Assembly (NCBI RefSeq): GCF_030384885.1
Contig: NZ_CP128613.1
Reading direction: 5' to 3' (one strand)
Length of the DNA stretch: 64,000 bases
DNA from: Escherichia coli
GTDB lineage: Bacteria; Pseudomonadota; Gammaproteobacteria; Enterobacterales; Enterobacteriaceae
In this document: positions 1 through 64,000 of the stretch, one piece after another
How the letters are laid out: every line of letters starts with the position of its first letter
How positions within the stretch are numbered: position 1 is the stretch's first letter
Made by a program: the position numbers and the translations under genes
The notes under the pieces: model-generated
What the model saw: the letters and a program-made list of their open reading frames with translations, nothing else
What the model was told of the DNA's origin: nothing
The model's database searches: none

Positions 1-24
1 ATTGGAGATGGAAAAGTTTCTAAA

Positions 25-840
25 CTAAAGAGTGTAGCGTATTTTAACGTGCTTATTTACAGGATAATATTTGTCACCTAATTCCTGCACTCTATTAGAT
101 ACCCATTGATTTAATCGTGCATCATCTCTGTATGTTTTCACATTCAGAACGGAGAGCAATAACATCACTAGCGATTCAGGAAAAACAGGGTAAATATTTT
201 TTAAGTGCAATAATAATTCATACGCAAGCGCCTGCTTAATAGGTGCGTCTGCATCCGGAATGCGCGACATTTCGCGAAGCCATTTTTCTACATGCTCACA
301 TTCTTTCCCTTCACGGAAAAGTCTCAACAAAGGCATATGGTGCTCAAGAAGAATGCATTTGCAATCTGTTCGTACTGAATCGATAAACTGCACTAATTTC
401 TTAAGTCCGGTGAAGCGTCCGGCATGGATATTCTCTTTAATATCAAGAAACACGTCATCCTGATCATATACCCAAACGGTCCCTTTTTGATTTTCAAGTA
501 TCCGAAAAACAAACTTAATCGGGTAATCAGGGTAATCCACCCAGTCATAAACTCCAGGGAAATCATTAAATTGCACATTTATGGTAAGCGCATTGTCGGC
601 TGCCCACTCGCAATCTCGTACGGCAGCCATGAGATAAATGAGTTTATCATCATCGACTAAATCATCACGACAATCATAAGGATAATCATAGTATTGTTTA
701 ATCAAAACCTTGAATATATCGACACAAGAAACCAGTGTACTTCTGATATCTTCAGGTAACTGATTGTTTTTAAACGTATTGTGTACGCTTTGTTTCGTAT
801 ATAGCAACAAATTATTGTGCGGCGCTTTTAATGGTATCAT
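25..840 (-). CDS. yahL: Uncharacterised protein YahL-like
   Basis: 271-aa ORF, the length I recall for K-12 YahL, in the expected position next to yahK; no recognisable catalytic motif by eye. Confidence 0.7.
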   Translation of the reverse strand: MIPLKAPHNNLLLYTKQSVHNTFKNNQLPEDIRSTLVSCVDIFKVLIKQYYDYPYDCRDDLVDDDKLIYLMAAVRDCEWAADNALTINVQFNDFPGVYDWVDYPDYPIKFVFRILENQKGTVWVYDQDDVFLDIKENIHAGRFTGLKKLVQFIDSVRTDCKCILLEHHMPLLRLFREGKECEHVEKWLREMSRIPDADAPIKQALAYELLLHLKNIYPVFPESLVMLLLSVLNVKTYRDDARLNQWVSNRVQELGDKYYPVNKHVKIRYTL

Positions 841-1005
841 TGCGATCTCTCTTAAATAAAAATAAACGTCGCAGATAATAAAGCCCTGATTAAACCAGGC
901 ACTATCAGAAATCGCTCATAACTAATATATGCAGCATTGTGTACTGGAGGGAATTAATTTAACAATTTGAATTTACGTTATAGATTTTACTGCTACTTTG
1001 ATAGT

Positions 1006-1047
1006 ATTTCGCCCTTCTTAACTAAAAAGTTAAGTGGAGGGCGAAAT
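1006..1047. terminator. Inverted repeat (10-bp stem ATTTCGCCCT / AGGGCGAAAT, inner palindrome in the loop) just downstream of yahK
   Basis: Read directly from the sequence between the yahK stop and the yahL start; no strong T-tract follows, so terminator function is uncertain. Confidence 0.3.
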
Positions 1048-1082
1048 TAATATGTTAAATCATAGAGCATTTATTAATTTTT

Positions 1083-2132
1083 TCAGTCTGTTAGTGTGCG
1101 ATTATCGATAACAAAACGATATTTCACATCACCACGTAGCATTCGCTCATAGGCTTCATTAATTTGATCGGCCCGAATCATCTCTATATCAGCCACGATG
1201 CCATGTTCGGCGCAAAAATCGAGCATCTCCTGTGTTTCTGGAATGCCGCCAATCATAGAGCCGGCTATCGCGCGGCGTTTCATGATCAGGTTGAAAACTT
1301 CCGGCGATTTATGCGGTGTCGCAGGCGCACCAACCAGCGTCATGGTGCCATCGCGCTTCAGCAAGGTGGTAAAATCGTCGAGATTATGTGGCGCAGCTAC
1401 GGTATTCAAAATGAAATCGAAACTCTTCAGATGAGTCGCCATCTCATCGGCATTGCGTGAGTTAACAACTTCATCGGCCCCCAGGGCTTTTGCCGCTTCG
1501 CGTTTTGACTCAGACGTGGTAAACGCCACTACATGCGCCCCCATCGCGTGGGCCAGCTTTATCCCCATATGCCCCAGACCGCCAATGCCGACCACTCCCA
1601 CTTTTTTACCCGGCCCGGCCTGCCAGTGACGTAGCGGCGAGTATGTGGTGATCCCTGCACACAACAAAGGCGCCACCGCCGCCAGCTGCTCTTGCGGGTG
1701 ACGAATACGCAGAACATATCGCTCATGAACGACGATCTGTTGTGAGTAGCCGCCCAGCGTATGGCCCGGTTCATCCGGCGTCGGCGAGTTATAGGTGCCG
1801 GTCATGTGATCACAGTAGTTTTCCAGCCCATCTTCACACTCTTCGCAATGTTTACAGCTGTCGACAATGCAGCCGACACCGACCAAATCGCCCGGTGCAT
1901 GTTTTTTTACCTGATCACCAACGGCTACCACGCGCCCCACAATTTCATGACCCGGCACGCAGGGGTAAACCGTCCCCGCCCACTCGGAACGCACCTGGTG
2001 GATATCGGAATGGCAGACGCCACAGTAAGCGATTTCGATTTTGACATCATGCGGTCCCGGTTCACGCCGGGTAATATCCATCGGTTCCAGCGGTTGTTTA
2101 GCGGAATATGCACCAACAGCTTTGATCTTCAT
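1083..2132 (-). CDS. yahK: Zn-dependent NADPH alcohol/aldehyde dehydrogenase (MDR family)
   Basis: 349 aa; catalytic zinc motif GHEIVG, structural-zinc cysteine cluster (CKHCEECEDGLENYC), Rossmann motif GIGGLGHMG. Confidence 0.9.
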   Translation of the reverse strand: MKIKAVGAYSAKQPLEPMDITRREPGPHDVKIEIAYCGVCHSDIHQVRSEWAGTVYPCVPGHEIVGRVVAVGDQVKKHAPGDLVGVGCIVDSCKHCEECEDGLENYCDHMTGTYNSPTPDEPGHTLGGYSQQIVVHERYVLRIRHPQEQLAAVAPLLCAGITTYSPLRHWQAGPGKKVGVVGIGGLGHMGIKLAHAMGAHVVAFTTSESKREAAKALGADEVVNSRNADEMATHLKSFDFILNTVAAPHNLDDFTTLLKRDGTMTLVGAPATPHKSPEVFNLIMKRRAIAGSMIGGIPETQEMLDFCAEHGIVADIEMIRADQINEAYERMLRGDVKYRFVIDNRTLTD

Positions 2133-2218
2133 TGTGTTTACTCCTGATTAGCTATGTGTATTTGGCGATGCCTGATATGTCATCGCGGCAAAACGCGTCC
2201 ATTGAATATAGCCAATAT

Positions 2219-3205
2219 TTAAACCACCCGATCCAGCCCCAACATGCCGCGAGCCTGAATGAAACAGAGCAGCAACGTTCCCCATAAGGCCATCGTCAGG
2301 TAGGGGCTTATCCCGAGAATATTGAAGCCGCTTTCAATAATTTGCAGAAGAAACAGCGCCAGCACCATACCAATTATCCGCCCGCTGCCGCCGTCCGGAT
2401 TAACCCCGCCGAGTACTGCCGCGAGGATTGACACCAGCAAGTACGATTCGCCATAAGAGGCCTTAGCCGAGTTGAGTTTCGACATCATCAAAAATGCTGC
2501 TACCGCACAAAGCAAGGCGGAAATGACATACACCCATATCAGCACCCGACGCGTGTTAATACCGGAGTAAAGTGTTGCTCGTTCGTTAGAACCAATCAGA
2601 TAAATGGATTTACCGAGCGGCGTTTTCTCCAGCAATATCCACAGCCCCAGCGCCACTGCGGTAAACAACCACATCGGTAGCGGAATACCGAACCACTGTG
2701 CATGATTCAACCACAGCACCCATGAGGGATAATTGGCAATGGCGCTACCGCCTGTCACCAGAATATTTACCCCCTTGAGCAACGTCATCATCCCAAGCGT
2801 TGCAAGAATTGGCGACACTCGAATACCAGCAATCAATACGCCGTTACATAAACCGATTATCACCGCCGCGCCAGCGCCCGCCAGCAGCGTAGCGACAACC
2901 GTAGCAATACCCGGTGGATACTGAGTCGCCACCCACGCCATCACCAGTGAACAGGCGTTAGCAGTGGCAATAATTGACAAGTTAATGCCACCGCAAAGCA
3001 TGGTCACCGCCATAGCCAACGCCAGAATGCCCAGCACGGGCATTTGCGAAGCGACGGACTGGAAATTACTTATCGACCAGAAAATCTCCGGCATAGTAAT
3101 GCTGAAGGCGGCAACAGTTAGCACCAGCAGGCCGATCAAGTAAAACTCAATGTTATTACGCCACGATTTTTTCATAGCAGACTCCGGTTCTGATGCTGAC
3201 TCCAC
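2219..3205 (-). CDS. ABC transporter permease (monosaccharide/CUT2-type)
   Basis: 328-aa highly hydrophobic multi-TM protein; start overlaps the stop of the upstream permease (translational coupling). Confidence 0.85.
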   Translation of the reverse strand: MESASEPESAMKKSWRNNIEFYLIGLLVLTVAAFSITMPEIFWSISNFQSVASQMPVLGILALAMAVTMLCGGINLSIIATANACSLVMAWVATQYPPGIATVVATLLAGAGAAVIIGLCNGVLIAGIRVSPILATLGMMTLLKGVNILVTGGSAIANYPSWVLWLNHAQWFGIPLPMWLFTAVALGLWILLEKTPLGKSIYLIGSNERATLYSGINTRRVLIWVYVISALLCAVAAFLMMSKLNSAKASYGESYLLVSILAAVLGGVNPDGGSGRIIGMVLALFLLQIIESGFNILGISPYLTMALWGTLLLCFIQARGMLGLDRVV

Positions 3206-4143
3206 GCCGTGGCGCTAATGCTGGCAACGATGATGATGCCTGTGATCAATGTTTGCCAGTAAGACGAGACTCCCAATAAATTTAGCCCGTTTTGCATCAC
3301 TGCCAACAACACCACGCCGAGCAAAGTACCGGTTAACGTGCCGCGCCCGCCGAGCAAACTAGTGCCGCCAAGCACCACCGCAGCCAGTACTGTCAGCTCA
3401 TAACCCAGAAGAGAATCGGGGGCGACAGTCATCACCGTCCACGACTGCACTACACCCGCAGCACCAGACATCAATCCCATATAGCCGTAAACGAAAAGTT
3501 GCAGTTTCAGCACGCTAAAGCCGATGCGACTGGCTGATTCACGGTTCCCGCCAAGGGCATAAATTTTGCGCCCTACACTGGTGAAATTCATGATAAACGC
3601 TGTCAGCAGCACAACCGTAATCATGGCGATCAGCGGCAGACCAAGGCCATAGTCATAGCCGTCAACATCGGTGTACTTGAACAACATTACCCCCTGCTCA
3701 AACCACGGCGGAAAGTCGTACAGCCACACACCTTTACTCAACCATAACAGCAGGCCATAGAAAATATTCAGCGTCGAAATGGTGATGATGATAGAAGGCA
3801 CCCGTAGGCGATTAACCAGTAAGGCGTTTATTAAGCCAAGTAAAATGCCGATGCCGCCCGCCAGGGCAAACGCGACAGCAAAGTTGCCACCCATTTTTTG
3901 TAGCAACAGCACCATGCCGTATTGCGCAATGATGGTCATTGCCGGAAACGAAATATCAATTCCACCGGAAATTAACACCACAAACAAACCACAGGCGAGA
4001 ATAGTCAACATGGCATAGTTATTGGCGAGATCGTACAAATTACCGAATGTCAGAAACTCGTCGCTGCGCCAGGCAAGGCCAACAAACAGCCCCACAATCA
4101 GTAATGCCAGCCAGAATTCATGACGTTTTTTCAGTTCAACCAT
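3172..4143 (-). CDS. ABC transporter permease (monosaccharide/CUT2-type)
   Basis: 323-aa multi-TM protein; start overlaps the ATPase stop by 8 bp. Confidence 0.85.
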   Translation of the reverse strand: MVELKKRHEFWLALLIVGLFVGLAWRSDEFLTFGNLYDLANNYAMLTILACGLFVVLISGGIDISFPAMTIIAQYGMVLLLQKMGGNFAVAFALAGGIGILLGLINALLVNRLRVPSIIITISTLNIFYGLLLWLSKGVWLYDFPPWFEQGVMLFKYTDVDGYDYGLGLPLIAMITVVLLTAFIMNFTSVGRKIYALGGNRESASRIGFSVLKLQLFVYGYMGLMSGAAGVVQSWTVMTVAPDSLLGYELTVLAAVVLGGTSLLGGRGTLTGTLLGVVLLAVMQNGLNLLGVSSYWQTLITGIIIVASISATAWSQHQNRSLL

Positions 4144-5635
4144 TTACCACCTCCGCAATCCTGGCCTGAGAACTGCTGTCAGGCAGGAAGCTATGGGTGA
4201 TCTGACCTTTTTGCATTACCAAAATCCGGTGGCTTTGATACCACGCTTCTTCAATTTCATCGCAGATCATCAATACCGCAATGCCATGAGCCGCCAGATC
4301 GCTGATAATGCCGTATATTCCTGCTTTGTTGGCGATATCAACACCGACAGTCGGGCTATCGAGAATCAACAGTCGTGGCCCAATCGCCAGCCATTTGGCG
4401 ATCGATACTCGCTGCGCGTTACCCCCGGAAAGCGTATTCACCGGGAGATGTGGGTCAGAGACTTTGATGGTCAATGCCTTAATTAGCCTGTCCACCAGGT
4501 CACGCACTTTAGCTTCACTCAGAAAGCCGAAGCGATCTTTTACCTTGTGAAAAACAGTGCTAATGATGTTGTCTTCAATAGATTGCGCCATCACCAAACC
4601 GCGCGACATGCGATCTTCCGAAACATAACCAATACCGTGGCGGATGGCGTCCTGGTTACTATGCAGTGTAACCGGCTGACCGTTGATGAGGATCTCACCA
4701 GCATCCGGTCGGGTCATACCAAACAGACTCAGACATAATTCCGTGCGCCCCGCACCAAGCAGGCCAACAATCGACACCACTTCGCCCGCTTCCACCCGCA
4801 AGTTAATATTTTGATATTCCCCATGACGACTTAAATTACGCACCTCCAGCACTGGGGTGCTGGATTTTCCCTGCCACAACTCTCGCACCTGATATTCAAA
4901 CTCCTGGCCGGTCATCAGGAAACCGAGTTGTTTTGTGGTCATCTCTGCAGCCGGAAAGGTCCCGACCAGCTCACCATCTTTCAACACTGAAATACGGTCG
5001 GAAACTTCCATCACCTCTTCCAGACGATGACTGACGAAGACCACGCAAATCCCGCGTTCCCGCAATTGATGCACCACCTGTAATAACCCTTGCACTTCCT
5101 GATGGGTCAGCGAAGCGGTTGGTTCATCCATCACGATCAACCGTGCGTCCTGCGCCAGTGCACGGCAAATTGCCACCAGCTGACAGCGGGCAATTGAAAG
5201 CTCAGAAACGAGCGTATCCAGTGGCAATGTGACGTTAATACTGGTCATTGCCGCCTGCGCCACCTCACGCAGACGACGTCGGTTAACAAACAGACCGTGG
5301 TGATAGTGATTCACGGCGATATTCTCCCAGACACTCAGGTTAGGAAATAAAGAGAGGTCCTGATAAATCACCTGAATCCCCTGCGCCACCGAAGCGGCGG
5401 GTGTCAGCTTTGACCAGTTTTTCCCACCAAGCGTAATTTCCGCCCCCTCATCCGGGCGATAAACACCGGACATAATTTTAATCAACGTCGATTTACCACA
5501 GCCGTTTTGCCCGGCAAGGCAGTGCACCTCACCCGACATAAAGTCGAGAGAAACATCGCGCAGCGCTCGCGTGGCATGAAACGTTTTGTTGATATGACGA
5601 AGGGAAAGGAAGGTTTCCATAGCATCCCCTGGCAA
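4136..5635 (-). CDS. ABC transporter ATP-binding protein with two tandem ABC domains
   Basis: 499 aa; Walker A GQNGCGKST, signature LSGGN, Walker B ILDSP and duplicated cassette architecture typical of sugar importers. Probable true start at the internal METFLSLRHINKTF (~5620). Confidence 0.9.
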   Translation of the reverse strand: MPGDAMETFLSLRHINKTFHATRALRDVSLDFMSGEVHCLAGQNGCGKSTLIKIMSGVYRPDEGAEITLGGKNWSKLTPAASVAQGIQVIYQDLSLFPNLSVWENIAVNHYHHGLFVNRRRLREVAQAAMTSINVTLPLDTLVSELSIARCQLVAICRALAQDARLIVMDEPTASLTHQEVQGLLQVVHQLRERGICVVFVSHRLEEVMEVSDRISVLKDGELVGTFPAAEMTTKQLGFLMTGQEFEYQVRELWQGKSSTPVLEVRNLSRHGEYQNINLRVEAGEVVSIVGLLGAGRTELCLSLFGMTRPDAGEILINGQPVTLHSNQDAIRHGIGYVSEDRMSRGLVMAQSIEDNIISTVFHKVKDRFGFLSEAKVRDLVDRLIKALTIKVSDPHLPVNTLSGGNAQRVSIAKWLAIGPRLLILDSPTVGVDIANKAGIYGIISDLAAHGIAVLMICDEIEEAWYQSHRILVMQKGQITHSFLPDSSSQARIAEVVNG

Positions 5636-5668
5636 TAAGAATCGGGGCTTTCGCCCCGAAGAAATGGA

Positions 5669-6655
5669 TTAATAAAGTGAGTCAATATTGTCTTTGTTGA
5701 CCAGTAATACCTTATGGAAACGGATAATTCGCTTATCCATATCTACGTCGGCCTTACCGAGATTCTCCATTTCTAATCCAGGTTTGATCTCTTCACCCTT
5801 CAGCAACGTGCTGGCGACGGCCGCGAGTGCGTAACCTGCAGAGGCCGGATCGTAAGTAATCCCTTCGGTGATATCACCACTTTTAATCAGTGATGCCGCC
5901 TGTGAAGGGATCATCATGCCATAGACTGCGACTTTATTTTTCGCCCGTTTCTCTTTCACCGCACGTCCCGCGCCAATCGGACCGTTTGAACCAAAGGAGA
6001 CAACCGCTTTCAAGTCAGGATAGGTTTTCATGAGGTCCAGTGTGGTACGACGTGAGTCATCCACACTCTCGGCAACCGGCATGCGGCGGGTAACTTCATG
6101 CATATCCGGGTAATGCTCTTTCTGGTATTTCACCAGCAAGTCAGCCCATAAGTTATGCTGCGGCACGGTCAAACTACCCACGTAAATCACATAGCCGCCC
6201 TTGCCACCCATGCGTTTCGCCATATGTTCAACATATTCAGCGGCAAATTTTTCGTTATCAATGATTTCGATATCCCAGTTAGCACTTGGCTGACCGGGGG
6301 ATTCGTTGGTCAGAACCACAATTCCGGCATCTCGCGCTTTTTTGAATACCGGTTCCAGCACGTTGGCATCGTTTGGCACAATTGTAATTGCATTAACCTT
6401 ACGGGCGATTAAATCCTCAATGATTTTAACCTGTTGCGGAGCATCAGTACTTGAAGGTCCCACCTGTGACGCATTAACACCAAAGGCTTTACCCGCCTCG
6501 ACCACACCTTCGCCCATGCGATTAAACCACGGCATACCATCGACTTTAGAGATATTCACCACGACTTTTTCCGCTGCCTGGAGCGGCGAGGAAATTAGCG
6601 CAGCGCCTAATAACAGCGAAGACACCATATTGATAACAAAACGTTTATTCATCAT
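5669..6655 (-). CDS. Periplasmic substrate-binding protein (LsrB/RbsB-like, type I)
   Basis: 328 aa with N-terminal signal peptide (…SSPLQAAEK); overall resemblance to AI-2/ribose-binding proteins including the C-terminal NKDNID motif. Substrate unknown. Confidence 0.8.
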   Translation of the reverse strand: MMNKRFVINMVSSLLLGAALISSPLQAAEKVVVNISKVDGMPWFNRMGEGVVEAGKAFGVNASQVGPSSTDAPQQVKIIEDLIARKVNAITIVPNDANVLEPVFKKARDAGIVVLTNESPGQPSANWDIEIIDNEKFAAEYVEHMAKRMGGKGGYVIYVGSLTVPQHNLWADLLVKYQKEHYPDMHEVTRRMPVAESVDDSRRTTLDLMKTYPDLKAVVSFGSNGPIGAGRAVKEKRAKNKVAVYGMMIPSQAASLIKSGDITEGITYDPASAGYALAAVASTLLKGEEIKPGLEMENLGKADVDMDKRIIRFHKVLLVNKDNIDSLY

Positions 6656-6905
6656 TTCAGCCTCATTGCAGGGTAGTCAGGAAGTGTTCGCCCAAATTAG
6701 CGCGCTGGAGAGAATAAGAATTTTCGAATATTTTTATGCAGAATAAACAGCCCTATTTCAGGCAGCTATTAAAAATTTGGTTATAAATATGGACAAAACG
6801 GGCAGTAACAATAAGTGTGACAATCATCACGTAAAAAATAGTAAAACAAACACAATTAACGATATTTTATGTTTGTGAGTTTATTTCATGCGGATAGAGA
6901 GTTAT

Positions 6906-7316
6906 CTACACAACTTCAATGAGGGCATATTCTTCAAAAATAACGTCCATTTCGGGTGAATAGCTTCCCTCTGCCTGGAAAAAACGACGGTGTTCATTGC
7001 GCCAATATTCAAGACTAAGATCACCTTCACCTTCCTTACGGGCAAGCTCCGCGGTGACATCAGAAAATCGCAGTAAATGCAGGCCAATCACTCTGATAAC
7101 ACATACAGGCTCACCACGGCTATTTTCTACAATCTTATACTCACCAATCATCGGAAATGCGTTGTCTTCAATACATCCTGCCAGCGAACCACAGGAAGCA
7201 GTTTTAACACCAGTTGCAATCAACGTTGCGAGGTAATCGGCCAACGCTGCTGAATCGCCAAAACTACAAAAGGAAGCATGGGGATATTTTTGTGAGATTT
7301 TTTCTTTTATGGTCAT
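6906..7316 (-). CDS. ASCH-domain-like small protein
   Basis: 136-aa ORF of ASCH/PUA-like size and composition; assignment from sequence resemblance only. Confidence 0.55.
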   Translation of the reverse strand: MTIKEKISQKYPHASFCSFGDSAALADYLATLIATGVKTASCGSLAGCIEDNAFPMIGEYKIVENSRGEPVCVIRVIGLHLLRFSDVTAELARKEGEGDLSLEYWRNEHRRFFQAEGSYSPEMDVIFEEYALIEVV

Positions 7317-7613
7317 GAGAATATTTTCGCGATTACGGAAAAAAAATCACATCTTAATTACTGTCGATAACTATCAGCAAGAGGATCATTGGTTTTTCTA
7401 TGTTTAATCTTTTTTATCCGAAGCAGGTCACATTTATGGCTTGATAAATACCTTTGTTAAAACTCACTTTTGTGTATTTCTCTCAAATAATCCCCTGGAA
7501 ATTATGCCGGGAGATTATAAAGTTCAGGATCATTCATTAACAAACCATTCCCGCCCCACTCCCTGGGGCTTAAATCTCTTACTATTCACCGTTGCAGGCG
7601 TTTCAAATTCGTA

Positions 7614-8996
7614 TCAACCTGCCACACTCCCCCACACCAGTTGCCCTTTATGGAACGTTGCGGTTCTCGGCGAGATACGCGCCACCGCCTCGGCGGAACA
7701 GGAGGCGTCCACCAGCACAAAGCTGGCGTCATCCTGCGCTTTAGGCCAGACGCGCTCGCCTTTTTCGTTGAGCGGCAATACATCACCAGTGGCTAAAAAC
7801 AGCGAGCGGGAAAGGTTCTGTTCGTTAGGGCGAATATAGAGCTGCGCGTACAGATTGGCTTTTTCCAGCATGTCGCCCAGGCCGTAAGGCGACCAGTGGT
7901 CAATAACGCTGTCAGTGCCAGTCATTACTTTTACGCCTTTGTCGTGCAGTTGTCTAAGCGGCATATGCAGCGTGCCAATCGGTACCGTCGAGGCAATAGA
8001 AATTTGCTGCGCCGCCATCCGGTTCGCCAGTTCATCTACCTGTTGCTCGTTGAGGGTAGCCAGCGCAAAGGCGTGGCTGATGGTCAGCTTGCCTTTTAGC
8101 TGCGGCGTTTTCTCCACTGTTTCAACCATATAATTGATGGCCGCCACGCCCGCCGGAGTGGTTTCGTGCAGGTGAAGATCGACGCCTTTGTCGTAGTCCA
8201 GCGCAATCTGGAACATGGTGTCGAGGGATTTTTCCATCGCGCCATCAACACTGGTCGGGTCCAGCCCGCCAACGTAATGCGCGCCTGCCTGCATTGCTTC
8301 ACGCATCAAGGGTTCCGATTTCGACAGCAGCAAACCGTGCTGCGGGAAGGCGACAATTTCACACTCGAAGCCCGCCTGACGTCGCGCCAGCACCGCCTGC
8401 AAATTTTGCAGATTTTTCAGGCCGGAAACCGGTTCGATATTGCAGTGGCTGCGGGCAATGGTGGTGCCTTTCGACTGCAATAAATCGATCAGTTTTTCTG
8501 CCCGCTCCTGCGTGTAGGGTTGCAGTTCCGGCAGCATTTTTTGCTCGAGTTTGATCATGTCCTGGATGGTGGTGCCTGCCGGGCGATTGAGCGAGCGCCA
8601 CGGTCCGCCGTAAAAGGTTTTGTCGAGATGAATATGCATGTCGCGAGTAGTGGGCAGCATCAGCTTACCGCCAGCGTCATATTGCGGCAGCGTGGCGTCC
8701 GGATGCTGCTTGTTCTCATGTAGCGCAACAATTTTACCGTCCTGAATCTCCACGGTCTGGCGCGCCGTGCGGGTCTGCACCGCCACACCGTTTTCGTAGT
8801 CAAAACCGGTTTCCAGCAGCACGTTATCAAGATAGTAATGCGGGTCAGTGATTTTCATGGTGTTATTCGCGTCGCAGTGGGTTGTGCCAGAGACCTCCGC
8901 ATGGGCGAATGGCACAGAGGTACCAAACAGCGCGGCGGCGGTGACCATCTTACCGCTCTGGCTCAGAAATTCACGGCGGCTATTGTTTTTTTTCAT
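7614..8996 (-). CDS. yahJ: Tat-exported amidohydrolase/deaminase (metal-dependent hydrolase superfamily)
   Basis: 460 aa; N-terminal twin-arginine motif SRREFL followed by a hydrophobic stretch ending AHA; HxH-type metal-binding motifs of amidohydrolases. Confidence 0.85.
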   Translation of the reverse strand: MKKNNSRREFLSQSGKMVTAAALFGTSVPFAHAEVSGTTHCDANNTMKITDPHYYLDNVLLETGFDYENGVAVQTRTARQTVEIQDGKIVALHENKQHPDATLPQYDAGGKLMLPTTRDMHIHLDKTFYGGPWRSLNRPAGTTIQDMIKLEQKMLPELQPYTQERAEKLIDLLQSKGTTIARSHCNIEPVSGLKNLQNLQAVLARRQAGFECEIVAFPQHGLLLSKSEPLMREAMQAGAHYVGGLDPTSVDGAMEKSLDTMFQIALDYDKGVDLHLHETTPAGVAAINYMVETVEKTPQLKGKLTISHAFALATLNEQQVDELANRMAAQQISIASTVPIGTLHMPLRQLHDKGVKVMTGTDSVIDHWSPYGLGDMLEKANLYAQLYIRPNEQNLSRSLFLATGDVLPLNEKGERVWPKAQDDASFVLVDASCSAEAVARISPRTATFHKGQLVWGSVAG

Positions 8997-9005
8997 CTTA
9001 CGTCC

Positions 9006-9956
9006 TTACGTTTTAATAATATGGGTGCCCGTTTCGCCACGCAGCGCCGCGGGCAGGCATTCCGGCGTGGTGATAATCACTTCTTTACCGCCCTGTTCCA
9101 GGAACGTCAGGCTGGCGATGATTTTTGGCAACATGCTGCCTGGCGGGAAATGCCCTTCCTGCATATAGCGGGTCATGGTGGCAATATCCACCCGATCCAG
9201 CGCCTGCTGCTGCGGTTTGCCAAAATGAATACAGACTTTTTCCACGCCAGTGGTGATCACCAGAATGTCGGCGTGAATTTCACGGGCCAATAGCGCGGTA
9301 GAGAGATCTTTGTCGATAACCGCGTCCACGCTTTGGTAATCCCCCGCTTCACTGCACACCACCGGAATTCCACCGCCGCCCGCGCCAATTACCACAAAGT
9401 CTTGTTGGATCAGCGCCTTAATGGCAGGTGCTTCGACAATACGTTTCGGTTCCGGCGAGGCGACCACGCGGCGATAGCCGCGTCCGGCATCTTCAACAAA
9501 ACGCCAGTCAGGGTTAGTCTTTTGTAATTCGTCACGCTGGCTGTCACTAAAGAATGCGCCGATGGGCTTGGTGGGATGGGCAAACCCCGGATCGTTTTTA
9601 TCCACTTCCACCTGAGTCACCACAGTGACGGCTTTTTTCTCGCCGTGGCGCGCCAGCCGATTGTTCAGCGCCTGTTGGATCAAGTAGCCAATGCCGCCTT
9701 GCGTATCTGCCACACAGTTCGCCAGCGGCGTTAAGGGCAGCCCTTCGCGCTCGTGGGCAATCTCCGCACGGCGTAGATCCAGCCCAACCTGCGGCCCGTT
9801 GCCGTGGGTCAGCACAATGTCGTAATCGGAAGCCAGCATTTCCAGCACCGTATCGGCGACGGCCTTCACCGCCTCCGCCTGATGCTCAATCGACTGGCTG
9901 GCGTTATCTTTGATAATGCTGTTGCCACCAATGGCAACGACCACAAGCTCTTTCAT
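9006..9956 (-). CDS. yahI: Carbamate kinase-like protein
   Basis: The track ORF (9006..10073) carries an N-terminal extension overlapping yahG; the start at MKELVVVAIGGNS gives 316 aa, with a typical carbamate/amino-acid kinase N-terminus. Confidence 0.85.
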   Translation of the reverse strand: MKELVVVAIGGNSIIKDNASQSIEHQAEAVKAVADTVLEMLASDYDIVLTHGNGPQVGLDLRRAEIAHEREGLPLTPLANCVADTQGGIGYLIQQALNNRLARHGEKKAVTVVTQVEVDKNDPGFAHPTKPIGAFFSDSQRDELQKTNPDWRFVEDAGRGYRRVVASPEPKRIVEAPAIKALIQQDFVVIGAGGGGIPVVCSEAGDYQSVDAVIDKDLSTALLAREIHADILVITTGVEKVCIHFGKPQQQALDRVDIATMTRYMQEGHFPPGSMLPKIIASLTFLEQGGKEVIITTPECLPAALRGETGTHIIKT

Positions 9957-10051
9957 ATTGTTATGTCCGCTACAGAGGGTGATGAGGTTATGAAAGTGAG
10001 GTTGCCCCTCTCCCCAGAAGGGAGAAGGGATCGTAAAGTGCACTTTGCAGG

Positions 10052-11470
10052 TCAGACGCCGTAACGTTCGCACCAGCCAAGAATGGCTTTTTCGAAGCAG
10101 GCGAATGGTGGATGCACAATGCCCGCGCCAATCATGCCGACGCCCGCATCTTTATGGGCAATGGCGGTGTTGATCACTGGCAGAATGCCACTGCTACCCA
10201 CGCGGGTGATGTCGATTGCCGACGGCACGCCCATAAATCCGAGCAGCGGAATGGTGACGTTCGGGTTTTCGCCGAGGGTGATTTCACGCATCTGGCGGGA
10301 GAAATCGATAGCCTCTTCCACCGTACCGCCCACCAGCGCGACGATAGCGGGTGCGGTCGCCATAGCAAATCCACCAATGCCGTAGGTTTCGGTGATGGCG
10401 CTGTCGCCAATATCCAACCCAGAATCTTCCGGCTTATAACCTGCAAACATCGGGCCGATCACCTGCTGCGCCGGACCGGTAAACCATTGCCCCGGCAGGC
10501 CGCTGACCCGCAGGCCGAACTCGACGCCGTTACGCGCCATCGTGGTCACCACGGTGCTGTATTCGATGCCGTGCGCCGCATCCATCGCCGCTTTACACAT
10601 CGCCATCCACGTCGGGCCGGAGAAGTAGTCGCTGCTGGCGACAAACTCAAACACTTCGCGCTGTTGCTCGACGGAATAACCCGCCTGAATAATCCCCGGC
10701 GTCAGCGCCTGAATCAGCAGCGTCGTCCCGGCGTTATTGCGGTTATGGCATTCATCGCCCATATGCAGCGCCTGCGCCAGCATCAAGCGCAGATCGATCT
10801 CGCCGATAATTTTCATCGCGTCACGCAGCATTGGCCCCTGCACATCGCGCATCCAGTTGAGGCGGTCAATCACGCTCTGATCGTTGGCACCCATACGCAA
10901 AATCTTCGCCATCTGCTCGCTCATATTGGTGTAAGCGATGTTGCCGTAGGTTTTGTTTTTCACGATGTGCATAAACATCGAGGCAGAGGTAACACCCGCC
11001 ATCGAACCCACGCAGTCATGCTCGTGGCACGGCGAGAAAGTGATCTCCCCGGAAGCCGCCAGTTCGGCCGCCTCGTCGAGATCTTTCGCCAGCCCTTCGA
11101 ACACCAGGGCCCCGGTGACCGCGCCTTTCATCGCGCCGCACATTTTTTCCCAGGTCACTGGCGGCCCGGCGTGAAGAATGGTTTTCGCCGTCATGCCTGG
11201 CACCACGTTAATCGCCTGATCAAAGCCAATCAGTACCGGATGCGACTGGATAATGCGTTCCAGCGCCTGCTGGTTAGCGGCGGCGATTTTGTCTGCCAGC
11301 GGTGAATCGGCAATGTTGTCCAGCGCCTGCACCACCTGCATATTGCCCTGCCCCGGCGGCGTCCAGTCGAGTTGGGTCACTTCTACATACTGCTTTTTCA
11401 GGTCATCGCTAAACATGGCGATGCCGACGTTAATAACGTTCAACGGTTGGCTAAACAGTGACTGGCTCAT
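10052..11470 (-). CDS. yahG: DUF1116-family protein, paralogue type of AllG/YlbE
   Basis: 472 aa; start overlaps the yahF stop by 1 nt (coupled translation). Confidence 0.85.
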   Translation of the reverse strand: MSQSLFSQPLNVINVGIAMFSDDLKKQYVEVTQLDWTPPGQGNMQVVQALDNIADSPLADKIAAANQQALERIIQSHPVLIGFDQAINVVPGMTAKTILHAGPPVTWEKMCGAMKGAVTGALVFEGLAKDLDEAAELAASGEITFSPCHEHDCVGSMAGVTSASMFMHIVKNKTYGNIAYTNMSEQMAKILRMGANDQSVIDRLNWMRDVQGPMLRDAMKIIGEIDLRLMLAQALHMGDECHNRNNAGTTLLIQALTPGIIQAGYSVEQQREVFEFVASSDYFSGPTWMAMCKAAMDAAHGIEYSTVVTTMARNGVEFGLRVSGLPGQWFTGPAQQVIGPMFAGYKPEDSGLDIGDSAITETYGIGGFAMATAPAIVALVGGTVEEAIDFSRQMREITLGENPNVTIPLLGFMGVPSAIDITRVGSSGILPVINTAIAHKDAGVGMIGAGIVHPPFACFEKAILGWCERYGV

Positions 11471-13017
11471 CAGGCTTCCTCCCCTTTGCAGATAAATTCA
11501 CGCGCCAGCAATCCGGTATTGGTGCTACTGCTCGCCAGAATCACTCCGGCATCAAGCAGCATCTGGCTTTGTTGTTCTAATGATGGCGTATCGAGATCGG
11601 TGCCCAGTACATAGGCGAGAATGATCAACTCGCGTCCTTCGGCAGCGGCGATCGCTTTCGCTTCTTTGATCGCCTTGATGGTGGAACCGACCGGATCTTC
11701 ATGCGATCCAAATCCGAGCACAAAATCCATCACGATCACCGCCACTTCTGGATCACGCGCTTCTTCGATCAAGCGACTGATGCGGTTGGTGGGGTCAATC
11801 ATTGGATGCGGCTTGCCGTTGGTGAAGTCGTCATCGCCAAAGTCGAGGAAGGTGTGTTTGATGCTGCGGTTGATATCTTGCAGGCGGAATTCAGGATCGG
11901 GCTGGATGTTGCTGTAGACATCGCCGTGTTTTTCCATCACCGCGAACATGGTTTCGTCGCACAGTGTGCCGCCGCAGAACAGGCCACGAATGTATTTCTG
12001 CCGCGGTTGCAGACGCGCACGCACATCCGCAATCAACGGCTGGTTCAGGGTATGCAGGTCGAGATGTTCTTGTTTCACGCCACAGAGCATCACCGCTTTC
12101 AACGCCGCCTCTTTGGTGCCGCGGGCAAACTGTAGCCCGTGCTCGTCCACCGGTGTTTCGCCACGGCCGAGGAAGCAGACCACCACCGGCTTGCGGCAGG
12201 CGCGTGCGCGTTCCAGCACTTTGCGGGCCACCGCAGGCGCGGGCGGTTTGGAGATAAGTACAATGATTTCAGTTTGCGGATCGTTTTCCAGCATCCCGAT
12301 AGCGTCGAGCATCATCAGGCCGCCGATTTTCTCGCTCAGGTCGCGCCCGCCGGTACCGATCAGTTGCGAAACGCCGCCGCCAAATTCATGAATGCGGACG
12401 CTCAGCTCCTGGCTGCCGGTGCCGGATGCGCCAACAATACCGATGTTGCCGCGACGCACGGCGTTACCAAAGCAGAGCGCCGCGCCGTTGATAATCGCCG
12501 TGCCGCAGTCTGGCCCCATCATCAGCAGCCCTTTTTCGTGGGCCAACTGTTTGAGCGCCAGTTCATCTTCAACCGAGACGTTATCGGAAAACAGCATCAC
12601 GTTAAGATCGTTTTGCAGCGCCTGACGTGCTTCGCGAGCGGCAAACAGACCGTTGACCGAAATCACGGCCAGGTTACTTTCCGGGATATGCTTTTTGGCG
12701 CTGGCAATCGTGGCGTAACGCGCCTCGTGCGAGCCACTTTGCGCTTTGCTGTTGAACAGTTCTTCAATCTCCACCAGCAACTGCTCGTTGTCTGCGCCCG
12801 CTTTGCCGTTGATGACAATCATCAGGTCGCCGTTTTTCGCCTGTTCCAGCTCCGGCGTCAGCAGCCCTAAATTCTTCAGAACGCCTTTGTTCATTTCGGT
12901 CGCCATCGCCACAAATGCCTGCTCGACACCGTCGAGTTTATTTGCACGTGTGGAGATAGACATCAGCGAGACAGAATCAAAATAGGTATTCGGTTTAATG
13001 ACTATTTTAACTGACAT
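11470..13017 (-). CDS. yahF: FdrA-like protein (succinyl-CoA-synthetase-alpha-like CoA-binding fold), paralogue type of AllF
   Basis: 515 aa; glycine-rich nucleotide/CoA-binding motifs; overlaps the yahE stop. Confidence 0.85.
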   Translation of the reverse strand: MSVKIVIKPNTYFDSVSLMSISTRANKLDGVEQAFVAMATEMNKGVLKNLGLLTPELEQAKNGDLMIVINGKAGADNEQLLVEIEELFNSKAQSGSHEARYATIASAKKHIPESNLAVISVNGLFAAREARQALQNDLNVMLFSDNVSVEDELALKQLAHEKGLLMMGPDCGTAIINGAALCFGNAVRRGNIGIVGASGTGSQELSVRIHEFGGGVSQLIGTGGRDLSEKIGGLMMLDAIGMLENDPQTEIIVLISKPPAPAVARKVLERARACRKPVVVCFLGRGETPVDEHGLQFARGTKEAALKAVMLCGVKQEHLDLHTLNQPLIADVRARLQPRQKYIRGLFCGGTLCDETMFAVMEKHGDVYSNIQPDPEFRLQDINRSIKHTFLDFGDDDFTNGKPHPMIDPTNRISRLIEEARDPEVAVIVMDFVLGFGSHEDPVGSTIKAIKEAKAIAAAEGRELIILAYVLGTDLDTPSLEQQSQMLLDAGVILASSSTNTGLLAREFICKGEEA

Positions 13018-13870
13018 AATTCCCTCCGTAGGTTTGGCTCAGCGCACAAGCATCGGCCATGCCATACAGCATGTCGCAGCCGGAACTGGAGCCAATATGT
13101 TTAATTTTTTCTATTGCCTGGGTTGAATTCCCAGGGATGCCATAAATAATGTCGTGAATAAAATGGTGAATATTTTCCCGACAACGTTGCTGTAATGCGG
13201 CTTCCAGCGTTATGGCACTTAGTAACGTGGTATTATTTCTGCCGCGTTGCAGACCGAGATAAAATTTCTCTTTGTATTTTTCCGCCGGATGCCCGGAAAT
13301 AAATAAAATAAGTACCAGCCCGGTCAGATAATCATCGGCTGATGGCGTAAGGCCAATCCCTAACCCCATCATATTAGCAACCGCCAAAGCGATATTTTGT
13401 TTATCGCTTACTGCCTGAATAACTGCCCGTCGTTTAATACGTAATTCTTTATTTAACGCCTGATAAAACGGATTATCGCCGCAATAATTAAACAGGGTTT
13501 CATTTTCCCCCAGGTGCTGATGAATAATGTCGTGCCACTGTTGCCAGGCGATAAGGTGAAATTTTTCAGCAGTCATTTGCAAGGTTGGGGACAGCCAACG
13601 CTGGCAATGACTCATCTCTATATGAAGATGTTGACCAACCGTAATGCCTTGATCGTCAAACTGAACTTTATCACCATGATGGAACAGACCATTAAAGTGA
13701 GTGAGTGCCAACCGACAACTGTTTGGCGCATTGTCGTACTCTTCACAAAGCAGCGTCAGCAACTGCTGGCGGGCCGGAAGTGCGATATTTACCGCTCTGG
13801 CAAAGACCTGTTCAACCTGTCCTTGCCCCCGCTGCGCCAGAAAATCAGCATCCGCAGTTAGCGCCCACAC
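13007..13870 (-). CDS. yahE: DUF2877-family protein, paralogue type of AllH/YlbF
   Basis: 287 aa; position and length match yahE. Confidence 0.8.
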   Translation of the reverse strand: MWALTADADFLAQRGQGQVEQVFARAVNIALPARQQLLTLLCEEYDNAPNSCRLALTHFNGLFHHGDKVQFDDQGITVGQHLHIEMSHCQRWLSPTLQMTAEKFHLIAWQQWHDIIHQHLGENETLFNYCGDNPFYQALNKELRIKRRAVIQAVSDKQNIALAVANMMGLGIGLTPSADDYLTGLVLILFISGHPAEKYKEKFYLGLQRGRNNTTLLSAITLEAALQQRCRENIHHFIHDIIYGIPGNSTQAIEKIKHIGSSSGCDMLYGMADACALSQTYGGNYVS

Positions 13871-13909
13871 ACACCGTCTTTCTGGTGTGTTGATAGCAAG
13901 CCTCCCGGT

Positions 13910-14515
13910 TTATGCACCTGCGGCAATCAGTAACTGCGCAATCTCTTCAAAGCCTCGTTCCCGCGCCAGTTCCAGCGGCGTTTTACCATATTTATCGGTC
14001 AGATGCGGGCTGGCACCGTGCTCCAGCAATAACTGGACAATCGCCTGCTGTTTAATCCCACCATCGTTAAGCACAATCGCTTCCAGTAGCGGCGTCCAGC
14101 CAACATGGTTGGTCTGGTTAACGTTAATATCCGTATGCGCCAAAAGCTCTTTTACAATACTTAAATGGCCTTTTTCACAGGCAGGCGTCAGGCCGACACC
14201 GCCGAAACGGGTTACACAATTAAGGTCTGGTTTAGCCGGTAAAATAATTCGTAGTAGCGTTAAATCACCGTTCAGGCAGCTCATTAAAAAAGGATTTAAA
14301 CAGGTCTGGTCTTGTTTATTAATATCCGCACCGGCATCAATTAACGCCTGAACGCAAGCATATTGCTGATATAAACTTGCCAGCGTAATTGCCGTTTTCC
14401 CCTGGCGATCGCAGGTATTAATATCGACACCCAGCGCAAGGCAGGTTTTTACTTTATCGATATCACCCTGTTGTGCAGCCAATAAATAATCGGCAGGTAG
14501 ATTTTTTATACTCAT
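13910..14515 (-). CDS. yahD: Ankyrin-repeat protein
   Basis: 201 aa with repeated ankyrin-type motifs (G-TPL…A…G…-V--LL-.GA-.N). Confidence 0.85.
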   Translation of the reverse strand: MSIKNLPADYLLAAQQGDIDKVKTCLALGVDINTCDRQGKTAITLASLYQQYACVQALIDAGADINKQDQTCLNPFLMSCLNGDLTLLRIILPAKPDLNCVTRFGGVGLTPACEKGHLSIVKELLAHTDINVNQTNHVGWTPLLEAIVLNDGGIKQQAIVQLLLEHGASPHLTDKYGKTPLELARERGFEEIAQLLIAAGA

Positions 14516-14618
14516 TCACATTCCCCTGGTATTTGTGGCTGTTTTCGATGAATTGAGAATAGCAACGATAATCTGATAAAAGAACCCGCTTAAATTTAAT
14601 TCGCCGTATTTCGCCTTT

Positions 14619-14639
14619 TTGTTGAATGATGTTCAACAA
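14619..14639. promoter_or_regulatory. Perfect palindrome TTGTTGAA-TGATG-TTCAACAA in the yahD/yahC divergent intergenic region (candidate operator)
   Basis: 8-bp arms are exact reverse complements with a 5-bp spacer; fits a T-N11-A LysR-type box, with a LysR gene (yahB) adjacent. Confidence 0.4.
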
Positions 14640-14772
14640 TCTTTTCGCAGTGTGCGGTAGTGCAATATTTGTTTCTTTGACCCGATACCCTTTCACTCAA
14701 TCAGGTTTTATTTCTCTATAGTCTGCACATGTAAGAGTAGCTTTCGTCCATGTCTAACCAGAGGGGAACAAG

Positions 14773-15270
14773 ATGAACGGACTCACGGCAACGGGTGTCA
14801 CCGTCGGTATTTGTGCAGGGCTTTGGCAGTTAGTGTCTTCACATGTCGGGCTCTCTCAGGGATGGGAATTATTAGGAACCATTGGCTTTGTCGCCTTTTG
14901 CAGTTTTTATGCCGCAGGCGGCGGTAAATCGGGGTTTATCAAGAGCCTGGCGGTTAATTACTCCGGGATGGTGTGGGCGTTTTTCGCCGCGCTGGCTTCC
15001 GGTTGGCTAGCCTCGGTGAGTGGGATTTCCGGCTTCTGGGCGAGCGTGATTATGACTGTACCCTTCTCGGCGGTGGTGGTCTGGCAAGGACGTTTCGGTT
15101 TACTGTCTTTTATTCCCGGAGGCTTTCTCGGCATGACGCTATTTTTTGCCAGCGGGATGAACTGGACGGTGACATTACTGGGTTTTCTGGCGGGTAACTG
15201 CGTGGGAATAATTTCAGAATATGGCGGACAAAAATTAAGCGAAGCGACGACTAAACGCGACGGGTATTAA
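14773..15270 (+). CDS. yahC: Small inner-membrane protein
   Basis: 165-aa hydrophobic glycine-rich ORF with multiple TM segments. Confidence 0.75.
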   Translation: MNGLTATGVTVGICAGLWQLVSSHVGLSQGWELLGTIGFVAFCSFYAAGGGKSGFIKSLAVNYSGMVWAFFAALASGWLASVSGISGFWASVIMTVPFSAVVVWQGRFGLLSFIPGGFLGMTLFFASGMNWTVTLLGFLAGNCVGIISEYGGQKLSEATTKRDGY

Positions 15271-15361
15271 AAGTTATTCAAAAATGATTATCTATCTTTA
15301 ACCGATACCTCTACAGTCATGACTGGAGAAATTCAAATTAGATAATGGCGGGAATGGTTTA

Positions 15362-16294
15362 ATGAACTCAATTTTCACCGAAGAAAACCTGTTGGCGTTT
15401 ACTACCGCTGCGCGTTTTAGCAGCTTCAGTAAAGCGGCAGACGAGTTGGGTTTAACCACTTCCGCCATTAGCTACACCATCAAGCGAATGGAAACGGGGC
15501 TGGATGTGGTGCTGTTCACCCGTAACACCCGCAGTATTGAGTTAACCGAGTCCGGGCGTTATTTTTTCCGCAAAGCTACCGACCTGCTGAATGATTTTCA
15601 CGCCATCAAACGCAGCATTGATACTATTTCGCAGGGCATTGAAGCACGGGTTCGCATTTGTATTAACCAGCTGCTTTATACGCCCAAACACACCGCACGC
15701 TTATTACAGGTACTGAAAAAGCAATTTCCAACCTGCCAGATTACCGTCACCACCGAAGTGTATAATGGCGTCTGGGATGCGATTATTAATAATCAGGCGA
15801 ATATCGCTATCGGCGCACCCGACACGCTGCTGGACGGCGGCGGCATTGATTACACGGAGATTGGCGCGATTCGCTGGGCTTTTGCTATCGCCCCGGATCA
15901 CCCGTTAGCCTTTGTGCCAGAGCCGATCGCTGAAAGTCAGCTACGTCTCTACCCCAATATCATGGTGGAAGACACCGCGCATACGATTAATAAAAAAGTG
16001 GGCTGGTTGCTGCATGGGCAGGAGTCGATTCTGGTGCCAGATTTCAACACCAAATGTCAGTGCCAGATTTTAGGCGAAGGAATTGGTTTTTTGCCGGATT
16101 ACATGGTCCGTGAGGCGATGGCGCAATCCCTGCTGGTTACCCGACAAATCCATAATCCGCGCCAGGATTCACGCATGTTACTGGCGACCCAGCACTCTGC
16201 CACCGGTCAGGTGACGCAGTGGATTAAAAAACAATTTTCGCCAAATGGCATATTAACGGGGATCTATCAGGATTTACTGCATCGGGAGAATTAA
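15362..16294 (+). CDS. yahB: LysR-family transcriptional regulator
   Basis: 310 aa; N-terminal winged-HTH with the typical LysR signature and a C-terminal substrate-binding domain. Confidence 0.85.
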   Translation: MNSIFTEENLLAFTTAARFSSFSKAADELGLTTSAISYTIKRMETGLDVVLFTRNTRSIELTESGRYFFRKATDLLNDFHAIKRSIDTISQGIEARVRICINQLLYTPKHTARLLQVLKKQFPTCQITVTTEVYNGVWDAIINNQANIAIGAPDTLLDGGGIDYTEIGAIRWAFAIAPDHPLAFVPEPIAESQLRLYPNIMVEDTAHTINKKVGWLLHGQESILVPDFNTKCQCQILGEGIGFLPDYMVREAMAQSLLVTRQIHNPRQDSRMLLATQHSATGQVTQWIKKQFSPNGILTGIYQDLLHREN

Positions 16295-16335
16295 TCGCTG
16301 CCAACCTCCCGATGCGCTGTGAATAGCGGTTTACA

Positions 16336-17424
16336 TCAACCACCTGCTTTCATTACCCATTCAGAGATAAATTTATTACCCGGTACTGGCGGAGAGTACA
16401 AATAGCCCTGCAAAAAGTGAACGCCTTTGCCGATCATTAAATCCGCCTGCTCCTGGGTTTCTACCCCTTCCGCCACGATACTCAGACCAGGCTTACGCGC
16501 CAGTTCGACAATATTGTCCACAATATGACCGGAGATTTCGTCAACACTCGCCATTTGCACAAACGACTTGTCAATTTTAATAAAATCGACCGGAAACGCC
16601 TGCAGATAACGATAGGTCGCATAACCCGTACCAAAGTCATCCAGCGCAAAGGTAATGTTATGCTGATGAAGGCTGTCAAATATCGCTCTGGCTTCTGGCG
16701 TTACCGGAATGGGGTTGCGTTCCGTTAGCTCAAGAACCAGCTTGATTTTATCGTTACCTAATTTCTTGACCAGGTTCAGACACTCTTTTTCAAATCCTGC
16801 GGCCAAAAAACATCCTGCCGAGACGTTGATTCCAATATGGAAATTATCCGGCAGCAAATGTTTTACTGGCATCAGAATATCCGCAGTCTGTTTCATCAGC
16901 TGGCGAGTCATTATGACAATAAGACCGGATGACTCCGCCAGAGGAATAAACTGATCCGGTGGGATAATTCCCGTTTGCGGATGTTCCCAGCGGACAAGCA
17001 CTTCACAGCCCGTCAGTACCCCAGTCTGCGCGCAGAAAACCGGTTGGATCCACGGTTTGAATTCGTGATTTTCCAACGCCAGACTGATGGCTTCAGGCGT
17101 GACGATATGGTGATAGTGATTATCATTAATATATTTGTGACTATTATTACCCGTGGCGGATATGATCTCCGGATTGTACTGAAAGAAAATATCCCGCCAG
17201 AAAGTAATATCGCTCTGAATCCCCAGTTTCTCAAAGAGCTGTTTCTTTTGATGTGAAATGGTCTTTGCACTGCGATTTCTGTACTGTGATATTTCTGTTA
17301 CAGACATTCCCTGCATCAGCAGCTTGAGTAGCAGTCGTTCTTTCTCGGATACGCTACCAGGCAATGACAAATGAACCGTTGTACCGAACTCTTGCAGAAA
17401 AACACGAAAATCACATGAATTCAT
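16336..17424 (-). CDS. pdeL: c-di-GMP phosphodiesterase / transcription regulator (LuxR-type HTH + EAL domain)
   Basis: N-terminal LuxR-type HTH, C-terminal EAL domain (ELTE…DDFGTGY…KIDKSF). Start trimmed to MNSCDF. Confidence 0.85.
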   Translation of the reverse strand: MNSCDFRVFLQEFGTTVHLSLPGSVSEKERLLLKLLMQGMSVTEISQYRNRSAKTISHQKKQLFEKLGIQSDITFWRDIFFQYNPEIISATGNNSHKYINDNHYHHIVTPEAISLALENHEFKPWIQPVFCAQTGVLTGCEVLVRWEHPQTGIIPPDQFIPLAESSGLIVIMTRQLMKQTADILMPVKHLLPDNFHIGINVSAGCFLAAGFEKECLNLVKKLGNDKIKLVLELTERNPIPVTPEARAIFDSLHQHNITFALDDFGTGYATYRYLQAFPVDFIKIDKSFVQMASVDEISGHIVDNIVELARKPGLSIVAEGVETQEQADLMIGKGVHFLQGYLYSPPVPGNKFISEWVMKAGG

Positions 17425-18299
17425 GAACACACCTTTTATCTTTTATCGCTGTTCAGTATGAGTGATTACCTGTGGATTCCTGAGCACACATAAGGGGTAA
17501 CCATAAACATTAGCGATGCCATACGTATAACATCCCACATCACTATCAAGAAGATTATCTTTACCTCTGATGCTCGCTCAAAAACAGTTACGCTAAATAC
17601 CTTAAAAAGGTAATCACAAGTCAAACTCAGGAGATAATCACGCAAGAATGCAATATTAAAATTCAGATACTCATTTTTGGTAATAAAGAAGTAGTTGGAC
17701 TATTTCGATATTTATAATTTCCCACTACGTATTGACGCCCATTCATGAGTAAAGGCGCATTATATGAATTTAACAATCCAGATCAACTGAAAATACCTCA
17801 ACCTCATAAACACATAGCGTCAACATTCAATGACATAATGAGTAAAGATGTTGGTTATGCATACACGTCATTACTCTATGCCAATCCCTTAACAACCTGC
17901 TTTTTAAGACTGAATCCATTCAGCAATAGATAGCCAACATTATAACAATGACAATAAAAACAATATTTAAAACAATCAATAAAATATCAGACACAAACAA
18001 TTAAACCTTAAACAACAAACAGTTACATTGATTTTAGTTGATTTGCGCTATGCGTTCCCCATGAATAAAGCGTCATTTCAAATTAGCACCAATATTTACA
18101 TTAAATAAGACTAAGCTTATTGAACATTCACAACAGTCCAAACGTAGTGTTTGGGCTTCAATAGTTCTTTTCTTTTTTATTATCTGTTGCCTGGCAATCA
18201 TCAATCGATACTAAGGGCTTAACTGTACAGATATAACGTATCAAGAGGTAAGAGAAACCACGCCATATGCAGACATGGCGCGGTTTTATGCAATAACAA

Positions 18300-20333
18300 T
18301 CACGCGTCCGGGAACATTACGCTATTACCCGGCGCTTCACGATGGAGATGGATAAAGTTTAGGTGCCGCTCGTACTGATCGAGAATATCGGTGATCACCT
18401 GCTCTTTGCTGTAGTCCATCAGGTCGTTACCCTGGCTGCCTTCTAACAGGAAGGTTTCCAGCCGGTAATAGGTCGATTTCCCGCTACGTGCGCGGTAGGT
18501 AAAGCCCGGCACCGAATATTGCTGTGGCCAAATCTGATAGACAAAGTTTTGCTCTTCACCCATATGCACCAGCAAATCCAGATGCCCTAACTGTTGTCCC
18601 TCTTCCGGCGGCAGGCTTTTTAGCTCCACGTACGCGCCGCGCAACCGCAGCTCCTGCGCCACTTCTTCCATTGCCGGGTAACAGACCGTCTCCATCATCT
18701 GTTTGGTGTAACGCGTGCCCGGATAATTCATCAGGCGCGAGAGACGTTTTTTCCAGCTCAGGCGATCCTGAAGCCCCAGCGGTCGCGGCGCGGTATCACG
18801 GTTGGCACTTTCACGGCGGTAATCTTCTACCTTCAGAGATTTATACAATCCCGCCATCACGAAGAAAATCACAAAGCTGAACGGCAGCCCCATGATTACC
18901 GTGGTGTTTTGCAGCGCGGATATCCCGTTGGTCATCAGCATGCCAAGCGTCAGCAGACCAATCGCCACCGACCAGAAGACGCGCAGCCAGCCGGGGGCGT
19001 CGCTGTTGATATCTTTAAGCTGCGAGGTGAAATTCCCCAGCACCAGCGCGCCGGAGTCCGCCGAGGTCACATAAAACAGCAGGCCAGTAATGGTGGCAAC
19101 CGAGGCGCTAAAGGTAAACGCCGGATACTGCGCCAGCAGGCTGTAGAAGCCGCGCTCCGGATGGACCATCGCTTCCTCGGCAAATGCCGCGCCGCCGTGG
19201 ATGATTTCATACAGCGCGCTATTGCCGAATACCGAGAGCCATAACAGCGTGAAGGTAAACGGAATAATCAACGTGCCCAGCACGAACTGGCGAATGGTGC
19301 GTCCACGCGAGATACGCGCCAGGAACAGGCCGACAAACGGCGACCAGGCTACCCACCATGCCCAGAAAAAGAGCGTCCAGTTATTCATCCACTCAACCGG
19401 GCGGTCAAAGGCGAAACTGTTGAGCGTCATGCCCATAAAGCGGTTAACGTAATCGCCAACGTTCAGCACCAGCGCATTAAGCAGGAACGAGGTGTCGCCC
19501 ATAAACAGCACGAACAGGATCAACCCCAGCGCCAGTGCGACATTGAGTTCAGACAATACGCGAATGCCTTTGTCGACACCGGAAGTCACCGAGATAGTCG
19601 CGATGATTACCGACAGCGCGATCAGCGCCGCTTTCGCCGCCATTGAATCCGGGATATCAAACAGTACGCTCAGGCCATAGTTAAGCTGCACCACGCCAAT
19701 GCCGAGCGTGGTGGCAATCCCGAAGATGGTGCCGATCACCGCTGCAATATCCACCGAGTGACCAATCGGCCCGTTGATCCGTTTACCGAAAATCGGATAC
19801 AGCGCCGAGCGGATCGTGAGCGGCAAATTATAACGATAGCTGAAGTATCCGAGCGCCATGCCCATCAGCGCATACATCGACCAGCCGGTTAAGCCGTAGT
19901 GAAACAGCGTCCAGACCATCGCCTGACGCGCCGCTTCCATCGTCTGCCCTGCCCCTTCCGGCGGCTGCATATACTGCGTGACCGGCTCAGCAACGGAGAA
20001 GAACATCAGATCAATACCAATCCCGGCAGCGAACAGCATCGCCGCCCAGCTCAGTAGACTGAATTCCGGTTTGGATTGTTCAGGCCCGAGCTTCACCGAA
20101 CCAAAACGCGAACAAGCGATGCAGACCACAAAGACAATATAGAGCGTTGCCGCCAGCAGATAGTACCAACCGAAGGTTTTAGAAACCCAGTCCAGCGTGC
20201 GGCCAATCCACAGGGCCGAGAAGTCGCGAAACAGGATCGTTGTCAGGGAAAACAACAAAATCAGTCCGGCGGAGGTGTAAAACACCACCGGATTGATTTT
20301 GTCCTTTTCCCTGCTGTGCGAAAGGTCTGTCAT
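18300..20333 (-). CDS. betT: High-affinity choline transporter (BCCT family)
   Basis: 677-aa polytopic membrane protein with a BCCT-type core and long C-terminal cytoplasmic tail; divergent from betIBA. Confidence 0.95.
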   Translation of the reverse strand: MTDLSHSREKDKINPVVFYTSAGLILLFSLTTILFRDFSALWIGRTLDWVSKTFGWYYLLAATLYIVFVVCIACSRFGSVKLGPEQSKPEFSLLSWAAMLFAAGIGIDLMFFSVAEPVTQYMQPPEGAGQTMEAARQAMVWTLFHYGLTGWSMYALMGMALGYFSYRYNLPLTIRSALYPIFGKRINGPIGHSVDIAAVIGTIFGIATTLGIGVVQLNYGLSVLFDIPDSMAAKAALIALSVIIATISVTSGVDKGIRVLSELNVALALGLILFVLFMGDTSFLLNALVLNVGDYVNRFMGMTLNSFAFDRPVEWMNNWTLFFWAWWVAWSPFVGLFLARISRGRTIRQFVLGTLIIPFTFTLLWLSVFGNSALYEIIHGGAAFAEEAMVHPERGFYSLLAQYPAFTFSASVATITGLLFYVTSADSGALVLGNFTSQLKDINSDAPGWLRVFWSVAIGLLTLGMLMTNGISALQNTTVIMGLPFSFVIFFVMAGLYKSLKVEDYRRESANRDTAPRPLGLQDRLSWKKRLSRLMNYPGTRYTKQMMETVCYPAMEEVAQELRLRGAYVELKSLPPEEGQQLGHLDLLVHMGEEQNFVYQIWPQQYSVPGFTYRARSGKSTYYRLETFLLEGSQGNDLMDYSKEQVITDILDQYERHLNFIHLHREAPGNSVMFPDA

Positions 20334-20461
20334 CCAGTATCCCCACTGTTATTGTTACCATTTAAAATCAAATTAGTAACAATTAAGACACATTTTATAT
20401 TGAACGTCCAATCAATAACGGCTTTAATGTATAAACAACGCTGATGAATGGAGTGGCAAAA
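20334..20461. promoter_or_regulatory. betT / betIBA divergent promoter-operator region
   Basis: AT-rich 128-bp spacer between divergent starts containing an imperfect inverted repeat ATTGAACG…CCAATCAAT that could be the BetI operator. Confidence 0.5.
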
Positions 20462-21049
20462 ATGCCCAAATTGGGGATGCAGTCGATCCGGCGCAGACAA
20501 CTGATCGACGCCACGCTGGAAGCAATAAATGAAGTAGGTATGCACGATGCGACGATCGCGCAGATCGCCCGCCGGGCGGGCGTTTCCACCGGGATCATTA
20601 GCCACTATTTCAAAGATAAAAATGGTCTGCTGGAAGCAACCATGCGTGATATCACCAGCCAGCTGCGTGACGCGGTCTTGAACCGCTTACACGCGCTACC
20701 GGATGGCAGCCCTGAGCAGCGATTACAGGCGATTGTTGACGGAAATTTCGATGAGACTCAGGTCAGTAATGCTGCGATGAAAGCCTGGCTGGCGTTTTGG
20801 GCCAGCAGTATGCATCAGCCGATGCTTTACCGTTTGCAGCAGGTGAGCAGCCGCCGATTGTTGTCGAATCTGGTGAGCGAATTTCACCGCGAGTTACCGC
20901 GCAAAGAGGCACAGGAGGCAGGTTATGGCCTGGCCGCGCTGATTGACGGTTTATGGCTGCGCGCGGCATTGAGCGGTAAACCGCTGAATAAATCTCTCGC
21001 ACACTCGCTCACCCGCCACTTTATCACTCAGCATTTACCCACCGATTAA
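20462..21049 (+). CDS. betI: TetR-family repressor of the bet regulon
   Basis: 195 aa from [14 protein letters not shown]; N-terminal TetR HTH. Confidence 0.9.
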
Positions 21050-21062
21050 CCGAGGAGACGTG

Positions 21063-22535
21063 ATGTCCCGAATGGCAGAACAGCAGCTTTATATACATGG
21101 TGGTTATACCTCCGCCACCAGCGGTCGCACCTTCGAGACCATTAACCCGGCCAACGGTAACGTGCTGGCGACCGTGCAGGCCGCCGGGCGCGAAGATGTC
21201 GATCGCGCCGTGAAGAGTGCCCAACAAGGGCAAAAAATCTGGGCGGCGATGACCGCCATGGAACGCTCGCGCATTCTGCGTCGAGCCGTTGATATTCTGC
21301 GCGAATGCAATGACGAACTCGCTAAACTGGAAACCCTCGACACCGGAAAAGCGTATTCAGAAACCTCAACCGTCGATATCGTTACCGGCGCGGACGTGCT
21401 CGAGTACTACGCCGGGCTGCTCCCGTCGCTGGAAGGCAGCCAGATCCCATTGCGTGAGACGTCATTTGTTTATACCCGCCGCGAACCGCTGGGCGTAGTG
21501 GCAGGGATTGGCGCATGGAACTACCCGATCCAGATTGCCTTGTGGAAATCCGCACCGGCGCTGGCGGCAGGCAACGCGATGATTTTCAAACCGAGCGAAG
21601 TCACCCCGCTTACCGCGTTAAAGCTGGCTGAAATCTACAGCGAAGCGGGCCTGCCGGACGGCGTATTTAACGTGTTGCCGGGCGTAGGTGCGGAAACCGG
21701 GCAGTATCTGACCGAGCATCCGGGCATCGCCAAAGTGTCGTTTACCGGCGGCGTCGCCAGCGGCAAAAAGGTGATGGCTAACGCGGCGGCCTCTTCCCTG
21801 AAAGAGGTGACCATGGAGCTGGGCGGTAAATCGCCGCTGATCGTTTTCGACGATGCAGACCTCGATCTCGCCGCCGATATCGCCATGATGGCGAACTTCT
21901 TTAGCTCCGGTCAGGTGTGTACCAATGGCACCCGCGTGTTTATTCCGGCGAAATACAAAGCCGCGTTTGAGCAGAAAATACTGGCGCGCGTTGAACGCAT
22001 TCGCGCGGGCGACGTTTTCGATCCGCAAACTAACTTCGGCCCGCTGGTCAGCTTCCCGCATCGCGATAACGTGCTGCGCTATATCGCCAAAGGCAAAGAG
22101 GAAGGTGCTCGGGTGCTCTGCGGCGGCGATGTGCTGAAGGGTGATGGCTTCGATAACGGCGCATGGGTTGCTCCGACCGTATTCACCGATTGCTGCGACG
22201 AAATGACTATCGTGCGCGAAGAGATCTTCGGCCCGGTGATGTCGCTCCTCACGTATGAGTCTGAAGACGAAGTGATTCGCCGCGCCAATGATACCGACTA
22301 CGGTCTGGCGGCGGGTATCGTCACGGCGGATCTGAACCGCGCGCATCGCGTCATTCATCAGCTGGAAGCCGGCATTTGCTGGATCAACACCTGGGGAGAA
22401 TCCCCGGCGGAGATGCCCGTTGGCGGTTACAAACACTCCGGCATTGGCCGTGAGAACGGCGTGATGACGCTCCAGAGTTATACCCAGGTGAAGTCCATCC
22501 AGGTTGAGATGGCTAAATTCCAGTCCATATTCTAA
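21063..22535 (+). CDS. betB: Betaine-aldehyde dehydrogenase (NAD+)
   Basis: 490 aa; aldehyde dehydrogenase motifs including the catalytic Cys region ([13 protein letters not shown]) and [10 protein letters not shown]. Confidence 0.95.
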
Positions 22536-22548
22536 CCAGGAGGTTTAT

Positions 22549-24237
22549 TTGCAATTTGACTACATCATTATTGGCGCCGGCTCTGCCGGCAACGTCCTCG
22601 CGACACGTCTGACTGAAGATCCGAACACTACCGTGCTGCTGCTTGAAGCGGGCGGCCCGGACTATCGCTTTGACTTCCGTACCCAAATGCCCGCTGCGCT
22701 GGCGTTCCCGCTACAGGGTAAACGCTATAACTGGGCGTATGAGACCGAGCCGGAACCGTTTATGAACAACCGTCGCATGGAGTGCGGACGCGGTAAGGGG
22801 CTTGGTGGATCATCATTGATCAACGGCATGTGTTACATCCGTGGTAACGCGCTGGATCTCGATAACTGGGCGAAAGAACCCGGTCTGGAGAACTGGAGCT
22901 ACCTCGACTGCCTGCCCTACTACCGCAAGGCCGAGACGCGCGATGTGGGCGAGAACGACTACCACGGCGCTGATGGCCCGGTAAGCGTGACCACCTCAAA
23001 ACCGGGTGTCAATCCGCTGTTTGAAGCGATGATTGAGGCGGGCGTGCAGGCGGGCTATCCGCGCACAGAAGACCTTAACGGTTATCAGCAGGAAGGTTTC
23101 GGCCCGATGGACCGCACCGTCACGCCGCAGGGCCGTCGCGCCAGCACCGCGCGGGGTTATCTCGATCAGGCTAAATCGCGCCCGAACCTGACTATTCGAA
23201 CTCACGCCATGACCGATCACATTATCTTTGACGGCAAACGCGCGGTAGGCGTCGAGTGGCTGGAAGGCGACAGCACCATCCCAACCCGCGCAACGGCCAA
23301 CAAAGAAGTGCTGTTATGTGCAGGCGCGATTGCCTCACCACAAATCCTGCAACGCTCCGGCGTCGGCAACGCTGAACTGCTGGCCGAATTTGATATTCCG
23401 CTGGTGCATGATTTGCCCGGCGTGGGCGAAAATCTTCAGGATCATCTGGAGATGTACCTGCAATACGAGTGCAAAGAACCGGTTTCCCTCTACCCTGCCC
23501 TGCAGTGGTGGAATCAGCCGAAAATCGGTGCGGAGTGGCTGTTTGGCGGCACCGGCGTGGGTGCCAGCAACCACTTTGAAGCAGGCGGATTTATTCGCAG
23601 CCGTGAGGAATTTGCGTGGCCGAATATTCAGTACCATTTCCTGCCAGTGGCGATTAACTATAACGGCTCGAACGCAGTGAAAGAGCACGGCTTCCAGTGC
23701 CATGTCGGATCGATGCGCTCGCCAAGCCGTGGGCATGTGCGGATTAAATCCCGCGACCCGCACCAGCATCCGGCGATTTTGTTTAACTACATGTCGCACG
23801 AACAGGACTGGCAGGAGTTCCGCGACGCGATTCGCATCACCCGCGAGATCATGCATCAACCGGCGCTGGATCAATACCGTGGCCGCGAAATCAGCCCCGG
23901 CGCGGAATGCCAGACAGATGAGCAGCTCGATGAGTTCGTGCGTAATCACGCCGAAACCGCCTTCCACCCATGCGGTACGTGCAAAATGGGGTACGACGAG
24001 ATGTCCGTTGTGGATGGCGAAGGCCGCGTGCACGGGCTGGAAGGATTACGCGTAGTCGATGCGTCAATTATGCCGCAGATTATCACCGGCAATCTGAACG
24101 CCACGACCATTATGATTGGCGAGAAAATGGCGGATATAATTCGCGGACGAGAAGCGTTGTCCAGAAGTCTGGCGGCGTATTTTGTGGCGAATGGGATGCC
24201 AGTAAGAGCGAAAAAACTGAATCGCGATTTGAACTAA
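22549..24237 (+). CDS. betA: Choline dehydrogenase (GMC oxidoreductase, FAD)
   Basis: N-terminal FAD motif [11 protein letters not shown]. The only in-frame start with a good RBS (AGGAGG, ~5 nt upstream) is TTG at ~22549; the track's ATG at 22504 lies inside betB without an SD. Confidence 0.9.
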
Positions 24238-24256
24238 CGCAGGAACTTATAAGCTT

Positions 24257-24315
24257 GAGAGTTACCGTTCTACGATAAGGACCGAATCCTTATATAAAAA
24301 ACATAGGTAACTCTC
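24257..24315. repeat. Nested inverted repeats downstream of betA (outer GAGAGTTACC / GGTAACTCTC, inner ATAAGGA-CCGAA-TCCTTAT)
   Basis: Read directly; could be a terminator or REP-like structure. Confidence 0.3.
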
Positions 24316-24870
24316 ATGCTTCATATCCAGTATTCATGATGCTGGTTTTTTGCTGATGTTTTTACCAGAATATTCCTGATACAGACTATTAATTCAAGCT
24401 TATCTGCGACAGATTTCATTTTCTGGATATATTATGAGTGACAAATCAAACAGGATATCGATCTGATTGAAATTTTATTTTATCTGAAGAAAAAGATTCG
24501 TGTTATTCTGTTTATTATAGCTGTTTGTATGACAATGGTGCTATTATTTCTGTACATCAATAAAGACAATATAAAGCTGAGTTACAGCCTAAAAATAAAC
24601 CACACAACATCAGGCATACTTGTAAGCTGTGATAGCAATAATAACTTTGCCTGTCAGACCACAATGACTGAAGATGTTATTCAGCGAATTACGAGTTTTT
24701 TAGACCAGTACTAATGCTAAAAATTGCCTTGTCAAAAAAATGGTAGATGAATACAAACAAAACTCTGGGCAGTAATAAACAGCATTCTGACAGAGAGTGC
24801 CTGTATAAAGCTGAAGTGACAATGACCGGGAAGGGAGCCCGTCTTCAGGAAAGGATTCCTGTCTTTTTCA

Positions 24871-24911
24871 CTGTAAATATCCTGGCATTATTAATGTCAG
24901 GATATTTACAG
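24871..24911. terminator. Perfect 14-bp-stem hairpin (CTGTAAATATCCTG … CAGGATATTTACAG) between convergent betA and ykgG
   Basis: Exact reverse-complement arms around a 13-nt loop, lying just 3' of the ykgG stop. Confidence 0.4.
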
Positions 24912-25017
24912 AAGAGGAGCATAACCATGACGGAACGGGGTTAAGTCAGGTTGTCCTTAACGCTATTCACAACCTCGTATACCGCCTTCAGGTTTATGTC
25001 CAGACTTCATATCTCTC

Positions 25018-25713
25018 TCAGCAATCCTCAATAATCAGATACACCGCTTTCACCGGACCATGAACCCCGACGACTTTGATAAGCTCAATGTCCGCCGTTG
25101 AACTGGGACCACTGATGATGTTAATACATGACGGCATTCGTTCACCGGCCTGCGCTTTCTGATGCAATTTTTCTGCGAGTTGCGCTACACGCGGCAGGAT
25201 TGTGCTTTTACGCAGGATAAAAAGAGAAGATTCCGGGAGCAGGCTCAATGAACGCCCGCGCCCGGCGGCGGAAAAAAGAACCACGCCTCCCGATTCGGTT
25301 AAACCATATTCAGCATACACTACGCCAACTTTAGCCTGCTCTGCTTGTGATATGTTCTCAATACCTTTCGCCGGATCCCAAACAACGGCATTGCATTCCT
25401 GCTGCAAACGTTCGCTAATCCCCAACTCCTCCAGCCTCGTGTCACCGCTAATCACGACCGACTGCTCTCCCAGCTCTTTACACAGACATATTGCAGCTTC
25501 TGCCGCCTTCGCCTCGCTGGTCAGTTCACAGCGCGTCAACATAACATCGCTGGCAAACTGGATAAACGCGTCACAGCGCTGCTGTTGGTTAAGTTCGGTA
25601 AGCCGCTCGTTAGCATAGTTGTTAAGCGGCGCATCTTCTGCTTGCGGTTCAAGTCGCTGCGGGCGACCCAGTGCCTGAGCAACGTTATTCAAAAATTCGC
25701 TCCGATTATCCAT
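25018..25713 (-). CDS. ykgG: LutC-like protein (DUF162)
   Basis: 231 aa from MDNRSEF; the track ORF (282 aa) has an N-terminal extension overlapping ykgF. Confidence 0.85.
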   Translation of the reverse strand: MDNRSEFLNNVAQALGRPQRLEPQAEDAPLNNYANERLTELNQQQRCDAFIQFASDVMLTRCELTSEAKAAEAAICLCKELGEQSVVISGDTRLEELGISERLQQECNAVVWDPAKGIENISQAEQAKVGVVYAEYGLTESGGVVLFSAAGRGRSLSLLPESSLFILRKSTILPRVAQLAEKLHQKAQAGERMPSCINIISGPSSTADIELIKVVGVHGPVKAVYLIIEDC

Positions 25714-27133
25714 TCTTTTTCTCCTGCGCCTGATGTTTCTTAAACCAACTACGGAAACTCTCTCCGTCAGCTTCAGGAAGATCGCGTGCTTCCATCCAGT
25801 CGCTAATCGCGCCAAATTTGAGTGGTGTTTTGCCGCCATTGATAAACCAGCTTGCCGCATGAGCACCAGCCATCATCCCGACTTTCCACAATCCTGGATG
25901 ACTATTGGCATAAGCGAACATTTTTATCGCCCGTTGCTCTGCTTTTGCGGTGATCCCTTTTTCAGCCATCACCCGACGATGACGCAAAATCAGTTTTGAC
26001 AGAGGAATACGCACCGGACACACGCTGTCACAAGCCGTACATAAAGAGCAAGCGTAGGGTAAATCTTTAAAATCTTCATAGCCGCCAAGTAACGGGGAAA
26101 TCACCGCACCAATTGGCCCAGGATAAATAGAACCATATCCATGACCGCCAATATGGCGATATGCCGGACAGGTATTCATACAGGCTCCGCAGCGAATACA
26201 ACGCAGCACATCCCGAAATTCAGAGGCCAGCACCTCAGAACGCCCGTTATCGACAATAACCAGATGAAACTCTTCAGGACCATCAACGTGCCCCGCTTCG
26301 CGCGGTCCTGTCAGCCAGGTGTTGTATCCCGTCAAACGTGCACCAACGGCACTGCGCGCCAGCATGGTGATCAATACATCTACCTCGGCAAACGTGGGGG
26401 CAATACGCTCCATTCCCATCACGGCAATATGCGTTTTAGGCAGCGTGGTACACATTCGCGCATTACCTTCATTGGTCACCAGGCATACCGAACCGGTCTC
26501 TGCCACCGCGAAATTACAGCCGGTAATACCTATTTCAGCACTGAGGAAATCTTCGCGGATTTTTTGCCGAATGAATAAGGTCATCGCTTCAGGCGTTTCC
26601 GGCCCCTCATAACCCAGACGTTCGTGTAGCACTCGACGGATCTGATGGCGATCTTTATGAATTGCCGGGACCACAACATGAGAGGGCGGATCTTGATCCA
26701 GCTGGAGAATGTATTCACCCAGATCGGTTTCAATCACCTGAATACCAGCATCCTGCAACACATGATTGACACCAATCTCTTCGGTCACCATCGATTTAGA
26801 TTTCACCACCTTCCGGGCATTTTTGCGTTGGGCGACCTGTAAAATGTAGCGGGTGGCGTCTTCTTTAGTTTTTGCAAAATAGACGTGACCGCCGTTTTGC
26901 GTCACTTTTTCAGAGAGCTGGTACAGATAAGCGTCGAGATTACTCAGAACATGATCACGTATCTGGGCGGCCCGATCGCGCCACTCCTCCCAGTGCCCCA
27001 ATTCATCGACCATTTTTTGCCGATTTGCCCCAATACGCTGCTGCGCGTTTGCCACCGCTTTGCGCATGATCGGATCTTCAATTTGCTGACGGATGCGTGT
27101 CTTAAAATCTGTATTACTGGTTTTGATCGACAT
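25706..27133 (-). CDS. ykgF: LutB-like iron-sulfur protein
   Basis: 475 aa; two ferredoxin-type 4Fe-4S cysteine clusters (CIRCGACMNTCP, CSLCTACDSVCP). Confidence 0.9.
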   Translation of the reverse strand: MSIKTSNTDFKTRIRQQIEDPIMRKAVANAQQRIGANRQKMVDELGHWEEWRDRAAQIRDHVLSNLDAYLYQLSEKVTQNGGHVYFAKTKEDATRYILQVAQRKNARKVVKSKSMVTEEIGVNHVLQDAGIQVIETDLGEYILQLDQDPPSHVVVPAIHKDRHQIRRVLHERLGYEGPETPEAMTLFIRQKIREDFLSAEIGITGCNFAVAETGSVCLVTNEGNARMCTTLPKTHIAVMGMERIAPTFAEVDVLITMLARSAVGARLTGYNTWLTGPREAGHVDGPEEFHLVIVDNGRSEVLASEFRDVLRCIRCGACMNTCPAYRHIGGHGYGSIYPGPIGAVISPLLGGYEDFKDLPYACSLCTACDSVCPVRIPLSKLILRHRRVMAEKGITAKAEQRAIKMFAYANSHPGLWKVGMMAGAHAASWFINGGKTPLKFGAISDWMEARDLPEADGESFRSWFKKHQAQEKKNG

Positions 27134-27143
27134 CTTTATATCC

Positions 27144-27863
27144 TCAGCGGCTCATCAGCACTTCAGCAATATGCATCACTTTGACTTTCTGCCCTTCCCG
27201 TTGTAATCGTCCACTGATGTTTAGCAGGCAACTCACGTCAGCACCAATTAAATACTCAGGGCGGACTTCCATCAGGTGCACAACCTTTTCTTTCACCATC
27301 TCGCCGGATATTTCGGCCATTTTGACCGAGAACGTGCCGCCAAATCCGCAGCAGGTATCCTGTTCAGCAAAGGTCAACAGCTCCAGTCCACGCACATTTT
27401 TCAGCAGCGTAAGTGGCTCGTCCTTCACCCCCAGCTTACGGGCCAGGCTACAAGATGGGTGATACACCGCTCTCCCTTGCAAACTGGCACCTACATCGAC
27501 TACCCCTAATGTATTAACAATAAAAGAGGTGAGATCCTGCATACGCGCGGCAACCTTTTCGGCACGTGATGCCCATTCAGGCTCATCCGCCAGATACGTT
27601 GGGTAACTTTTTACGGCATAGGTACAGGAGCCAGCCGGTGAAATAATGGGATCGTCGTTATCCTCCAGTGCGGCGATCAGATTTTTCATCCCTGGAATCG
27701 CTTCTTTGATATAACCACTATTGATCGCAGGCTGACCGCAGCATCCCTGTTTCTCCGGGAAATTTACGCGACAGCCGAGTTTTTCCAGTAGCAGCACGGA
27801 GTCTCGTGCCATTCTTGATTTCAGGGCGTCACCAATACAGGTGACAAAGAAATTGACATTCAC
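27144..27863 (-). CDS. ykgE: LutA-like cysteine-rich (CCG-domain) Fe-S oxidoreductase
   Basis: 239 aa; two CCG-type cysteine motifs (CCGQP, CCGFGG). Confidence 0.9.
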   Translation of the reverse strand: MNVNFFVTCIGDALKSRMARDSVLLLEKLGCRVNFPEKQGCCGQPAINSGYIKEAIPGMKNLIAALEDNDDPIISPAGSCTYAVKSYPTYLADEPEWASRAEKVAARMQDLTSFIVNTLGVVDVGASLQGRAVYHPSCSLARKLGVKDEPLTLLKNVRGLELLTFAEQDTCCGFGGTFSVKMAEISGEMVKEKVVHLMEVRPEYLIGADVSCLLNISGRLQREGQKVKVMHIAEVLMSR

Positions 27864-28380
27864 AACTAATACTCCATTACTTCATGCCCATTTATGCCCG
27901 ATGGTTCCCCCCACCAGGGGATCAATCATCAATAAATATGGCGTTCTTTTTTAATTGGCTAGCAACATACCACCCCTCATTTGTATGACAAATGATAATC
28001 TTTCATCCAAACTTCAAATGCAATAACTAATTTTATTTCTTTCGGCATCGCTCACATTTTATAGGGAAATCGACGATCATTTTTGGCATAAGAAATTCAT
28101 TTAAAAAGGCCACATCCCTTATACCTATTCAGAGCTACTTATTCAGGGGTTGTTGAGATATACAATGATGGTGTACTAACAAAATCACCGGCAATAATCA
28201 GGTATCAAGTAATAGTCGGTATTTTATTTAATTAAAGCAATTTAGTTTGCGTTTTTATTTAGATACTGGGCCAGCATTCTTCAAAAAAACATATAAAACA
28301 CTGTTGGAAATAGAAATAGTTGAAAGGCTCACAACACCCGGAATGCTGATTATCTTTGCTCCGATTCCTGGCGGTTTTAT

Positions 28381-29235
28381 TCAGGGTGCAAGCTGTCTGA
28401 CCCTTTCCCGATATTCTCCCGGGGTACAACCAAACTCGCGGACAAACGCCTTGTGAAAAGATGATTCACTGGCATAGCCTACTGACTCAGCAATCACCAC
28501 AACAGGGAACGTTTCCCGGGAAAACATCTGGGCCGCTATTTGTAGACGCAACTTTGTTAATACAGCCAGCGGCGTGGTTCCGGAAACATCACGGAAAAGC
28601 TGGGCAAAACTTGCCCGGGACATGTGGGCGATGCTGGCCAGCGATTCGACGGTCCAGGCGTGTCCTGGCATTTCCAGCATTTGCTGTATTACCGCACCAA
28701 GACGTGGATGCAGAAGCAAACTGAGAATGTTTTTCTCAGTATTAACCTGTGCAATCCACTCACGCACCGCGAGGGTAAAGAATGTAGCGCAGATCTGGCT
28801 ACACAGTGCATCCACTCCCGGCATTGCCGATTTGGACTCCTGTTGTAAAAACGGGATCGCCTCCCTCAGCCAGTTATATTCCACGCTGTGGTTAACCGGT
28901 GCTAAAAACAGCGTTTCCGGCAAAGACGTTAAAAAATAACGCGCCGAATGTTGCAGCCGAAGAGTGCCGCAGACAATACAGGTCGATTCATTATCGACAT
29001 GACTCAGGCGATGAGCTGAATTTTGTGGTAGCAGGACCACATTTCCCGGGCGTAATGTAAAAATCTCCCCCGTCGGCATTTCCAGCTTCGCCGCTCCTTG
29101 CGTTAACGCATGCCAACGAATAACCGATAATTCCCCGGCACCATGTGGAAGCTGCCAGTCACTTCCTAACACGCAATTCTTATCGATCGTTCCTTGTGGA
29201 GCGTTAAGCATCAACAAACGGCTAAGGGCATCCAT
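28381..29235 (-). CDS. rclR: AraC-family activator (reactive-chlorine response regulator RclR-like)
   Basis: 284 aa; C-terminal AraC HTH; divergent from the rclABC genes. Confidence 0.85.
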   Translation of the reverse strand: MDALSRLLMLNAPQGTIDKNCVLGSDWQLPHGAGELSVIRWHALTQGAAKLEMPTGEIFTLRPGNVVLLPQNSAHRLSHVDNESTCIVCGTLRLQHSARYFLTSLPETLFLAPVNHSVEYNWLREAIPFLQQESKSAMPGVDALCSQICATFFTLAVREWIAQVNTEKNILSLLLHPRLGAVIQQMLEMPGHAWTVESLASIAHMSRASFAQLFRDVSGTTPLAVLTKLRLQIAAQMFSRETFPVVVIAESVGYASESSFHKAFVREFGCTPGEYRERVRQLAP

Positions 29236-29460
29236 ATCAGACTCCTGAGTGGTTTTTGATTACAAACACCAACAATCTTAGACAATAATTAATCTAATAC
29301 CATCAAATGGTTAATCATGATTTTTGTTTTGTGATTCTGATTAAGAAAAAGAAAATACCAGACGATAAGACAAAATATCAAGCGTTGTGAAGAAATGTTA
29401 ATTGCTCTTTTGCGTCTATAGTCATGATGTCAAATGAACGCGTTTCGACAGGAAATCATC

Positions 29461-30786
29461 ATGAATAAATATCAGGCAGTTATTATTGGTTTTGGCAAGG
29501 CTGGAAAAACATTAGCCGTCACGCTGGCAAAAGCAGGTTGGCGTGTGGCTCTCATCGAACAATCAAATGCAATGTATGGCGGGACCTGTATTAATATCGG
29601 CTGTATCCCAACCAAAACATTGGTTCATGACGCACAGCAGCACACAGATTTTGTCCGTGCCATACAGCGTAAAAATGAAGTGGTTAATTTTTTACGTAAT
29701 AAGAATTTTCATAATCTTGCGGATATGCCCAATATCGACGTGATCGACGGCCAGGCGGAGTTTATCAATAATCATAGCCTGCGTGTTCATCGGCCTGGGG
29801 GAAATCTGGAGATTCATGGCGAGAAAATTTTTATTAATACCGGTGCACAAGCCGTGGTTCCGCCAATTCCTGGAATTACCACCACGCCTGGTGTATATGA
29901 CAGCACCGGATTACTTAATCTAAAAGAATTGCCTGGGCATTTAGGTATTTTGGGCGGCGGATATATTGGCGTTGAGTTCGCCTCTATGTTCGCTAATTTT
30001 GGCAGCAAAGTAACCATTTTAGAGGCAACTTCGCTGTTTTTGCCTCGGGAAGATCGGGATATTGCTGATAATATCGCGACGATTTTACGCGATCAGGGCG
30101 TCGATATTATCCTCAATACCCATGTGGAGCGAATCAATCACCATGAAAATCAAGTGCAAGTGCATAGCGATCACGCCCAACTGGCGGTGGATGCACTGTT
30201 AATAGCTTCCGGTCGTCAACCGGCTACCGCTTCGTTACATCCAGAAAATGCAGGTATCGCAGTAAACGAACGTGGGGCAATTGTCGTTGACAAGCAATTA
30301 CATACCACCGCAGACAATATTTGGGCGATGGGAGATGTTACCGGCGGGCTGCAATTTACTTACATTTCACTGGATGATTACCGCATTGTGCGTGATGAAT
30401 TGCTGGGAGAAGGCAGACGTAGTACTGATGATCGGAAAAATGTGCCTTATTCCGTATTCATGACACCGCCACTGTCCAGGGTTGGTATGACAGAAGAACA
30501 AGCCAGAGAGAGTGGTGCAGATATTCAGGTGGTGACATTGCCTGTAGCTGCAATTCCGCGCGCAAGAGTGATGAACGATACCCGTGGGGTATTAAAAGCG
30601 ATTGTTGATAATAAAACCCAACGTATATTAGGGGCATCACTGCTGTGTGTTGACTCCCACGAGATGATCAATATAGTAAAAATGGTGATGGATGCCGGGC
30701 TGCCTTATAGCATATTACGCGATCAGATATTTACTCATCCGTCGATGAGCGAATCACTCAATGATCTATTTTCATTAGTCAAATAA
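29461..30786 (+). CDS. rclA: Pyridine nucleotide-disulfide oxidoreductase (RclA-like)
   Basis: 441 aa from MNKYQAVIIGFGKAGK; FAD fold and the redox-active CxxxxC motif (GGTCINIGCIPTK). Confidence 0.9.
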   Translation: MNKYQAVIIGFGKAGKTLAVTLAKAGWRVALIEQSNAMYGGTCINIGCIPTKTLVHDAQQHTDFVRAIQRKNEVVNFLRNKNFHNLADMPNIDVIDGQAEFINNHSLRVHRPGGNLEIHGEKIFINTGAQAVVPPIPGITTTPGVYDSTGLLNLKELPGHLGILGGGYIGVEFASMFANFGSKVTILEATSLFLPREDRDIADNIATILRDQGVDIILNTHVERINHHENQVQVHSDHAQLAVDALLIASGRQPATASLHPENAGIAVNERGAIVVDKQLHTTADNIWAMGDVTGGLQFTYISLDDYRIVRDELLGEGRRSTDDRKNVPYSVFMTPPLSRVGMTEEQARESGADIQVVTLPVAAIPRARVMNDTRGVLKAIVDNKTQRILGASLLCVDSHEMINIVKMVMDAGLPYSILRDQIFTHPSMSESLNDLFSLVK

Positions 30787-30894
30787 ACTCAAAATCAGAC
30801 GCCAGGACAAATATTCTGGCGTCTCAGAGAAAAGAATCTTATTAATTCCTTGTTATTATATAACTTCTTAATCACTTCATTGATGGTATTTTAT

Positions 30895-31131
30895 ATGTTT
30901 AAAAAACCTGTTTTATTTGCAACACTATTATCTGGCGTTATGGCATTTTCCACCAATGCAGATGATAAAATAATTCTGAAACATATCAGCGTCTCGTCAG
31001 TATCAGCATCACCGACAGTTCTGGAGGATGCCATTGCTGATATAGCCAGAAAATATAATGCTTCATCCTGGAAAGTCACATCGATGCGAATTGATAATAA
31101 TTCAACCGCAACAGCAGTATTGTATAAATAA
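30895..31131 (+). CDS. rclB: Small periplasmic protein (RclB-like)
   Basis: 78 aa from MFKKPVLFATLLS with a signal peptide. Confidence 0.75.
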   Translation: MFKKPVLFATLLSGVMAFSTNADDKIILKHISVSSVSASPTVLEDAIADIARKYNASSWKVTSMRIDNNSTATAVLYK

Positions 31132-31142
31132 GGATGTTCACA

Positions 31143-31736
31143 ATGGAAAAATACCTGCACCTGTTAAGTCGGGGAGATAAAATTGGCCTGACATTGATTC
31201 GTCTGAGTATTGCGATTGTTTTTATGTGGATTGGGTTATTAAAGTTTGTCCCTTACGAGGCAGACAGCATTACACCATTCGTCGCAAACAGTCCACTAAT
31301 GTCGTTCTTTTATGAACACCCGGAAGACTATAAACAGTATCTGACTCACGAAGGCGAATACAAACCAGAAGCAAGGGCATGGCAATCGGCCAATAATACC
31401 TATGGTTTTTCCAACGGTCTTGGCGTCGTGGAGGTGATTATTGCTCTGCTGGTTTTGGCTAATCCTGTCAATCGCTGGTTAGGTTTATTGGGAGGGCTGA
31501 TGGCATTTACCACACCGTTGGTAACACTCTCATTTTTAATCACCACCCCGGAGGCATGGGTACCCGCATTGGGTGACGCTCATCATGGTTTCCCTTATTT
31601 ATCCGGTGCTGGTCGCTTGGTATTGAAAGATACTCTGATGCTGGCAGGTGCTGCCATGATAATGGCAGATTCGGCGCGGGAAATTCTTAAACAACGCAGT
31701 AATGAATCCAGTTCAACGTTAAAAACTGAATATTGA
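31143..31736 (+). CDS. rclC: Inner-membrane protein (RclC-like)
   Basis: ~197-aa multi-TM protein immediately after rclB. Confidence 0.8.
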   Translation: MEKYLHLLSRGDKIGLTLIRLSIAIVFMWIGLLKFVPYEADSITPFVANSPLMSFFYEHPEDYKQYLTHEGEYKPEARAWQSANNTYGFSNGLGVVEVIIALLVLANPVNRWLGLLGGLMAFTTPLVTLSFLITTPEAWVPALGDAHHGFPYLSGAGRLVLKDTLMLAGAAMIMADSAREILKQRSNESSSTLKTEY

Positions 31737-31769
31737 TAATCCGAACACTGTCTGTTGTTCACTTTTTCA

Positions 31770-31807
31770 GGCGTCAGGCCCCCTTTCTGATGATGAAGCC
31801 TGACGCC
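31770..31807. terminator. Hairpin (10-bp stem GGCGTCAGGC / GCCTGACGCC) between convergent rclC and the aldo-keto reductase gene
   Basis: Exact reverse-complement arms; candidate bidirectional terminator or REP-like element. Confidence 0.4.
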
Positions 31808-31895
31808 ATATTACCGGAGATATGACAGAGTGAAGATCAATATCACTCCCCTGTTAAAAGATTCTTGTCGTCTCAGGTAAAATACATGATTAATA

Positions 31896-32780
31896 TCAAT
31901 CATGTATTTTTACAGCAAGACAACCACGAACAAATTCAGGATTAAAATGTTTTACCGACTCCCCAACATAACCCAAATCAAGCGAACTAATTTGTGCCAT
32001 TTCTTTCTCTGTCAGTGAGAAATCCCAGATAGCAAAATTTTCTTCGATACGCTGTTGATGTGTCGATTTCGGAATAACGACCACTCCCCGTTGAATATTC
32101 CAACGCAGAATGACTTGAGAAATCGATTTTTGATGGGCATCTGCAATACTCTGAAGCAGATTATTTTCAAAGGGTTTATGTCTTCCACCGCCTAACGGAG
32201 CCCATGCTTCAGGCTTCACGTTATAATACTTCATGGTTGCCAGCGCCTCTGGTTGGGCAAAATAGGGATGCAACTCGACCTGGTTGACCATCGGTTTAAC
32301 TCTTGCCGTTTCACAAAAGTTCGCCAGAACATGAGGATAGAAATTGGAAACCCCAATTGCTTTTAATTTGCCCTCTTCATAGGCATCTTCGAGTGCACGC
32401 CACGCACTGAAATAATCGCGCATAGCCTGGTGCAATAAATAGAGGTCGAAGTATTCTAGTCCCGATTTTTTTAATGACGCTTCAATACCTGCTTTTGCCG
32501 TATCCTGATTCAACATATCCTGCACCCACAATTTAGACGTTATAAATAACTCATCTCGGGTACATAAACCTTCAGATATAGCTTCACGAACGGCTTCACC
32601 GACGGCATCTTCATTACCGTATACCGCTGCAGTGTCGATGAGTCGATAACCCGTGCGGATAGCGTTCAACACTGACTGTTTGCACACGTTTTTATCGGTA
32701 ACCTGAAAAACACCAAATCCCATCATCGGCATTTTCAGATTGTTACTTAATACGGAAAATTCCACTGTCAGTCCCTCCAT
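31896..32780 (-). CDS. Aldo-keto reductase family oxidoreductase
   Basis: AKR motifs (GYRLIDTA…YGNE; LxxxGxxYxDLYLLH; IPKS). True start may be the internal MPMMGFG (~32732). Confidence 0.8.
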   Translation of the reverse strand: MEGLTVEFSVLSNNLKMPMMGFGVFQVTDKNVCKQSVLNAIRTGYRLIDTAAVYGNEDAVGEAVREAISEGLCTRDELFITSKLWVQDMLNQDTAKAGIEASLKKSGLEYFDLYLLHQAMRDYFSAWRALEDAYEEGKLKAIGVSNFYPHVLANFCETARVKPMVNQVELHPYFAQPEALATMKYYNVKPEAWAPLGGGRHKPFENNLLQSIADAHQKSISQVILRWNIQRGVVVIPKSTHQQRIEENFAIWDFSLTEKEMAQISSLDLGYVGESVKHFNPEFVRGCLAVKIHD

Positions 32781-33013
32781 TAGGCATGAACAATGAGTCT
32801 ACGTTAAAACGTAACCTCAAATTAGTATGTGGATTTTGATATCACTTATGCAAAAAATTCATTAATAATGTAGGACTGAAACCTCTCTATTTTCGGGGAC
32901 AACGAAGCAGACGCTACCAGTGCTTTTGCCTTCGCCCTTGCTGTTTTTGATACACTTAGGGCCCAGGGCATAACGAAAATGTGCGATATGACAAAGAATT
33001 AACGGAGAATGTG

Positions 33014-33871
33014 ATGATCAGGCAGAAGATTCTACAGCAGCTCCTGGAGTGGATTGAGTGCAATCTTGAGCACCCTATTTCAATCGAAGATATCGCACAG
33101 AAATCTGGCTACAGCAGACGCAACATCCAGCTTCTGTTCCGAAATTTCATGCATGTGCCTTTGGGAGAATACATTCGCAAACGAAGGCTTTGTCGTGCCG
33201 CCATTCTTGTCCGGCTCACCGCGAAATCTATGCTTGATATTGCACTCTCTTTGCATTTTGATTCACAGCAGTCATTCAGCCGCGAATTTAAAAAGTTATT
33301 CGGCTGCTCTCCCCGTGAATACCGCCACCGTGATTATTGGGATCTCGAAAATATCTTCCCTTCTTTTTTAATACGTCAACAGCAAAAGACGGAGTGTAGA
33401 TTAGTCAACTTTCCTGAGACACCTATTTTTGGCAATTCATTTAAATATGATATTGAAGTGTCGAATAAATCACCGGATGAAGAAGTCAAACTGCGACGTC
33501 ATCATTTAGCCAGATGTATGAAGAATTTTAAGACGGATATCTATTTCGTCTCCACGTTCGAACCGTCAACAAAATCGGTCGATTTGCTCACAGTTGAAAC
33601 TTTTGCCGGTACGGTATGCAAACAAACCGATTCAGAGATGTCGAAAGAGTGGACAATTAACCGAGGACTGTATGCCTCTTTCCGCTATGAAGGTGAGTGG
33701 GAGCACTACCCTGAATGGGCGCGAAACCTCTATCTGATGGAATTACCTGCCAGGGGGTTAGCCAGAGTGAACGGCAGTGATATTGAGCGATTTTATTACA
33801 ATGAAGATTTCGTAGAAAAGGATAGCAATGATGTTGTTTGCGAAATATTTATCCCTGTTCGTCCGGTTTAG
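33014..33871 (+). CDS. AraC/XylS-family regulator with N-terminal HTH and C-terminal effector domain (Rob-like); probable ykgA equivalent
   Basis: MarA/Rob-like double HTH at the N-terminus, followed by ~170 aa of extra domain. Confidence 0.75.
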   Translation: MIRQKILQQLLEWIECNLEHPISIEDIAQKSGYSRRNIQLLFRNFMHVPLGEYIRKRRLCRAAILVRLTAKSMLDIALSLHFDSQQSFSREFKKLFGCSPREYRHRDYWDLENIFPSFLIRQQQKTECRLVNFPETPIFGNSFKYDIEVSNKSPDEEVKLRRHHLARCMKNFKTDIYFVSTFEPSTKSVDLLTVETFAGTVCKQTDSEMSKEWTINRGLYASFRYEGEWEHYPEWARNLYLMELPARGLARVNGSDIERFYYNEDFVEKDSNDVVCEIFIPVRPV

Positions 33872-33991
33872 TTATCGCTATGTCTAAATGAATTTATAAC
33901 AAGACTACTGTCAGGCAATTCAATAAATAATGGCGTTGAAGATGTCAACGCCATTATTGTTTATTAGAATGTTACTTTCATACTCTTAATA

Positions 33992-36900
33992 TTATTTCAT
34001 CGCCTCCTCGCCCGTTGCCGTATTGGCATCCACCGCGGTAATGGTCACCGTCACTGGCTTCATTTCGTACCCGCCATAGGTCAGGGCGTTAAATGTGAAC
34101 GTATAGACACCAGGCTTGCTGGTACTAAATGTACGCGTGATTTTTCCGCTCACGAAATGGTCATTTTTCGACGGCAGGAACTGATAATCCTTCTCCGTCA
34201 CCCCTTCCGGCGTCTGAATGTCGACCCACATATTCCCGCCAACGGGGTTATTTGCCGACATCAGGGTCACCTCCAGCTTCGCAGTCGATTTCCCATCCGC
34301 CACCAGAGATTGCACATCAGATGATGCGGCGAGCACCGCGTTTTTATCATCCGCCACGAAACTGGATTCAGCCGTTTTCGTTGATACCTGACCGTTGTCC
34401 TGACTCACTTGCGCCGTAAGTGTATATTTCGCTGCAACAGTCGTGGTGGCGGTGAAAATAGCCTGCCCTTGCTCATTCGTTGTCGCTGTGCCATTCGGTT
34501 CCAGGTTTAACGAAGCCGGGCTGGCGGTCAGCGTCACTTCGCTATCTTTCAACAAATTGTTATTGGCATCAGTCACCGTAACTTTATACGTCTGTTTGGC
34601 TTTGCCATCCGCCACTGCACGGTTGCCAATCACCTCAATACTGGAGATGGTCGCCGTAGTCTTATCCGCCACAAACGTAATGCTCTTCGCGTCTGAAGGC
34701 TGGTTATTTCCTGCTGAAGCCGTGATCTCATACGTTCCGGCAGTCACTGAAACCACCTGCAACTCTGCTTTCCCCTCATCGTTGGCTTTCACCCAGACAT
34801 TATCGCCAGTAAGCGGTTTGACACCCCGGGGCAGATTAAATGTCACCAGAGTTCCTGGAACAGGGTTACCGTTTTTATCCTCAACGGTCGCCGTCAGCGT
34901 AAAGGCATCTTTGCCGTTTGCCACTTTTTGAGCGGCAGTGTCAACCTGCAGGTTTGCCTGACCGGTGCTGGCGTCTGCGTTGAATTTCACCGTGACCGTC
35001 TTCTGAGCATTATTCACTGAGGCCGTGATACTGTGTTCCCCAGCAACGGTTGCTATCAACTCAATGTCCGCTTTACCTGCCGCATTGGTTGTTACTGTAT
35101 TCCCCGTCTTGCTAGTCACACCCTGCGGTAAAGTCAGCGTAACTTCTTGCCCCTGCAACGGGTTACCATAGCTGTCCACGACGGTCAGGGTTACCTGGTT
35201 AGCAGACTGTCCATTTGCCAGTTGGTTATTCACCTTCACCGCCATATCACTGATCACTGCCCGGGAAGCGTCGCCTGCAACATTCAGCACCAATGGCTGA
35301 GCAACGGCATTTTGGCCGTTCACGCGTGGCATGACAGACAACTGACCTGCAGCCGATCCCAGCGTTAAGGTCGACACGTAGACCCCATTACCTTTCTCTG
35401 TCCAGTTTCCTGCTGAAGGACGCTCACTCCCCGTGCTGGCGGCACCGCTAAACACTGGTGCATCTGGCTTCAGCCCGGTGACCGGGTTCCCGTACGCATC
35501 CTTCACGGTGAAGGTGAGTTCCGTCGTCGTTTTAACCGTTGGAGTCTTATTGTCCGCAACAAGCGTAGAGTTCGCTGATGACATCTCCCCGGCGATGACC
35601 GTCAACTGCGCGGCTTCGGTGGCTGCTGGCTGGCCGTTGAAGAGCGGCATGACACGAAGCTCGCCCGTCTTTCCGCCTGTGGTCAACGTAGCAACATAGG
35701 AACCGTCACCTTTTTCGGTCCAACTGGAAATAGTCGCCCCTTCAGAGGCGGTCCCCGTCAAACTTGCCGACAACGAAAGACCACTGATAGCGTTGCCATG
35801 CGCATCTTTCGCCACCAGCGTCACGGTTGTGCTTTCGCCTGCTTTTACGCGATCTGCGGCTACAGACACTGTCGACTGGCCTGAAGATAACGCATCAGCC
35901 ACCACGGTTACTTTTGCCGCGTTTGCTGCCGCGTCCTGCCCATTGAGCTTCGGCATAACCTCTAATTCACCCGCCGTAGAGCCGAGAGTAATTTGCGCAG
36001 TCCACGTCCCATCACCATTATTTGTCCAGCCCGATGCCGTAGAACCTACAGCAGCGGCACCCGCTAATGACGGCGCTTCCGGCGTGAGGCTGGTCACAGG
36101 GTTGTCATAGGCATCTTTTGCCGTCCAGATTGCCGTAACTGTACCGCCAACCACCGGTTTATCAGGATTCAGTGTGATGGACGAATGTGCTGCATCAAGC
36201 GGCCCGGCAACAAACTTCAGCGTTTGTTGTAACGTGCCCAGCTGATACTGCTCGCTGAAGGCACGCACAACAACGTTTCCGGCACGGGTCGAAGAAACCG
36301 TGGCGCTGTAAACCCCTGGTTTTATTTCCGAAATGGCACCAACGGTTACACCATTAGTGTCTTGCGGAACAAGTCGCAGGCGGCTGGCTTCTCCCGTCAC
36401 CGGATTACCCTCGGAGTCCACCGCTGTCAGTGTCAGCGTGTAGGCTTGCTGACCATCAGCAACCACATCACCTGACGGCTCGTTAGCGCTCAGGGTGGAG
36501 TTTGCCACATCCATCATCGTGGCCCGCAGTTCTGCAGTGACAGTTTTGCTCATGTCATCAACGCTAACAGTAATCGTTACCTCACCTGACTGCGTTCCGG
36601 TAGTAAAGACAGACTGATACACCCCTGCTTCAGTTTCGGTGAACTCACCCAGTGTGGGTTTTGCCTGTGATTTAGTGGCCTTCAGGGTACGAGTCACAAT
36701 ATTTCCAGCCGGTTTGAAGGTTAGTTCAGTCTTGATCTGATCTTTCATGCCCGTGACTGGCTGGCCCTCGGCGTCGCGCAGAGACAGCACCAGCGGCTTT
36801 TGCTCATTACCGTTAGCAAGCATTTGAATACTGCTCTGACCGTCAAGCGTTAACGCCGTACGATCGGCGCTCATACCAGCTCCGCTAATAACCACTTCTG

Positions 36901-38245
36901 TCTGCACACGTTTCGAGGCATTGCCTTTGTTATCGTAGGCAACTGCTGAAATCGCATAATAATTGTCTTTGCCTGGACGGTAAGCCGGGAGCGTTACTTG
37001 CCACTGACTACCCTGACCGGTAATTTTGCCACCTTCAGCCAGTAATGACGGCGCTTCCCACTGCACATTTTTCAGTCCGTGAGTTGCTTTGCTGACCACA
37101 AGCCCCAGGGAAACCGTCTGACCGCCCTTGCCTTCAATACGCTCAGGCAGAGCAATACGGATCACTTCAGATTTGCGGTACTCAAGAACGATGTTGTTAT
37201 TACGCTCAACCAGGTCATAGCGGCTGCCTGCCAGCATTCGACGCTCGCGAATGCTGTCTGTATCGAGTTGTTTTTGCAGAGGTTCGCCAATTCGGTAGTT
37301 AACTTCCAGGCCAAAGCGAGTGTCATTCTCACCACTCTTGCCCTGCTTATGCCCGGCGCTCAGTGTCAGAAGAGGCACTGGTGTATAGGTTACCTCGGCA
37401 GAAATAGCATGCGGGTCTTTCTGGCGTTTATCTTTACCAAACAGCCCGACTTCATCGCCATAATACTGCTCATACATCAGGCTTGCGCCAAGCTGCGGCC
37501 AGGCAGGTAAATAGCCCTCAGCACGAATATCCCAGCCATTCGCCGGGCGTTCCTGATAATCCTCAACATCCGGTGATTTTTTCCAGCCAGAAGCCCGGAT
37601 ATAACCATTGGCGCTCAGTTTCAAATAATCACGCCAGTATTCCGCACCAACACCAATGCGGGTATGACTACGGGATAAATCATGATCGATAAAAGTATTC
37701 ACCCCCGCCATCCAGTCATTTCCTGAAAAATGACGCCAGCCAAAACCAATATTTGACTGAGTACGATCGTCGGTACGATGTATTGCCCCCTGAGTGAACA
37801 ACATATTTGTCGGCGTGTCATAAATCGGATAAAGCATTTCCAGCGAAGAGTCCTTCAGCGAGAAATTTTTATCGACATTCAGTTTGACGCGCGCAGTACC
37901 ATATTTCCCGAGCCACTCCTGTATTTCCTGGTTAGCTTTAGCTGTGGCCATTCCGGTAATAAAGTTACGTGTCGCATCGCTATCTGGCTGACTGCTTAAA
38001 AATGTCCCGGCATTTGCGGCAAACGATGCGACATTTTTCTCCACATTATTATCAGCAGCTACCGTGGTATTTTCCATGCTCAACCGTGGCTGAACCGCAT
38101 GCTGCGCGCGTGCTGCCATTACTGGGGTAAAGGTGACAGCGAGTGGGAAAAGAACCTGAACAGAGATATTTGCCCACGCCACGCAGCGGGCCAGAACTGA
38201 ATAACGAAATCGTGGTTGTTTATGACCTGTTTTATAACGTGACAT
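33992..38245 (-). CDS. eaeH: Intimin/invasin-family outer-membrane adhesin with tandem bacterial Ig-like (Big) domains (EaeH/FdeC-like)
   Basis: 1417-aa uninterrupted ORF; N-terminal beta-barrel-type region followed by about ten ~90-100-aa repeats with recurring (T/V)xxD-x-(Y/H)GNP(V/L) motifs. Confidence 0.9.
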   Translation of the reverse strand: MSRYKTGHKQPRFRYSVLARCVAWANISVQVLFPLAVTFTPVMAARAQHAVQPRLSMENTTVAADNNVEKNVASFAANAGTFLSSQPDSDATRNFITGMATAKANQEIQEWLGKYGTARVKLNVDKNFSLKDSSLEMLYPIYDTPTNMLFTQGAIHRTDDRTQSNIGFGWRHFSGNDWMAGVNTFIDHDLSRSHTRIGVGAEYWRDYLKLSANGYIRASGWKKSPDVEDYQERPANGWDIRAEGYLPAWPQLGASLMYEQYYGDEVGLFGKDKRQKDPHAISAEVTYTPVPLLTLSAGHKQGKSGENDTRFGLEVNYRIGEPLQKQLDTDSIRERRMLAGSRYDLVERNNNIVLEYRKSEVIRIALPERIEGKGGQTVSLGLVVSKATHGLKNVQWEAPSLLAEGGKITGQGSQWQVTLPAYRPGKDNYYAISAVAYDNKGNASKRVQTEVVISGAGMSADRTALTLDGQSSIQMLANGNEQKPLVLSLRDAEGQPVTGMKDQIKTELTFKPAGNIVTRTLKATKSQAKPTLGEFTETEAGVYQSVFTTGTQSGEVTITVSVDDMSKTVTAELRATMMDVANSTLSANEPSGDVVADGQQAYTLTLTAVDSEGNPVTGEASRLRLVPQDTNGVTVGAISEIKPGVYSATVSSTRAGNVVVRAFSEQYQLGTLQQTLKFVAGPLDAAHSSITLNPDKPVVGGTVTAIWTAKDAYDNPVTSLTPEAPSLAGAAAVGSTASGWTNNGDGTWTAQITLGSTAGELEVMPKLNGQDAAANAAKVTVVADALSSGQSTVSVAADRVKAGESTTVTLVAKDAHGNAISGLSLSASLTGTASEGATISSWTEKGDGSYVATLTTGGKTGELRVMPLFNGQPAATEAAQLTVIAGEMSSANSTLVADNKTPTVKTTTELTFTVKDAYGNPVTGLKPDAPVFSGAASTGSERPSAGNWTEKGNGVYVSTLTLGSAAGQLSVMPRVNGQNAVAQPLVLNVAGDASRAVISDMAVKVNNQLANGQSANQVTLTVVDSYGNPLQGQEVTLTLPQGVTSKTGNTVTTNAAGKADIELIATVAGEHSITASVNNAQKTVTVKFNADASTGQANLQVDTAAQKVANGKDAFTLTATVEDKNGNPVPGTLVTFNLPRGVKPLTGDNVWVKANDEGKAELQVVSVTAGTYEITASAGNNQPSDAKSITFVADKTTATISSIEVIGNRAVADGKAKQTYKVTVTDANNNLLKDSEVTLTASPASLNLEPNGTATTNEQGQAIFTATTTVAAKYTLTAQVSQDNGQVSTKTAESSFVADDKNAVLAASSDVQSLVADGKSTAKLEVTLMSANNPVGGNMWVDIQTPEGVTEKDYQFLPSKNDHFVSGKITRTFSTSKPGVYTFTFNALTYGGYEMKPVTVTITAVDANTATGEEAMK

Positions 38246-38795
38246 TGAGATAATTTCCTGATGAACGAATTAACGAACATAGGCAAACACAAATAATGGT
38301 GTCTGCTTGTCAGAAAAGCCGGGGATTTCCCGGTTTCCTTTTCCGCAGAAAAGGAAATACCTTTATGTAAGAAAGTACACCGCCACCTAATATATCCAGT
38401 GTCTGTAGCCACTCATCAGGTGGGTGGGCGCGGGATTATATTTTTATTTATGGGTAAAAATTTAGCTTTTTGTGCAAGTCATTAAATAGATACCTAAGTT
38501 ATATTTCTTACTCTGCGGACAGTGAATAATTCATTATTCAGAGTGAATAATAATGACCTGCTTTTAATTTACCACGATTGGAAATACGTCGAAGTAGGTA
38601 TATACGCCAGGATAAACCGATATATTTTTTTTGGATATTCATTTTCCTTCATCGGACTGTAAATTGCGGGGATATCGAACTTGCACGACTCATCGCAACA
38701 CTCAAACAGATTTATGAATTTCGTTCATAACCCCTGACAAATCCTGCCGTCTAATCGAGCTCTTCCCTTTACGTTATGCTTCTCATGAACGATAA

Positions 38796-39386
<591 letters not shown>

Positions 39387-39578
39387 GCGATTATGCATCT
39401 ACCTATTTACGTCGGTCACTCAGTCAGAGTCTTGCCCATATTCAATGAGGTTCAACACCGCAGCCAATGAAAAGTAGGCCATGCGGGGATTAATAGCATT
39501 ACTCATTAACCAATCGCTCTTTTCATTTACGTGCTCTTTATGTAACGTATTGCTTTTATTGATCTTCCTAGAGTTTGC

Positions 39579-39935
39579 ATGAATAAGAATCTCATCCTCG
39601 CATTTGCATTATTTTCCTTACCTGTATTTGCAGAAGAAGATCTGGGGCCAGGCAAATATGTTTGTGACATTAGGATTTCCAGCCTGGATACCGCTACTCA
39701 AATTCTGTCAAAATCCGCAACAGTTCTCGATAATGGAAACAATTTCATCGTTCAAATGCCAAATGGAGATCAATTGTACTCTCCAGATCTGGAAAATGTT
39801 GATGATGGTATAAAACAAAAAGCAACAATAGGTGGAGTGACATTTATTCGTCGTCCAACTTTTAACGATCGCTTCATCGTGGAAGATGGAAATACAGGAT
39901 TCTTCTATAAGATGCGAAACTGCGAGAAGAAATAA
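39579..39935 (+). CDS. Small secreted hypothetical protein
   Basis: 118-aa ORF with a signal peptide (MNKNLILAFALFSLPVFA) in an AT-rich context. Confidence 0.5.
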   Translation: MNKNLILAFALFSLPVFAEEDLGPGKYVCDIRISSLDTATQILSKSATVLDNGNNFIVQMPNGDQLYSPDLENVDDGIKQKATIGGVTFIRRPTFNDRFIVEDGNTGFFYKMRNCEKK

Positions 39936-40223
39936 AGGAAGTTTGATAGCGATATCCTCCTGATTTTCAGGCTTTGTACCTGTTCAAGACTTACAACTAC
40001 AAGCCGCTACGTGTTAACGCCTCCCAAAATAACCACCGTTAACCGTAGCGGCCATAGATACTATTATTTTAGCCACATTACTGGTGATAATGATAATTGA
40101 TATTATGGCCGTATAGAAAATAAGTATTAATTATCAGAAAGTTTATTATGTAAACGCGTCCTAATGATTACGTTATTCCTCTTACCGATATTCGCCCAGA
40201 GCAACCATCAATTACACACATCA

Positions 40224-41150
40224 TTAACTTTCTATTTTTACTCTTTTCTCCACCATAAAATCAATAAAAGCACGAACTTTAGAGGGCATTCTCACCCGTG
40301 ATGAAACATAAATATAAAATCCAGGAAATGAAACAGCCCAATCCTCAAGAATCGGCTGTAACTTGCCCGCATTGATATGTTCAGCGATTGCAAAATCCAG
40401 ATGTTGAATGATACCCGTTCCATTCAGCGCCATTCGTATCATGCTTTCGTCATCATTAGAAATATACTTACCTGAAACCTCTATTTCGAACTCTTCATTA
40501 CCCCCCACAACATTAGAAAACTCCCATGCAGAGAGTGCACCGCTACTTTTATGCCGCAACCGAAGGCAATTATGGTTACTCAGTTCCTGAGGCGTTTCAG
40601 GAATACCGTGTTCTTTTAAATAATCTGGCGATGCCACAGTAACCAGTTTAATAAGCGGAGAAACAGGAACGGCAGTCATATGCTCATCCAGTCCTTGCTC
40701 AAGACGTATGCCCACATCACAGCCGTCCGCAATAATGTTAGATAAACCGTCATCCATAATGAGTTCTATCTTTGTTTTGGGGTAACGAGTAAGAAACTCG
40801 CCAATATGAGGCTCAACAAGCATCCGTGCTGCAACACGGGAGGAATTTATTCTCAACAGGCCTGTAGGTTCAAGTTGGGTATCACCAACATCTTTCAAAG
40901 CATCATCAATTTGCCCCAAAGCCGACACCAGCACTTCATACAGACGCTGTCCTTCCTCAGTAAGCGACATATTGCGGGTCGTACGGTATATCAGCTTGGT
41001 GTTAAGACGTTCCTCAAGAGATTTTAAATTCTGGGACAATGCGGCCCGCGTAATACCCATTTCAGAAGCGGCTCTGGAAAAACTGCCGGCACGAACAATC
41101 AGCGCAAACCAGGCAAGAGAAGGCAAAATTGAAGGCTCTATTTTCATCAT
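40224..41150 (-). CDS. LysR-family transcriptional regulator
   Basis: LysR HTH from MMKIEPSIL…; the track ORF has an N-terminal extension; divergent from the hydrolase gene. Confidence 0.8.
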   Translation of the reverse strand: MMKIEPSILPSLAWFALIVRAGSFSRAASEMGITRAALSQNLKSLEERLNTKLIYRTTRNMSLTEEGQRLYEVLVSALGQIDDALKDVGDTQLEPTGLLRINSSRVAARMLVEPHIGEFLTRYPKTKIELIMDDGLSNIIADGCDVGIRLEQGLDEHMTAVPVSPLIKLVTVASPDYLKEHGIPETPQELSNHNCLRLRHKSSGALSAWEFSNVVGGNEEFEIEVSGKYISNDDESMIRMALNGTGIIQHLDFAIAEHINAGKLQPILEDWAVSFPGFYIYVSSRVRMPSKVRAFIDFMVEKRVKIES

Positions 41151-41306
41151 TGTAAACCTTAACTTAACACTGTGATAGATATTAGACCATTGATGATAAC
41201 CAATACAAGTCATACTATTACGCCGTTCTCGATATGAACACAAATGCCAGTTGCGGATAATAGAAATGATATTTAAATCTGTTTAGGCAAATCCCTGGAG
41301 CTTGAA

Positions 41307-42227
41307 ATGAAAACGGTTTCGATAAAACACACTTACTGGGATATAGCTGCTGATATCTATTTCCCTGACGATTTTAATAGTGAAAAAAAGTATCCTGCCA
41401 TTATCAGTGCCCATCCAATTGGAAGCTGCAAAGAACAGACATCGGGTAGTGTGTATGGTGCCGCCCTGGCAAAAGCTGGCTTTATCGTCATTGCTTTTGA
41501 TGCCAGTTTTCAGGGAAGCAGCGGTGGAGAACCGCGTTATCTGGAAGATCCAACAATGCGAGTAAAAGACTTCAGCATTGTCGTTGATTACCTTACCACC
41601 TTACCTTACGTTGATGCCGGGCGTATTGGTGTACTGGGTATTTGTGGTGGAGGTGGATATGCCATTAATGCCGCAATGACAGAACGTCGGATTAAAGCCA
41701 TTGGTACTGTCACGGGTGCAAACTACGGGCGTCTTATGCGTGAGGGATTTACAGCGTTTAATCCTATCGGAGCACTCGAAGCAATGGCGCAACAAAGAAC
41801 AGACGAAGCTAACGGCGCAAAACTTCGCGTAGATGATTTACTCCCCTCTTCTCCGGATGCAGCTCTTGAAGCGGGATTAACAGAAATAGACCTTTTTGAA
41901 GCAACAGAATATTATCGTTCGCCACGAGGCTGTGCGACTAATGGGGTAAATCGTTCGCTATTTTCACATCAGACTGTTGCCGTGGGCTGGGATGCTTTTC
42001 ATCTTGCAGAAGTCCTGTTAACTCAACCACTAATGGTTGTAGTGGGCGATAGAGTGGGCGCTTTTGGTGCCTATCGTGACGGCTGCGAAATTATTGGTCG
42101 TGCAGCCTCAAAACATAAAGAGTTGGTCGTGGTTGAAGGTTATTCACATTACGACCTGTATGATAAGCCAGAACCTGTGAAACAGGCGCTCGATAAATTA
42201 ATTCCTTTTTACAAAACACATTTGTAA
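41307..42227 (+). CDS. Alpha/beta-hydrolase-fold protein (dienelactone-hydrolase-like)
   Basis: 306 aa; a glycine-rich nucleophile-elbow-like region (VLGICGGGGYA) and acidic/His residues near the C-terminus. Confidence 0.7.
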   Translation: MKTVSIKHTYWDIAADIYFPDDFNSEKKYPAIISAHPIGSCKEQTSGSVYGAALAKAGFIVIAFDASFQGSSGGEPRYLEDPTMRVKDFSIVVDYLTTLPYVDAGRIGVLGICGGGGYAINAAMTERRIKAIGTVTGANYGRLMREGFTAFNPIGALEAMAQQRTDEANGAKLRVDDLLPSSPDAALEAGLTEIDLFEATEYYRSPRGCATNGVNRSLFSHQTVAVGWDAFHLAEVLLTQPLMVVVGDRVGAFGAYRDGCEIIGRAASKHKELVVVEGYSHYDLYDKPEPVKQALDKLIPFYKTHL

Positions 42228-42399
42228 TAACCTTGCAGGGAGATTCATTATCTCCCTGAGATTTATCCTTTATTGACTACACAACAATAATGAAATTACT
42301 CAAAAAGAATTCTATTAAAGGAAAAAAGCATCAAAAAGTAGCAACTCAACTTATTAAGATTATACGCATTAAAATCAGATAAACATTTGAGGTATTGTT

Positions 42400-43542
42400 A
42401 TGACAAATAAACACCCATCATTGTTTTCTCCTTTTATGCTGACAGAAAAAATAAAGCTACGTAATCGTATCGTTATGGCCCCTATGACGACCTGGTCAGC
42501 GAATCCTGATGGAACCATCTCTGAGCAAGAACTCGAATTTTATAAACGCCGCTCACAAAATGTTGGTTTAGTAATAACAGGATGTACCTATGTCACGCCA
42601 AGCGGCATTGGGTTTACTCATGAATTTGCCGCATATGACGACCGTTTCATTAACAGCCTTGAAAAGTTAGCAGCGGCAGCCCAAAGTGGGGGTGCTCCGG
42701 CTATTTTGCAGATTTTCCACGCCGGTAATAAAGCCATCCCGGAGCTTGTACCAAATAACGATGTTATTAGTGCCAGCGCATCAAGCGTAAAATCTGGTGA
42801 CTTTATGAAGAGAGTGGTACAAAGCAGGGAAATGACTGAAAACGAAATTCAGGAAACCATTAGAGCATTCGGAGATGTCACAAAAAGGGCGATTAAAGCA
42901 GGTTTTGATGGCATTGAACTTCATGGTGCGCACGGATTCCTTCTACAGAATTTCTTCTCCCCTCTATTTAACCAGCGTAATGACCGATGGGGAGGAGATC
43001 TCGAAGGACGTATGCGCTTCCCGCTGGCCGTATTACAGGAAGTAAAAAATGTAGTCTATGAATATGCGACAAAGCCCTTTGCCATCGGTTACAGAATATC
43101 TCCTGAAGAATCTGCAACAGGGGGGCTGCGGATAGAGGATACTTATAAACTCCTTGATCGGCTCATTTCATCCGGTATTTCGTATATACATACCTCGCTG
43201 GTCAGTATTAACGATAGCTACCCTGTTGAGTCGCCAAATGGCCCCCGAACTATTGAATTGATTTTAAATCATATTGCAGGCAGAGTGCCGGTAATCGCTG
43301 CAGGTAAAATACGCACACCGTCTCAGGCTCAAGAAGCAATTTCCACTGGCCTGCCACTTGTTGCGATCGGTAAAGGGCTGGTGATAAATCCAGAATGGGT
43401 GACTTTAGCTGAATCAGGTAGAGGCCATGAAATTCAAACAACCCTTAATCCACAACTTGTTCCTGAATTAACCATTCCGGATAAACTATGGGATCAAATT
43501 CAGACATCGAAAGGAACTGGCTGGTTTCCGTTAATGGATTAA
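42400..43542 (+). CDS. NADH:flavin oxidoreductase (Old Yellow Enzyme family)
   Basis: 380 aa; the OYE-typical N-terminus (…LRNRIVMAPMTT…) and ELHGAHGFLLQNF active-site region. Confidence 0.8.
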   Translation: MTNKHPSLFSPFMLTEKIKLRNRIVMAPMTTWSANPDGTISEQELEFYKRRSQNVGLVITGCTYVTPSGIGFTHEFAAYDDRFINSLEKLAAAAQSGGAPAILQIFHAGNKAIPELVPNNDVISASASSVKSGDFMKRVVQSREMTENEIQETIRAFGDVTKRAIKAGFDGIELHGAHGFLLQNFFSPLFNQRNDRWGGDLEGRMRFPLAVLQEVKNVVYEYATKPFAIGYRISPEESATGGLRIEDTYKLLDRLISSGISYIHTSLVSINDSYPVESPNGPRTIELILNHIAGRVPVIAAGKIRTPSQAQEAISTGLPLVAIGKGLVINPEWVTLAESGRGHEIQTTLNPQLVPELTIPDKLWDQIQTSKGTGWFPLMD

Positions 43543-44014
43543 ATATCTATTACTCTCCCGAGAGTAAAACTATCAAACCAATGAGTAACCGATACAGCCT
43601 CGCAAATTCTTTCAGATAATTAACCCGTCACTGCGGCACGTTCTCTCATAAGGCGTGCCTGCTGTGTAATCCAGTATGTATCCGGCATACTTGACGGTTT
43701 AATAGAACTCAATTCCTTTCCCAGGTTACCAACAACGATATCTTGTATAACACCCCAGGAGATACGACATTATGATGAGATGAGGTATGCTCCTCAGCGC
43801 CAATCAACGCCAGGGCTGGGCCAGTTTTGAGATCAGACTCATTCCCGGACTGACTTCAGGCGACATATATCAATGACGTTGGGGCAATAAAAGATAGCCG
43901 ATGTAATACATCTATTCAAATTTGTGATACATGTCAAAAAATTGGTTGACCAAACTCGTTATTTATATAAGGGCACTTACGAAGTGCACTCTTTTTTAAA
44001 GCGAGGAAGTACCA

Positions 44015-44116
44015 ATGAAAGAGAATAAAGTACAGCAAATCAGTCATAAACTGATTAATATCGTTGTTTTTGTCGCAATTGTAGAATACGCCTATTTATT
44101 TCTCCATTTCTATTAA
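44015..44116 (+). CDS. ykgR: Small membrane protein (33 aa)
   Basis: MKENKVQQISHKLINIVVFVAIVEYAYLFLHFY: an RBS-like GAGGAAG upstream, a single TM helix, and the ykgR position next to rpmE2. Below the ORF-track size cut-off, read manually. Confidence 0.55.
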   Translation: MKENKVQQISHKLINIVVFVAIVEYAYLFLHFY

Positions 44117-44452
44117 TAACGGCAATAAACTGTTCACTTCAGTGATATTTAAAATATGCATCCTCTCCCTTTTTTTTAAGTAATTATTATATTCGTGGGG
44201 GAGGAATACACGCTGTCAGGTAATCAATCAAACTGCGATAAATCATCGGCCAGTAAAGTGGAGATAGCCTCCATTCTCGAAAAATTCATACTCTCAGCGA
44301 AACCATCATCAATCACTCATCCAGGCGTTTATGGGAGCGTCGCCAATGGCTGCTAACAATGCCAGACTTCCCCGTTGCCGAAATTCCACATACCACAAAT
44401 GGTCACAGGAATTGGGTGTTGAAATGATTCGGATGAGCATGTATCTTTACGG

Positions 44453-44468
44453 TTATGTTATAACATAA
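44453..44468. promoter_or_regulatory. Zur-box-like perfect palindrome TTATGTTATAACATAA upstream of rpmE2
   Basis: Exact 16-bp palindrome ~10 bp before the rpmE2 start; the L31/L36 paralogue operon is a classic Zur target. Confidence 0.5.
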
Positions 44469-44480
44469 CAGGTAAAAATG

Positions 44481-44744
44481 ATGAAACCCAATATCCATCC
44501 TGAGTATCGTACTGTGGTGTTCCATGACACCAGTGTTGATGAGTACTTTAAAATCGGCTCGACTATCAAAACAGACCGTGAGATTGAGCTGGATGGCGTA
44601 ACGTATCCGTACGTGACAATTGATGTCTCTTCGAAATCGCACCCGTTCTATACAGGGAAGCTGAGAACAGTGGCATCAGAAGGAAATGTTGCACGGTTCA
44701 CCCAACGTTTTGGTCGTTTTGTTAGCACGAAAAAGGGGGCGTGA
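44481..44744 (+). CDS. rpmE2: Ribosomal protein L31 paralogue (type B, zinc-independent)
   Basis: 87 aa ([17 protein letters not shown]…) lacking the CxxC zinc ribbon of canonical L31. Confidence 0.9.
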
Positions 44745-44884
44745 TGAAAGTCCTTAACTCTCTGCGTACCGCAAAAGAACGCCATCCAGACTGTCAGATT
44801 GTGAAGCGAAAAGGACGGCTGTATGTGATTTGTAAATCTAATCCACGTTTTAAGGCCGTTCAGGGACGTAAGAAAAAGCGTTGA
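44744..44884 (+). CDS. rpmJ2: Ribosomal protein L36 paralogue
   Basis: 46-aa basic ORF ([46 protein letters not shown]) whose ATG overlaps the rpmE2 stop (TGATG). Read manually; too small for the track. Confidence 0.85.
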
Positions 44885-44938
44885 TTCATAATTCGCCGGA
44901 TTAACGATATTTGTCTGATTAATAATCAGACCGGATTA

Positions 44939-44972
44939 ATGTTGGTGTATTGATTACACCAACATTAATTTT
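44939..44972 (+). terminator. Rho-independent terminator of rpmE2-rpmJ2
   Basis: 11-bp perfect stem ATGTTGGTGTA / TACACCAACAT with a 5-nt loop, followed by TAATTTT. Confidence 0.7.
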
Positions 44973-45206
44973 CCTGGAAATATATTCTTTAAGTTCATTT
45001 AAAGCCAACTGCCTGACGTTTCTCTCTGAATATTCCATTATATTCATGTTGATTTATTGACCAACTTCTCCCCTGTATGCTGGTATCAACTCTCTTTTAG
45101 ACTGAACAAGCCACTCCGCCCCCTCCCTTTGCGGAGCAGCCTGCATTTACACTCAAACTGTTAAGATGATAAATGTGGTAAATCTGTTGGTACTAACATA
45201 AAACGT

Positions 45207-45437
45207 TTACGCCACAGGAACAGCCTGATCCACCGGTAACCCCATCGCCGACGTTCGAGTGCCAGTTAGAGTAACGCGCACAGATGACTGCACGCAGTGC
45301 CCTGTCAAAGAGGCCATCGTTCCTGTGACAGCTGGCAGCCTTCGTTTAACTTCACTTAATTTGGCTCTTGGGGGGCTTACCGAACAGATGACGTAGTCAC
45401 ACCTATTCAATTTTTCACCACTTATTGGAGTAAACAC
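45207..45437 (-). CDS. Small hypothetical ORF (possibly ykgL-like)
   Basis: 76-aa ORF in the rpmJ2-ecpR intergenic region; no motif support. Confidence 0.25.
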   Translation of the reverse strand: MFTPISGEKLNRCDYVICSVSPPRAKLSEVKRRLPAVTGTMASLTGHCVQSSVRVTLTGTRTSAMGLPVDQAVPVA

Positions 45438-45900
45438 CCATAACCATTTTGTGCGGCATGTTAATCCATTAAAACACCTTATTGATTGTCAAATCCTCTT
45501 TAATGATGGCCAATAATAGTTTTATGTTCTATTTATTATCATTAAAACTTGTTTTTTTACTAGTCGAGCACAAAACGCATTAAGACTATTCCTAACACCT
45601 CAGGGCAAAGTTCCTGGCTAATATAAAATGTAAGTAAGAATTGAACGTTATATTGCCAATAACCTTATGAAACTGAATGTCTTTTTCTTCTTATCAAAAA
45701 AGCAATATTTTCATTTTTAGTAAATATTGACTTAACCATGGAATTCCTTTTCTGTTCACATATTGACACTCATCAGGAAAAAAACATAAATTTAAGCCCA
45801 ATCGAAAATAATTAAAACTTAATCTCGTTTAACCTATATTGATATGTGCTACGTATCTTATTTACTTCCGATTTACTAACAACACTGAATGTACCTGTAA

Positions 45901-46512
<612 letters not shown>

Positions 46513-46586
46513 ACTCCAGGCAAGTTAGTTTTAAAAAATGACTCACAGGGACATCATGTCCTCAATTTAACTCGGGAAGAAAAGCA

Positions 46587-47174
46587 ATGAAAAAAAAGGT
46601 TCTGGCAATAGCTCTGGTAACGGTGTTTACCGGCATGGGTGTGGCGCAGGCTGCTGACGTAACAGCTCAGGCTGTAGCGACATGGTCGGCAACAGCCAAA
46701 AAAGACACCACCAGTAAACTGGTGGTGACGCCACTCGGTAGCCTGGCGTTCCAGTATGCCGAAGGCATTAAAGGCTTTAACTCACAGAAAGGTCTATTTG
46801 ACGTGGCTATTGAGGGTGACTCAACGGCTACCGCCTTTAAACTGACCTCACGTCTTATCACCAACACCTTAACCCAGTTGGATACCTCAGGTTCCACACT
46901 GAATGTGGGCGTGGATTATAACGGCGCGGCAGTCGAAAAAACTGGCGATACCGTGATGATCGATACCGCCAACGGCGTACTGGGCGGCAACCTTAGCCCG
47001 CTGGCTAACGGTTACAATGCCAGCAATCGTACCACCGCACAGGATGGTTTCACCTTCTCCATCATCAGCGGTACCACCAATGGTACCACCGCAGTAACCG
47101 ATTACAGCACTCTACCGGAAGGCATCTGGAGCGGCGACGTTAGCGTACAGTTCGACGCGACCTGGACCAGTTAA
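46587..47174 (+). CDS. ecpA: E. coli common pilus major subunit
   Basis: 195 aa, signal peptide, Thr/Ser/Gly-rich pilin. Confidence 0.95.
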
Positions 47175-47189
47175 TCTCTCTGATGTACC

Positions 47190-47215
47190 AGCAGGGGTAG
47201 CCCCCCTGCTTTATT
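47190..47215 (+). terminator. Intra-operon hairpin after ecpA (stem AGCAGGGG / CCCCTGCT)
   Basis: 8-bp GC-rich stem and TTATT immediately after the pilin stop; candidate partial terminator setting pilin:assembly-gene stoichiometry. Confidence 0.35.
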
Positions 47216-47231
47216 CCTGGACGGAATTGTT

Positions 47232-47900
47232 ATGAAAAAGCACCTTCTGCCTCTCGCTCTGCTGTTTGCCGGAATATCTCCGGCCCATGCGCTGGATGTC
47301 GGCGATATATCATCGTTTATGAACAGTGACAGCAGCACGCTGAGCAAAACAATCAAAAACAGTACCGACAGTGGTCGCCTCATCAATATCCGTCTCGAAC
47401 GGCTCTCTTCACCGCTTGACGACGGGCAGGTTATCGCAATGGACAAGCCGGATGAGTTGCTACTCACTCCCACCAGCTTGCTGCTACCCGCCCAAGCCAG
47501 CGAAGTGATCCGCTTCTTCTATAAGGGACCAGTAGATGAGAAAGAGCGCTATTACCGCATTGTCTGGTTCGATCAGGCCCTCAGTGATGCGCAGCGCGAT
47601 AATGCCAACCGCAGCGCTGTAGCCACTGCTTCCGCCCGCATCGGCACCATTCTGGTCGTCGCCCCCCGCCAGGCGAACTACCGCTTTCAGTACGCCAACG
47701 GCTCCCTGACAAATACAGGAAATGCGACGCTGCGGATCCTCGCCTACGGCCCCTGCCTGAAAGCCGCCAATGGTAAGGAGTGTAAAGAAAACTACTACCT
47801 GATGCCGGGCAAGTCGCGTCGTTTTACCCGCGTGGACACTGCGGATAACAAAGGACGGGTTGCACTTTGGCAGGGTGATAAGTTCATTCCCGTGAAATAG
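47232..47900 (+). CDS. ecpB: ECP pilus periplasmic chaperone
   Basis: 222 aa, signal peptide, operon position. Confidence 0.9.
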
Positions 47901-47925
47901 ATAGCTGTGCAGATGGATAACGACA

Positions 47926-50451
47926 ATGCCTTTACGACGGTTCTCCCCAGGACTGAAAGCCCAGTTTGCCTTCGGCATGGTCTTTTTGTTCGTTCAGCCC
48001 GATGCCAGCGCTGCTGACATAAGCGCGCAGCAAATAGGTGGGGTGATTATTCCGCAGGCCTTCAGTCAGGCGCTTCAGGACGGCATGAGCGTCCCGCTCT
48101 ATATTCATCTTGCCGGTAGCCAGGGTCGCCAGGACGATCAGCGAATCGGCAGCGCTTTTATCTGGTTGGATGATGGACAGTTACGCATCCGGAAAATACA
48201 GCTGGAAGAGAGTGAAGATAACGCCAGTGTCAGCGAACAAACTCGACAGCAGCTGATGGCTCTGGCGAACACCCCGTTCAATGGGGCCCTTACCATCCCC
48301 CTGACTGACAACGCGCAGTTGGATCTCAGCTTGCGCCAACTGCTGCTGCAGCTGGTAGTCAAGCGCGAAGCACTGGGCACCGTACTACGCTCACGTAGCG
48401 AAGACATCGGGCAATCCAGTGTTAACACCCTCAGCAGTAACCTGAGCTATAACTTCGGCATCTATAACAACCAGTTGCGTAACGGCGGGAACAATACATC
48501 CAGCTATCTGTCGCTAAATAACGTGACAGCACTGCGCGAACATCATGTGGTGCTCGACGGCTCGCTGTATGGGATCGGTAGCGGTCAACAGGACAGTGAA
48601 TTATATAAAGCGATGTATGAACGCGATTTTGCTGGTCACCGATTTGCCGGTGGAATGCTCGACACCTGGAACTTGCAGTCCTTAGGGCCGATGACCGCCA
48701 TTTCAGCAGGGAAGATTTACGGCCTTTCCTGGGGAAACCAGGCCAGCTCCACCATCTTCGACAGCAGCCAGTCGGCCACGCCAGTGATCGCCTTTTTACC
48801 TGCAGCGGGCGAAGTACATCTCACCCGTGATGGGCGGTTACTGAGTGTTCAGAACTTCACCATGGGCAATCATGAAGTGGATACCCGAGGTCTACCGTAC
48901 GGTATTTACGATGTGGAAGTTGAGGTGATCGTTAACGGTCGCGTGATCAGCAAACGCACTCAACGGGTCAATAAGCTGTTTAGCCGGGGGCGCGGTGTCG
49001 GTGCGCCGCTGGCGTGGCAGATATGGGGCGGTAGCTTTCATATGGATCGCTGGTCGGAAAACGGGAAAAAGACGCGACCAGCTAAAGAGAGCTGGCTAGC
49101 AGGTGCCTCGAGCTCCGGCTCACTGAGTACGCTTAGCTGGGCGGCAACGGGATATGGATACGATAATCAGGCGGTGGGTGAAACCCGTCTGACGCTGCCG
49201 CTTGGGGGAGCGATCAACGTTAACCTGCAAAATATGCTGGCCAGTGACAGCTCATGGAGCAGCATCGGCAGCATCAGCGCCACTCTACCGGGAGGCTTTA
49301 GTTCGCTATGGGTTAATCAGGAAAAAACCCGCATTGGCAATCAATTGCGACGTAGCGATGCCGACAACCGTGCAATCGGCGGCACACTCAACCTGAACTC
49401 ACTGTGGTCGAAGCTGGGCACATTCAGCATCAGCTACAATGATGACCGCCGTTACAACAGCCATTATTACACGGCAGATTACTATCAAAATGTCTACAGC
49501 GGTACCTTTGGTTCGCTTGGCCTGCGAGCCGGTATTCAGCGCTATAACAACGGCGACAGCAGCGCCAATACAGGGAAATATATCGCTCTCGATCTCTCGC
49601 TACCTCTGGGCAACTGGTTTAGCGCAGGGATGACCCATCAAAACGGCTACACCATGGCAAACCTGTCAGCACGCAAACAGTTTGATGAAGGGACCATTCG
49701 CACTGTTGGTGCCAATCTGTCACGAGCCATCTCCGGCGATACCGGTGATGACAAAACCCTCAGCGGTGGGGCGTATGCACAGTTCGACGCTCGTTACGCC
49801 AGCGGAACGCTGAACGTCAATAGCGCGGCGGACGGCTACGTCAATACCAACTTAACTGCCAATGGCAGCGTTGGCTGGCAGGGTAAAAACATTGCTGCCA
49901 GCGGGCGGACTGATGGCAACGCCGGGGTGATATTCAATACCGGGCTGGAGGACGACGGTCAGCTCAGCGCCAAAATCAACGGACGGATTTTCCCGCTTAA
50001 CGGCAAGCGCAACTACCTCCCGCTCTCTCCGTATGGGAGATATGAGGTGGAGTTGCAGAACAGCAAAAACTCAATCGACAGCTACGATATCGTCAGCGGC
50101 CGCAAAAGCCATCTGACCCTCTATCCAGGCAATGTCGCCGTCATTGAGCCAGAGGTGAAGCAGATGGTTACCGTCTCCGGTCGTATCCGTGCAGAAGACG
50201 GCACACTGCTGGCTAACGCACGGATTAACAACCATATCGGCCGAACCCGAACCGATGAAAACGGCGAGTTTGTCATGGACGTGGATAAGAAATACCCCAC
50301 TATCGATTTTCGCTACAGTGGCAATAAAACCTGCGAAGTGGCACTGGAACTCGACCAGGCGCGCGGTGCCGTCTGGGTCGGTGATGTGGTCTGCAGCGGC
50401 CTCTCATCGTGGGCGGCGGTGACGCAGACAGGAGAAGAGAATGAGAGTTAA
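47926..50451 (+). CDS. ecpC: ECP pilus outer-membrane usher
   Basis: 841 aa, signal peptide, large beta-rich protein. Confidence 0.9.
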
Positions 50452-52084
50452 CCTACTGATAGCGATGATAATCTTTGCGCTATTCTGGCCAGCAACCGCG
50501 CTCAGAGCTGCAGTGAGCAAAACAACCTGGGCGGATGCACCGGCACGCGAGTTTGTGTTTGTCGAAAACAACTCAGACGACAACTTTTTCGTCACTCCTG
50601 GCGGGGCGCTGGATCCGCGCCTGACCGGTGCCAACCGCTGGACCGGTTTAAAATACACTGGCTCAGGAACCATCTATCAACAAAGCCTCGGCTACATTGA
50701 TAACGGTTACAACACCGGCCTTTATACCAACTGGAAGTTTGATATGTGGCTGGAAAATTCGCCGGTTTCATCTCCTTTAACTGGCTTGCGCTGCATCAAC
50801 TGGTACACAGGGTGTAATATGACCACCAGTCTTATCCTGCCGCAAACCACCGACGCCAGTGGATTTTATGGCGCGACGGTGACCAGCGGCGGCTCGAAGT
50901 GGATGCACGGCATGTTGTCAGACGCGTTTTACCAGTATCTGCAACAAATGCCCGTTGGCAGCAGCTTTACGATGACCATCAATGCCTGCCAAACCTCAGT
51001 GAACTATGACGCCAGCAGCGGCGCGCGCTGTAAGGATCAGGCCTCCGGCAACTGGTATGTTCGCAACGTCACCCATACGAAAGCAGCAAATTTGCGGTTG
51101 ATAAATACCCATTCGCTGGCGGAGGTATTTATCAACAGCGACGGAGTACCGACTCTGGGCGAAGGGAACGCCGACTGCCGGACGCAAACCATCGGCAGCC
51201 GTTCAGGATTAAGTTGTAAGATGGTTAACTATACCCTGCAAACAAACGGGCTCAGCAACACCTCAATCCATATATTCCCGGCGATCGCCAACTCGTCGTT
51301 AGCCTCGGCCGTCGGGGCGTACGATATGCAGTTCAGTCTGAATGGCAGTTCATGGAAACCGGTGAGCAATACCGCCTATTACTACACCTTCAACGAGATG
51401 AAGAGCGCAGACTCGATCTATGTTTTCTTCTCGAGCAACTTCTTTAAGCAGATGGTGAACCTGGGGATCAGCGATATCAACACCAAAGATCTATTCAACT
51501 TTCGCTTTCAGAACACCACATCACCGGAGTCTGGCTGGTATGAATTTTCTACCTCCAACACGCTGATTATCAAACCCCGTGATTTCAGCATCAGTATTAT
51601 CTCCGATGAATATACTCAGACACCGTCGCGAGAGGGATATGTCGGCAGCGGCGAACCGGCACTCGATTTCGGCTATATCGTAACCACCAGCGGTAAAACA
51701 GCTGCCGACGAAGTGCTGATCAAGGTGACCGGACCCGCGCAGGTGATTGGCGGGCGCTCCTATTGTGTCTTCAGCTCCGATGACGGTAAGGCGAAAGTAC
51801 CGTTCCCGGCGACGCTTTCCTTTATTACCCGCAACGGAGCTACAAAAACCTACGATGCCGGGTGCGATGATAGCTGGCGGGATATGACCGATGCGCTGTG
51901 GCTAACCACACCGTGGACTGATATCTCTGGCGAAGTGGGGCAGATGGATAAGACCACAGTCAAATTTTCGATTCCAATGGATAACGCCATTTCGCTGCGT
52001 ACGGTAGATGATAACGGCTGGTTTGGCGAAGTCAGCGCTTCAGGAGAGATTCATGTTCAGGCGACGTGGCGTAACATTAACTAA
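50441..52084 (+). CDS. ecpD: ECP pilus tip adhesin
   Basis: 547 aa, signal peptide; overlaps the ecpC stop. Confidence 0.9.
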
Positions 52085-52763
52085 GACCCTGCTGACAGTG
52101 GTCTGTATGCTGGCGACACCTTTGACACAGGCGATTTCGGTCGGCAATCTGACTTTTTCACTGCCGTCCGAGACTGACTTTGTCAGCAAACGTGTAGTGA
52201 ATAACAACAAAAGCGCGCGGATATACCGTATTGCCATCAGTGCCATCGATAGTCCAGGCAGCAGTGAATTGCGCACTCGACCGGTGGATGGTGAACTGCT
52301 TTTCGCTCCCCGCCAGCTGGCGTTGCAGGCTGGTGAGAGTGAGTATTTTAAATTTTACTATCATGGTCCACAGGATAACCGCGAGCGCTACTACCGGGTC
52401 TCATTTCGCGAGGTCCCCACTCGCAACCAGACAAGACGCAGCCCAACCGGCGGCGAGGTCAGCACGGAGCCGGTGGTGGTGATGGATACCATTCTGGTAG
52501 TACGACCTCGTCAGGTTCAGTTTAAATGGTCCTTCGACCAGGTGACAGGAACGGTAAGTAACACCGGCAACACGTGGTTTAAGCTACTGATTAAACCAGG
52601 ATGTGATTCGACCGAAGAGGAAGGCGACGCCTGGTATCTACGTCCGGGAGACGTAGTTCATCAGCCTGAGTTACGTCAGCCGGGGAATCATTATCTGGTC
52701 TATAACGACAAATTCATTAAGATTAGCGATTCCTGTCCTGCTAAGCCCCCTTCGGCGGACTAA
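52053..52763 (+). CDS. ecpE: ECP pilus second chaperone
   Basis: 236 aa from [11 protein letters not shown]; paralogous to EcpB (shared …RYYRI/RYYRV… motifs); overlaps the ecpD 3' end. Confidence 0.85.
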
Positions 52764-52923
52764 GACTTATCCATCGGACGAGGGAAGAATTCCACCTCAG
52801 AGACTCAAATAATCGTTTAAATGATGTGGAAGCGATCGTCAATGTCACCTGTAATGATGGGCTTTCTCATATGTACACCATAGTGTTCAGGAGACACGGA
52901 AAAGTGCCAGGCAGCCTGCTAAC

Positions 52924-53053
52924 GAGTGGTTTCTTCACGAATTAGTACGTAAAATCGGTAACGGCTGGAAATCATTCAATACTCACACTATCGAAAGTTC
53001 CCCAGCCAACCGCGGTACGTTCTTACATACGATGTACCGCTGTTCTCTTTACG
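52924..53053 (+). repeat. Copy A of a ~130-bp imperfect direct repeat (non-coding), upstream of ykgJ
   Basis: By-eye alignment with 57096..57227 gives roughly 75% identity, with shared blocks GAAATCATTCAATA(C/T)TC(A/G)CACTATC, CCAGCCAACCGCG and CATACGA. Confidence 0.5.
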
Positions 53054-53076
53054 ATTTATAGCTGTACTGGTGAATT

Positions 53077-53406
53077 ATGAGCAATCTGAATCCATGCATG
53101 ACGTGTGGTGCCTGTTGTGCATTTTTCCGCGTCTCTTTTTACTGGGCCGAAGCCGACGATGCTGGCGGTACCATTCCCGCCAGGCTCACTGAACAAATAT
53201 CCCCTTTTCACCGATGCATGAGCGGTACCAATCAGAAAAACCCCCGATGTATTGCCCTTGCAGGAACACCGGGCAAAAATGCCTGCTGCACGATATATAA
53301 AAATCGATCGTCCACGTGCAGAGAATTCGCCATGTCTGGTGAGAACGGAGAAGTCAATGAGGCTTGCAATCGTGCAAGAGCTAAATACGGGCTGACACCG
53401 TTATAA
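53077..53406 (+). CDS. ykgJ: Cysteine-rich putative Fe/Zn-binding protein
   Basis: 109 aa; CMTCGACC and further Cys clusters. Confidence 0.85.
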
Positions 53407-53428
53407 ATATGCAATAATTAATTGCACT

Positions 53429-53464
53429 GCCCCGCCAGCTATAATCGCGGGGCTTCGTTTTTCA
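53429..53464 (+). terminator. Rho-independent terminator of ykgJ
   Basis: Stem GCCCCGC / GCGGGGC followed by TTCGTTTTT. Confidence 0.65.
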
Positions 53465-53611
53465 GGGATAACAAAACCCGAAACTTCTTCCATCTGCCAG
53501 CAACAATGCCTCTTCCTCTATAGTGTTCTCCGGATCTACAGCATCCTGAAGTAGCGCGATGTACTCACTGGCTATCTGCATCAGAAAGTTAAAAACAATG
53601 TTTTTAACCTA

Positions 53612-53640
53612 TAAAAATGGCGCTGTATTTGCGCCATTTT
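53612..53640. terminator. Bidirectional terminator-like hairpin (AAAAATGGCGC … GCGCCATTTTT) 3' of yagU
   Basis: Perfect stem flanked by an A-tract and a T-tract. Confidence 0.5.
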
Positions 53641-53654
53641 TATCATTCAATGCA

Positions 53655-54269
53655 TTATCTGTTTGAGCCTAAAGGGATCTCAGGGTCTGGCTCATGAGTA
53701 ATTCTGTTTCGTAAATCTCTGCGAATAATTTCAATGGACCAGAACCAGACTAAATGTCCAAAAATTTCAGAAACATTCTCATACCACGGGAGATCAAACA
53801 GAGGTGGCGTCAGTCCCATGAGAGGGAATGAAATCATATGAACAAAAAGTTGGGCTAAAGCACCTGCCAGTAAGCCCTGCCAGAGTTTAATTTTTGGAAA
53901 TACTTCAGCGACCACACAATAACCGACAGCAAACACTATCGAAAAGATAATGTGCGTAACACCAACCCAGTTAAAGACATGCCCGGCAAAGGTATAAACA
54001 GCCGCATTGGGATCTGTCAGCCCCAGCCAGTCTCGAAGAAAAATATACGGAGGATTGAGAAAATTACGGGAGCAATCAATTTGCCCAGCAGCCCTGATTA
54101 ATGATTCCGGGCCACACGCTGCATTAAACATATCCACCGGGCTACGTGGCGGCAATGGAACTTCAGCCCCCCACTTCACAAATGCGGAAACAACGCCAGC
54201 AATTAGCCCAATGAATGCAGCAAGACCATAACGTCTGCGGTTCGGTGGAGTTTGTTCAAATATATTCAT
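53655..54269 (-). CDS. yagU: Inner-membrane protein (DUF1440)
   Basis: 204-aa multi-TM protein. Confidence 0.85.
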
Positions 54270-54331
54270 ATTTACCCTGTTTGTTTCATTATGTTGTACA
54301 CCTCTTCAGGAGTATTCATAAAACAAGATAA

Positions 54332-54500
54332 ATGTAAAGAACTGTATTGTTTTGTATAATGCAATGGTGACTAATCGCCAATTAATATAAGCACCATCAT
54401 TTCTCCATATTTTTATGTTAGAAGTGACAAGGAGAAATGTAATGTTTCTCTCAGAGAATATAAATCATTCCTTTTGCCCACCTTAATGGTGGGCTTTTTT
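54332..54500 (+). ncRNA. Candidate short transcription unit: promoter (perfect -10 TATAAT at ~54355), 14-codon ORF (MFLSENINHSFCPP, 54442..54486, SD AAGGAG) and intrinsic terminator (54476..54500)
   Basis: TATAAT preceded by TG; then an RBS-plus-mini-ORF whose stop sits inside a GC-rich hairpin (GCCCACC-TTAAT-GGTGGGC) followed by TTTTTT. Confidence 0.35.
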
Positions 54501-54865
54501 ATGCAAAACCTGAACACCCTGTGGTATTCCCCTGGCATTATCACTTTCGCGATTAACCAACAGCCAGACCAGCAAACACGCCACTACAGGCACAGCAAAA
54601 TCCATCAGGCTTGCCACACCCCATGCGTGCGGCTCAAAGCCGCCCCGCCATGGCATATTAATCCGCTTACCATTTTCGAACAGCTGATTGGTTTAGTCCG
54701 GTGTTTCCCTGCTTGCACTTAAAAATGAGCGGATGGGAAACTCTCGAAATGGTTCGTCGATATGCTCACCTTTCAGTCAGGCATTTCACCGCGCACGCGA
54801 GCAAAATCAAAGGCACATGAGGAGAATGTGGTTGACTTAAAAACGAGGAAACTTATTGATTTAAA

Positions 54866-54912
54866 TGGTGCCGATAATAGGAGTCGAACCTACGACCTTC
54901 GCATTACGAATT
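54866..54912 (-). tRNA. Pseudo-tRNA: 3' ~47 nt of a tRNA-Thr (thrW-like) = att core of an integrated element
   Basis: The minus strand reads …ATTCGTAATGCGAAGGTCGTAGGTTCGACTCCTATTATCGGCACCA (anticodon arm with CGU, T-arm GGTTCGACTCC, acceptor 3' strand + CCA); the 5' half (GCCGATA…) is absent, so this is a fragment. Confidence 0.75.
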
Positions 54913-55282
54913 ATAAGAATCCGTTTCTAATTCAAAGCATTACCACATCAACACTGCGCTCACACGTCCCACCACATCAAAACATGTAAAGCCTTGCAAG
55001 CCATTGTGAGGCCTTATGTGTCTCAGTTTTGTCCCACCTTGTATTACGACTTGCATAACCAATGAAGATAAACGTGACGACAAACGACGCAGCAGTCTTC
55101 TTTTCTTTCACACTTTCCCCACTCAGCATGCATACCTTCTACTATAACTGTAGTGAATGTCTGTTATGAGCGAGGAGCGGACTATCTTTCTGTGCTAAGC
55201 ACAGAAGTTTAAATTAATAAATAGAGATTAAGATGTTTATTGGTTACATTGATATTTATAATTTGATTGCCTTGAAATTCCT

Positions 55283-55322
55283 AAGCCGAATTCATGACGT
55301 CTTCATCACATGAATTCGGCTT
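55283..55322. terminator. Perfect 14-bp-stem hairpin (AAGCCGAATTCATG … CATGAATTCGGCTT) 3' of the 447-aa cargo gene
   Basis: Exact reverse-complement arms around a 12-nt loop, ~30 bp beyond the gene's stop. Confidence 0.55.
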
Positions 55323-55351
55323 ATGCATAATACTAAGTTGGTTTTATTAAG

Positions 55352-56695
55352 TCATTTCTTTGCCGCGCTTTTATTGCACTTCTTACAGCCTTCAATCAAT
55401 TTTTCAGTTATTATATAATAATAAGGAATGTAAATGTTTAACCCGCAAGTTTTAATCGAATCGAAAGCAAGAACTTTCACAATGGATTCTTCTCCATCTT
55501 TCTCCATTAGCAATATATCACTTAAAGGCAAATCATTAGGATTGTAAATCCTCACATCGCCAGGCTGTCTTTCATAGGCTTCGATGTCATCACCTGGTTG
55601 GCCATAGGCTAAATGAGTGGCTTTAATCCAGTTTATTGGTTCAGCATTTTGACACCAGGAGATTATTTTTTCTAATTTTTCAGGTGTGTAAGCTTTTACA
55701 TAATCTCCATGTTTTTCACATCTACCTAGTTCTGAAAAATGGCCCAGGGTGTATTCATAAGAATAATCACCAGCAGTCAATGGTAGTCTAAAGTATTGCT
55801 GAGGCAATGCCTTCTGGACTTTGGTTTTACTCAGCAAATTAAAGGTGATATCATAAAGTTGATATAGACAAACACCCTCTCGATCTGGATATCCATAAGG
55901 CTTGATGTCAGAAAGCATCTCAATATCAGAATTATAAACACTTGCATAATCATCACTTCCAAACATGAAAAAACCTTTTGATAGAATGAATATTGCATTA
56001 GGAAGAACGTTTTTTTCAAAATTCTGCGAGTGAGTTTTTATTTCTTGTACTATGTCCATCCAATCCATATCAGTATCATAGGCGAAGATAATTCCAAAAC
56101 CATTAGTCTGAATTCTCTCCTCTGAATGTATAAATATGTTCTGATTTATACCATGTTTCTTTAGTTTTTTGAATGAGCGGATATTTTCGAAAGCACTTTT
56201 CAGTTCTTTTTTTGTTAGTTTTGACTTAACCTGAATCACACCATAGCAGTACTCCACAGGTAAAACCTCAAAAATTTCCTGTCGCTGCATAAGCGAAAAT
56301 GAATTAAAAGCATCATAAAAAAGAATGTCGATTTCATTACTGAGATGTCCTGAGGTTGACGCTACACGGACACTTGATTTTGAGATGGCATAGCTTTGCG
56401 GTAAGAGTTTATTTTCATTGAAAAAGCATCTTAAGAGTTCCTCTCTGACAGTACCAACATCTCTTGGATGCTTAATATCTTTCGATATTTCAAAATCTTG
56501 AAGCATTTTCCTCTGTAAGTGAATGAACTCCCTTTCAAGACCATAAAATTCTTTATCTTTAGATCTCAGTTTGCTTGCACGAGAAACTTGATCGGATATC
56601 CATTCCTTTGTGCGAGACTCTCTCTCAGCAAAATCATCACGTTGTTTTTTTACAGCACCGGTCAAGCGTTTTCTTGTGTTTTCATTATCGGACAT
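55352..56695 (-). CDS. Hypothetical 447-aa protein of unknown function (AT-rich cargo gene; possible PD-(D/E)xK-like nuclease motif)
   Basis: Long uninterrupted ORF in visibly AT-rich DNA, K/E-rich N-terminus, a segment (…EIDILFYDAF…EYCYGVIQVKSK…) reminiscent of a restriction-endonuclease-like fold; stands alone between a terminator and the repeat/invertase region. Confidence 0.7.
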   Translation of the reverse strand: MSDNENTRKRLTGAVKKQRDDFAERESRTKEWISDQVSRASKLRSKDKEFYGLEREFIHLQRKMLQDFEISKDIKHPRDVGTVREELLRCFFNENKLLPQSYAISKSSVRVASTSGHLSNEIDILFYDAFNSFSLMQRQEIFEVLPVEYCYGVIQVKSKLTKKELKSAFENIRSFKKLKKHGINQNIFIHSEERIQTNGFGIIFAYDTDMDWMDIVQEIKTHSQNFEKNVLPNAIFILSKGFFMFGSDDYASVYNSDIEMLSDIKPYGYPDREGVCLYQLYDITFNLLSKTKVQKALPQQYFRLPLTAGDYSYEYTLGHFSELGRCEKHGDYVKAYTPEKLEKIISWCQNAEPINWIKATHLAYGQPGDDIEAYERQPGDVRIYNPNDLPLSDILLMEKDGEESIVKVLAFDSIKTCGLNIYIPYYYIITEKLIEGCKKCNKSAAKK

Positions 56696-57095
56696 AAATT
56701 AACCTTAAGTTGATAAGTTTTGTGGTGAATTTATAAAGCCTGAGGGATAAACATTTATAGTCTATAAGTTACTATTTATTTGAGATAGTAAGCCAATTTT
56801 ATTAGATGAAGAAACGTTCATAACCTCCTCAACTACGTTTCAATCGGCAACATCGGAGAAGTACACTTTGACAATATATAGCATATTGAAGCAGCTGTAA
56901 CTTAGAGCGCGTACACTCAAGATTTCCCGCTGCGGTGATGGCGGACGACTGCGTTTGATAACTCATTTCCCTCACCAACTATCGGACCTGTTCCTGATTG
57001 ATTATCACATTATAATGTGAGCAATGTCCGCTCCTAGCACATAGCAGTTCTAGAGACAATGGCGTAAAGTCATGGAGAATCGGTGGGAGGATATT

Positions 57096-57227
57096 CAGTT
57101 TCATTCATGCCGAAATACGGTAAAATCTATAACAGATAGAAATCATTCAATATTCGCACTATCAGAAGCTGGCCAGCCAACCGCGCACGATTTTGCATAC
57201 GACATGCTACGGTTTCATTTATCTCCG
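57096..57227 (+). repeat. Copy B of the ~130-bp imperfect direct repeat
   Basis: See copy A (52924..53053). Confidence 0.5.
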
Positions 57228-57814
57228 ACCGGAAACTTCTTATACAGTGTCGATACACCAACATCATAGATGATCTCCACCTTCTGGCGAGGAACGCCTG
57301 ATGCAATTAATCGCCCGGCCTGCGCCCTTTGTTCTGGTGTAAGTTTGGGACGACGTCCACCAATTCGTCCCTGTGCGCGAGCAACTTCCAGTCCAGCTTT
57401 TGTTCGTTCAACAATCAGTTCTCGTTCCATTTCAGCCAGGGCACCCATCACATGAAAGAAAAAACGCCCCATCGGTGTGCTGGTATCAATAGCATCCGTC
57501 AGGCTGCGAAAATTAACGCCACGTTCGCGCAACTCCTCAACCAGAATGACCAGATGGACAAGCGTGCCGGGACCGGGTTTATTCAGCGCTTCAATCAGGC
57601 GATCGCGCTGGTCAAAGCAGTCATCTCCCACCACATAAGCTGTGATGGACGGGCGGAAAGTGACTTTTCCCAGATCTTCGGTATAGGGCTTGTCGCGGTT
57701 CGGGTATTCATGTGTTTCCACACGGCGACCGGTTCCCGCACTTTCTTCTTCAACCTTAAACGGCACACCTCGAAATGACGCATCCTGAAGCCTGTCTTTC
57801 CACGTCATATACAC
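57215..57814 (-). pseudogene. Pin/Hin/Gin-family serine invertase C-terminal fragment fused to an unrelated N-terminus
   Basis: The C-terminal ~115 aa (…ELRERGVNFRSLTDAIDTSTPMGRFFFHVMGALAEMERELIVERT…RRPKLTPEQ…STLYKK) match the invertase core and HTH; the N-terminal ~85 aa show no resolvase catalytic-Ser region. Confidence 0.6.
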
Positions 57815-57821
57815 TCCGAAA

Positions 57822-57850
57822 ATAAAAAAGCCACCTATTAGAAGGTGGCC
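57822..57850 (-). terminator. Rho-independent terminator of the lipoprotein-like gene
   Basis: Stem GCCACCT / AGGTGGC followed on the minus strand by a T-tract (TTTTTATTTT). Confidence 0.6.
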
Positions 57851-57869
57851 TTGTAATGAATTTTATTAA

Positions 57870-58400
57870 TTAGCGAGTCAGAAACAACGAATCTTTATAC
57901 TTTTGCTGTTGTTCATTTAAATACTTAGCTGTTTCATCGCTGGCAAATGGAAATATTACCGTATTTTTAGGCATGGTAATTTCTTTTTTGTCCAGCGTCA
58001 GAGTAAACATAGGAACATACTGAGCAGAGTAACGCACCGCAGAAACGAGCTCTAGTTTAGACTCTTCAATAACACTTAAATTATCCAGGCTAACTTTCTC
58101 TTCATCTTTTTTCTTTGACGCATTTAAAGTTTTTATTACTTTATTTAATTTCTCCTGAAAATCCTCCTTAAAGTTTTCAGGATTGCCGTCGACAACAAGA
58201 ATCTGTTCACCCTGATTATCTGGAAAAATAATCTTTGCACTTATCAATTTATTTTCTTTATAAACATCACCAAGTTTTATGGCTCCTCCAGATAACTGAA
58301 TAATATGTTCATCTTTAAAGGAGATGTTGCCAGAGATTATGAGAGATGAAAAAATAGCCGCTGCTCCAAGAATTACACTTGCTGTGATATAGCCTTTCAT
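57870..58400 (-). CDS. Hypothetical signal-peptide/lipoprotein-like protein (AT-rich cargo)
   Basis: 176-aa ORF with an N-terminal hydrophobic segment (MKGYITASVILGAAAIFSSLIISG), Lys/Glu-rich, in visibly AT-rich DNA, with its own terminator. Confidence 0.6.
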   Translation of the reverse strand: MKGYITASVILGAAAIFSSLIISGNISFKDEHIIQLSGGAIKLGDVYKENKLISAKIIFPDNQGEQILVVDGNPENFKEDFQEKLNKVIKTLNASKKKDEEKVSLDNLSVIEESKLELVSAVRYSAQYVPMFTLTLDKKEITMPKNTVIFPFASDETAKYLNEQQQKYKDSLFLTR

Positions 58401-58491
58401 TTTTCGCCTATTAACATTTTTCTAAATGTGCATTAATTCTATCACTCTATTTATGACTTACAACCAGCAATACATGTGAGGGGAATCCTGG

Positions 58492-59623
58492 CTACCAAAA
58501 TCGGGTATAGCCAACATCGTGATTTATATCAATGCCACTGGAGCGTGTTTCCGTAACCCGCATACCTGGTGGCATATTTATAAATGATACCTTGATCTCA
58601 CCATCAACTTTTGGCGCGGTAGCTTTATTAATCATGAAGGGATTCGGGCCTGTGGCATCGGAGGCGTTGTTTGCCTGAGCCGGATCCACCGCCGGATAAG
58701 GAGTGTATCCCCGTGCCGGTATTCCCGTCTTCGATATTGTTGAAGGTGGCGCGATCGGTGTTCTGCACCATGTGCAACGGCACCCGGAACAGACGACAGA
58801 TTTCTTCAAGCTGAAACTTGCGGGTTTCCAGGAACTGGCTGTCCTCGGCGTTCAGCGCCATCGACTTCCAGTCCAGCCCCATCTCAAGGATCATCGGGCG
58901 GTGAGCATTACCAAGCCCGGTGTGACGCTCCTCAAAATCTTTCTTCAGGCGCTCATAAGCCTGATCCGACAGCGTCTGTTCTGTACGCAACACACCCGAC
59001 GTCACCGCGCCATTGCTGAACAGTCTGGCCCCGTGCTCTTCGGTCGCAGCTGCCAGCGATATTGCCTCACGGGCATAGGCGATGGGATTCAGTCCCACCA
59101 GACCGTCCAGCGTCAGCGTGCGCACATGCCAGATATCCTCCTGGCTCAGTACATCCGTGGAGCCATCCGGGAATGTGACCTGATAGACCGGCTCCCAGCT
59201 ACTGTTAAGCTTCGGTACCACACAGCCGGGATCGACGGGCAGCAGTTCAGCCACTTCGCCAAATGCTTTCACTTTGTAGGCGTAAAAGTTTCCCCGCAGG
59301 CACAGACAGGTGACCACCAGCTCCCAGAACTCCTGCGGCGTCATATAGCCATTGGGATGCGTGGAGATCAGCTTATGCAGACGTTCGCCAGTGGCTCTCT
59401 GCTTCAGGCTGCCGTTCAGGTGATACAGGTTGCAGGGCAACATCCCGACCGACTCCGCCAGCACCCTGACACAGGAAAAAACCGCCGTCAGTCGCATGGC
59501 CCGCTGGCTGCTGATCTGCTTTCCGGTATAGGTGTCGTAGGACAACCCGATGGCATCCGCCAGCTCTGCTGGCGTGGTCACCGGTGCGTCACTTTTTCGT
59601 TGAAATAATCCCGAAAAGAACAC
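58492..59623 (-). pseudogene. Phage portal protein (HK97 family), frameshifted and truncated
   Basis: ORF 58628..59623 (331 aa) is portal-like until ~58720, where it runs into a low-complexity tail; the continuation lies in another frame (58492..58809). Confidence 0.7.
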
Positions 59624-59805
59624 TATTTACCTCCGCCGACAGACAGCTGTGTACGATCGAGATATCGCGCCACCAGCCACGACCAGAACAGGCACAGCGC
59701 CCCGGCAACAACAAAACCCGCCGGGGGATAAATCAGCCAGGCACCATATGCCAGCAAAAGCGCACCCAGCACGCCCACCAGAGGCGCGAGAATCAGCATG
59801 ATCAT
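59623..59805 (-). CDS. Small hydrophobic protein between portal and terminase
   Basis: 60-aa ORF with two predicted TM helices; stop overlaps the portal start. Confidence 0.4.
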
Positions 59806-59816
59806 AATTACCTCAG

Positions 59817-61550
59817 TTAAAGCGAGCGGATCCCGTAGGACTCAATGTGGTCAGACAGCGTGTCTTCTTTCTCGTACAGCATGGCTCTGCCAACCGCCAT
59901 AATCAGCGCAACTGCACCATCGATTTTGTTTTCCGCCTGCTCTTTGACGGGTTTCACCACATCATCGTTACCCGGAATGGTTTTGCCGACCACGTTGCCG
60001 ATACACCAGGTCATGATGGGATTGCCGTCATGATGAAAGCGCCCCGATTCAATTGCCGCTTCCAGCTCTTTCATCGGGTCGGACATGTTGGTGTAGTTCT
60101 GAATGATAGTGATGGGGTTCAGGTCTTCATCAGCAAGGTCATGTGACAACCCGGTCGCCCCGAAGGGGTCGATGGGTGACTCACTGACCGGGCTGATTTT
60201 GTTCGCCGCTTTGGCCTCCTCGAGGATGTAGCGATAATCCACCTCCGCACCATCGGTAACGGTCAGAACGCCCATTTCCACCCATTTCTGAAAGCGTTCG
60301 GCTGTCCGTCGATCTTCATTTTTCTCGACGCTGTACACCGTGTCATACGGTACCCAGAAACGCGGGGCCACACTGTAGTAATGCGTTTTACCGTCAATCT
60401 CGCGGGTATAAAGTCGCGCCATGCTGTTCATATCCAGCTTACGCGCCAGGTCAAAGGCCAGAATGCACGGCTGCCCCTCGAACTGCTCAAGAGTCAGTGA
60501 TTTATCCTCGCATCTCTGCCAGCTCACCAGGTTGAAATACGCCGAACGCGCCGACACCCAGATATTGAGGTGTTTTGTTTTAAAGACGTTTGCCAGACGG
60601 GCGTTATTTTTCGCACGTTGCTGCTGGCTTAACAAAAACTCGCGATAAACCGACACACCGATATTCGGGTTAGCTTTTTCAAGTACCTGCGGGTCGGTCC
60701 AGTCGTCGCCTTCGTCAACGGTATAGATGATCCCGAACAGTTCATCGTTGGGCACCGAGCCGTTGAGCATCTCGATGACTTCCCGCCGTTTGTCGTAGCA
60801 CGGCCCCTCAATGTTGTACCCGGCGGTGGTAATGGCCCACATCAGTGGCTGGCGTCGCGCCCCCATCCCGGTAAGCATCGTGGTGTAAAGCGCATCTGTG
60901 GCGTGCTCGTGATATTCATCCACCACCGCACAGTGGGGTGATGAACCATCACCGGGGTTACCGATCAGCGGTTCAAACCGCGCACCATCCTCCGGACGGT
61001 TCATGTTTGAGGCGTTAACCTCAATCCCGAACGCTTCCGTCAGCATGGGTGTGCGTTTACACATCAGTCGTGCCGGACGAAAGACTTCCCATGCCTGTTT
61101 CTCCGTCGTGGCACCGGAATACACTTCCGCGCCGAACTCGTTATCACAGGCAAAACAATACAGGGCGACACCGGCAGAGATTGCCGATTTGCCGTTCTTA
61201 CGGGGGATTTCGGTATACACCTCACGGAAGCGGCGCAGCCGGGAGCCTTTATTGACCCAGCCAAACGCGCAGCAGATCACAAAGAGCTGCCACGGCTCCA
61301 GCGTGATGGGCATCCTCTTAAATGCCCACTCACCCTTGGTGTGCGGCAACAGCTGAATAAATTTCGCGGCCCGTTCAGCCAGGTCCTTGTCGAAGCGGTA
61401 ACGAAACGACTTACTTTTTTCCTCCATCAGGTCATCAAGATGGCGCTGGCAGGCCTGAATCACAAACTGGCAGGCCACAATCTTTCCGTGCACGACATCA
61501 CGGGCATACTGATTGGCAGCATTTACGTTGGGGTAAGATTTCCGGCTCAT
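59817..61550 (-). CDS. Phage terminase large subunit
   Basis: 577 aa; ATPase Walker-type region (…EIPRKNGKS…) and C-terminal nuclease region; overlaps the small-subunit gene by 4 bp. Confidence 0.9.
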
Positions 61551-62050
61551 GATTCGATGATTTTCAGAAACGGGTTAGTGGCTTTCTTCTGCCCCGCCAG
61601 GCCAATCAGACGCTGGCGGCTGCTGGGGTCGAGTCCGAGCATTGCCCCCGTACTGCTCATCTCGGACTCCTGTTCTTTTTTGGCGGTCAGCTCCGGATTT
61701 TTGACCATACCGCCCATTGCACCGGTGATGGTGTTGCCCTGTCTGGCAATATTTTTCACGGCACGTCGCCAGAACTCGTAGGCCACGCACCACCGCTCAA
61801 GCACCGCGAGGTCAGTCACGCACAGCAGGCCCTGACCGCAGAGTTCTTTAGTTGTCAGTTGCCACATGATCGTGGCGAGAGGGAGATCTTCTTCAGCGAA
61901 CCACTCCGGTGGCTCAACACCTTTGATGGGCGTAAAAACAGGTTCATCTTTATTCAGGGCTCGCTTGCCGGGGTTTCCGGCCAGCGCCTTGCGCGCCGTT
62001 GGCTTGGGGCGACGCCCGGAACGCCCCGCCGTTCCAGCCATATGCGGCAC
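61547..62050 (-). CDS. Phage terminase small subunit (P27/HK97-type)
   Basis: 167 aa, basic N-terminus, immediately upstream of the large subunit. Confidence 0.8.
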
Positions 62051-62166
62051 TCCTGGTTAAATTTCATTTTTCGCGGGTATAAAAAAACGATGGGGCGGGC
62101 AGTCCGGAAGACGTCAGGTCACAGGGATTTGACCCGCCCCTCCCCTCTGGCAGTGGGAACTGGTTC

Positions 62167-62517
62167 TTACTTCAGCCGTTCACGGGCCGTCTTCGCCTTA
62201 TGACACGGCCAGCACAAACTCTGCAGATTACTGTCGACATCAGTGCCGCCATGCGATTTAGGGATGATGTGGTCAACGGTCTTCGCCTCACGCACCACAC
62301 CAGCACGCAGACATAACTGACACAGGCCTTTGTCACGCTTCAGGACACGCGCGCGGATACTGTCCCACTTCGAACCGTAGCCGCGCTGATGACGGGATTG
62401 TCCAGGTTTGTATTGCTTCCAGCCTTCGCTTTTGTGGCTTTCGCAGTAGCCTGAAGGGTCCGTGGTTGTAAAGCGGCAGCCGCGAACACGGCAGGCTTTT
62501 GGGGTTCGTGGGGGCAT
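62167..62517 (-). CDS. HNH endonuclease (packaging-associated)
   Basis: 116 aa; HNH motif (…VDHIIPKSHGGTDVDSNLQSLCWPCHKAKT…) with a zinc-finger cysteine pair; typical position before terS. Confidence 0.85.
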   Translation of the reverse strand: MPPRTPKACRVRGCRFTTTDPSGYCESHKSEGWKQYKPGQSRHQRGYGSKWDSIRARVLKRDKGLCQLCLRAGVVREAKTVDHIIPKSHGGTDVDSNLQSLCWPCHKAKTARERLK

Positions 62518-63041
62518 ATGTACTCCAATGAAGAAACCAGCGAAATAGCTGCCTTCATTCGTAGTAAACCTTTTTCATCAACGCAGTAATGGATTCTTTG
62601 AAGAGTCGCGATCAATACAACTCACTAATGGAGAGACTTGTCTCACGCATGAGACAAATTTCCCGTTTGATTTAATGGACACTATAGAGGGACAGAATGC
62701 CTTCCTCACTCGAATCACATCAATTAAGGAGGTTCAACATGTTTCATTCCACAAGTCATCAGGCTGTAATTATGGCAGCATCAGTTTGTGCCAAAGACCT
62801 TTTCCGCTTCACTTTGAGCCTGATTCATTTCTACCTGACCGGCTCGCCTCTATCTTTTTAATCCCCGCTTTATCCAAATTGCATTGCCATAATGCCGACA
62901 ACACACTGACATTCAAATCCAGACTACCTCCAATAGTCTGACCGTACACCTATATAGTTTTAATTTTCATCAATCCATTTAACTATCGTTTAATTGTTGT
63001 CACATAGGATTCTGCCGTTTTTAACAATGCAGGATAATAAG

Positions 63042-63335
63042 ATGAAAAAAATGTTGTTTTCTGCCGCTCTGGCAATGCTTATTACAGGATGTGCTCAACA
63101 GACGTTTACTGTTGGAAACAAACCGACAGCAGTAACACCAAAAGAAACCATCACCCATCATTTCTTCGTTTCGGGAATTGGACAGGAGAAAACTGTTGAT
63201 GCAGCCAAAATTTGTGGCGGCGCAGAAAATGTTGTTAAAACAGAAACCCAGCAAACATTCGTAAATGGATTGCTCGGTTTTATTACTTTAGGCATTTATA
63301 CTCCGCTGGAAGCGCGTGTGTATTGCTCACAATAA
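63042..63335 (+). CDS. bor: Bor-like outer-membrane lipoprotein
   Basis: 97 aa from MKKMLFSAALAMLITGC (lipobox); sequence essentially as I recall lambda Bor. The track ORF starts earlier at 62994. Confidence 0.85.
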   Translation: MKKMLFSAALAMLITGCAQQTFTVGNKPTAVTPKETITHHFFVSGIGQEKTVDAAKICGGAENVVKTETQQTFVNGLLGFITLGIYTPLEARVYCSQ

Positions 63336-63366
63336 TTGCATGAGTTGCCCATCGATATGGGCAGCT

Positions 63367-63828
63367 CTATCTGCACTGCTCATTAATATACTTCTGGGTT
63401 CCTTCCAGTTGTTTTTGCATCGTGATCAGCCTCTCTCTGAGGGTGAAATAATCCCGTTCAGCGGTGTCTGCCAGTCGGGGGGAGGCTGCATTATCCACGC
63501 CGGAGGCGGTGGTGGCTTCACGCACTGACTGACAGACTGCTTTGATGTGCAACCGACGACGACCAGCGGCAACATCATCACGCAGAGCATCATTTTCAGC
63601 TTTCGCATCAGCTAACTCCTTCGTGTATTTTGCATCGAGCGCAGCAACATCACGCTGACGCATCTGCATGTCAGTAATTGCCACGTTCGCCAGCTTCAGT
63701 TCTCTGGCATTTTTGTCGCGCTGGGCTTTGTATGTAATGGCGTTATCACGGTAATGATTAACCGCCCATGACAGACAGACGATGATGCAGATAACCAGAG
63801 CGGAGATAATCGCGGTTAATCTGTTCAT
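63367..63828 (-). CDS. Rz: Lysis protein Rz (i-spanin)
   Basis: 153 aa, N-terminal TM anchor and coiled-coil region; start ATG overlaps the endolysin stop (ATGA). Confidence 0.9.
63426..63608 (-). CDS. Rz1: Lysis lipoprotein Rz1 (o-spanin), embedded in Rz in the +1 frame
   Basis: 60 aa with lipobox LVVVGC and proline-rich [15 protein letters not shown], entirely inside Rz. Confidence 0.85.
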
Positions 63829-64000
63829 ACCTCAATCTCTCTGACCGTTCCGCCCGCTTCTTTGAATTTTGCAATCAGGCTGTCAGCCTTATGCTCGAAC
63901 TGACCATAACCAGCGCCCGGCAGTGAAGCCCAGATATTGCTGCAACGGTCGATAGCCTGACGAATATCACCGCGATCAATCATCGGTAAAGCGCCACGCT
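63825..64000 (-). CDS. R: Endolysin R (lambda-type lytic transglycosylase), C-terminal part only; the gene continues past the window end
   Basis: Manual translation of the minus strand gives …[56 protein letters not shown], matching the lambda R C-terminus. Confidence 0.8.

Follow-up and report, generated by a model that had tools for sequence, protein, structure and literature searches.

Phage SfI integrates at thrW and packages its DNA from cos, which lies near, and upstream of, terS (PMC3636060). It belongs to a group, comprising SfI, SfII, SfV, ST64B, phiP27 and e14, whose members have a packaging and morphogenesis module in common (PMC3636060). SfI, SfII, SfIV, SfV, ST64B and phiP27 (an Stx2e phage) share with the lineage described below a module of P27-family TerS, TerL, HK97-type portal and Mu-like contractile tail, and the Shigella Sf phages, Salmonella ST64B and phiP27 are viable. 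The e14 element of Escherichia coli K-12 MG1655 (b1151/b1152) is of the same family, with the same terminase, ymfR and portal genes in the upstream part; there, downstream of ymfR, a multi-kb deletion has brought beeE, which is the first 408 nt of a portal gene, up against jayE, a piece from the interior of the baseplate J gene.

Here we describe a related element in a 64,000-nucleotide stretch of E. coli DNA (contig NZ_CP128613.1), hereafter the window. The element is homologous to the SfI/SfV/e14 group in its packaging and tail modules, with gene order preserved, and its TerS-TerL-portal region is 97-98% identical at the DNA level to those of SfII, SfIV and ST64B. Intact relatives of it are the prophages of E. 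coli EH10-18-47 (NZ_CP063499; site ykgR-ecp-yagU ... thrW-proA) and E. coli C4, which have the same gene order, share 97-99% DNA identity with each retained block and carry the same 176-aa ORF. These two prophages are about 38.7 kb long, with complete head, tail, immunity and replication modules, whereas the window lineage has lost about 25.3 kb. Both the bacterial flank (ykgR..yagU) and the phage end in the window match EH10-18-47, whose prophage ends at tRNA-Thr/proA; the int side of the element lies outside the window. A Logan contig (L007) that is identical to window positions 57611..64000 and extends past the window end reaches int and stops short of the tRNA.

The region 58492..59623 had been read in an initial annotation as a portal gene broken by a frameshift and truncated at its 3' end. 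We conclude instead, with a probability of roughly 95%, that it is a deletion scar in a heavily decayed lambdoid myovirus prophage of SfI/SfII/e14 type, probably at the thrW locus, and that it reflects ordinary decay. Where e14, which sits at icd, joins portal nt 408 to a baseplate gene, in the window element, probably at thrW, portal nt 896 meets the tape-measure gene near its 3' end.

A portal 5' fragment joined to a tape-measure 3' end

Two overlapping minus-strand ORFs in different frames occupy the region, at 58628..59623 (331 aa) and 58492..58809 (105 aa), as the initial annotation had placed them. The first runs from 59623 to a stop codon at 58628, beyond the portal part. It scores 273.8 bits with Pfam PF04860 (E=2.5e-81; curated cutoff 39.1), aligning to profile positions 2-251 of 321, and 187.8 bits with the NCBIfam portal_HK97 profile TIGR01537 (E=2.8e-55; curated cutoff 112), where the alignment takes in positions 3-266 of 343. 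An intact relative covers positions 3-343 of TIGR01537, so that the 331-aa ORF falls short of full-length coverage. Residues 1-299 are 100% identical to the intact 413-aa HK97-family portal of E. coli, WP_000466255.1; past residue 299 the translation diverges into GNTGTGIHSLSGGGSGSGKQ..., an out-of-frame, Gly/Ser-rich tail of 32 aa that ends at the stop. The portal DNA itself spans 58729..59623 on the minus strand and amounts to 896 nt, that is, codons 1-298 plus 2 nt, or the first 72% of the gene.

At the DNA level, homology to the portal genes of SfII, SfIV, ST64B and the E. coli C4 prophage stops at 58728, window positions 59700..58728 being 97-98% identical in megablast comparison with phage genomes. 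No trace of portal codons 300-413 was found in the whole window in six frames (blastn and tblastn). The truncation of the portal at its 3' end, as originally proposed, is thus real, residues 300-413 being absent from the window, and the point near 58720 at which the translation had been said to degenerate can be placed exactly, at 58728/58729, with the Gly/Ser-rich tail of 32 aa following. TerL and YmfR genes lie upstream of the fragment, and the protease and capsid genes expected downstream are deleted. Judged by profile and alignment, 58628..59623 is a fragment of an HK97-family portal gene and not a complete portal. With some 115 C-terminal residues and 77 of the 343 family-profile positions gone, its product is regarded as non-functional and would probably be unable to build a portal, which makes the locus a presumptive pseudogene in a cryptic prophage; the element has, in any case, no capsid genes left.

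The second ORF has a different origin. Residues 28-105 of its translation (58809 to 58492) correspond to aa 533-610 of a 610-aa tail tape-measure protein (BLASTP, 94% identity, E=8e-53), and the ORF aligns with positions 370-440 of 443 of the PHROG tape-measure family phrog_17727 (E=2.8e-29). Window positions 58729..58492 also match the tape-measure 3' end of SfV and SKA5 in megablast. The fragment at 58492..58728 (minus strand) is therefore the last ~238 nt of the tape-measure gene, codons 533-610 plus the stop (79 codons). The first 27 residues of this mechanically called ORF are portal DNA read in a non-portal frame. The N-terminal TP901-type tape-measure domain TIGR01760, which an intact relative carries at aa 46-405, gave no hit in the window fragment; the region that bears it falls inside the deleted DNA described below.

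These assignments bear directly on the reading of the region as one portal gene, cut at its 3' end and split by a point frameshift or a homopolymer error. Two overlapping ORFs on the same strand in different frames, the first ending in a Gly/Ser-rich tail, are what such an event would leave, and the portal had been said to resume within 58492..58809. However, the two ORFs are not consecutive parts of one protein: the downstream one is tape-measure and does not resemble the C-terminal part of the portal (E=1.3), which is missing from all six frames of the window. Moreover, there is no homopolymer at 58720-58735, and the same junction recurs in four assemblies (see below), which leaves no room for the suggested sequencing error. 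A split portal gene has, in our view, practically no chance of being correct; the change of frame is a by-product of a large deletion.

This deletion was delimited against the intact prophage of E. coli C4 (L004) and the intact same-site prophage of E. coli EH10-18-47 (L006, L012). In block maps against L004 and L006, window positions 62543..58728 are collinear with the HNH, TerS, TerL and YmfR genes and portal nt 1-896, and positions 58729..57553 with the final 238 nt of the tape-measure gene followed by a 531-nt ORF and nt 1-256 of the DNA-circularisation gene. A three-way alignment, in which the window was set against the left and right sides of intact L006, shows a clean switch, at which only the dinucleotide TC (plus strand, 58728-58729) is common to both sides. 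The junction reads CCCGTC/TTCGAT, with no inserted DNA, and its 31-mer is unique within the window. Portal nt 896 is joined to tape-measure nt 1598, and 8,237 bp are missing: the 3' 346 nt of the portal gene, the genes for prohead protease, major capsid, head-tail connector, head closure, tail terminator, sheath, tube and assembly protein/chaperone, and tape-measure nt 1-1597, or 87% of that gene. The deleted DNA was not found elsewhere in the window by blastn or tblastn.

Both nucleotides at the join, portal nt 896 in codon 299 and tape-measure nt 1598 in codon 533, are second codon positions, so that the two reading frames do not connect, which accounts for the low-complexity tail of the 331-aa ORF. 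A single illegitimate-recombination event acting through the 2-nt microhomology would have deleted the 8,237 bp; translation from the portal start would then read 32 nonsense codons of tape-measure DNA before halting at 58628, and the tape-measure frame would be left only as an orphan 3' end. As judged from the microhomology, the mechanism was probably microhomology-mediated illegitimate recombination, either by slippage or by end joining.

Lambdoid phages are mosaic, and SfI is reported to combine modules of SfV, e14 and lambda (PMC3636060), so an exchange in which the phage gained an unrelated portal C-terminal module, leaving the gene intact but novel, deserves mention. The sequence after the break is, however, 97.8% identical to the last part of the tape-measure gene and the genes that follow it, with the native order kept; the frame in which it is read is wrong, and the protease and capsid genes, due next, are missing. 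The collinear match of 58729..57553 to the region holding the tape-measure gene, the 176-aa ORF and the DNA-circularisation gene rules out such an exchange for practical purposes, and we assign it a negligible probability. The deletion reading is also the one in which the breakpoint proposed initially for the defective prophage finds its place, comparison with intact relatives having confirmed it.

Occurrence of the junction

Neither a set of 5,426 complete E. coli genomes nor the GTDB species representatives contain the junction. An exact-protein look-up found the 331-aa fusion ORF in four independent Logan assemblies (ERR2987533, SRR18593988, SRR20168666 and SRR17241515), whose contigs are respectively 100%, 99.99%, 100% and 100% identical to the window at the DNA level across the junction, over 5.4-8.9 kb with 0-1 mismatches. 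The reality of the junction rests on these four separate short-read assemblies, which may or may not be related to one another.

An assembler could in principle have fused two related prophage copies and so produced a false junction. This prophage family is often multi-copy in E. coli, occupying a median of 2 places per genome, and Logan contigs break near repeated tail genes. Against this, the two sides share 2 nt only, and we reason that assemblers need long exact overlaps; four separate runs give the same junction; and gene order is collinear, as expected, on both flanks. We therefore hold an assembly artefact to be highly unlikely. The identical junction in four assemblies argues against sequencing or assembly error, and resequencing would not be expected to restore a portal ORF. 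From these comparisons we conclude that the junction is a real, lineage-specific deletion. Its absence from the 5,426 complete genomes gives it modest value as a lineage marker. Portal nt 896 is not a hot spot, since all of the IMG/VR hits to this breakpoint pattern (52/52) are synonymous variants of intact portals.

Further deletions and the genes retained

The scar is not the only one in the element. A 5' fragment of the Mu-type tail gene for DNA circularisation, of about 85 codons, lies at 57557..57808 on the minus strand (PF07157 DNA_circ_N, E=4e-30, and block map). It ends at a second junction, at 57553..57556, where three-way alignment and the block map against L006 show a 4-nt microhomology (GATG) and an in-frame join, with 7,153 bp missing: the rest of the DNA-circularisation gene, the baseplate and tail-fibre genes, the invertible segment and the 5' part of pin. 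Beyond it, at 57215..57552 (minus strand), is the 3' fragment of a Pin/PinE-type serine invertase gene, 98.9% identical in DNA to the pinE region of L006 and matching PF00239 (Resolvase) at positions 79-144 of 145 and PF02796 (HTH_7). Serine invertases carry their active-site serine near the N-terminus; as the Resolvase match begins at profile position 79, this residue would have been in the deleted part. The resulting hybrid ORF (57215-57814) combines about 85 DNA-circularisation codons with the C-terminal ~112 codons of Pin, for 197/199 aa. The same junction is present in the Logan contig L008, where the hybrid is called as a gene. Between the two junctions, 1.2 kb of tail-module DNA survives.

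A third deletion, of 9,936 bp, lies off the window (L007 815-817); it begins within ybcN and ends immediately upstream of int. Genes for recombination, immunity and replication are lost with it, and int now lies beside ninE-ybcO-rusA-Q. In total, three deletions, all of the microhomology type, account for a loss of about 25.3 kb of a prophage of about 38.7 kb, and the lineage keeps lysis genes, packaging genes and AT-rich cargo genes. Having lost its genes for capsid, protease, sheath, tube, baseplate and fibres, the element is, we infer, a cryptic prophage unable to form particles.

The packaging block (59623..62517, minus strand) is intact. It comprises an HNH endonuclease gene (62167..62517), TerS (61547..62041), TerL (59817..61550, with Pfam TerL domains) and a YmfR-like membrane protein (59623..59805), all as ORFs, and is 97-98% identical to, and collinear with, SfII and the E. 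coli C4 prophage. Next to it, at 62544-63432, between the lysis genes and HNH, a Bor/Iss lipoprotein region matches the decayed prophage of strain SCU-118 and not EH10-18-47, which has a DUF6979 gene and a hypothetical gene at this position; by this comparison the region looks like a mosaic moron swap. At the other end, between yagU and the prophage end, the window lacks a stretch that in EH10-18-47 measures 5.5 kb and carries the paoABCD operon and part of a LysR gene; 54430-54811 holds instead a 382-bp segment with an integrase C-terminal remnant. This arrangement of yagU and integrase remnant occurs in 11/5,426 complete E. coli genomes.

Two cargo genes are retained intact on the minus strand. 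The first (57870..58400) is an AT-rich (34% GC) ORF of 176 aa with a hydrophobic N-terminus, a native moron between the tape-measure and DNA-circularisation genes. It belongs to phrog_5485 (E=3.8e-108), gave no Pfam, NCBIfam or PADLOC hit, and has no assigned function. The intact E. coli prophages of C4 and EH10-18-47 carry it at the corresponding place, and SfII lacks it; it survives in three independently decayed copies (window, SCU-118 and CFSAN061772) and is not present in e14, L013 or L015. The second (55352..56695) encodes a 447-aa DUF6602 protein (Pfam PF20247) with a PD-(D/E)xK/NucC-like N-terminal domain, for which PADLOC gives PD_DExK at E=2e-27 and NucC at E=1.7e-16; from these matches it is likely a phage-borne defence nuclease. 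The gene lies at the prophage end, downstream of pin, and stands beside pinE in the intact EH10-18-47 prophage too, although not in that of C4; SfII carries O-antigen modification cargo and not DUF6602. The e14 element has a comparable end, with a pin invertase and nuclease-type cargo in both, but the cargo is mcrA in e14 and DUF6602 in the window, and e14 has kept pinE and the tail-fibre segment intact, whereas pin of the window was truncated by the second deletion.

Intact relatives have the 176-aa ORF and the DUF6602 gene in the corresponding places, so the cargo is native and nothing was replaced. The initial annotation had held that cargo took the place of the downstream head and tail genes; the loss of the head genes and of most tail genes stands, but the replacement does not, the junction being clean and the cargo original to the phage.

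What remains could also have been kept for a function. The N-terminal 298 residues of the portal might, like BeeE of e14, be maintained to hinder the assembly of related superinfecting phages, or for some other host role. In a broader form of this idea, selection would act on a domesticated module made of the Q-lysis-HNH-TerS-TerL block, the 176-aa membrane ORF and the DUF6602 nuclease, with the portal fragment serving as a dominant-negative decoy against SfI/phiP27-type head assembly. The intact HNH-TerS-TerL-YmfR block and portal start, the persistence of truncated portal ORFs in several lineages and the likely defence cargo kept in the remnant would all agree with domestication. Nothing points to expression or selection, however, the C-terminal tail is frame-shifted nonsense, and the portal lengths kept differ by lineage (408 vs 896 nt), which argues against a specific functional unit. 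We thus consider a domesticated portal fragment very unlikely, and the chance that the whole module is under selection to be just as slim.

Ordinary decay remains our reading, and three microhomology deletions in one element show that it was serial and stepwise. In annotation, the locus is best entered as a portal 5' pseudogene fragment and a tape-measure 3' pseudogene fragment with a deletion junction between them, and not as a frameshifted portal. The scar is one more case of stepwise prophage decay, like beeE/jayE of e14 in K-12.

A recurrent endpoint at portal nt 408 in related prophages

Beside the scar itself, the sole item of wider interest is an endpoint that recurs elsewhere in the family. 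Five distinct deletion junctions, all from related prophages, have their left end exactly at portal nt 408, after ...GGCTGTGTGGTA and before CC, that is, at GGTA/CC inside a GGTACC palindrome. They lie at positions 10139 of L011, 6785 of L002, 6426 of L003 and 4383 of L013, and in L015, after ...GTGTGGTA. Their right-hand partners are the capsid gene (L013), a tail-assembly gene (L003, SCU-118), the tape-measure gene (L002, CFSAN061772), baseplate J (the beeE/jayE junction of e14) and ymfQ (L015). SCU-118, at the same locus as the window, and CFSAN061772, at the ssrA locus, resemble the window in having joins of portal and tail fragments, the 176-aa ORF and a DNA-circularisation 5' fragment; their breakpoints, at which portal nt 408 meets either the tail-assembly gene or, at -978 nt, the tape-measure gene, are independent of that of the window. 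Position nt 408 corresponds to window position 59216 (region 59211-59222, portal nt ~403-413), which is intact; the portal break in the window lies at a different site, nt 896.

The left arms of the nt-408 junctions differ at up to 14 of 426 nt, and the microhomology ranges from 0-1 to 4 nt. No junctions 1 or 2 nt beyond nt 408 were found, nor any mirror-image junctions retaining the right side of nt 408, and a metagenome scan for nt-408 junctions returned e14 alone. Several causes were considered, and none obviously accounts for the endpoint. A hairpin is not indicated, as the site folds no better than shuffled sequence (z=0.39); cleavage of KpnI type at GGTACC does not fit, the prophage having 7 such sites and the right-hand ends not lying at GGTACC; the nearest Chi is ~100 nt upstream; and cos lies upstream of terS in this phage group (PMC3636060).

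Other portal fusion ORFs exist in public data (P0003-P0008, P0055 and P0083), among them a 622-aa form with a prohead protease domain, a 646-aa form with tail-sheath domains, and forms of 451 aa and 519 aa; a protein search with the full portal returned mostly full-length portals. Some of these fusions may be further deletion scars, and the 622-aa form would equally be given by read-through or a frameshift between the adjacent portal and protease genes.

From the coincidence of the endpoints, a site-specific break or nick at portal nt 408 is suspected. The portal genes of the SfI/e14 phage family appear to be preferred targets of deletion.

Follow-up and report, generated by a model that had tools for sequence, protein, structure and literature searches.

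The cos sites of phages HK97, phiP27 and the SfV/SfI group lie between the HNH endonuclease gene and terS and consist of a GC-rich 10-nt cohesive end, an ACCCG plus A-tract motif downstream and a G-rich/TCAAATC box upstream. The TerS site of HK97 has been mapped to CTAACCCGATTTTTT at +15 to +29, with T16, C:G21 and an A-tract (PMC11331095), and sequencing of the SfI virion DNA ends revealed a 10-nt gap, TGCCCGCCCC (PMC3636060). In lambda, cosQ-cosN-cosB follow a similar three-part plan, with an upstream element that belongs to the end of the preceding genome, a site of staggered nicking and a small-terminase site by terS.

In the phi10-gene 10 unit of phage T7 a 23-bp promoter is followed by a stem-loop that starts at +1 (GGGAGA...UUUCCC) and by an AAGGAG-type ribosome-binding site. 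The bor-like morons are self-contained accessory units placed between late-operon modules, which are transcribed independently and are patchily distributed among relatives. Tandem T7-like promoters were reportedly described in prophage-like islands of enterobacteria, among them pathogenic E. coli and Shigella, by Chen and Schneider (Nucleic Acids Res 2006). These islands are said to be 4–13 kb long, to bear a tyrosine integrase and terminal direct repeats of 17–24 bp, and to hold two or three T7-group promoters within 150 bp with no cognate polymerase gene. The promoters reportedly transcribe 2–5 phage-related proteins, and their activation by T7-like infection was reportedly proposed. The study is reported to list 12 clusters, with O157:H7, CFT073 and S. 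flexneri among the carriers.

The window, a 64,000-nt stretch of Escherichia coli DNA, contains a lambdoid prophage remnant whose late genes lie on the minus strand. Two unrelated elements probably share the interval discussed here: a cos site in the gap between terS and the HNH gene, and a cassette of phage-RNA-polymerase promoters between the HNH gene and bor. The surrounding genes are the following.

61547–62041, minus strand: terS, small terminase of the P27 family (open reading frame with ATG at 62041; Pfam Terminase_4, E = 2e-21)
62167–62517, minus strand: HNH endonuclease gene, a packaging accessory similar to HK97 gp74 (Pfam HNH, E = 8e-17)
62809–62949, minus strand: 3'-end remnant of an SfIV-type o-spanin (Rz1-like) gene, from homology to SfIV
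63042–63335, plus strand: bor/iss lipoprotein gene (Pfam Lambda_Bor, E = 6e-31)

Near-identical E. coli records label the counterpart of terS "terminase small subunit P27 family", and the HNH product shares 45% identity with HK97 gp74 over 42 amino acids. The bor/iss gene, annotated as iss in E. coli records, is the next gene downstream of the cassette on the promoter strand. Within 61500–64000, Rfam (E ≤ 1) returned no family and a simple promoter scan found no sigma-70-type promoter.

The cos site between terS and the HNH gene

The initial annotation had proposed that a GC-rich inverted repeat in the terS-HNH gap is a plausible cos/packaging-recognition or regulatory element and had pointed to the cos regions of HK97-like phages for comparison. 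The cos reading is borne out for the gap: it aligns with the HK97 genome ends and with the cos sites of phiP27 and SfI, the cos architecture is conserved, and the left arm of the repeat noted there lies inside the cohesive end.

62066–62079, minus strand: predicted TerS recognition motif TACCCGCGAAAAAT, 13–26 bp inside the left genome end
62092–62101, unstranded: cosN cohesive end of 10 nt, reading GGGGCGGGCA in plus-strand and TGCCCGCCCC in phage-forward orientation
62126–62145, minus strand: conserved upstream cos box GGGGAGGGGCGGGTCAAATC, 25–54 bp before the cut, at the end of the preceding genome
62092–62099, unstranded: left arm GGGGCGGG of the inverted repeat (inverted-repeat scan), inside the cohesive end
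62133–62140, unstranded: right arm CCCGCCCC of the inverted repeat (same scan), inside the upstream box

Judged from its sequence, the gap holds an ordinary cos site of a known kind, that of HK97/P27-type packaging with HNH assistance. It is flanked by the HNH gene (62167–62517) and terS (61547–62041), and the linear database records of SfI, SfIV and SfV all end within it. Positions 62092–62101 are the reverse complement of the SfI gap, identical over all 10 nt, and the SfI record terminates exactly at window position 62092. The "cos-site" annotated in phiP27, GGGGCGGGCG, stands at the aligned position and is one base from the cohesive end of the window. The HK97 genome ends share the same architecture of box, GC-rich end and ACCCG plus A/T tract in the alignment. 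The records of SfIV and SfV are linearised at 62108|62109, 7 nt away, which disagrees with the SfI end and counts against the cos assignment.

The terminase cut would leave the 10-nt cohesive end at 62092–62101, whose 3' polarity is taken over from HK97 by analogy; the SfI ends are described only as a 10-nt gap (PMC3636060). TerS probably binds the ACCCGCG plus A-tract motif at 62066–62079, about 13–26 bp inside the genome, as the mapped HK97 TerS site suggests. The predicted motif, at +13 to +26, resembles that site and is preceded by a run of seven T at 62081–62087, while ACCCGCGAAA within it is conserved in phiP27, SKA5, sal3 and a Klebsiella phage. Differences from the described HK97/phiP27/SfV-SfI sites are not substantial: the window terS belongs to Pfam Terminase_4 and shows no BLASTP similarity to HK97 gp1, which counts against the TerS site drawn by analogy, and the perfect repeat is peculiar to its overhang type. 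Compared with lambda, the box holds the position of cosQ, but the cohesive end is 10 nt long as opposed to 12 nt, the window system would depend on an HNH endonuclease and there is no sequence similarity.

The upstream box, GGGGCGGGTCAAATC, which harbours the right arm of the repeat, stands before many cos types, HK97 included. It is present in phiP27, SKA5, sal3, a Klebsiella phage and the 733R4/JJ1886 type, and in HK97 as GGGCAGGGGGGGGGATCAAATC about 45 bp before the right end. More than 120 viral contigs contain its exact core, which there precedes many different overhang sequences. A literature search with the box sequence returned only unrelated primer matches. A loose resemblance of the box to a tRNA T-arm was considered and dropped, TCAAATC not being a TTCRANY loop. 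This part of the locus is routine; it supplies exact coordinates for the cut, for the site where TerS is likely to bind and for an upstream box that is widely conserved.

The GC-rich inverted repeat claimed for the gap is present, with arms of 8 bp rather than 9 and a spacer of 33 nt; at the ninth position C62100 faces A62132, which are not complementary. As a structure it is unremarkable and does not go beyond chance: the same scan finds 20 comparable inverted repeats within 1.2 kb, and its folding z-scores are −2.0 (plus strand) and −1.3 (minus strand). Its significance comes solely from conservation and the published cos data, and it is best described as an overlap of the cohesive end with the box, not as a conserved hairpin. 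That the 8-bp repeat is itself functional, with cos cleavage requiring either a cruciform or a single terminase or HNH protein that recognises the two arms as a pair, is improbable. Both arms are perfectly conserved in the window, SfIV and phiP27 at about 71% overall identity, and near the cut of several other cos types the box is matched in inverted orientation (at least 7/8) by 19 of 76 sequences and in direct orientation (at least 6/8) by 18 of 76. The perfect repeat, however, is restricted to the SfV/P27 overhang type (12 of 76), and the HK97, JJ1886/733R4 and Klebsiella types keep the box next to an overhang, ACCGCCGCC, which is not complementary to it. Moreover, the centre of symmetry at about 62116 falls 15 bp outside the staggered cut, and the fold is no better than those of shuffled sequences.

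Predicted promoters of two phage polymerase types

The second element, a cassette of about 290 bp (62574–62861), lies between the HNH gene and bor on the strand opposite to the late genes. It holds in order a T7-type promoter, a stem-loop from +1, a K1E/SP6-type promoter, a leader with a Shine-Dalgarno sequence and a 40-codon open reading frame, after which comes bor/iss.

62574–62596, plus strand: degenerate third T7-like copy TTCATCAACGCAGTAATGGATTC, a direct repeat, 87% to 62618–62632
62613–62635, plus strand: predicted T7-type phage-polymerase promoter CAATACAACTCACTAATGGAGAG, −17 to +6, predicted +1 at G62630
62630–62664, plus strand: stem-loop in the 5' leader of the predicted T7-type transcript, core 62638–62645 / 62650–62657, loop CGCA
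62670–62692, plus strand: predicted SP6/K1E-type phage-polymerase promoter ATTTAATGGACACTATAGAGGGA, predicted +1 at G62687
62726–62732, plus strand: consensus Shine-Dalgarno sequence AAGGAGG, 6 nt before the ATG
62739–62861, plus strand: unannotated 40-codon open reading frame (MFHSTSHQAVIMAASVCAKDLFRFTLSLIHFYLTGSPLSF) of conserved length

A search of the window for the full 23-mer T7 and SP6 consensus with up to 3 mismatches gave no match, and position weight matrices were therefore needed. With a T7 matrix built from 17 annotated T7 promoters, the T7-type site scores 22.4 bits, the next best site in 64 kb reaching 9.6. With a matrix of 30 natural sites from BP12A-type T7-like phages it scores 34.3 bits (next best in the window, 5.2), which beats 20 of the 30 natural sites and lies within their leave-one-out range of 22.5–37.3. 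The SP6/K1E-type site scores 24.2 bits on the SP6 matrix, against 10.95 for the next best; on a Vectrevirus matrix of 19 natural sites it scores 26.0 bits, which exceeds five of these natural sites and stays within their leave-one-out range of 12.0–36.3, while no other site in the window gets beyond 11.3. Neither score is equalled elsewhere in the 64 kb or in 888 kb of DNA from related prophages. Among 50 mononucleotide shuffles, one attained 22.6 bits with the small SP6 matrix, which counts against the assignment. The two strong sites are 57 bp apart, with the degenerate third copy 39 bp upstream; the latter was dropped as a promoter, having a T7 matrix score of −5.5 bits, and is probably inactive.

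The commonest allele of the second site, ATTTACTGGACACTATAGAAGGA, matches the promoters of K1E/ACG-C91-like phages at 23 of 23 positions, and shares exact stretches of 23–26 nt with promoters that are present several times over in genomes of the K1E/ACG-C91 type. The homology to virulent phages is confined to the promoter and is not accompanied by flanking phage DNA. The window's own K1E-like allele, TTAATGGACACTATAGA, is two substitutions from the natural consensus; a search for a virulent phage with exactly this allele returned only prophage loci and a few isolated matches. In a contig scan with AATACRACTCACTAWWG, the matches listed were scattered over unrelated taxa, apparently chance or vector-like, and uninformative. 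The unusual "AT" at −2/−1 of the T7-type site is consensus in one natural group of T7-like phages, and transcripts of that group likewise begin with GGGAGAGAC...UCCUCCC hairpins. CACTAATGGGAGA is a promoter type among T7-like phages.

Promoter alleles vary mainly at −12 to −9, where the SP6 type (GGTG) and the K1E type (CTGG) differ. Some carry the core substitutions −6 A>G and −3 A>G, which may weaken the promoter. An initiating G is found at both predicted +1 positions, and the Shine-Dalgarno sequence (62726) and reading frame (62739) follow downstream on the same strand. By these matches, both sites are of the promoter type that belongs to the single-subunit RNA polymerases of the T7 group (Autographiviridae). 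The 5' end predicted for the SP6-type transcript (62687–62745) folds no better than shuffles (z = −0.1), and no second leader hairpin is therefore claimed.

The predicted leader hairpin and the 40-codon reading frame

The hairpin with a CGCA loop, TTGTCTCA-CGCA-TGAGACAA, which the initial annotation had noted together with its T-rich run at about 62638–62672, is located exactly at 62638–62657 and extends to 62630–62664. Folded from +1 it has an energy of −15.6 kcal/mol (z = −3.9), none of 200 shuffles folds as well, and RNAalifold recovers the same helix independently. In an alignment of 13 distinct alleles, 95.9% of the cells of the hairpin pair as plus-strand RNA, 82.1% as minus-strand RNA and 80% as Watson-Crick DNA, with slid controls at 40–55%. 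There are 31 G·U cells versus 4 A·C cells, and three pairs are changed on both sides. The hairpin is real, and its compensatory and G·U changes fit plus-strand RNA only.

The hairpin had been taken for an orphan terminator, a barrier to read-through into bor with no plus-strand gene upstream, or else for a hint of an unannotated short transcript. The list of open reading frames confirms that the plus strand upstream carries no gene, and a plus-strand transcription unit is indeed predicted, but one with promoters of the T7/SP6 phage-polymerase type; the terminator claim is not supported. Intrinsic terminators were defined as a GC-rich stem-loop followed by at least five T in 8 nt, and a scan of 61500–64000 by this rule does not call the site. 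The alleged T-rich run, ATTTCCCGTTTGATTT, is weak: the tail, ATTTCCCG, has three T in 8 nt and is partly paired in the extended stem. The hairpin is placed at the 5' end of the predicted unit and not at the 3' end of a transcription unit.

An intrinsic terminator or barrier on the plus strand, which would shield bor or end a short transcript, is accordingly a very remote reading of this hairpin, even though it is stable, is followed by a moderately T-rich stretch and pairs in a manner that does fit plus-strand RNA. Besides the missing call and the shortage of T, part of the T-rich run is taken into the extended stem, neither promoter nor gene lies upstream on the plus strand, and the order of a hairpin beginning at the promoter +1, then a second promoter, a Shine-Dalgarno sequence and a reading frame is the anatomy of a 5' leader. 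It is just as remote that the hairpin serves the late mRNA of the minus strand, for instance in RNase III processing or transcript stability, or that it is a DNA palindrome for a dimeric protein. The hairpin does lie within the late operon, between the spanin and HNH genes, its core stem of 8 bp is perfectly palindromic and the minus strand, too, has a good fold (z = −3.9). Yet the cells that are G·U on the plus strand would be A·C mismatches on the minus strand, and they outnumber the reverse by 31 to 4 across alleles; pairing falls from 95.9% on the plus strand to 82.1% on the minus strand and 80% as DNA; and the stem changes from TCTCA/TGAGA to TCCAA/TTGGA, which fits a structure and not a fixed protein-binding site. 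The hairpin is not a terminator and, going by its start at the predicted +1, would be the 5' leader stem-loop of the cassette.

The leader between 62690 and 62741 is almost invariant across alleles, and the reading frame is intact, with exactly 40 codons, in 35 of 35 distinct alleles. In its C-terminal half the variation falls mostly on third codon positions (1, 3 and 7 at the three positions), while the N-terminal half varies freely (10, 10 and 5), with no signature of purifying selection. The peptide is moderately hydrophobic (GRAVY 0.72) and has no hydrophobic span of 18–20 residues. A homologue search returned only uncharacterised E. coli proteins; no family was assigned by Pfam, PHROG or PADLOC, and these three show no similarity to a known defence protein. 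Because the N-terminal half lacks purifying selection and no family can be recognised, the payload of the cassette may not be the peptide.

Distribution and possible role of the cassette

The cassette is found in 631 of 5426 complete E. coli genomes, always adjoining the HNH gene, and its carriers include O157:H7 and ST131. By this count about one in nine complete genomes would carry promoters with the specificity of T7-like and K1E/K1-5-like phage polymerases. It is present in SfIV and many E. coli prophages and absent from SfV, SfI, ST64B, SKA5 and sal3. In O157:H7 and JJ1886 it sits in prophages with a complete head-gene module, while in strain SCU-118 a related remnant extends over about 9 kb, with HNH' at one end and an integrase at tRNA-Thr at the other. 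Since the window stops within the lysozyme gene, the integrase side lies outside it.

Similarly to the bor-like morons, the cassette is a self-contained accessory unit with patchy occurrence, the difference being that its predicted promoters are of the T7-group polymerase type. It shares the promoter, +1 stem-loop and ribosome-binding site with the phi10-gene 10 unit of T7, but is located in a temperate lambdoid prophage with no polymerase gene, has a tandem promoter of other specificity and encodes a 40-aa product. Compared with the 2006 islands as they are reported, the cluster of promoters and the missing cognate polymerase are the same, whereas the window unit is only about 290 bp long, is inserted in antisense orientation to the late genes where the lysis module meets the HNH-cos module, and has as sense-strand targets only the 40-codon frame and bor/iss. 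The cassette is probably one of the clusters reportedly found by Chen and Schneider, since it is present in O157:H7 genomes of the kind scanned then. The idea has apparently been dormant since that bioinformatic report, and literature searches for an experimental follow-up of T7-like promoter clusters returned none; the present analysis contributes the prevalence figures, the leader hairpin and the match to particular phage groups of today.

No candidate open reading frame for a single-subunit polymerase is found in the window, where only two frames exceed 800 aa (841 and 1417 aa); from their position and length we take these to be the Ecp usher and the FdeC/EaeH adhesin. With no such gene nearby, the cassette should be silent in the lysogen. 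It would be strongly transcribed only once an infecting virulent T7-like or K1E/SP6-like phage supplies the polymerase, and the hairpin would then be the 5'-terminal stem-loop of an infection-induced mRNA, as in the late mRNAs of T7. The output might benefit the prophage through abortive infection or exclusion, or through a satellite-like activation.

Tentatively, the cassette could be a minimal sensor-effector of the prophage against Autographiviridae, in which the RNA polymerase of the invader is the trigger and the output leads to abortion or exclusion of the infection, or to mobilisation of the prophage. Such a device would be expected to give massive expression of the 40-aa peptide, possibly with read-through into other prophage genes. 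Its alleles (GGTG, CTGG, CTTG or ATGG at −12 to −9; G or A at −11) would track the specificities of local virulent phages, which could escape only by changing the polymerase specificity together with all of their own promoters.

It is less likely that the promoter-like sequences are inert relics of recombination between lambdoid and T7-like or SP6-like phages, with the hairpin and reading frame carried along and functionless. Phages are mosaic, some alleles have core substitutions, a recombination scar duplicates the module at one locus and the 40-aa peptide is of no known function, all of which agrees with a relic. Against it stand the restriction of the homology with virulent phages to a promoter of 22–26 nt and the tandem of two polymerase specificities in one orientation, which no single donor phage would supply. 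Furthermore, the promoter cores, pairing, leader, Shine-Dalgarno sequence and length of the reading frame are kept in 35 alleles, although the flanks differ by 8–15%.

T7-like and K1E/K1-5-like phages are types often chosen for treating K1 and uropathogenic strains. Should the promoters be fired by infection, they would be a very cheap way of sensing it, with no self-activation, and the outcome of phage therapy could be influenced by them.

The o-spanin remnant at 62809–62949 joins lambda-like bor DNA at about 62923–62928: the homology to SfIV ends at query position 411 and that to the region upstream of the lambda-type bor begins at 406. The o-spanin gene is intact at another locus, and strain SCU-118 has a RefSeq partial "Rz1 lytic protein" at the corresponding place.

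Gene order around the packaging genes

At its right end the window carries what is left of a lambdoid prophage, with the late genes on the minus strand; near-identical DNA carries the same annotation in many E. coli chromosomes. The genes, assigned from ORFs and Pfam matches except where indicated, are:

58628-59623, minus strand, truncated portal gene (ORF, 331 aa)
59817-61550, minus strand, large terminase gene
61547-62041, minus strand, small terminase gene terS, P27-family
62167-62517, minus strand, HNH endonuclease gene
62809-62949, minus strand, o-spanin remnant of 46 codons (in some records a "DUF4347 fragment" or partial "Rz1 lytic protein")
63042-63335, plus strand, opposite to the late genes, bor/iss
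63367-63828, minus strand, lysozyme and Rz/Rz1

The portal ORF has 331 aa as opposed to ~408 aa in intact relatives and its C-terminal sequence looks unlike portal; ORFs of non-phage look follow it (57870-59623 region). Judged against strain SCU-118, the surrounding DNA seems to be that of the ecp-yagU / thrW region, where SfI, SfIV and SfV also integrate. Within the o-spanin remnant, at ~62923-62928, lies a recombination junction: on one side is SfIV-like DNA, in which an overlapped-type o-spanin gene has its 3' end, and on the other lambda-like DNA with bor/iss, the region upstream of bor and a lambda-type Rz/Rz1.

The cos site in the terS-HNH gap

The initial annotation proposed a GC-rich inverted repeat in the terS-HNH gap as a plausible cos/packaging-recognition or regulatory element. 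The first half of this proposal, the cos interpretation, is supported by the phage records, several of which are linear genomes that end within the gap in BLAST comparison. The SfI record ends exactly at window position 62092. When the ends of SfI virion DNA were sequenced, a gap of 10 nt came to light, 5'-TGCCCGCCCC-3'; it was taken as the cos site (PMC3636060) and is, base for base, the reverse complement of window 62092-62101. In phage phiP27, 71% identical across the region, the aligned GGGGCGGGCG is annotated as "cos-site", and the second arm of the repeat is retained as well.

Alignment of the gap in the phage-forward direction from the window, SfIV, SKA5, sal3, phiP27, a Klebsiella phage, the 733R4/JJ1886 type and the joined HK97 ends reveals a common architecture. 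An upstream box, GGGG(A)GGGGC(R)GGTCAAATC (GGGCAGGGGGGGGGATCAAATC in HK97), is followed by 25-30 bp of variable sequence and a GC-rich end, and inside the genome by a T/A tract with ACCCG(CG) and then an A/T tract. In the suggested comparison with HK97-like cos regions, the joined HK97 ends show the box, the GC-rich end, and ACCCG with the A/T tract. The cos site of the window was rated as already known in kind.

In HK97 the minimal TerS site spans +15..+29 by mapping and comprises T16, a C:G pair at 21 that is essential, and an A-tract (PMC11331095); it fits the HK97 record when this is numbered from its first base, CTAACCCGATTTTTT. By analogy only, TACCCGCGAAAAAT at +13..+26 (62066-62079) is proposed as a candidate TerS site. 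The window TerS, a Pfam Terminase_4 protein, shows no BLASTP similarity to HK97 gp1, but the window HNH protein does resemble HK97 gp74.

The repeat itself exists, although with arms of 8 bp rather than 9 bp: the repeat scan places GGGGCGGG at 62092-62099 and, after a spacer of 33 nt, CCCGCCCC at 62133-62140. The same scan finds 20 comparable inverted repeats in 1.2 kb, and the fold of the region does not stand out from those of shuffled sequences (z = -2.0 and -1.3), so that as a structure the repeat does not go beyond chance. Its left arm falls inside the cohesive end, as the SfI gap and the phiP27 cos-site both align on 62092-62101, and its right arm inside the upstream box (62126-62145). 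Related phages conserve these cos elements individually, without the complementarity between the arms: the box is kept in HK97, the JJ1886/733R4 type and the Klebsiella phage, whose ACCGCCGCC end is not complementary to it. A perfect 8/8 inverted match occurs in only 12 of 76 distinct flanks of the box, many of which carry other overhang sequences, some of them a G-rich copy in direct orientation. Most simply read, these sequences hold two separately conserved cos elements whose complementarity in phages with the SfV/SfI/P27 overhang is a coincidence; a role for the repeat itself is not supported.

The box core is present in more than 120 viral contigs of the collection scanned, and no description of it was found in the literature searched. 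Its 15-nt form GGGGCGGGTCAAATC (window 62126-62140; viral loci L147-L262) lies upstream of very different cohesive ends and terS types, and some box-bearing contigs repeat part of it near the cut in direct orientation (e.g. AACGGCGCGGGGTC).

A minor discrepancy lies in the point of linearisation, which in the SfIV and SfV records is 62108|62109, 7 nt away from the end defined in SfI. The SfIV paper gives the cos as identical to that of SfI, SfII and SfV and nothing further on it. The deposited genomes are nevertheless cut 17 nt apart (SfI at 62091|62092), so at least one linearisation convention is not the physical end. The Discussion of PMC9410871 gives lambda 10-nt 5' overhangs and HK97 12-nt 3' overhangs; the HK97 overhangs are 10-nt 3' according to its Figure 1 legend and a later PNAS paper, and the two lengths appear to be swapped in that Discussion.

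A plus-strand hairpin between two putative phage-polymerase promoters

The second feature, a plus-strand hairpin read as an orphan terminator, is present as TTGTCTCA-CGCA-TGAGACAA at 62638-62657 and extends to 62630-62664 (-15.6 kcal/mol, z = -3.9). The T-rich run said to follow it is weak: the tail ATTTCCCG has only three T, which is why the terminator scan does not call the hairpin, and Rfam has no family there. Compensatory changes (TCTCA/TGAGA to TCCAA/TTGGA) are seen between the window, SfIV and an E. coli phage. The 85 viral contigs with the conserved leader downstream give 35 distinct sequences and 13 distinct hairpin-region alleles, in which 95.9% of cells pair, as opposed to 40-55% with partner columns slid; three pairs are changed on both sides, and RNAalifold independently returns the same helix. 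Pairing reaches 95.9% in plus-strand RNA, 82.1% in minus-strand RNA and 80% in DNA, owing to 31 G·U against 4 A·C cells. The pairing, covariation and strand bias therefore argue that the hairpin is a selected structure in plus-strand RNA, antisense to the late operon.

Directly upstream of the hairpin lies CAATACAACTCACTAATGGAGAG (62613-62635), which resembles the T7 promoter TAATACGACTCACTATAGGGAGA, and directly downstream ATTTAATGGACACTATAGAGGGA (62670-62692), which resembles the SP6 promoter ATTTAGGTGACACTATAGAAGAG. One weight matrix was derived from the T7 record, which annotates 17 promoters, another from nine SP6 sites, and two more from the natural phage groups described below.

Scores of the two promoter-like sites (bits)
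T7-like site: 22.4 on the T7 matrix (next best in the 64-kb window 9.6; mononucleotide shuffles at most 16.9); 34.3 on the natural-group matrix, above 20 of 30 natural sites (next best 5.2)
SP6/K1E-like site: 24.2 on the SP6 matrix (next best 10.95; shuffles at most 22.6); 26.0 on the natural-group matrix, above 5 of 19 natural sites (next best 11.3)

In 888 kb of related prophage DNA, matches of at least 17 bits occur only in this cassette, a ~290-bp plus-strand unit at 62574-62861, with two isolated 14-17-bit matches elsewhere. The most frequent prophage allele, ATTTACTGGACACTATAGAAGGA, has several copies in each genome of certain ~44-kb phages that belong with the Vectrevirus relatives of K1E, K1-5 and ACG-C91; the identity reaches 26 nt and does not continue past the promoter. 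The unusual -2/-1 "AT" of the T7-like site equals the consensus TAATACGACTCACTAATGGGAGA of ~39-kb T7-like phages (such as Salmonella BP12A and E. coli CarlSpitteler and P483), and transcripts of BP12A-type phages also start with GGGAGAGAC...UCCUCCC stem-loops. The predicted +1 of the T7-like site, G62630, is the first paired base of the hairpin, so that folding begins at +1 as in the T7 phi10 leader. Alleles of the SP6-like site differ mainly at -12..-9 (GGTG in SP6, CTGG in the K1E group, CTTG, ATGG) and those of the T7-like site also at -11; natural promoter families are told apart at just these positions, and this fits selection for function.

A degenerate third T7-like core at 62574-62596 (CAACGCAGTAATGGA vs CAACTCACTAATGGA, 87%; -5.5 bits), 39 bp upstream of the good copy, may be a decayed promoter. 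The cassette-less relative SKA5 (locus L006) has a weak SP6-like match on the late strand, ATTTTGGTGACTCTTTTAAAGGG (~2540-2562, 16.8 bits), between Rz and a hypothetical gene, which is probably due to chance.

The leader at 62690-62741 is almost invariant across alleles and ends in AAGGAGG, six nucleotides and ATG (62726-62741). The ORF that follows (62739-62861) has exactly 40 codons in 35/35 alleles. Its N-terminal half varies freely (10, 10 and 5 changes by codon position), while in the C-terminal half (DLFRFTLSLIHFYLTGSPLSF) variation falls mainly on third positions (1, 3, 7). These are second positions of the overlapping o-spanin remnant, and the constraint is therefore in the plus frame. 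Its homologs are only uncharacterised E. coli proteins, and no Pfam, PHROG or PADLOC family was matched. The next gene downstream on the promoter strand is bor/iss.

Taken as sequence features, promoter-quality matches to two natural phage-polymerase specificities stand in tandem, together with a strand-specific, covarying hairpin from the predicted +1 and a conserved translation start and ORF. The terminator reading is rejected in favor of a putative 5' leader of a phage-polymerase-dependent cassette. As an observation the initial annotation is confirmed in part, and of its interpretations the cos reading is supported.

Proposed role and distribution of the cassette

No candidate gene for a single-subunit RNA polymerase is present in the 64-kb window. 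The cassette would be silent in a lysogen until a T7-like or K1E/SP6-like phage infects and its polymerase transcribes the unit; the 5' stem-loop formed by the hairpin would then stabilise the transcript, as such loops do in T7 late mRNAs. Its candidate outputs are the activation of prophage genes and a peptide that would abort or exclude the infection.

In 2006 Chen and Schneider reportedly described prophage-like islands of enteropathogens in which T7-like promoters stand in tandem clusters of two or three and polymerase genes are missing; they are said to have proposed that T7-like phages activate these promoters. A review cites their work for the sit island. The cassette is probably among these clusters, since it is present in O157:H7. 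No experimental follow-up was found in the literature searched, and the cassette therefore counts as one example of a kind that is known yet practically unexplored. What is new is the description of the leader hairpin, the assignment of the promoters to particular phage groups, and the figures on ORF conservation and prevalence.

SfIV carries the cassette, as do 631 of 5426 complete E. coli genomes, among them O157:H7 and the ST131 strain JJ1886; it adjoins the HNH gene wherever the context was inspected. In SfV, SfI, ST64B, SKA5 and sal3 different DNA takes its place. Given its presence in some relatives and absence in others, it behaves like a moron, resembling morons in this patchy occurrence.

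In one viral locus, L030, the 5' end of HNH and the whole promoter module are partially duplicated in tandem (~1000-1260 in locus coordinates, reverse-complement 11381-11700), and the second module copy has a mutated start region (TTTAACACG vs TTCAACATG), which suggests recombination between cassette alleles. In the SCU-118 remnant at tRNA-Thr the promoters face xis/int, which lie ~8 kb away and on the same strand.

Follow-up and report, generated by a model that had tools for sequence, protein, structure and literature searches.

We analyzed a 64,000-nucleotide stretch of Escherichia coli DNA (contig NZ_CP128613.1 of assembly GCF_030384885.1; referred to here as the window), close to whose end the overlapping spanin genes Rz and Rz1 lie within a prophage remnant (Table 1). 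The original prediction, which was made from the sequence alone, had described Rz1 as a gene of 60 codons that is contained entirely in Rz, in the +1 frame, with both frames open. The table of open reading frames confirms this arrangement: 220 nt separate the start codons of the two genes (220 mod 3 = 1), and Rz1 ends 59 nt ahead of the Rz stop codon. The start of Rz and the stop of the endolysin gene R overlap in the sequence ATGA, and the ATG of Rz1 is preceded by an AAGGAG ribosome-binding site.

Table 1. Features of the prophage remnant in the window (positions count from the first nucleotide of the window)
Feature	Position	Strand	Description
R (lambda-type endolysin/transglycosylase), 3' end	63825..64000	-	last 58 codons, cut by the window end
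Rz, i-spanin	63367..63828	-	ATG start, 153 aa; PF03245, 181 bits; 150/153 aa identical to lambda Rz
Rz1, o-spanin lipoprotein	63426..63608	-	ATG start, 60 aa; PF06085, 72 bits; 59/60 aa identical to lambda Rz1
bor/iss, outer-membrane lipoprotein	63042..63335	+	97 aa, open; lipobox ITGC; PF06291, 107 bits, residues 19-95
SfIV-type o-spanin (Rz1) relic	62809..62928	-	last 39 codons and stop; between bor and HNH
HNH endonuclease	62167..62517	-	116 aa, intact
terS, small terminase subunit (P27 family)	61547..62050	-	intact
terL, large terminase subunit	59817..61550	-	577 aa, intact
ymfR-like small ORF	59623..59805	-	60 aa, intact
Portal gene, truncated	58628..59623	-	about 298 first codons homologous to an intact 413-aa portal
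Tape-measure gene, 3' end	58492..58729	-	last 79 codons, joined to portal
Hypothetical tail-region ORF	57870..58400	-	176 aa, intact
Chimeric ORF	57215..57814	-	199 aa, open; DNA-circularization protein N terminus and Pin invertase C terminus
DUF6602 protein	55352..56695	-	447 aa, intact; beside pin at the distal prophage end; nuclease-like cargo gene
thrW (tRNA-Thr), partial copy	54866..54911	-	46 nt, 3' part; attachment-site repeat, yagU side

An embedded spanin pair of the lambda type

The match of Rz to PF03245 covers residues 29 to 153 and, like that of Rz1 to PF06085, lies far above the Pfam cut-off (25.4 and 27.9, respectively); none of Rz, Rz1, R, the holin, and the spanin relic was assigned to an NCBIfam family. 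An N-terminal transmembrane domain is predicted at about residues 5 to 23 of Rz (best 19-residue hydropathy window from residue 5, mean 2.63), and the cysteines of the protein are found at positions 14, 18, 99, and 152. Rz1 has cysteines at positions 9, 20, and 29 and a VVGC lipobox with Cys20 followed by Thr21 at +2, i.e., without the Asp at this position that serves as an inner-membrane retention residue. Its mature form contains 10 prolines, and the PPPPP run at residues 32 to 36 is intact. The roles of the Rz cysteines and of the Rz1 cysteines and prolines are described in the near-saturating Rz/Rz1 mutagenesis of Cahill et al. (PMC5295617), according to which the whole transmembrane domain of Rz (residues 4 to 24) can be replaced by an artificial one.

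In a base-by-base alignment, Rz differs from lambda Rz at 9 nt (98% identity), with three conservative amino acid changes (S2N, V4L, and A49V), and Rz1 differs at a single nucleotide, which changes one residue of the signal peptide (L2R). None of these four amino acid changes is located at a position reported to be lysis defective (PMC5295617, Table 3), and all functional residues are conserved. The alignment with lambda revealed no inactivating mutation in either gene, the type of change that the original prediction had named as refuting it. Moreover, Rz1 is 100% identical to the Rz1 proteins of phage PhiR47_2 and of the AR Bank #0349 prophage. Every trait of a lambda-type two-component spanin with embedded architecture that can be tested on sequence was found in the pair.

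In lambda, the type II inner-membrane protein Rz and the outer-membrane lipoprotein Rz1 form disulfide-linked homodimers, bind each other through their C termini, and disrupt the outer membrane after the holin and the endolysin have acted, probably by membrane fusion (PMC5295617; PMC6139136). Given the near-identity to lambda, Rz, with its periplasmic coiled coils, and Rz1 would form a complex that spans the periplasm during the lytic cycle. In this scheme, the holin would free the endolysin, the cell wall would be degraded, and the Rz/Rz1 complex would then fuse the inner and outer membranes. Embedding is one of three common arrangements and is found in 182 of 528 two-component spanin systems (PMC6139136). 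The pair is a textbook case of overlapping genes and a feature of an already known kind.

An open +1 frame of the length of Rz1 is not improbable by itself, since +1 ORFs of at least 60 amino acids occurred in 52% of synonymously recoded Rz sequences and in 20% of codon-order shuffles. These frequencies could be taken to mean that Rz1 is a chance open frame and not a gene in this remnant. Given that they make the open frame unsurprising, the case for a gene comes from homology, that is, from the near-identity to lambda, together with the lipobox, Cys29, the ten prolines, and the AAGGAG site. Here, 59 of the 60 amino acids are shared with the experimentally characterized lambda Rz1, and the 72-bit match to PF06085 points in the same direction. 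Variable sites are also scarcer within the overlap (6 of 183) than in the rest of Rz (25 of 279; Fisher p = 0.02, across eleven related sequences that are not phylogenetically independent). Homology to a gene with a demonstrated product and function refutes, for practical purposes, the notion of a chance frame, to which we assign next to no probability.

Gene content and extent of the remnant

Just downstream of Rz, 31 nt from its end and on the strand opposite to the lysis genes, lies bor/iss, whose reading frame is open, in agreement with the original prediction. Its protein is identical (0 amino acid differences) to the RefSeq Iss allele WP_000738423.1 (found at loci L002, L010, and L013-L015), and the gene differs from lambda bor by 19 nt and 8 amino acids. 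In lambda, bor is expressed in lysogens. If any gene in this neighborhood is under host selection, it would, if anything, be bor/iss. On the other side of Rz, the fragment of R differs from lambda R by 5 nt and 1 amino acid; Pfam returned no family for R. Taken alone, the window holds too little of R (58 codons) and none of the holin to judge whether these genes are intact.

The block at 62520-62928 shows 87.5% nucleotide identity to a region of phage SfIV that takes in the last part of the o-spanin gene and the upstream sequence of HNH. Lambda-like homology begins at this relic of a second, unrelated o-spanin gene of the SfIV type (about 62919-62927), so that the relic marks a mosaic joint, at which recombination replaced an older lysis cassette with a lambda-type R-Rz/Rz1-bor module. 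The Rz/Rz1 genes of SfIV have the overlapped architecture, whereas the working pair of the window is of the lambda type and the SfIV o-spanin is reduced to 39 codons. The same relic in strain TUM9868 carries the RefSeq label of a partial “Rz1 lytic protein.”

The prophage had been described as decayed, and this is the case: its portal gene is truncated, and tail and head genes are deleted. We mapped the deletions by alignment with a fuller copy of the prophage in strain HZ13. Portal homology stops at 58728/9, from where the frame runs for 33 codons into foreign sequence, and the corresponding deletion between portal and tape-measure genes spans 8,235 bp relative to the HZ13 prophage, with a 2-nt microhomology. 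The second deletion (7,165 bp relative to the HZ13 prophage; junction at 57555/6; likewise a 2-nt microhomology) generated the chimeric ORF, in which the first ∼87 residues of a Mu-like DNA-circularization protein are followed by the remainder of the Pin catalytic domain and a helix-turn-helix. In PADLOC, the DUF6602 protein matched a PD-(D/E)xK model (E = 2e-27) and NucC-type nuclease effector models (E = 3e-17), and it may be an anti-phage cargo gene. The E. coli strains HZ13 and EH10-18-47 have copies that are 99% identical.

With ARAGORN, no tRNA was detected in positions 53000-64000, and the 46-nt partial tRNA-Thr was recognized by alignment to E. coli strain 2013C-4282. At 54700-54911, an older integrase fragment accompanies this thrW copy, followed by the host gene yagU. 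Apart from the same integrase fragment, which stands ahead of the complete thrW, the site is empty in 2013C-4282, indicating that elements with related integrases have used thrW in turn. Within 53655-54911, yagU almost directly adjoins the thrW sequence and the paoABCD operon is absent, whereas in an ST540 strain it stands beside yagU. K-12 presumably also has paoABCD, together with the CP4-6 region, at the yagU/thrW locus.

The region past position 64000 was read from a contig of another sample (L006; Logan ERR2987533), which is 100% identical to positions 57611-64000 of the window and extends 4,134 nt further; we infer the same content for the window's genome. The extension contains complete R, holin, Q, ylcG-like, rusA, ybcO, and ninE genes and the C-terminal part of ybcN. 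R encodes 158 amino acids, matching PDB 1AM7 over residues 2 to 158 (E = 9e-102), the holin covers positions 2 to 78 of the 78 of PF16083, and Q covers positions 1 to 217 of the 220 of PF06323. The ybcN-ylcG block is 98.2% identical to that of the K-12 cryptic prophage DLP12. The truncated ybcN is joined directly to a xis fragment, which is followed by a 387-amino-acid integrase beside the 3' end of thrW, suggesting that a third deletion, from xis' to 'ybcN, removed the whole early region (immunity, N, replication, and recombination) from the window's genome as well. The remnant in this genome would thus comprise ∼13 kb, integrated at thrW and bounded by thrW repeats. Its decay consists of three large deletions without point-mutation decay, and all genes outside the junctions are intact. 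The remnant would then have been produced by three illegitimate deletions, namely, xis'-'ybcN, portal-tape measure (8.2 kb), and DNA-circularization-pin (7.2 kb).

With the upstream part taken from L006, Rz and Rz1 would be the last genes of a Q-S-R-Rz/Rz1 late operon. The segment that separates Q from the holin (L006 positions 3204-3456, i.e., about 64680-64930) contains a sigma-70-like TTGCAA-17-TATATT sequence followed by three terminator-like hairpins, and this putative promoter at the end of Q resembles the pR'-tR' late-promoter arrangement of lambda. Given that the immunity, N, and replication region is gone and that Q has neither pR nor N upstream, the cassette is probably silent unless its own Q is expressed or a compatible Q from another prophage activates the late promoter.

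Related cassettes in phages, genomes, and plasmids

The window shares with lambda the gene order R-Rz(Rz1)-bor, the orientation of bor against the other genes, the product lengths of 153, 60, and 97 amino acids, and the +1 embedding at the same offset. It differs from lambda, apart from the changes in Rz and Rz1 listed above, in having a bor of the Iss type (8 amino acids), an upstream holin and Q from other families, and an adjacent packaging module of the HNH/P27-terminase/HK97-like kind in place of lambda Nu1/A. DLP12 has likewise kept int, ybcN-ninE-ybcO-rusA-ylcG, Q, holin, endolysin, an embedded Rz/Rz1 pair, and bor, and has lost its head and tail genes. Its cassette is essD-rrrD-rzpD/rzoD-borD, where RzpD and RzoD differ at 8 of 153 and 1 of 60 amino acids, respectively. 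DLP12 is located at argU, and the remnant described here is located at thrW. Moreover, DLP12 carries IS insertions and point-mutation pseudogenes, whereas the thrW remnant shows deletion junctions only and therefore looks younger than DLP12. The survival of Rz/Rz1 beside bor/iss in defective lambdoid prophages is thus already documented by DLP12, and it is no general rule. In a survey of 1,384 prophages, lysis genes were preferentially lost in incomplete prophages (PMC7744054).

Matches to the cassette were found in 5,178 of 5,426 complete E. coli genomes, and about half of the genomes (2,667) had matches with at least 80% coverage. The closest copy (99.3%) is located in an apparently complete lambda-like prophage. 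No record among the same 5,426 genomes covers at least 80% of positions 53000-64000, the part searched for the remnant. The ST540 strain (locus L002) carries an independent remnant at the same chromosomal locus, which keeps S-R-Rz-iss. In the otherwise complete-looking relative prophage of TUM9868 (6148-6609), the Rz annotated by RefSeq falls short of the 462-nt ORF by 54 nt, and Rz1 carries the change C9Y.

Among plasmids, the cassette matched 674 records, of which 550 belong to conjugative plasmids. In 10 of the 12 plasmid rows that we sampled, the match consists only of iss and the 3' part of Rz, at ∼90% identity, and ends just inside the start of Rz1. The iss region of these ColV-type plasmids thus resembles the window in its lambda-derived bor/iss and in the flanking 3' part of Rz/Rz1 but differs in that Rz is 5' truncated and Rz1 is frameshifted, while both genes are complete in the window. 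We read a single plasmid, pEC598, closely: the first ∼75 codons of Rz are missing (the cut falls near codon 76) and indels shift the frame of Rz1, whereas iss is 100% identical to the iss reference. The pattern of a retained iss beside a truncated Rz and a frameshifted Rz1 would apply to about 500 ColV-type plasmids. The frameshifted Rz1 of pEC598 (2920-3300) is still annotated as an o-spanin gene by PGAP. Where time has passed, as on the ColV-type plasmids with their ∼90% identity, the spanins decay while iss survives.

Recent deletions versus selection on the lysis genes

The original prediction had noted an intact lysis/bor cassette beside decayed structural genes and had proposed either selective retention or very recent acquisition. 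Both halves of the observation are correct, but the contrast was overstated, since terL, terS, HNH, the ymfR-like ORF, and the 176-amino-acid ORF are intact too. Given that terL, terS, and HNH are as intact as the lysis genes, the lysis/bor cassette is not specially preserved. A comparison of constraint with the portal pseudogene across relatives, which had been suggested as a check, was carried out here as pN/pS. The portal fragment showed values of 0.00 to 0.07 against six intact relatives, and terL showed 0.03 to 0.07. For Rz, we obtained 0.15 to 0.31, i.e., values above those of the portal pseudogene, so the expected stronger constraint on Rz did not appear.

Substitutions private to the window gave a similar picture. 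We counted 17 in 5,272 nt, of which 13 were synonymous and 4 were non-synonymous, with no contrast between modules, although such lineage-specific changes are so few that dN/dS contrasts have low power. The portal fragment contributed 3 synonymous and 0 non-synonymous changes. The low pN/pS of the portal, together with private changes that are all synonymous, argues that most of its divergence is older than the truncation, and the truncated gene appears to be without relaxed constraint. In terL, 3 of the 5 private changes were non-synonymous, which could be a first sign of relaxation or noise. Stronger constraint on the lysis genes than on the portal pseudogene was rejected by both pN/pS and the private changes. 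A look-up of the truncated portal protein retrieved four short-read contigs from independent public sequencing samples, one of them L006; these strains share the deletion junctions and differ by 0 to 1 SNP, leaving no within-lineage divergence for dN/dS.

The age of the element can be approached from its chromosomal surroundings. Over 28,912 nt of chromosomal flank, only 4 SNPs separate the window from E. coli 2013C-4282, whose thrW site is empty. The presence/absence difference between the two strains is therefore very young. According to our calculation, one or the other frame would be closed by 8% of the single-base changes in the Rz region. Considering substitutions only, the probability that both frames are still open in the absence of selection is 0.997 on the SNP-based time scale and 0.89 if all private divergence is placed after the decay. 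Of the two explanations offered originally, recency is supported for the remnant, by the portal pN/pS, the empty thrW site, the 0 to 1 SNP among the four samples with the truncated portal, and these probabilities, whereas selection on Rz/Rz1 finds no support: its pN/pS exceeds that of the portal, and the pair is broken on ColV-type plasmids. We consider it likely (with a probability of roughly 85%) that Rz and Rz1 are ordinary, presumably functional spanin genes of the lambda type that are intact because the deletions in the remnant are recent and have left no time for inactivating point mutations, and not because of selection. Where recent large deletions have shaped a remnant, an intact ORF is thus no evidence of selection.

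Among the alternatives, the host might keep bor/iss, which encodes a serum-resistance lipoprotein, with Rz/Rz1 surviving because deletions there risk losing or silencing bor/iss. The bor/iss protein is indeed a widespread Iss allele, each of two different remnants at this locus has kept iss, and iss recurs with the 3' part of Rz in 10 of the 12 sampled rows from the 674 plasmid records (550 conjugative), where pEC598 keeps it. These same plasmids, however, show that iss needs no intact neighbors, with Rz cut at about codon 76 and indels in Rz1 at ∼90% identity, and genes far from bor (terL, Q, and int) are just as intact, so that no local effect is needed. We therefore regard this explanation as unlikely. 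The host could instead select for S-R-Rz/Rz1 itself, for a role in cell wall turnover, biofilm, or the control of vesicles, as has been suggested for DLP12. That prophage retains the same set of genes, from int and ybcN-ninE-ybcO-rusA-ylcG-Q to S-R-rzpD/rzoD-borD, with its structural genes lost, deletion of its lysis module is reported, for DLP12 only, to raise vesicle production (PMC7918800), and the ST540 remnant keeps the module too. Yet the constraint on Rz (pN/pS of 0.15 to 0.31, at low power) is not stronger than that on the portal pseudogene or terL, the intactness of the frames is expected by chance (0.89 to 0.997), the near-identical strain 2013C-4282 lives without the element, and incomplete prophages tend to lose their lysis genes preferentially (1,384 surveyed; PMC7744054), making selection of this kind very unlikely here.

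Even slightly less probable, in our estimation, is a role of the thrW remnant as a retained late-operon unit (Q, holin, endolysin, Rz/Rz1, HNH-terS-terL, and cos) that would be switched on by the Q of a coresident prophage or by stress and would aid host lysis, vesicle release, or the packaging of adjacent chromosomal DNA. If true, this would give a host- or helper-dependent function to a prophage fragment without immunity and replication genes of its own. Best matches of 96% had also brought up a host other than E. coli, a candidate that we rejected, with the core flank being 99.99% identical to E. coli 2013C-4282.
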